From Candidatus Asgardarchaeum abyssi (GTDB taxonomy: Archaea; Asgardarchaeota; Asgardarchaeia; Asgardarchaeales; Asgardarchaeaceae), in the NCBI GenBank assembly GCA_040225955.1, contig JBECUL010000034.1, positions 1 through 23,179 of the forward strand: a stretch of 23,179 nt of DNA. The letters are read 5' to 3'. Of this stretch, positions 1 through 23,179 are shown one piece after another. Made by a program: the position numbers and the translations under genes. Below the pieces are notes generated by a model. The model worked only from the letters and a program-made list of their open reading frames with translations, was not told the DNA's origin and did no database searches. Every line of letters begins with the position of its first letter. Position 1 is the first letter of the stretch.

Positions 1-1
1 A

Positions 2-517
2 CCCAAGCACAGGACCAACTACGAGACTGGACACATATATAAACCCAAGTATAGACCAAAATAAAAATACTGGCGGAATCCCAAGCCAAAAATAAACTAG
101 TTTATCTAATAATGTTTCTATTTTTGATAACATGATGGCACTGTAGATAATCCATATTCCTAAAGATATTGCAATATCAACGTATAAACTGCTATAATTA
201 TAATAATATTATATAATATCCCAACGGATATACAATTCAAGAGGTATCTGGTGGACAACTAGTATGGTGTAAATCGCAATGAAGAACAATCCTGAGAAAA
301 AGGAAGCAAGAGCTAAGTATGGTTGTCTAAGGTATTTTGCTTTTCTAAGCTCAGTTGGGTCATTGATCATCAGTATTTTACCTAGTCGTCTTCTGTGTTG
401 CGCTATTGCCATAAGAAATCCGACAATTGAAAATGCCATAAGCAAATAATAAATGAATAAATGATAATCAAATAAGAGCAACCTTGTCAACATTATGTAT
501 TCATGCAGAGATGCCAT
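2..517 (-). pseudogene. Polytopic membrane protein interrupted by an in-frame TAA (209-211); runs off the left edge
   Basis: ORF 209..517 is hydrophobic and preceded by GGAGTG. The same frame stays open for 69 more codons after the TAA (YYYNYSSLYVDIAISLGIWIIYSAIMLSK...WLGIPPVFLFWSILGFIYVSSLVVGPVLG) and encodes further TM-like segments. Confidence 0.65.
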
Positions 518-699
518 AACCCTAACACTCCTATTAGTTGAGCTAGGTATTTAACAAAAAAATAGTGCTTGTGAGGATAATTTCACTACTGCTTTCCATA
601 ATCTCAGATCAGAGGCAGTATTTTTCATGACAACATCGCCACTCACAAGCTGTGATAACGAAACCAAACTAATTGTATTAATTAATAAATCTTTCTCTC

Positions 700-1104
700 T
701 GCATAGGTAACACCAGAGAATGAGTGATTTGCTACTTCCCGCTCCATTTCCTTTTCCGTACCATATTTTTGCTAACATTACTACCAGATGTTTCTAAAAA
801 CGCATTCTACCGAAGAATAATTGTTCTCCTTTGCTTATCTTCAATGAAGCGAATATACACAATACCTCGTTTACTATGGAACTATCTCACGTGTATTGCA
901 TTCGGAAAAATAGTAAATACAGCGCCCACATACGACTCATAGCCATTGTGATTATGAGAATTTTCTTGCCTTCTATATAGTCTTTAGACGGTGGACATTG
1001 CCTTCTCCAATTGATTTTGTCAGTTCGTCAAATTTAAAAACTTTTAGTTCGTCTATATTTAGGGGTACATGATGATTCTTGCGTTGGGCATAGCTACTTA
1101 TCAT
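700..1104 (-). mobile_element. Degenerate DDE transposase remnant (boundaries approximate)
   Basis: Restoring one base at ~946 gives KILIITDGYESYVGAVFTIFPNAIHVR*FH. This matches the TDG-x3-Y-x2-A-x4-FP-x-A-x-H-x2-(C/Q)-FH pattern of IS256/MULE-like and related transposases. In-frame TAG stops lie at 882-884 and 807-809. Confidence 0.6.
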
Positions 1105-1236
1105 CGTTATCCCTTTTAAATCACTTACTCTCGGATGTTACCATACGTTAGCAGAAAGGATAAAAGATTTTTGTATTTCTATCATGAGAAACTTCTGGAA
1201 CTCTTGATAAGAAATATAATATTCGGTGAGTTATGC

Positions 1237-3306
1237 ATGAGAGACAGTCTTTTTCAAATGACGTGGGACAAATTTTTTGATTGGCTTAAGGAAAAGTGCG
1301 TGTCTGTATCTTTTAAGCTTTTTAGGGACGTTTCTGCCTTTTCTAGGGTTAGGAACATTAGCAAGCATGAGACGCTTGGCTTCAATATAAAGATACACTC
1401 GCAGTATCATAGTATTTTCTGGGAGACTCGAGAAGTTGCATATCCAGATGTGTATTTTATAACTTTTTATCGTGAGGCCACACCAACAATGCCTACCACA
1501 TTTTCCACGTACAAGCAAGAATTTCCTTTAGAGGACACAAAAGAGGTTCTTACATGTCCAGATTGTTATGGAACTGGAAAAGTTACGTGTCCTAAATGTG
1601 GTGGTTCTGGAAAGATTAGATGCCCATCATGTCTTGGGTCTGGGAAATGTTTAGATTGTGGTGGTTCTGGAAAGATAACATGTCCGTATTGTTTTGGTAG
1701 TGGCAGATACATTGACGAGACGTGTTCTTATTGTTCTGGTAATGGTTATCTGATATGTAATTCATGTGGTGGGAGCGGGGAGTGCTACTATTGTAATGGC
1801 ACAGGACGCATTACATGCCCCAAGTGTGGTGGTTCTGGAGAAATTACATGTAAGCGATGTAAGGGGTCTGGAAAGATAGTTACGTATAAGGTTGAGGTTC
1901 ATAAGTTTTTCCACAAATGGTTTGAAGCGAATTATATTAGTGACAACAATCTTTCAAGTTGTTACAAGAAAGCTTTAAGCAAGGGCTATAAGGTAGAAAT
2001 TAAAGAAATAAGTGAGGATGAAATTATAAAAAGCTACGATTATATGTCTGAGGAAATAAGAGGCTATGTGAACAGTGCAAGAGAGACATACAGTAATCTG
2101 AGTAAAGAGGCTAAAGATTATGATGGTCGTGAACTTTTTCGAGATGAATTTTTCAGCTATGTTCCAATTCATTATATAACATTTTTTATTGATGAGGAGG
2201 AGAAATATTACATCATTGCAGGGACTACCAACAAACATGTTATTAAAGCTCCTGAATTCCCGATAAGTCTTAAAAAGGTGGGTTTGCAGTCCTTTTATAT
2301 GTTGTCACCTCTTATGGTAATAGTTTATTTCCTTATAAAATTCAACAATCTACCGAGTATAGAAACTCTTACGAGAACTGTTCTATTTGAGCTTATTAAT
2401 CCAGAAAGCTGGATTTCTAGCTTAGATCCTTATATATACGCAACATCTTTAGGTCTTTTTGTAATTTCAGTTTATTCATCAATGGTGTTTGCGAAGGAGA
2501 AAATAGATACGACAGATATTTTTACTGACCTATTATTCAATAATCCTATAGCTGTAAAATTTGCACCAGAAAAAATATTGAGCGAAGTGGCTAAAAACGG
2601 AGACATTGAGAAAGTTATATCAATACAATTTCCAGATCACATGTATGATATCCTATTAGATCGCTTTAGAAAAACGTATTTGTCTGAATGGCCGATTATT
2701 TTCTATAAGAAGAATCTATTGTCTGATAGATTGTCTCGGATTTTTAACACGCTAAAGGATAAGTTAACATCTGACGAAATAAGCATATTCAGATTTCTGC
2801 TATATCAAGAAGTTCCAGCAAGCCTTAAAATAAAAGCCATGCTATATTCTCATGAACTAATAGACCTCAGTGATGAGGAAATCTTACAGGGGTTAAATGT
2901 TTATCCAAATACTAAATATAGGCTGCTCAGAGAAAGACCTGATCTCTTGAGAGGCAATATATGGAAGGTTCTGGATATAGAATCAGCAAGGAAAATAGTG
3001 TTATATGGCAACTTTGTCACAGCAGAAGTTATTCTCTGGGTAGTATTCAAATACTTATTGGGAAATATTTCTAAAGAGATTGTTTTGGAAATCTTAAATG
3101 AGCCTATACCAGCAGATGTAACCCCTCTAAGGAAAGCTGTAGAGAAAGAAAATGCTGAAGATATTGTTAGAGTACTGAAAGAAATTGGTATTTGCAATTT
3201 AGGAAAACAAGCATTAAGAAACATTTTACATGCAAAAGAATTTGAGAAAATTCAAGAAATAGTATGTGACCTTATTTCAGATAACCGAATAGGTCATCAA
3301 CAGTAA
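1237..3306 (+). CDS. Membrane-anchored protein with 10 DnaJ-type CxxCxGxG zinc-finger repeats (SSUH2-like N-terminal half), two TM helices and a helical C-terminal domain
   Basis: Ten CxxCxGxG motifs at 1555-1872 and no J-domain HPD. Hydrophobic segments YMLSPLMVIVYFLI and YIYATSLGLFVISVYSSMVFA. Start moved to ATG 1237, downstream of a GGTGA SD. Confidence 0.8.
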   Translation: MRDSLFQMTWDKFFDWLKEKCVSVSFKLFRDVSAFSRVRNISKHETLGFNIKIHSQYHSIFWETREVAYPDVYFITFYREATPTMPTTFSTYKQEFPLEDTKEVLTCPDCYGTGKVTCPKCGGSGKIRCPSCLGSGKCLDCGGSGKITCPYCFGSGRYIDETCSYCSGNGYLICNSCGGSGECYYCNGTGRITCPKCGGSGEITCKRCKGSGKIVTYKVEVHKFFHKWFEANYISDNNLSSCYKKALSKGYKVEIKEISEDEIIKSYDYMSEEIRGYVNSARETYSNLSKEAKDYDGRELFRDEFFSYVPIHYITFFIDEEEKYYIIAGTTNKHVIKAPEFPISLKKVGLQSFYMLSPLMVIVYFLIKFNNLPSIETLTRTVLFELINPESWISSLDPYIYATSLGLFVISVYSSMVFAKEKIDTTDIFTDLLFNNPIAVKFAPEKILSEVAKNGDIEKVISIQFPDHMYDILLDRFRKTYLSEWPIIFYKKNLLSDRLSRIFNTLKDKLTSDEISIFRFLLYQEVPASLKIKAMLYSHELIDLSDEEILQGLNVYPNTKYRLLRERPDLLRGNIWKVLDIESARKIVLYGNFVTAEVILWVVFKYLLGNISKEIVLEILNEPIPADVTPLRKAVEKENAEDIVRVLKEIGICNLGKQALRNILHAKEFEKIQEIVCDLISDNRIGHQQ
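1597..1839 (+). repeat. Intragenic direct repeats encoding CGGSG
   Basis: TGTGGTGGTTCTGGAAAGAT is identical at 1597-1616 and 1657-1676; its first 15 bp recur at 1825-1839. Confidence 0.85.
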
Positions 3307-3315
3307 GAAGAACCT

Positions 3316-3356
3316 TAACTTGTTTTTGTAAACTGCAGTTACAAGAAAAATAGTTA
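3316..3356. terminator. Imperfect palindrome between convergent genes; possible terminator
   Basis: TTGTA-AACTGCAGTT-ACAA core with T-rich and A-rich flanks, 10 nt after the stop at 3306. Confidence 0.35.
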
Positions 3357-3591
3357 TTGAAAATAGAAGAAACAGTAGTAGTGAAGCTTTATATTTGTCA
3401 CTGTCTACCTCATGAAGCGTTTTCTTTCTAATAAAACTACCAGATTTGGATTAATTAGATAAACACGCGAGTATATTATAAAAATTTAGGATTTAAAAAT
3501 TTTACAAGAAAAAAGAAGATTATCAGAGCTACTTAATTTGGTGCAACTGTTATGGGTAATATAGCTCTTAGCTATGATTTTCTTGCAATAA

Positions 3592-4206
3592 TTATTTTCT
3601 TCTTAATGATTTTTGATATTGTTGCAAAAGAAGACGCACTTCTTTTATAAGTGGCATAAGCTCTTTTTCTATAGATTCTAACCTTTTTTCAAGCAGATTT
3701 ACACGTTCGAGGAGAGAATTTATATTCTCTAAATTTAGGTCGAGTGAGCTCTCGGAAAGATCCAACCCAGCTATACTAACTAGAGTATCAATATTTCCTT
3801 GCAGGGTATGAATCCTCCAAGAGTACTCTTCAGGTTTCCTGTAACAGTCAGTAGGATGATCGTAAACGGGCCGTAGATCTTCTGCTAAGGATCCTGCAAT
3901 GCTTTTGATCGATTCAAAAAGAGGTGCTAGAGATTCAAAGTGATTTCCTTGAAGTAAATTACTACTAATCACCCCATCGGTAATTCCAACTATTCTCTCC
4001 GCGTTCTCACGAGTATTATTGCAAGCTTTTATATAATCAGATGCTTGACCCTTATAGCACCTATTACCAGAATCATAATAGCTTCTTCTAGCCTTAAAAT
4101 TTTTCAGCATAGTTTCATAATTTTCTTGGAGTAACTTTGAGTGCATGTATAATTTCTTAGCTATTCTTCTAAGAATGTCTGTTTTACTATTTTCTTTACT
4201 ATTCAC
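3592..4206 (-). CDS. Hypothetical alpha-helical protein with C-terminal coiled coil
   Basis: Long ORF with a heptad-like tail (INSLLERVNLLEKRLESIEKELMPL). GTG at 4206 lies 7 nt after GGAGGT and overlaps the kinase stop, suggesting translational coupling. Confidence 0.75.
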   Translation of the reverse strand: MNSKENSKTDILRRIAKKLYMHSKLLQENYETMLKNFKARRSYYDSGNRCYKGQASDYIKACNNTRENAERIVGITDGVISSNLLQGNHFESLAPLFESIKSIAGSLAEDLRPVYDHPTDCYRKPEEYSWRIHTLQGNIDTLVSIAGLDLSESSLDLNLENINSLLERVNLLEKRLESIEKELMPLIKEVRLLLQQYQKSLRRK

Positions 4207-5185
4207 TTTCTTTACCTCCATACATACGTCTATATTTTAAATACCAACTATACATTTTTTGAAGGATATTCATGATTTTGTCATGTATATTATTGTCAAA
4301 ATATTCAGTCTTTACTAATTTCTCTGTTGATGCTTTCTTTATCTCTATAGCTACTGGAACTACCTCTGGCTTTTGTTTTGTCTTTAACATTTCTATTAGT
4401 ACTGATATACTTCGCCATCTCTCTTCTCTCTTCTTTTCTAAGCATTTCAGTATTATCAGCTTCAACCATTCTGGAGTTTTCTTAAAGCTTCTTAGTGTCT
4501 CATTTAAAATTTTCAATATTAGTTGCCCTGGATAATTCGCATAAAAAGGAGGCTCTTTTTCTATCATCTCGTAAAGTAGGCATCCAAATTGCCAAATATC
4601 TGTTCTCCAATCAATTTCTCCGTATGTCTCAGGGTCTATCTGCTCAGGAGCACTATACATGGGTGTTCCGACGTAACCAATCTTGGTAGAAGTTCTTAGC
4701 AGTACTTTTGCTATACCCCAGTCACTTAACTTAGGCTCATTGTTACAGAATAGAATGTTTTCAGGTTTTATATCACAGTGTACTACACCGTGAAGATGTG
4801 CATATTCCAAAGCTTCGGCTATTTTCAAAGCTATCCTTAAGGCCTCGCTCAGTTTCAATTCGCCTATTTTTTCCCTCAAGCTTGTTTCACAGTACTCCAT
4901 CACAATATACGGGAAGGGTTTAATGCCAAATTCAAAAACTCTCACTATGTTTTTATGGTTAAGCTTGGACCAGATTTCCGCTTTCCTCAGAAAATCCTCC
5001 ACATCCTTCGAGGATAACGTTTCACGTACATCGATTTTTGGAATCTTAATAGCGTAATATTTGTGATTTCTCTCTGCTAGCCAAACCTCCGAGAAACCTC
5101 CCGCACCAATAAGCCTTAGCAACTTATATCTAGGTATTTTCAAGAGTCTCAAGAGGATACCCCTTATGGGATAATACACCAACAT
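4199..5185 (-). CDS. Hanks-type Ser/Thr protein kinase with atypical alphaC and HRD residues
   Basis: GAGGFSEV, YAIKIP, HCDIKPEN, DWG, GTPMYSAPEQ and DIWQFG motifs. Confidence 0.93.
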   Translation of the reverse strand: MLVYYPIRGILLRLLKIPRYKLLRLIGAGGFSEVWLAERNHKYYAIKIPKIDVRETLSSKDVEDFLRKAEIWSKLNHKNIVRVFEFGIKPFPYIVMEYCETSLREKIGELKLSEALRIALKIAEALEYAHLHGVVHCDIKPENILFCNNEPKLSDWGIAKVLLRTSTKIGYVGTPMYSAPEQIDPETYGEIDWRTDIWQFGCLLYEMIEKEPPFYANYPGQLILKILNETLRSFKKTPEWLKLIILKCLEKKREERWRSISVLIEMLKTKQKPEVVPVAIEIKKASTEKLVKTEYFDNNIHDKIMNILQKMYSWYLKYRRMYGGKESE

Positions 5186-5330
5186 ACCTTCTACTGCAGA
5201 ATATTTAAAAATTACTGAGTCTTATTACGATTACTTTGTTTTTATCATTTTTTACATAAGTAATTGTTATGGAAAACATTTAACTATTGAGTAATTCTTC
5301 TAAAACATTAGTTAGCATGCATTAAATGAG

Positions 5331-5801
5331 GTGAGCATTGTGATTCAGAAAGCGTCTATGAATGATGCTGAGGAGATACTGTCAGTAATAAACATTAGTA
5401 ATTATAAAGCGTACAAGAAAATAATTCCAAAAGAATATTTCAAGGAACCAATTCTTACTTTGAAAGAACTATTAGAAGAGTTCAAAAGAATGATATTTTA
5501 CGTCTATAGATATGAGGGGAAAATCGTTGGTGTAGCAGCTTTACGTATTGAAAATGAAGAATCTGGGAGTATCCATCGGGTTTATGTACTTCCAGAATGT
5601 CAGAGAAAAGGAATTGGCACGGCTCTAATGAAATTTATAGAAACCGAAGCCAAAAGACGAGGGCTTAAGAAATTATGGCTTTTCACGCTAGAGAAAGCGT
5701 ATTGGGCTGTTAATTTTTATAAAAAGTTGGGATATGGGGTAACTGGTAAAGTTGAAAGGCCGTGGGGTACTGATGTCATTATGGAAAAAGCGTTGGAATA
5801 A
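5331..5801 (+). CDS. GNAT family N-acetyltransferase
   Basis: VYVLPECQRKGIGTALM (motif A) and AVNFYKKLGY (motif B). The true start may be GTG 5340. Confidence 0.92.
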   Translation: MSIVIQKASMNDAEEILSVINISNYKAYKKIIPKEYFKEPILTLKELLEEFKRMIFYVYRYEGKIVGVAALRIENEESGSIHRVYVLPECQRKGIGTALMKFIETEAKRRGLKKLWLFTLEKAYWAVNFYKKLGYGVTGKVERPWGTDVIMEKALE

Positions 5802-5813
5802 AATGAAGAATAA

Positions 5814-6254
5814 TCAAAATTCAATAACCTCTTGTTCCCTTTCTCTGCTAAATTTCATCCAAAAGAATCCTAAGAGATAGCCAAATATGATTGATGTTAT
5901 TAGTCCTTGAGTTACATTAATCATTATAAATGATATACCCACGAAATCTTTACTTAAGAGGAAAAATATGTTATACAAGTTTACAATGGCCCATATAACT
6001 ATGTTCATAATTACGGATTTTACTACTGCACTTTGCCCTGGTAAGTACTTATATATTACGGAAAAGATTACCCCAGCAAGTAACCCAAATATTATATAGG
6101 GTATAAAAATGTTTAAAGTCATGTATAAGTACATGGAAGTCGGTATTTGGATCCCGTAAATCAATGAATTGATTATTAGACTGGAGATTACACCAACGCC
6201 AGATGTTATTATGGCAGCAAAAACTCCTGATTTTGCACCTAATTCCACTGACAT
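5814..6254 (-). CDS. Small 4-TM membrane protein of unknown function
   Basis: Four Gly-rich hydrophobic segments; GAGGAG SD before the ATG. Confidence 0.8.
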   Translation of the reverse strand: MSVELGAKSGVFAAIITSGVGVISSLIINSLIYGIQIPTSMYLYMTLNIFIPYIIFGLLAGVIFSVIYKYLPGQSAVVKSVIMNIVIWAIVNLYNIFFLLSKDFVGISFIMINVTQGLITSIIFGYLLGFFWMKFSREREQEVIEF

Positions 6255-6319
6255 TAGATCTCCTCATTAAAATTAATAGCTCCTAAGTTTTTTAATTTTT
6301 TGTAATATTAATTTAGATA

Positions 6320-6754
6320 CTAAAGGTTTAGCTCGTCAATGAAAGCGATTTCGGCTCCGATAATGTTCTTTTTCCTAGTTATAATCTTTTTCTCCTTGGT
6401 GAAAACGGCTTTACATCTTCGAATATAGGCAGCTGTCAATGTAGCGTTATCACAAAAAGAGATTGGATTTTTTGCTTTAAAGTGTGCTAAAGTAGTAATA
6501 AAATCCCATGTGACATTAATTATATCAATTGGTATATCGTTATAAATAGCATACATACATGAGTATGCATAATTTTCATCGTCAGTAACTCTCTCAATAA
6601 CATAGCCAGTTTCAGCAATATTAATTACACTTGTGCACGCATATCCTATCTTACCAGTAAATAGTTTATCAATGAGTTTTTTCGCAAGGTTATGATATTT
6701 ATTTTCTCTTAGAAAGAATGCTACAAAAACGGAGGTGTCTAATGCAAATCTCAT
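6320..6754 (-). CDS. vapC: PIN-domain (VapC-like) toxin
   Basis: N-terminal FALDTSVFVA, NIAETGY and ISFCD motifs; ATGA overlap with the upstream antitoxin. Confidence 0.85.
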   Translation of the reverse strand: MRFALDTSVFVAFFLRENKYHNLAKKLIDKLFTGKIGYACTSVINIAETGYVIERVTDDENYAYSCMYAIYNDIPIDIINVTWDFITTLAHFKAKNPISFCDNATLTAAYIRRCKAVFTKEKKIITRKKNIIGAEIAFIDELNL

Positions 6755-7026
6755 CCAGATTCCTCCAAAAGATATTCCTCCATGAATATTTCAGATGGCT
6801 TTTTTTTCATTTTTGCAACTGTACCACTCCTCTTTTCAACAAGTTGTAGAATATCCTCAGCACTTCTAGGCTTATCAGCAAGATGGCGTTCGGCAAATTC
6901 CTCAAGAGCTCTCTTAATGAGTTCAGACTTGCTAGTAAATCCTTTCTTTTTTGCAATAAGCTCTAACTTTTTAGCTAATAGTTTACTAATTCGGATAGAT
7001 GAAATGACAACTTTTTCTTCTTTCAT
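6751..7026 (-). CDS. vapB: Ribbon-helix-helix (CopG-like) antitoxin
   Basis: SSIRISKLLAKKLELIAKKKGFTSKSELIKRALEEF is an RHH signature. ATG 7026 is ~24 nt below a TTTATA box (leaderless). Confidence 0.85.
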   Translation of the reverse strand: MKEEKVVISSIRISKLLAKKLELIAKKKGFTSKSELIKRALEEFAERHLADKPRSAEDILQLVEKRSGTVAKMKKKPSEIFMEEYLLEESG

Positions 7027-7036
7027 GTGATTATAT

Positions 7037-7057
7037 TTTATATCATAGTGATATAAA
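7037..7057. promoter_or_regulatory. Perfect inverted repeat overlapping the vapB TATA box; candidate autoregulatory operator
   Basis: TTTATATCA-TAG-TGATATAAA. Confidence 0.6.
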
Positions 7058-7124
7058 TTTTGTGTCAAGAATAATCAATAACTTTAAATATTTTTGTGAT
7101 AATGCACGTAATGAGGAATGTTTT

Positions 7125-7394
7125 ATGCTTGCTAAACATAAAGATTGCATAAACTTTGTTAATGGTGTATGTACCCGCTTTGGAATTCCCGTAGATCCCG
7201 AAGGACCTGCATGCCCAAATTTCACACCAAAAAGCCAAGAAAGATATATGGCACCTACTACACCTACATCAGCTACTCGATATCCGCCTACAATACCGAT
7301 ACCCAATATTCGATATCCAACATATTCAATGTTTCCATATAGAGGATTTATTGGGGGAAGGAGAAACAGAAGGAGAAGACGTGGATTATGGTGA
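7125..7394 (+). CDS. Small protein with His/Cys metal-binding N-terminus, Pro/Thr linker and Arg-rich tail
   Basis: HKDC-x7-C-x13-C motif and GGRRNRRRRRG tail. TTTAAATA at 7083-7090 and GAGGA SD before ATG 7125. Confidence 0.7.
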   Translation: MLAKHKDCINFVNGVCTRFGIPVDPEGPACPNFTPKSQERYMAPTTPTSATRYPPTIPIPNIRYPTYSMFPYRGFIGGRRNRRRRRGLW

Positions 7395-7398
7395 TACC

Positions 7399-7761
7399 AT
7401 GTCAGGGATGTGCCTAAATACTAAAATTCTCCTACCCACTTATGAACCAGGTGGACTTGACGCAAAAATATATCCTAACTGGGCTAGTTCACCAACATAC
7501 ACATTCGTTAGTATAAAGAATGGGGAACCTGATGAGGTAAATATATACAGGCTTGAAAGTGATGAGCTACTTATAAACTTGATAAAAAGACTTGATGTTA
7601 AAGTCGTTGTGGCGTCCTCATTAAGTATTAGAGCTCTTGAACTTTTAGAGAAGATAGGCACCAGGGTAGCAATATCGCAATCAATAAGGGTTAAGGATGC
7701 AATTAGTAAATTTTGTAATGGTGAACTATATTTTGTTAAAATATGTCGCTATAAACCATAA
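7399..7761 (+). CDS. NifB/NifX (dinitrogenase FeMo-cofactor biosynthesis) family domain protein, divergent
   Basis: KILLPT...GGLDAKI...PTYTFV...DVKVVVASSLSIRALELLEKIGTRV...VKDAISKFCNGEL pattern. GGTGA SD overlaps the upstream stop. Confidence 0.75.
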   Translation: MSGMCLNTKILLPTYEPGGLDAKIYPNWASSPTYTFVSIKNGEPDEVNIYRLESDELLINLIKRLDVKVVVASSLSIRALELLEKIGTRVAISQSIRVKDAISKFCNGELYFVKICRYKP

Positions 7762-7881
7762 TCCTATATCTTCTATAGTTTTGCTGGAAAGAGAAATCTA
7801 CTTTTTTCATTCTACTATTTCAGAAATATCTGCCCCAATATTCCTCAAAGTAATGCCTATAATGATATCGCTTCACTCCCC

Positions 7882-8314
7882 TTATCGGGATGTGCTTTGA
7901 AATAACCTCCACAATATTTTGAGGTAAGTATAATTGTGCCACAAATTATATTCTTTGTTATTTATGTTAACCCTTAGTGTGTAAAAAAGGGTGACTCCAA
8001 CTAACCCAACTCTCATGCCTATCGACTTTACTAAATAAAACTCCTTAATTAGATTTTTTGGAAGTTTAAGAATCCAATTCTTTCCAACGAAAAGCACATC
8101 ATGATCAAAGAAGACAATGTACTCTGTATCAGTAAAGTTGAGCATCGTAATAATTGCACTGGATATTGTAACTTTCTAATTAGGTGCAAAAGATAAGTGG
8201 CCCGTGGATGATTATTTTCTTGGCGATTAATATGAAGAAAAGTTTGGGTGATTTTCCTTCTTTATAGAGGGCGTAATTGTCTGAGATGTAAAGTGCCGCT
8301 CCATTCTTCATCAT
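7882..8314 (-). pseudogene. Fragmented gene, possibly a GT-A/GT2 glycosyltransferase remnant
   Basis: TEYIVFFDHDV DxD motif in ORF 7882..8145. The upstream fragment has a GGAGG SD and lies in a different frame. Confidence 0.4.
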
Positions 8315-8388
8315 TTTTCCTCCAAATATTTTTTTGTGCCATCTTTTTAAATAGTTAGTCATTTAAGTTAAGAGCGAATTATCTAACT

Positions 8389-9192
8389 CTATTTCTGAGC
8401 CTTTCGAGCTTTCAGTTTATCGAACTCCTTAGTTATTTCAGATAGGAACTCGTAAGGAATTGTAAACATATCTTCTGCCTCATCAAAGATTAAAAGCAAC
8501 CGATATTTTCTTTCAAGCCTGGTTAGCTCAACTATGGAATATTTAGCATCCTTGACCTTATCCTTGAATCTCTCGATGACGGTCTCGATAATTTGTTCGA
8601 TCTCATCTTTTGTTAGAGAGATATCAAACGATAAGTTCAAGCTGTACATGTAAGTCCCATCACTTCGAGAATAGTTTGTGATCATTGAGTTTAAAACCTC
8701 TTGATTCGATATTAAGACAATTTTTCCATCAGCAGTTGATATTTTCGTGTAATTGATTGTTATTTCTTTAACGATACCCTCAATATCTTTGATACGAACA
8801 TAATCGCCTATTCTGAATGGTCTACTTACGAGAACATATAGCCCAGAGATGAAATTACCAATGGTCCTAGTAGAGGCGAAACCTATAGCAGCACCTGCTA
8901 TGGCAGATAACGAGATAAAGATTTCAGAGGGAATGCCACCAAGAGCCATTACTGCAGATAGCCCTGCTAATATTATAAAAAATCTTACAATCAGAACTAA
9001 CCCGTTTATTACATCGGGAACCAGCTCAAATTTTCGGCCAAACCTTCGTATGTATCTCGTTGCGATTCTATCTATGATGAAAACTATGAACAGAATAATT
9101 AAAATTTGGATAACAAGAAGTATATACTCTGGAGCTTGAGACAAGAAATTAATCAACTCATTAAATTCTAATAATTCAATAGAGAAGTGCAT
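8389..9192 (-). CDS. mscS: Small-conductance mechanosensitive channel
   Basis: AIGFAS...IGNFISG...RPFRIGDYVRI...GIVKEITINYTKI...ISN. Confidence 0.93.
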   Translation of the reverse strand: MHFSIELLEFNELINFLSQAPEYILLVIQILIILFIVFIIDRIATRYIRRFGRKFELVPDVINGLVLIVRFFIILAGLSAVMALGGIPSEIFISLSAIAGAAIGFASTRTIGNFISGLYVLVSRPFRIGDYVRIKDIEGIVKEITINYTKISTADGKIVLISNQEVLNSMITNYSRSDGTYMYSLNLSFDISLTKDEIEQIIETVIERFKDKVKDAKYSIVELTRLERKYRLLLIFDEAEDMFTIPYEFLSEITKEFDKLKARKAQK

Positions 9193-9438
9193 CAGAATAC
9201 CCTCCGATTACTCTTATGAGTCAATTCTGCTTAAACCAATAAGTTAACGTGACCTAAATTCAATGAGATGAATGATATACACTTTATTCGACATTAATTA
9301 TTAAAGACTTTCGCTTTCGAAAATATTCTTAAAATATACTAAAATGTTATTTTTTCAAAAATAGTACATATATATAACTACAATCAACAAACTGAAAAAT
9401 ATAGGCTTAACTGAGGAACCTGAATCACGATAACTTTA

Positions 9439-9573
9439 TCATTTCTCCCTTTTTGCAATGATCTTTTCAATCACATCTAAAACATCTAAAAACAAAACTC
9501 CAATTCTAGCATCAATAATTATATAATTTTTAACAACCTTACTTTTCTCAAGAGATTTTAATGTCTTTTGCAT
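9439..9573 (-). pseudogene. 44-aa internally deleted DUF6516/TumE-like toxin
   Basis: MQKTLKSLEKSKVVKNYIIIDARIG-VLFLDVLDVIEKIIAKREK overlaps the 3' end of the upstream gene. It resembles the two termini of archaeal DUF6516 proteins but has no RWDNAPHH/HHKH core. Confidence 0.5.
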
Positions 9574-9820
9574 TCTCTATAGCCCTCATTTTCCTTTCTA
9601 ACTCATTAAGGCTTTCGATGTAGGCTTTCCACTCAATATACTCATCCCACTGTTCAAACACCTCTTTATCAGAGGATTTTATAGTTTCCTCAAACTCTTC
9701 GAATGTACAGCCATACTTTTTCTCGAAGGTCTTAATTTTCTCTTTAGTTAATGTCATTTCAGAAAGTATACTAATCTTTAGATACCTTTTTATTTCATCT
9801 TTTGATACGGTAATACTCAT
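9548..9820 (-). CDS. Putative antitoxin of the family usually paired with DUF6516 toxins
   Basis: FEKKYGCTFEEFE...FEQWDEYIEWKAY signature; GGTGA SD before ATG 9820. Confidence 0.65.
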   Translation of the reverse strand: MSITVSKDEIKRYLKISILSEMTLTKEKIKTFEKKYGCTFEEFEETIKSSDKEVFEQWDEYIEWKAYIESLNELERKMRAIENAKDIKIS

Positions 9821-9979
9821 GTTATCATCACCCAAATTTATTATTACATTTAATTTCATCATTTTGTATTTATATTTACAATGGAGGATTGATAGTATTA
9901 ATATATCTCCTTAATATACGGCAAAAATAATTAATTTTACCAGTAATCTGCAAAAAGCAAATTTCTTATTCTTTCATTT

Positions 9980-10417
9980 TTATATATCTTTTGATGACAT
10001 CACATTAACGCATTTAGAGTACTTTTTCTCGAGAAAATTCTTATTAGTCTTTATAGCATTTAGGATTCTCATATCATCAGTAACAAGTAGAAGACATCTT
10101 TTAAATGCACTAACAAGATATGATGCATCATAAAATGTTATTGATAACCTCTCAGCAACGTTAAGAATCTCGTCATAGTAGTTAGTAGTATCAATTATAT
10201 GCATATACTCCAAAAGGTTATATATGATATTTAGTAGATATACTCCATCATCAAGCGTGTACGACTTAAAAATGTGAACATCCTTCCATATAGCATTTCC
10301 AATTTCATAATATGCTAAATTTATAGTATAATTATTCTCCAGAACATCTAAAGCTTCCTCTTTCAAATTTTTAACAATGTTAAGAATTGAAGATGCGTCG
10401 AAAAGGTACGCATTCAT
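9980..10417 (-). CDS. vapC: PIN-domain VapC toxin
   Basis: YLFDASSI, LAYYEIGNAIWK, ITFYDASY and LVTDD motifs. Confidence 0.92.
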   Translation of the reverse strand: MNAYLFDASSILNIVKNLKEEALDVLENNYTINLAYYEIGNAIWKDVHIFKSYTLDDGVYLLNIIYNLLEYMHIIDTTNYYDEILNVAERLSITFYDASYLVSAFKRCLLLVTDDMRILNAIKTNKNFLEKKYSKCVNVMSSKDI

Positions 10418-10647
10418 CGTTCATCCCTACTTTTTCGTATAAGTTCTACAATCTCATCATCACTATGAATTGTCAAAATAGCTCCAGCCTTTTTTAATTT
10501 CTTCTTTAGCTCCTCCCTTTCCTTTTTTCTAAGCTCTTCCTCAAGAGCCCTCCTAATAACTTCACTAATCTTTATATTTTGTTTCTTTAGCCTAACCCAA
10601 AGATCTCTTTTGATTTTTGCAGAAACTGTTACGTAATTACTTTTCAT
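10414..10647 (-). CDS. vapB: VapB-type RHH antitoxin
   Basis: YVTVSAKI...IKISEVIRRALEEE...IRKSRDER; ATGA overlap with vapC; GGTGA SD. Confidence 0.9.
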   Translation of the reverse strand: MKSNYVTVSAKIKRDLWVRLKKQNIKISEVIRRALEEELRKKEREELKKKLKKAGAILTIHSDDEIVELIRKSRDER

Positions 10648-10729
10648 TTTCTCACCAAAAAGTAGTATAATTTTATAAGTATATTAATATTACTACATCA
10701 TTGTAATATATACTATGATATATCTCATT

Positions 10730-11569
10730 CTACATATAGTTTTTCTTGACAGCTTTTATTATTCCTACTGGGGGATGCTCTTCTCCATATTTTTGAAGCT
10801 TACGATAAGCATTCTCCCACCTTCGTAGTAGGCCTTCTCGTTTCCTTTTATCTTTTATTTTCTCTATATATTCCCTTGGGATAAACGCTAAGTGATGAGG
10901 AAGGTTGACATCTATCATTTTTGCGTCTATAATTTTTCCTCCCGCCTCCTTTACCATTTCTACTAACTTTTCCAGAGGGAAATAATGAATATCATCCTTT
11001 TCTCCTATTAAAGCCTTAAATATCTCTTCTCTCAAGTTGTACATCTCTATATGTGCTTCTTGAGCCTTGTTTTTGGCTATCGGTAGGGATTCTGCTACGA
11101 AAATTTGGGAAGAAACCCTTAGTAGCTCCTTTATAATTCTAACAATATTATCCTCGCTTCTCATGCTTCTTATCCCATGTACTATAAGTCCTATATCAAA
11201 ACATTGATATTTGAAAGGAAGTTGAGTCGCATCAAACATGATTGGAATTACTCTCCTTTGCAATCTTGCAGATTTAATAATCTCTTCAAAAAATGTCCAT
11301 CTTTTTATGTCTATAGCAACAACACGACCGCATTTCCCAACCATATGTGCTAATGGAACAGTTGCTATTGCATGAGCTCCGCATCCTATCTCCAATACAT
11401 TCATGCCTTCTTTTATACCCGCATATGAAAGTATCTTATATCGCTCGACCATTTGGATATGAAGCCAGTATGGTGGCAAGTATGGCTCTCTTCTTGGTGG
11501 AATTTTCATTAGTATTTTTACAAAATCATCGTCTACGAATTTAAGGATAGATTTAAGTTCTTCCTCCAA
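10730..11569 (-). CDS. Class I SAM-dependent methyltransferase
   Basis: VLEIGCG, RVVAID and DATQLPF...FD motifs; TTG start after GAGGTGA. Confidence 0.9.
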   Translation of the reverse strand: MEEELKSILKFVDDDFVKILMKIPPRREPYLPPYWLHIQMVERYKILSYAGIKEGMNVLEIGCGAHAIATVPLAHMVGKCGRVVAIDIKRWTFFEEIIKSARLQRRVIPIMFDATQLPFKYQCFDIGLIVHGIRSMRSEDNIVRIIKELLRVSSQIFVAESLPIAKNKAQEAHIEMYNLREEIFKALIGEKDDIHYFPLEKLVEMVKEAGGKIIDAKMIDVNLPHHLAFIPREYIEKIKDKRKREGLLRRWENAYRKLQKYGEEHPPVGIIKAVKKNYM

Positions 11570-11652
11570 AATGATTTTTCACCTCTTATCTTATTTAGCC
11601 AAAAAATAATATTACTTTTCTCTTATTACCCTTTATGTATCCTTTTCCTCTT

Positions 11653-11684
11653 GTCAAGAGTTCTTGACCAGATTGTCTATGACA
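11653..11684. promoter_or_regulatory. Candidate operator palindromes in a divergent promoter region
   Basis: GTCAAGA-GT-TCTTGAC (11653-11668) and TGTC-TAT-GACA (11674-11684), upstream of the ArsR-type regulator. Confidence 0.5.
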
Positions 11685-11731
11685 TTAGAATTAAATAGAG
11701 CCTTAAACATGGATTATCTTGGTGATCGGCG

Positions 11732-12154
11732 ATGAAAGAGGATGAGAAGTTTGAAGCAATTTCACATCCACTTAGAATTAAAATCTTAGAATCATTATCT
11801 AAGAGAGCTATGAGTTTTTCAGAGTTAAAGAGGAAGCTTGGTATTGAGAGTAGCGGTAAACTAGATTTTCATCTTAAGAAGCTTGGAGAATTAGTAACCC
11901 TAGATAAAAATGGAAAGTATACATTAACTAAAGATGGCTATTCAGCATTACAAGCTGTGAGCATAATTAGAAAGTATGGATGGCAGAGAAGAGCTTATAT
12001 GCTAAATATAATGGCATACGCAGCTTTCAATGTATTTTTTGCTCTTATACATCCTTCTCTGTGGATGATAACTGTTCTTCCAATATCAACTGCATGGATA
12101 GTTTTCTACAGCTACTGGTCAATAGTGAAGAGAAAAATATTCAAGAGGATATAA
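11732..12154 (+). CDS. ArsR-type wHTH regulator with two C-terminal TM helices
   Basis: FEAISHPLRIKIL...SFSELKRKLGIESSGKLDFHLKKL...YTLT, followed by two hydrophobic segments. Confidence 0.88.
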   Translation: MKEDEKFEAISHPLRIKILESLSKRAMSFSELKRKLGIESSGKLDFHLKKLGELVTLDKNGKYTLTKDGYSALQAVSIIRKYGWQRRAYMLNIMAYAAFNVFFALIHPSLWMITVLPISTAWIVFYSYWSIVKRKIFKRI

Positions 12155-12168
12155 AGAGGTGTTAGAAT

Positions 12169-12909
12169 TTGAATACTGTTATTGAAGTTCATAACTTGGT
12201 TAAAGAGTTTAACGGTTGTAAAATACTAGATAATGTATCATTTAACGTAGATAGAGGTGAGGTTTTTGGTTATTTAGGTCCTAATGGTGCTGGAAAAACA
12301 ACTACACTAAGAATTCTTCTTGGATTAATTAAACCAACATCTGGAGAAGTATTTGTACTCGGCGAGAACCCATTAGATAACAGTAAATTACGAATGAAGA
12401 TTGGTGTTCTCCTCGAAGATAATGGATTATATAATTCACTTACGGCATATGAAAATCTAGATCTTTATGCACGCTTATATGGATTAGCTAATGCCGTAGA
12501 AAGGAGAAGAAGGATAATCGAGTTACTAGATTTTATAGGGTTATATGAAAGGAGAGATGATAAGGTTGGTTATTTATCGAGAGGCATGAAGAGAAAACTA
12601 GCAATTGCAAGGGCAATCTTACATCATCCTGAAATTGTATTTATGGACGAGCCTACATCAAATTTAGACCCAAAAACAAGAGTACTAATTAGGGATTTAA
12701 TCCTAGAGCTAGCGCATGAGGAGAAAACAACAATGTTCATCATATCACATAATCTGAATGATGTAGAGAAAGTATGTTCATCAGTAGCGATTTTAGTCAA
12801 TGGTAGAATTATAGCTAGAGGTCCAATTGACGAATTAAAGAAGCAAATCATAGGTAGAGAATTAGCTGAAGTCTCGTTAGAAGATGTATATATGAAGATT
12901 GTAAGGTGA
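12169..12909 (+). CDS. ABC exporter ATP-binding subunit
   Basis: GPNGAGKTT, LSRGM, VFMDEP and SH motifs. Confidence 0.95.
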   Translation: MNTVIEVHNLVKEFNGCKILDNVSFNVDRGEVFGYLGPNGAGKTTTLRILLGLIKPTSGEVFVLGENPLDNSKLRMKIGVLLEDNGLYNSLTAYENLDLYARLYGLANAVERRRRIIELLDFIGLYERRDDKVGYLSRGMKRKLAIARAILHHPEIVFMDEPTSNLDPKTRVLIRDLILELAHEEKTTMFIISHNLNDVEKVCSSVAILVNGRIIARGPIDELKKQIIGRELAEVSLEDVYMKIVR

Positions 12910-12915
12910 AGAATT

Positions 12916-13581
12916 ATGAGTATGGTATGTGCTATTATCAATATGGAGCTAAAGGAGATAATTAGGAATAAAGGATTTCTTACAAGTTTATCCAGTGTAG
13001 TTATGTTTGTAGGGCTCTTGCTATTCTCTTCAATAAAAGATTTAGCAGTAATAGCTAAGCCGTTTATGCTATACTTACCGTTAGTGATAGGTCTAACAGT
13101 AGGTTACGGATTAAGTGGAAGGTTGGTTAAAGAGAAGACTCAAGGTGTCATAGAAACCCTCCTATGTACACCAATTAAAGTATGGGAAATATGGCTAGCA
13201 AAAACCTTAAGCATATCAATTATTTCATCATTAACCACAATAATAGTATCAGTAATAATTCCTTTATTAATTGGGTCCCCCATTACAAACCTCTACATAT
13301 TATATCTCATGGTTGTAGTACCAATCTTCATAACTTCAGCATTAGGGCTATTATGTCTCATATATTTCTACTTAGGGATGAAGCAAATACAAGCAGCAAA
13401 CTATATAGTCTTCTTTGCACTCTTTATAACACTATTCATGATACTAAAAGTCCAACTATCAGCAGAGTTAACTCTTAAAACGGTGTCTATGATTGCAGCT
13501 CTCTCAATTATAATAATCCTATTATCAATATATAGAGTAAGATATACTGATACGGAGAGAATAGTTACAACATTTGAATAA
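12916..13581 (+). CDS. ABC-2 type permease
   Basis: About six TM segments; EKTQGVIETLLCTP...IWLAK motif. Confidence 0.9.
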   Translation: MSMVCAIINMELKEIIRNKGFLTSLSSVVMFVGLLLFSSIKDLAVIAKPFMLYLPLVIGLTVGYGLSGRLVKEKTQGVIETLLCTPIKVWEIWLAKTLSISIISSLTTIIVSVIIPLLIGSPITNLYILYLMVVVPIFITSALGLLCLIYFYLGMKQIQAANYIVFFALFITLFMILKVQLSAELTLKTVSMIAALSIIIILLSIYRVRYTDTERIVTTFE

Positions 13582-13630
13582 AATTCACATTTTCAATCCT
13601 CGTAATAAGCTCCCTCGCTTTTTTAGAATT

Positions 13631-14050
13631 TTATTTGATTTTCTCTAATATTATTGCTGGGCATACTCTTGTAACGCCTTCCATAGATTCCAAAGTTTTT
13701 ATGAACTTCCTAAGTTTCTCAGAACTCTTGAACCAACATTCAATCATAATCATGTGATCTCCACTTGAGGCGTATAAATTTACTACTTCATCCATTTCTT
13801 TTAACTTCTCTATTGTCGAAATATAATATTCCGGCTTTGTGTCCATTCCTATCAATGCCATCTCAAGTCCTATTTTCTTCAAATTTACCTCTATCGTATA
13901 TTTCTTTATTATGCCCTCTTTCTCTAACTTTTTTATCCTTTTCCTTACCGCGGTCTCACTAACCCCAAAGATCTTTGCAATTTTTACAAAAGGTATTCTA
14001 GAATTTTCCTTCAATATCCGTAATAATTCTAAGTTTGAAATTCGAACCAT
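13631..14050 (-). CDS. Lrp/AsnC family transcriptional regulator
   Basis: [39 protein letters not shown] and a RAM domain with SSGDH. Confidence 0.93.
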
Positions 14051-14092
14051 AAATTTATATTATCAATACAAATATATAAGGTTAACGGAACC
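14033..14092. promoter_or_regulatory. Compact divergent promoter with GTT/AAC palindromes
   Basis: GTTTGAA-A-TTCGAAC over the lrp start, a TATATA box near 14073-14078, and GGTT-N5-AACC at 14080-14092. Confidence 0.45.
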
Positions 14093-14114
14093 AAACAGTT
14101 ATGGAGGTAAAAAC

Positions 14115-14774
14115 ATGGAAGAAGGTAAATTACCATTAATAGGAGAAAAAATGCCAAGCTTTGAAGCACAAACTACTAAGGGGAAAATAAAATTCCCTGA
14201 TGACTATAAAGGAAAATGGGTTGTACTATTTTCTCATCCCGCAGATTTCACACCTGTTTGCACAACAGAATTTGTAGCTTTTCAGAAAAGGTATGATGAG
14301 TTCAAGAGATTTAATTGCGAGCTAATTGGACTCAGTATAGATCAAGTATTTAGCCACATAAAGTGGGTTGAGTGGATAAAGGAGAAACTAAACGTGGAAA
14401 TTCAATTTCCAATAATTGCTGATGACACAGGTAGGATTGCTAAACTACTAGGGATGATTCATCCAGCTAAGGGAACTAACACCGTTAGAGCAGTATTCAT
14501 AGTTGATCCAGAGGGAGTCCTTAGAGCAGTATTGTACTATCCACAAGAGCTTGGAAGGAACATGGACGAAATACTAAGAATGGTAAGAGCTTTGCAAGTA
14601 TCTGACAAGAATGGTGTTGCAATGCCAGCAAACTGGCCGAACAACGAGCTCATAGGTGATAAAGTTATAATTCCACCAGCTGATAACGAAAAGACTGCAA
14701 AAGAGAGACTTGAAAAGGCCAAAACTGGCGAAATAGAATGTTATGATTGGTGGTTCTGTTACAGAAAGCTTTAA
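14115..14774 (+). CDS. Peroxiredoxin (archaeal Prx6-type)
   Basis: [28 protein letters not shown] and CYDWWFC motifs. The real start is ATG 14115, after GGAGGT; the ORF-track extension overlaps lrp. Confidence 0.96.
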
Positions 14775-14828
14775 AAATAAAGAACATAACATTATTATTA
14801 TCTTTTTTTGTTAAACGGAGGTTAAATT

Positions 14829-15410
14829 ATGAAAACTATCGAAAATTTGGTAAAAGCATTTATTGGTGAAAGTCAAGCTAGGAATCGTTATACATTTTAT
14901 GCAAAAATAGCTAAAAAAGAGGGGTTTGAACAAATTGCAGAAATTTTTCTAATTACTGCGGAAAATGAGAAAGAACATGCAAGCAGTCTATTTAAGATGA
15001 TTAACGAGTTGAAAAAGAAAAGCGGTGAAAAGCTAGATGAGATTAAGGTGGAAGTAGTAGCTCCAACAGTACTTGGCAGTACAATAGAAAATCTAAAAGC
15101 AGCCATTGCTGGAGAAAATTATGAATATACAAAGATGTATCCTGAGTTCGCCGATATTGCGGAAAAAGAAGGGTTCCCCGAAATTGCAGTTAAATTAAGA
15201 GCTATAGCCAAAGCAGAAGAGCATCACGAGGAGAGATTTAAGAAATTATTGAAAGAAGTAGAGGCTGGCACAGTTTTCAAGAAAGAGAAAGAAACTTGGT
15301 GGGTATGCCGTGAATGCGGTTATGTTCACTTTGGAAAGGAACCCCCTGAAGTATGTCCCTCTTGTGGACATCCAAAGAGTTATTTCCAAATAAAATGTGA
15401 GGAATATTAA
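14829..15410 (+). CDS. rbr: Rubrerythrin
   Basis: [21 protein letters not shown] and EEHHE diiron ligands; C-terminal CRECG/CPSC rubredoxin-like domain. Confidence 0.96.
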
Positions 15411-15441
15411 AATTATGATGACTTAAGTGATGTGATTTTGC

Positions 15442-15825
15442 ATGACTGAAAGGTTGCAGATCTATAAATGTGGTATATGTGGAAACATTGTCGAAGTTTT
15501 ACATCCTGGTAAGGGTCAGCTTGTATGTTGTGGCCAACCTATGGTATTACTTGAAGAAAAGACTGAAGACGTAGGTAAAGAAAAACACATTCCAGTCATA
15601 GAAAGAGAAGGGAAAGCAATACGAGTAAAAGTGGGTTTTGTTCCTCATCCTATGGAAGAGAAGCATTATATAGAATGGGTAGAAGTTATTGTTGTTGGTG
15701 ATAAAATTTATAGGGCATTTTTAAAGCCTGGCGAAAAGCCAGAAGCCGTATTCGCGGTCGAAGAGGAGAAAGTTAAAGCTAGAGAGTTTTGTAATCTACA
15801 CGGGTTATGGTCCACAAAGGAGTAA
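15442..15825 (+). CDS. dfx: Desulfoferrodoxin (2Fe superoxide reductase)
   Basis: CGICGN...CCG desulforedoxin centre; [14 protein letters not shown] and CNLHG catalytic centre. Confidence 0.95.
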
Positions 15826-15837
15826 GGAGACTACATT

Positions 15838-16023
15838 ATGGTAAGTGGTAAAGAACAAATTGTACTCGACGCTATGAAAAAAGCAGGTAAACCAGTAAGA
15901 CCTGGTAATATTGCTAAGATGACAGGTCTCGATAGTAAAGAAGTTTCAAAGATAATAAAGGAATTAAAAAAGAAGGGCAAGATAACTTCTCCAAAAAGAT
16001 GCTTCTATGCACCAGTTGAATGA
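15838..16023 (+). CDS. Small winged-HTH protein with SPKRC motif
   Basis: 61 aa HTH pattern (IAKMTGLDSKEVSKIIKELKKKGKI); AGGAG SD overlapping the dfx stop. Confidence 0.85.
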   Translation: MVSGKEQIVLDAMKKAGKPVRPGNIAKMTGLDSKEVSKIIKELKKKGKITSPKRCFYAPVE

Positions 16024-16205
16024 CAAAAAACCTATTTAGCAGTTCTCTCTTTTATTTCTGTTTATTTGAGCAGTATTCAAGAATTAATTTTTCACTGTAG
16101 TTTTTTGTCTTTATATACTCATCAGGACTAATAAAGAAATATTTCTAGAAGTTTTCTATTTTTCTTCAAAAGAGGATTAGAGAATTAAAGAGTATCTTGT
16201 GAGAT

Positions 16206-16624
16206 TTAAGTTTCAAATTTTAATTTAAATTTGTCTTTTAACAGATTTTTAACAGCATTTATTATCTCTTCGGCTTTTTGTATATATTTTTACCATCTTC
16301 TTTTGTATAGTAGAACATTACCGCATAATCACTAGTTTCCCTAGCTTCAAAGAGTTCGTTTAAGTATTTTCCAATTTTTGGTGGTAATAATTCCTCTTTT
16401 ATAACTCTAAGCCCAAATATAGTTAGGACTCCTGAATATGTTCCTGCAGATACTCCCAGTAGATACAAAAGAGCCCTAACGGAAAGAAAAGCAGCATAGT
16501 ATGCTCTGCTTATTGCATCATCTATTCTATTACTTTCTAAGAGAATTCTAGCACTCACAAGTTTTCCTTCGCTTCTCTTAATGAGTTGGTTTACTATGTC
16601 AATTATCTCCTTTTTCTTCTCCAA
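16206..16624 (-). pseudogene. HEPN-domain protein (UPF0332-like) with a 1-nt frameshift near the 3' end
   Basis: AISRAYYAAF and RETSDY motifs. Adding one base to the T5 run at 16287-16291 restores KYIQKAEEIINAVKNLL...FET*. Confidence 0.8.
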
Positions 16625-16932
16625 ATCACTTTCCCCTCTTTTTTGATTGTTGCATAAAGTGGCTCTATTGAGGAGTTAAATTCATCTAGTGTTACATATA
16701 TTGCAGTTATTGGAACACCATACTCTGCAAAAAGCTTTTCTCTAAAATCTGAAAATAGTTCTCTGGTTTTTTTCTTATTATCTGTAATAATAAGTAAATC
16801 AATATCGCTTAGAGGTGTGTACTCATCGCGAGCAACAGAGCCAAAAATTATTATTTTAATTAGATTCTCATCTATCTTTGTATATTCTTTTAGAATTTTT
16901 TGTAATACTTTGTCCTTATAAAGTAATAACAA
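16603..16932 (-). CDS. Minimal nucleotidyltransferase (MNT antitoxin)
   Basis: IIIFGSVAR...SDIDLLII...IKKEGKVIW; TTG start after GAGGTG; overlaps the HEPN gene. Confidence 0.9.
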   Translation of the reverse strand: MLLLYKDKVLQKILKEYTKIDENLIKIIIFGSVARDEYTPLSDIDLLIITDNKKKTRELFSDFREKLFAEYGVPITAIYVTLDEFNSSIEPLYATIKKEGKVIWRRKRR

Positions 16933-17084
16933 AGATAGCACCTCTCTTATATTTATTATCTATTGACACTACTAGTATATTAAGTTTATATTACGAAACC
17001 GTAGAAAATCGCAGTTAGCGAAGTAAATTTATCCTTATAGTCTACTCTCATTGTATGTTGAAGCAAAGTATTACAAATTAATTA

Positions 17085-17636
17085 CTATGATCTTTTTGTC
17101 ATCTTTTTAAATTCTCTTAAGCAAGTCTGGCAGCAGAAGAAATAAACCCTATTATGATATTTATATACTATAGGTTTGTCGATTATCTCTTTCCCACAAT
17201 AATCGCATTTAAATTGGATTCTTATCTTAAAGGGTCTTTCCTTTTCTTTACTTTCTAAAATTGGTATTATTTTTAGAACATCAAGCTCGGCATTTTCAGT
17301 AATCTTTCTAAGTTCGTTCATATCTTTTACAACAACTTTTATAATATATCTCTTGTTTGCAAATTTGTTAATCTCAACTATTTCTTCAAATTTGTCAAAA
17401 ATCTTAGAATTATTTGTCTTCACTATCATAATGATCGTATTGCTGGTTCTTTCAAGCTCTGGAAGGATTTTTATTGTGTATTTTTGTATAATTCCCTCTT
17501 TTTCTAATCTCTCTAATCGAGTTTTTACAGTTGGTCTGCTTAAACCTAGAAGTCCTGCAAGCTCAGAGATGCTCAATCGGGAATTATCTCTTAAAAGATA
17601 AAGTATCTTAAGGTCATATTCATCAAGCTTAACCAT
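17085..17636 (-). CDS. copR: Copper-responsive regulator: Lrp-like HTH plus C-terminal TRASH domain
   Basis: N-terminal HTH; CDYCGKEI...YFFCCQTC TRASH motif; divergent from copA, as in Thermococcales. Confidence 0.9.
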   Translation of the reverse strand: MVKLDEYDLKILYLLRDNSRLSISELAGLLGLSRPTVKTRLERLEKEGIIQKYTIKILPELERTSNTIIMIVKTNNSKIFDKFEEIVEINKFANKRYIIKVVVKDMNELRKITENAELDVLKIIPILESKEKERPFKIRIQFKCDYCGKEIIDKPIVYKYHNRVYFFCCQTCLREFKKMTKRS

Positions 17637-17660
17637 TCTCTTCTTTCTCCCTTAACAAGT

Positions 17661-17740
17661 TACCTTTTATTTTGAAAGGTATTAAGGTTTTTCAAATTTA
17701 TAAAATTTTTTAATTTATTTTTACATTTTGTAAAAAATAA
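17661..17740. promoter_or_regulatory. Candidate CopR operator palindromes
   Basis: TACCTTT-N7-AAAGGTA (17661-17681) and TTTTTACA-TTT-TGTAAAAA (17718-17736). Confidence 0.5.
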
Positions 17741-17786
17741 CTTCAATAATCTTTCTTGTAAGAATATGTATAGAGGTGCATTTTTC

Positions 17787-20195
17787 ATGGAAATAAATAT
17801 AAAAATCATAGGAATGACTTGTGCATCATGTGCTAAAACAATAGAGTTAACGCTTATGGAAATAGATGGAATAAAAGAAGCTAAGGTTAACTTAGCAACA
17901 GAAAGTGCTCATATAAAATTTAACGAATCAAAGGTTAGCGTAACACAAATTATCAAAGCCATAGAAAGTATCGGTTATGGTGTGGTCAGAGAAAAAAGAG
18001 ATGCAATTATAAGAATTGGTGGAATGAGTTGCGCATCGTGTGTTAGAACGATAGAAACTACATTAAAAAGGAATCCTGGAATCCTAGATATTAAAGTAAA
18101 TTTAGCAACTGAAAAAGCTGCAGTCAGTTATGATCCAACATTAATCACCATGGAGGACATTAAAGTCACAATAGAGAAAATTGGATATAAGTTCTTGGGA
18201 GTTGAAAGTGAGGAAAGCACAGATATAGAAAGAGAAGCAAGAGAAAAATACCTCAGTGATACGAAGAAAAAGCTAATTGTTGCTTGGGTCTTTGGTGGAA
18301 TATTATCCATAATGGTCTATGGATGGCTTATTGGCCTTAATTTTGAGAACCCATACGCGACTTGGATTCAATTTATGCTAGCAACGCCTGTTATCATATA
18401 CTCTGGAAAGCAAATGCTCTTAGCCGCTATTAGAGCTCTAAGAAATAAAATACTTAATATGGATGTAATGTACTCTATGGGTGTTGGCTCAGCATATATG
18501 GCAAGTGTGTTAACAACGCTAAATATATTGCCACCAGATTATAATTTCTATGAGGCAAGTGTATTACTCTTAGCCTTTTTGTTACTTGGTAGATATTTAG
18601 AAAATATAGCAAAGGGAAGAACAAGTGAAGCAATTAAAAAATTAATGGGATTACAACCAAAGAAAGCAACTGTAATTAGAGACGGAAAAGAAATAGAGAT
18701 TCCAATAATGCAAGTTAAAGTAGGCGACATCGTAATAGTTAAACCTGGAGAAAAGATTCCTGTTGATGGAATCGTAATTGAGGGAGAGAGTTACGTTGAT
18801 GAATCAATGATTACTGGCGAGCCCATACCGAATTTAAAGAAAAAGGGAGACGAAGTAATAGGAGGAACTATTAACAAAAATTCCGTTCTGAAAATTGAAG
18901 CAAGAAGAGTCGGTAGAGATACTGTTTTAGCACAAATTATTAAGCTTGTAGAGGAAGCACAAAGCACTAGGCCACCAATACAAAGAGTTGCAGATAAAAT
19001 AATAACTTACTTTATTCCAGTTGTACTTCTAGTCGCTCTAACATCATTCATTTACTGGTTTTTCATCGATAAGCAACCACTACTCTTTGCATTCGTAACA
19101 TTGATTAGTGTTTTAGTAATTGCTTGTCCATGCGCTTTTGGTCTAGCAACTCCAACAGCTTTAGCGGTTGGAATGGGAAAAGGTGCTGAAATGGGAATTT
19201 TAATAAAAAATGGTGAGGTCTTGGAGATTGCAAGGAAAGCAACAATTGTACTCTTTGACAAGACAGGAACATTAACGAAAGGAAAATCTGAGGTTACTAA
19301 TATTATAGCCTTAAACTTTGATGATAAAGAACTTTTGAGTTTGGTTGCTTCTGCTGAGAAAAGGTCGGAACATCCTCTAGGAGAAGCTATAGTCAGAAAA
19401 GCTCAAGAACTTGGTTTGGAGATCAAAGAGCCTCAAAGCTTTGAAACAATAACTGGAATGGGAATAATGGCAGTAGTTGATGGAAAAGAAATTCTGGTTG
19501 GAAATAGAAAGCTGTTTCTTGAGAGAGGATACTCGATTGAAGAAGTTGAACATATCTTACATAAACTTGAAGATTTTGCAAAAACAACAATAATTGTCGC
19601 GGTAGATGGAAAAATAGCCGGGATAATTGGAATAGCTGATACTATTAAAAAGTATGCAAAAGAAGTAATAAAAGAACTCCATAAGATGGGCAAAAAGGTT
19701 GGAATAATTACGGGAGATAACCGAAGAACGGCTAAAGCCGTAGCTAAACAACTCAATGTGGATTATGTTTTAGCAGAGGTTTTACCACAAGATAAAGCAA
19801 ATGAAGTAAGGAAACTTCAGGAAAGGGGAGAAATAGTCATCTTTGTAGGGGATGGCATAAATGATGCTCCCGCATTAGCTCAAGCAGATATAGGAATAGC
19901 GGTAAGCTCTGGAACCGATATCGCAATGGAAAGTGGTGAAATTGTACTCATGAGAAACGACTTAAGAGATGTTGTTAAAGCAATAAAACTTAGCCAGAAA
20001 ACTCTTTCAAAGATAAAACAAAATTTCTTCTGGGCAATGATTTATAATTCAATCTTGATTCCCATAGCCGCTGGAGCTCTTTTTCCAACACTTAGAATAT
20101 TATTTAGGCCCGAATGGGCTGCTGGGGCTATGGCCGCAAGCAGTGTAACTGTCGTATCAAACTCATTGTTATTAAAGAGATATAATCCAAAATAA
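17787..20195 (+). CDS. copA: Cu(I)-exporting P1B-1 ATPase
   Basis: Two GMxCASC HMA domains; TGE, CPC, DKTGT, SEHP, GDGIND, YN and MAASS motifs; start ATG 17787 after GAGGTG. Confidence 0.97.
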
Positions 20196-20217
20196 GTCTT
20201 GAGACTTATAAAAGGAG

Positions 20218-20319
20218 ATGAAAAATATGATTAGGGATGTAATATTAAGGATTTTAGATGAGAGACATGGCATGGATGAAATGATGGATTTTAATCAGAT
20301 GTCCAACATGTGGCTTTAG
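20218..20319 (+). CDS. 33-aa Met-rich peptide, or truncated gene, downstream of copA
   Basis: MKNMIRDVILRILDERHGMDEMMDFNQMSNMWL*. The AGGAG SD fits the second ATG (20227). Confidence 0.4.
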   Translation: MKNMIRDVILRILDERHGMDEMMDFNQMSNMWL

Positions 20320-20353
20320 ATTAATCTAAAAAGAAGATAAAAATAAAGAAGAA

Positions 20354-22066
20354 TTAAGATTTCTTTCTTACTAAGAATAGAACTACTGAAACTATTATGG
20401 CTGCGGCTATGCCTCCTACCAAGTACAGAATTTCATATTCTATAGCTTGTACAGTTACCAGGATAGTAGTAGTATTTGTGTTTCCCAATTTATCTTTGAC
20501 TGTTATATATATTACATGTTCTCCTGGTATTAAGTTAGTAAAGGTGTATTGGGTGCTTTTATTAACATTTATCCATTCATTATCATCAAGTCTTATTTCA
20601 TAATGTGATACACCGCTACCAATGTCGTATCCCTCCCAACGTATAGTCATTGTTGTATTTCTAGTGATCGTATTATTCAAAGGAGAAAGAATTTTGATCC
20701 ATGGAGGGACCATATCTACCTTCACTGATATAACTTCTGAGAAGTTCTGAATTGCTTCAATGTATTGTGATTCAATCTCTGTAACAGGAAGTTCCTCAAT
20801 ACCATATACGTACTTCTCGAAAAATTCTGTGAAATTATAATTTGAGAATGTGTTTAGCTCCTCTAGTAGGTCTTCGGTTGATATAAGCTTTGGAGCCCAA
20901 TTATCATCAGTTGTGATATTATATTTTCTATAGAGGTGTCTCATAAAATCATTTAATGTTTTATTATCACTCTCAATTAGTATCTTATTGATAAGATATG
21001 CAACTAAGCCTCCTTTACAGTAATATGTATATGCATATTGTGTACCAAAGTATACAGGTAGATCGACAAGAGGTTTATCTAAATTGGTACCCAGCATAGT
21101 GTCTCGATAATAAGATATATCATGTGTTAACATACTAATTGTTTCTGAAAGATTCAACTGAATAATTCCATAGAAATGTTCAAATCCCTCAAGTATCCAC
21201 TTATCTGAATCCTCAGTCTCTGGATCAAAAGATTCAAAGTTTCTCTCAATTTTTAGTATTCCTCCGATCCAAGCGTGTCCTATTTCATGACTTAATCTTT
21301 CACCAAAACCTACTTGTACTATATCATCACCATATTGTAATCCTAACTCATCTTCACTAATTGTTGATGCATCATGGCGTATAACTATTCTGTATTCATC
21401 TAATGGAAAACTGCGATATACTGTCCAATGTCGATGGAAGTATACAAAGACATAATTTGCAAATGTACGCATGAAACTTAAACTAGGCGAAGGAGATAAA
21501 TTTTCATCAAATGCTACTGTAACATTTACACCATGCAAATAATATCTAAAAGTAGTAAATTTTTTAGTATCATACTGTAAGTAATCCTCAGGGAAGAAAT
21601 TATATTTAACTTGTTTGTAGTAAGTCCAATTGTACTTCGGTGCTCCTGGATAATTAGTATCAACCGGTGTAACAACAGTTTTTATTTCACTGTGCGCTAC
21701 TACAGTCCCATCTTTATGAATTACCACTATTTCATAACTGTATTGTGTTCCAAATTCAACCCAAGTATCAGTAAAATTATTAATTCTCGATGGAAGAATA
21801 GCAATAACACTTTCAAAAACTATGAAGTGCCGGATTACTTTTATAAACAAACTGGAGCTATTGAATGAAAGTTTCCAATTTAGTGAAACTGAATATGGTG
21901 ATAACGCAACAACGTTAAATTGAAGAATCTCTACGGTAGCTTTACTGCTTAGTAGGAGAGAGTCCCTCTTGTATGTATAAACTGAACTATGCGTTGTTTC
22001 TATAGAGATACTATTAAGTAGCAATAGAAATACTAAAATATAACATATAAGGTTCTTAAATCTCAT
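20354..22066 (-). CDS. Secreted, membrane-anchored zinc metallopeptidase (gluzincin) with FN3 and Ig-like domains
   Basis: Signal peptide; FN3-like SVSLNW...FTDTWVEFGTQYSYEI; HEIGHAW and WILEGF motifs; YCKG; DMVPP...SP Ig-like domain; C-terminal TM followed by RKKS. Confidence 0.88.
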   Translation of the reverse strand: MRFKNLICYILVFLLLLNSISIETTHSSVYTYKRDSLLLSSKATVEILQFNVVALSPYSVSLNWKLSFNSSSLFIKVIRHFIVFESVIAILPSRINNFTDTWVEFGTQYSYEIVVIHKDGTVVAHSEIKTVVTPVDTNYPGAPKYNWTYYKQVKYNFFPEDYLQYDTKKFTTFRYYLHGVNVTVAFDENLSPSPSLSFMRTFANYVFVYFHRHWTVYRSFPLDEYRIVIRHDASTISEDELGLQYGDDIVQVGFGERLSHEIGHAWIGGILKIERNFESFDPETEDSDKWILEGFEHFYGIIQLNLSETISMLTHDISYYRDTMLGTNLDKPLVDLPVYFGTQYAYTYYCKGGLVAYLINKILIESDNKTLNDFMRHLYRKYNITTDDNWAPKLISTEDLLEELNTFSNYNFTEFFEKYVYGIEELPVTEIESQYIEAIQNFSEVISVKVDMVPPWIKILSPLNNTITRNTTMTIRWEGYDIGSGVSHYEIRLDDNEWINVNKSTQYTFTNLIPGEHVIYITVKDKLGNTNTTTILVTVQAIEYEILYLVGGIAAAIIVSVVLFLVRKKS

Positions 22067-22188
22067 ATTTTCGTTATCCTCTTCAATATGGATAGATAAA
22101 GCTATATAGTGTTCCTCTTTAAAAACTTAACTAAAGTAATCTCAAATATCTCTAAGTGAAAAATATGTAACATAGTATAATGGTAAAA

Positions 22189-22430
22189 ATGGTTGAGCAT
22201 ACAACTATCAGAACATCCTTAAAAATTAAAAGAAAATTAGAAGCCTTTGTTAGAAAAATCTGTGCAAAAAGCTTAGCTAAGGCTATAAAAAAGATTAAAT
22301 CCCTGAGAGAGTGTATATAATAGATTTTTGGGAAACTTATACATTATCTTGGACAACTATAAATGAAATCACAAAAGAAGCAATAAGCTTGTTTACTAAA
22401 CATTGGAAGGTTAAAAACCTAAAAATTTGA
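22189..22430 (+). pseudogene. Decayed RHH antitoxin-like gene
   Basis: MVEHTTIRTSLKIKRKLE...KSLAKAIKK, then stops at 22318-22323, with a possible continuation in another frame. Confidence 0.35.
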
Positions 22431-22589
22431 AATGTATTATGTGTTAGGGAGCAAAAATGAATTAATTATAAAATTTTCCCCCTAACACTTTTTTACAAAA
22501 CTTAAGTCTAAATGACTATATAAATTGTATATGCAAATTGTGGAGTTATGATTATGAGTAAAATAGATTCGCATATCAATAAGAAACCA

Positions 22590-22739
22590 TTATCGACCTT
22601 CTCGTTCCCTTTTTCTATGTTTTTCACCACTATTTTTCATTTTATTGTCTTTAATTATGGTATCAAGAATGTTTTTTGAAGCTATTAATAAATCATCAAG
22701 AATTTCTTTAGCCTTTCTTTTCCTTTTTGATAGAGACAT
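22590..22739 (-). CDS. 49-aa basic hypothetical peptide or gene remnant
   Basis: MSLSKRKRKAKEILDDLLIASKNILDTIIKDNKMKNSGEKHRKREREGR*, preceded by GGTG. Confidence 0.3.
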   Translation of the reverse strand: MSLSKRKRKAKEILDDLLIASKNILDTIIKDNKMKNSGEKHRKREREGR

Positions 22740-22861
22740 TAGAAACACCATCTGCTTAAATTTTCGTTTCCTAATATTATAAACATTTTAAGATTGATAC
22801 TTTCTGATATGATAAAGTCATCGTGGTAATAAAATAAGATTTATTAAAAGTATATCGACTA

Positions 22862-22880
22862 TGAAAAAATAAGCGTAAAA
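22862..22880 (-). terminator. Oligo-U terminator of the putative ncRNA
   Basis: The minus strand reads UUUUACGCUUAUUUUUUCA directly after the closing stem. Confidence 0.55.
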
Positions 22881-23044
22881 GCATGGACAAGTAATTTAGC
22901 AGACCCAACTCAGTAGATCCTATCTGTTCCTAGATTGAACCTACACAGCAGCATGGTCTGTTTCCAGACAGTTACTGTGTAGGCCAATCTATTCCCAGAT
23001 TGAAACCACGAAAGATGAGTCTTTTGCCTTACTTGTCCTTTGCC
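22881..23044 (-). ncRNA. Putative ~165-nt rod-like structured RNA of unknown family
   Basis: Nested inverted repeats span the whole element. G-U pairs favour the minus strand, which also carries a GAAA tetraloop. There is no ORF, GC is higher than in the flanks, and the element has an upstream TATA box and a downstream U-tract. Confidence 0.75.
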
Positions 23045-23067
23045 TATTATATATATGTATGTCTAAC

Positions 23068-23080
23068 TATTTAAACTTTG
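23068..23080 (-). promoter_or_regulatory. BRE/TATA promoter for the putative ncRNA
   Basis: Minus strand CAAAG-TTTAAATA, ending ~24 nt before the first paired G (23044/23043). Confidence 0.6.
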
Positions 23081-23114
23081 TGTTTTTTTAGGTTAAAGGG
23101 CGCTCGATTAAAAG

Positions 23115-23179
23115 TTAGTGAATTATCCTTAAATTGAGTTTTACAGCCGATTCTACTCGATCACCACGCAAAATGACAC
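23115..23179 (-). CDS. Possible 3' end of a gene entering from the right edge
   Basis: The longest open minus-strand frame reads VILRGDRVESAVKLNLRIIH*. Confidence 0.3.
   Translation of the reverse strand, partial: VILRGDRVESAVKLNLRIIH

Follow-up and report, generated by a model that had tools for sequence, protein, structure and literature searches.

A Structured RNA Gene with a Diverged Paralog in Candidatus Asgardarchaeum abyssi and Its Possible Processing into a Circular Rod

Genomic Setting of the Locus

The window, i.e., the whole stretch of 23,179 nt that was analyzed, corresponds to the entire contig C34 of a 2.6-Mb MAG of Candidatus Asgardarchaeum abyssi (33% G+C, 93% complete). Its class is represented by no other genome in the collection that we searched. 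Neighbors in the window include genes for an Lrp/TRASH regulator, a CopA-type ATPase, and Ser/Thr kinases, and the best named relatives of a neighboring protein belong to Candidatus Baldrarchaeia (65%) and Thorarchaeota (39%). Parts of the stretch were present in public runs, which comprise marine-sediment and hydrothermal metagenomes. The feature of interest, a hairpin-forming segment on the minus strand, is located between an IS end on the one side and a small reading frame together with the gene for a 570-aa Ig-like protein on the other side. The coordinates of all features are given in Table 1.

The IS end belongs to a multi-copy IS-like repeat with further copies at C96:1–84, C70:1510–1590, C73:957–1000, C6:56415–56454, and C18:33212–33278. 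In metagenome contigs, this repeat occurs at 3–5 times the depth of its flanks, and the flanks are unlike. Frames within the C70 copy were not matched by Pfam. The contig ends at position 23179 because of the multi-copy repeat at this place. The IS is inserted approximately 10 nt upstream of the BRE and leaves the promoter described below intact. On the other side of the hairpin, a comparison with a contig from another sample (ENA contig L052) revealed a strain breakpoint. L052 is 99.8% identical to window positions 21636–22821 and continues with 334 nt of unrelated sequence, which is absent from the genome analyzed here; the hairpin in the window is therefore part of a strain-variable segment. 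Further inside the window, positions 22439–22494 hold a partly palindromic repeat of ~55 nt, of which the genome contains at least a dozen copies of ~80% identity (on C107, C5, C38, C72, C18, C28, C8, C39, C11, and C73); it is also found on other metagenome contigs.

Table 1. Features of the RNA locus and its surroundings in the window. Cut sites, transcript, and excised segment are predictions.
Feature	Position	Strand	Basis
End of a multi-copy IS-like repeat, outside the RNA	23099–23179	+	Sharp boundaries, unlike flanks among copies
BRE-like purine stretch and TATA box (TATA 23075–23068)	23068–23083	−	Near-identical in the paralog
Predicted primary transcript, ~166–182 nt, start ~23045/23044, end in either U-tract	22864–23045	−	Promoter spacing and oligo-T runs
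Further 5-bp basal helix	23045–23041 with 22883–22879	−	MFE fold
Lower stem, 5' strand (outer helix h of the BHB)	23029–23038, pairs with 22894–22885	−	MFE fold
BHB 5' half: central-helix strand 23028–23025, bulge AAA 23024–23022; predicted cut 23023/23022	23022–23028	−	Redrawn fold, both copies
BHB 3' half: central-helix strand 22901–22898, bulge AAA 22897–22895; predicted cut 22896/22895	22895–22901	−	Redrawn fold, both copies
Predicted excised segment, 127-nt rod, expected to be circularized; two tandem ~64-nt quasi-palindromic units	22896–23022	−	BHB geometry
Upper rod, bounded by a symmetric 4x4 GGAA/GGAA loop (22995–22992/22930–22927)	22927–22995	−	MFE fold
Apical 5-bp stem and GAAA tetraloop	22956–22969	−	MFE fold; central 12 nt identical in the paralog
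U-tracts after the last pair	22880–22877 and 22869–22864	−	
Strain breakpoint	22821/22822		L052 versus window (L052:334/335)

Fold and Expression Signals of the Minus Strand

The MFE fold of the minus strand from 23045 to 22879 is one imperfect hairpin that is paired from end to end. Its free energy of −81.8 kcal/mol lies far below that of 200 shuffled sequences (−46.2 ± 4.4 kcal/mol; z-value = −8.1), and the plus strand reaches only −57.7 kcal/mol. A previous reading of this DNA, made from the letters alone and referred to as the sequence-only reading, had described a series of helices on the minus strand, and every one of them is present in the fold, including the lower stem, the 4x4 loop, and the apical GAAA stem. 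[quoted passage not shown]

An archaeal promoter and a terminator had also been claimed for this strand. Both signals were recovered (TATA box and U-tracts, Table 1), and both are shared with a second copy of the gene. The TATA box ends 23 nt ahead of the first paired base. Motif type and spacing of TATA box and BRE are those found upstream of the tRNA genes and the SRP RNA gene of the same genome. From promoter spacing and oligo-T runs we infer the start and the end of the primary transcript given in Table 1.

A Diverged Paralog and Compensatory Base Changes

BLAST found the hairpin once in the genome, and a weak 83-nt match led to a diverged paralog at C73:3049–3273 with ~65–70% identity. 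The paralog shares a near-identical BRE/TATA box and initially transcribed region, an equal rod length, an identical 12-nt apical stem-loop with the GAAA loop, and the same closing motif, after which a U-tract is again present; the stems differ. It folds with −94.9 kcal/mol (z-value = −16), compared to −47.0 kcal/mol on the opposite strand. Searches with nhmmer and a covariance model identified these two loci and no others in the genome. The C73 copy lies between a gene for a GvpD/KaiC-like ATPase and a VapBC-like pair, and its flanks are unrelated to those of the window copy.

Alignment of the two copies, with the BHB drawn, revealed that 125 of 126 pair cells (63 pairs; 99.2%) are paired. 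Both partners were changed in 13 pairs, four of which belong to the lower stem, as opposed to zero to two pairs when the 3' partners were slid by 1–3 columns, and none of 500 shuffles reached this value; the underlying set of two diverged sequences and two near-identical variants is too small for a tree-aware test such as R-scape. RNAalifold, applied to the same two copies, counted 12 double-changed pairs among 58. Furthermore, the stems of both copies contain 24 G-U and no A-C among the 126 pair cells. A symmetric process acting on a DNA palindrome is expected to leave G-U and A-C equally often. Together with the 13 double-changed pairs, this bias demonstrates that the fold is selected on the minus strand, as the sequence-only reading had suggested from G-U wobbles and a GNRA tetraloop on this strand only. 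The two variants point in the same direction. A variant of 96% identity on metagenome contig X3 carries five substitutions at paired sites, of which four keep pairing on the minus strand, and the Logan contig L044, which represents another strain, contains the C73 copy, which differs there at a single position out of 187 nt (G-C to G-U). Pooled, five of these six substitutions keep pairing on the minus strand and only two of the six on the other strand.

Given fold, covariation, promoter, and terminator, the locus is very probably an RNA gene. The sequence-only reading had likewise proposed a structured ncRNA that is encoded on its own on the minus strand. This core claim is now strongly supported by the compensatory pairs, by the G-U bias, and by a paralog in which promoter, apical loop, and terminator recur. 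In contrast, the proposal that the GGAA/GGAA loop serves as a protein-binding site did not hold, since this loop is not kept; the paralog has AUAA/AAGU at this place, which is mostly paired, and the conserved irregularity is the basal BHB loop instead.

Three other explanations of the hairpin were weighed against these data. The hairpin is long, almost completely paired, and equipped with a promoter, and its stems differ between the paralogs; it could be a precursor that is diced into small guide RNAs in an miRNA- or siRNA-like manner. However, loops and apex are more conserved than the stems between the two copies, the arms lack convincing target matches in the genome, and domains of Piwi/Argonaute and RNase III proteins were not found in the 93%-complete genome (the same applies to the TROVE domain), which makes dicing highly improbable. 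The hairpin might also act in cis as a leader or terminator of its neighbors, e.g., as the 5' leader of a 53-codon frame at 22751–22590, which is on the same strand at a distance of 130 nt. We regard this as very unlikely, as two U-tracts separate hairpin and frame, strain L052 has the frame without the hairpin, and the frame has neither a counterpart beside the paralog nor a family match.

The third explanation is a function at the level of DNA or ssDNA, in which the hairpin would be a part of a mobile element, i.e., a transposon end, the hairpin of a replication origin, or a MITE. The window copy is only 55 nt away from the IS end and inside the strain-variable segment, IS fragments are located near the paralog as well, and G-T wobbles would also stabilize a hairpin of ssDNA. 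On contig C73, the segment 250–1158 is an insertion relative to strain L044. Approximately 210 nt upstream of the paralog's promoter (C73:2835–3042) are duplicated with ~75–80% identity at C73:748–956, i.e., 2 kb apart, and the duplicate ends exactly at an IS end. It might be the upstream flank that the window copy lacks; no target-site duplication fits. With another repeat end at C73:3395–3441, 130 nt downstream of the paralog (copies on C97, C63, C61, and C135), and the IS end beside the window copy, both RNA copies thus lie among fragments of mobile elements. A role as a DNA element is nevertheless improbable. There are only two copies with ~65–70% identity, and neither terminal inverted repeats nor target-site duplications were detected at the hairpin edges. 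The IS copies elsewhere have unrelated flanks, which argues that the hairpin is not part of the IS. In each copy, a conserved BRE/TATA box at promoter distance and a U-tract accompany the strand that folds best, and the paralog is syntenic in strain L044, i.e., it occupies the same chromosomal place in another strain.

Identity and Distribution of the RNA

We compared the whole window to Rfam 15, which gave no match at the gathering thresholds; at E ≤ 10, the hairpin region obtained one chance match only (E = 9.9). No known family was thus matched, in line with the earlier reading, in which the RNA was not recognized as a 5S, SRP, C/D, or H/ACA RNA. The genome has its own SRP RNA on C79 (193 bits), and the rod is fully paired. 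The RNA is not a 5S rRNA either, linear or permuted. A permuted 5S rRNA would be of a size similar to that of the predicted ring, but a 5S-like gene is located on C78, and the rod is symmetric rather than a three-way junction. The loose resemblance to 6S RNA that had been suggested was not confirmed, as the rod lacks a large central bubble and the 6S models of Rfam were unmatched. H/ACA RNA was rejected for the lack of a pseudouridylation pocket and for AUG or ACU, and not ANA, after the stem; for C/D box RNA, no RUGAUGA box could be read from the sequence. The basal loop is not a K-turn, since no GA follows the 3-nt bulge. A Y RNA, the partner of Ro60, is contradicted by the TROVE result given above and by the Rfam comparison.

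Candidates linked to mobile or defense elements were rejected as well. A retron or another RT-linked RNA, an IS110 bridge RNA, and a TnpB omega-RNA do not apply, as the downstream 570-aa gene encodes a Y_Y_Y/Ig-like protein and the hairpin lies beyond the IS boundary. With regard to a MITE, BLAST, nhmmer, and the covariance model agree on two loci, each with its own promoter and terminator; in view of this copy count and the hairpin edges described above, the MITE that the sequence-only reading had considered is rejected. Frames within the predicted ring are short and not conserved, which speaks against a conserved peptide. The genome contains large CRISPR arrays of three repeat types with ~50–100 repeats each (C19:12804–21329, C24:28509–32430, C27:14397–19881, and C144). 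The three repeat types share at most an 8-mer with the rod unit, so that the RNA is not a derivative of a CRISPR repeat.

Homologs were searched for in ~190 other Asgard genomes, in metagenome and viral contigs, and in loci syntenic for the neighboring genes, and none was found. The DNA search covered 40 relatives and returned no real homolog; the covariance model R1 found nothing real in 150 genomes of the phylum, in G151, or in 40 relatives of G151. A motif pattern gave seven matches on metagenome contigs and four on genome contigs, all of them chance by model score, and none on viral contigs. Loci syntenic for the 570-aa neighbor (homologs of 65–50% identity) and for the GvpD-like neighbor (55%) contained no such RNA. 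The search thus brought the paralog within the genome and no homolog outside the species. The RNA represents an undescribed, lineage-restricted family with two paralogs in this Asgard genome, and the family has so far been seen in one species only.

A Bulge-Helix-Bulge Motif at the Base of the Rod

In the RNAfold structure, the 10-bp lower stem at the base of the rod is followed by a 6x6 loop. For each copy, this loop has an alternative drawing as a BHB: above the lower helix, three bases bulge from the 3' strand, four base pairs form a central helix, and three bases bulge from the 5' strand before the upper helix begins. Every bulge position, six per copy, is an A. The central helix has four pairs in each copy (8/8 cells paired); one of them changed from G-C to A-U between the copies in a compensatory manner, and the X3 variant turns one G-U into A-U. 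The central helix is flanked by an outer helix of 10 bp (17 bp in the paralog) and an inner helix of 6 bp (4 bp, a mismatch, and further pairs in the paralog).

The canonical hBHBh' class, as defined in the preprint 10.64898/2026.10.13.758758, is recognized by the archaeal splicing endonuclease. Our RNA has the 3-4-3 layout, the flanking helices, and the polarity of this class, and the enzymes are encoded in the genome. An EndA domain is located at C8:5498–5758 (60.9 bits) and RtcB at C33:6582–7889 (594 bits). In the 5' to 3' direction, each strand runs through the central helix first and then through the bulge, which is the polarity of the introns in the genome's own tRNA-Met, tRNA-Pro, and tRNA-SeC (three match, none is reversed); these are the usable three among 16 intron calls by ARAGORN, which is unreliable for archaeal introns.

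Forcing the BHB into the fold raises the free energy of the window copy by 0.3 kcal/mol; three of its central pairs have an ensemble probability of ~0.55 and the fourth one of 0.27. For the paralog, the energetic cost amounts to 3.0 kcal/mol and the ensemble probability to ~0.02; its central helix is weak and consists of two G-U, one A-U, and one C-G pair. A loose BHB pattern has 3278 matches in this AT-rich genome. The motif alone is therefore without weight; it counts because it is conserved, shows a compensatory change, and is enclosed by long helices. From pair frequencies, we calculated a chance of ~1–3% for such a match in a loop of this size.

The main rival to circularization is a standalone ncRNA that remains a linear rod and is not an EndA substrate at all. 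The mature RNA would then be the ~170-nt hairpin, with the A-rich bulges as a hinge or protein site. All evidence for an RNA gene would fit a linear RNA equally well, BHB-like patterns are frequent by chance, and the paralog has a thermodynamically weak central helix. We nevertheless consider the linear RNA rather doubtful, though a serious contender, in view of the exact 3-4-3 geometry with the correct polarity, the six A bulge bases in both copies, the compensatory change in the central helix, the low estimate for a chance match, and the presence of other RNA genes in this lineage that are framed by BHB-type stems. Conversely, processing at the BHB into a 127-nt circular rod, which would make this RNA a new, narrow Asgard family of circular RNAs, is a prediction from sequence and fold to which we assign about an even chance.

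Build of the Predicted Ring and Proposed Pathway

The piece predicted to be excised at the BHB is 127 nt long in both paralogs despite indels, and its circular fold has a free energy of −54.6 kcal/mol. The 5' and 3' arms of the rod are not only complementary but also direct repeats of each other, with scores of 20 and 19 compared to 10 ± 2.7 in random hairpins of equal composition, and this direct repeat sits at the same place in both copies. The excised piece therefore consists of two tandem, quasi-palindromic units of ~64 nt. As a duplex, the rod has a two-fold pseudo-symmetry about a central internal loop, and the predicted ligation loop would resemble the apical loop. Two-fold symmetry is typical of sites for dimeric proteins. 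The tandem build was absent from the sequence-only reading, as were the C73 paralog, the BHB reading of the basal loop, and the IS end.

From these features, we infer the following course of transcription, cleavage, circularization, and function. Transcription would begin ~23 nt past the TATA box, counted from its 3' end, and stop in an oligo-U tract. The transcript of ~170 nt would fold end to end, its base forming the 10-bp outer helix, AAA, the 4-bp helix, AAA, and the 6-bp inner helix. EndA would cut each bulge between nucleotides 2 and 3. By joining the ends of the 127-nt excision product, RtcB would produce a covalently closed rod of two-fold pseudo-symmetry, i.e., a ring with two similar end loops formed by the GAAA-capped apex and the ligation junction. 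It would also join both short flanks, yielding an exon hairpin of ~45 nt. The ring would likely be the functional product. Being stable and resistant to exonucleases, it would most likely serve a dimeric RNA-binding protein as a scaffold or decoy. As the predicted ring junction has no counterpart in the DNA, the circularization claim is directly testable.

Other RNA Genes Framed by BHB-Type Stems

Among the pattern matches with AAA/AAA bulges, three are located in stable folds, which applies to the two rod copies and to a standalone RNA at C82:4877–4942 (minus strand). In the latter, the canonical BHB with AAA/AAA bulges is present in the MFE fold itself (z-value = −5.2), with GC-rich helices of 11 bp and 7 bp that enclose a C-rich payload of 65 nt. 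The C82 RNA has its own TATA-like box and a T-tract, and no match to it was found in Rfam. Processing at this BHB would yield a 65-nt ring.

A further case is located at C78:8475–8677 (minus strand), just upstream of tRNA-Trp. Here, we detected two adjacent sub-threshold matches to 5S rRNA (25.5 and 21 bits). By eye, the back half of the molecule is placed ahead of the front half, a tetraloop links the native ends, and all of this is enclosed by a 12-bp outer stem with a relaxed BHB. This is apparently a permuted 5S gene. Together, the C82 RNA and the framed 5S-like gene suggest that this lineage uses splicing-type stems around several RNA genes.

We therefore put forward a broader proposal, tentatively and with somewhat less than even confidence. 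The lineage may possess dedicated genes for ring RNAs, in which a promoter and a generic circularization cassette (outer stem and canonical AAA-bulge BHB) surround varied payloads, i.e., the viroid-like 127-nt rod described here and the 65-nt payload on C82. The products could persist as stable circular RNAs that serve the cell or are linked to mobile elements, e.g., as a decoy or scaffold for a dimeric protein, and they would belong to a wider, unrecognized class of EndA-made circular ncRNAs. To our knowledge, the archaeal rings made through a BHB are by-products (tRNA introns), processing intermediates (rRNA), or permuted universal RNAs (the SRP RNA of Thermoproteus). If the proposal holds true, the excised ring would be the apparent purpose of the gene and a rod of no known family, Asgard archaea, the closest prokaryotic relatives of eukaryotes, would use the tRNA-splicing machinery as a general route to stable circular ncRNAs, and these genes would be a natural counterpart to engineered BHB-based systems for circRNA expression.

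Comparison with Known Systems

Several known RNAs resemble the predicted ring in part. Viroid-like and retrozyme-type circular RNAs are likewise small, covalently closed, and highly paired rods of repeated units, as predicted here. In contrast to them, our RNA is encoded in DNA behind a cellular promoter, it has no ribozyme, cutting and joining are predicted to be carried out by protein enzymes, and there is no sign of replication. Bacterial 6S RNA is of similar size and also forms a rod by pairing of its 5' and 3' halves; unlike 6S RNA, however, the rod has no promoter-mimicking central bubble and no Rfam match, and it has an archaeal promoter and a BHB at its base.

With archaeal tRNA introns, pre-rRNA stems, and metazoan tricRNAs, our RNA shares the canonical hBHBh', its polarity, and the predicted positions of cleavage. 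The pieces excised from these substrates are commonly circular. It differs from all three by the lack of a host tRNA or rRNA, as the "exons" consist of a hairpin of ~45 nt only; the excised piece thus appears to be the purpose of the gene and not a by-product. A further parallel is the circular SRP RNA of Thermoproteus, which is made through a BHB (Plagens et al. 2015, PMC4731332). In either case, an archaeal ncRNA gene stands alone and its transcript has a BHB; cutting by the tRNA-splicing endonuclease and ligation into a functional ring, known from Thermoproteus, are predicted here. However, the SRP RNA is a permuted universal RNA with a known function, whereas the rod belongs to no known family and gives no sign of being a permuted known RNA. 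Within the Asgard archaea themselves, circular transcripts have been observed for 16S and 23S rRNA (PMC12918454).
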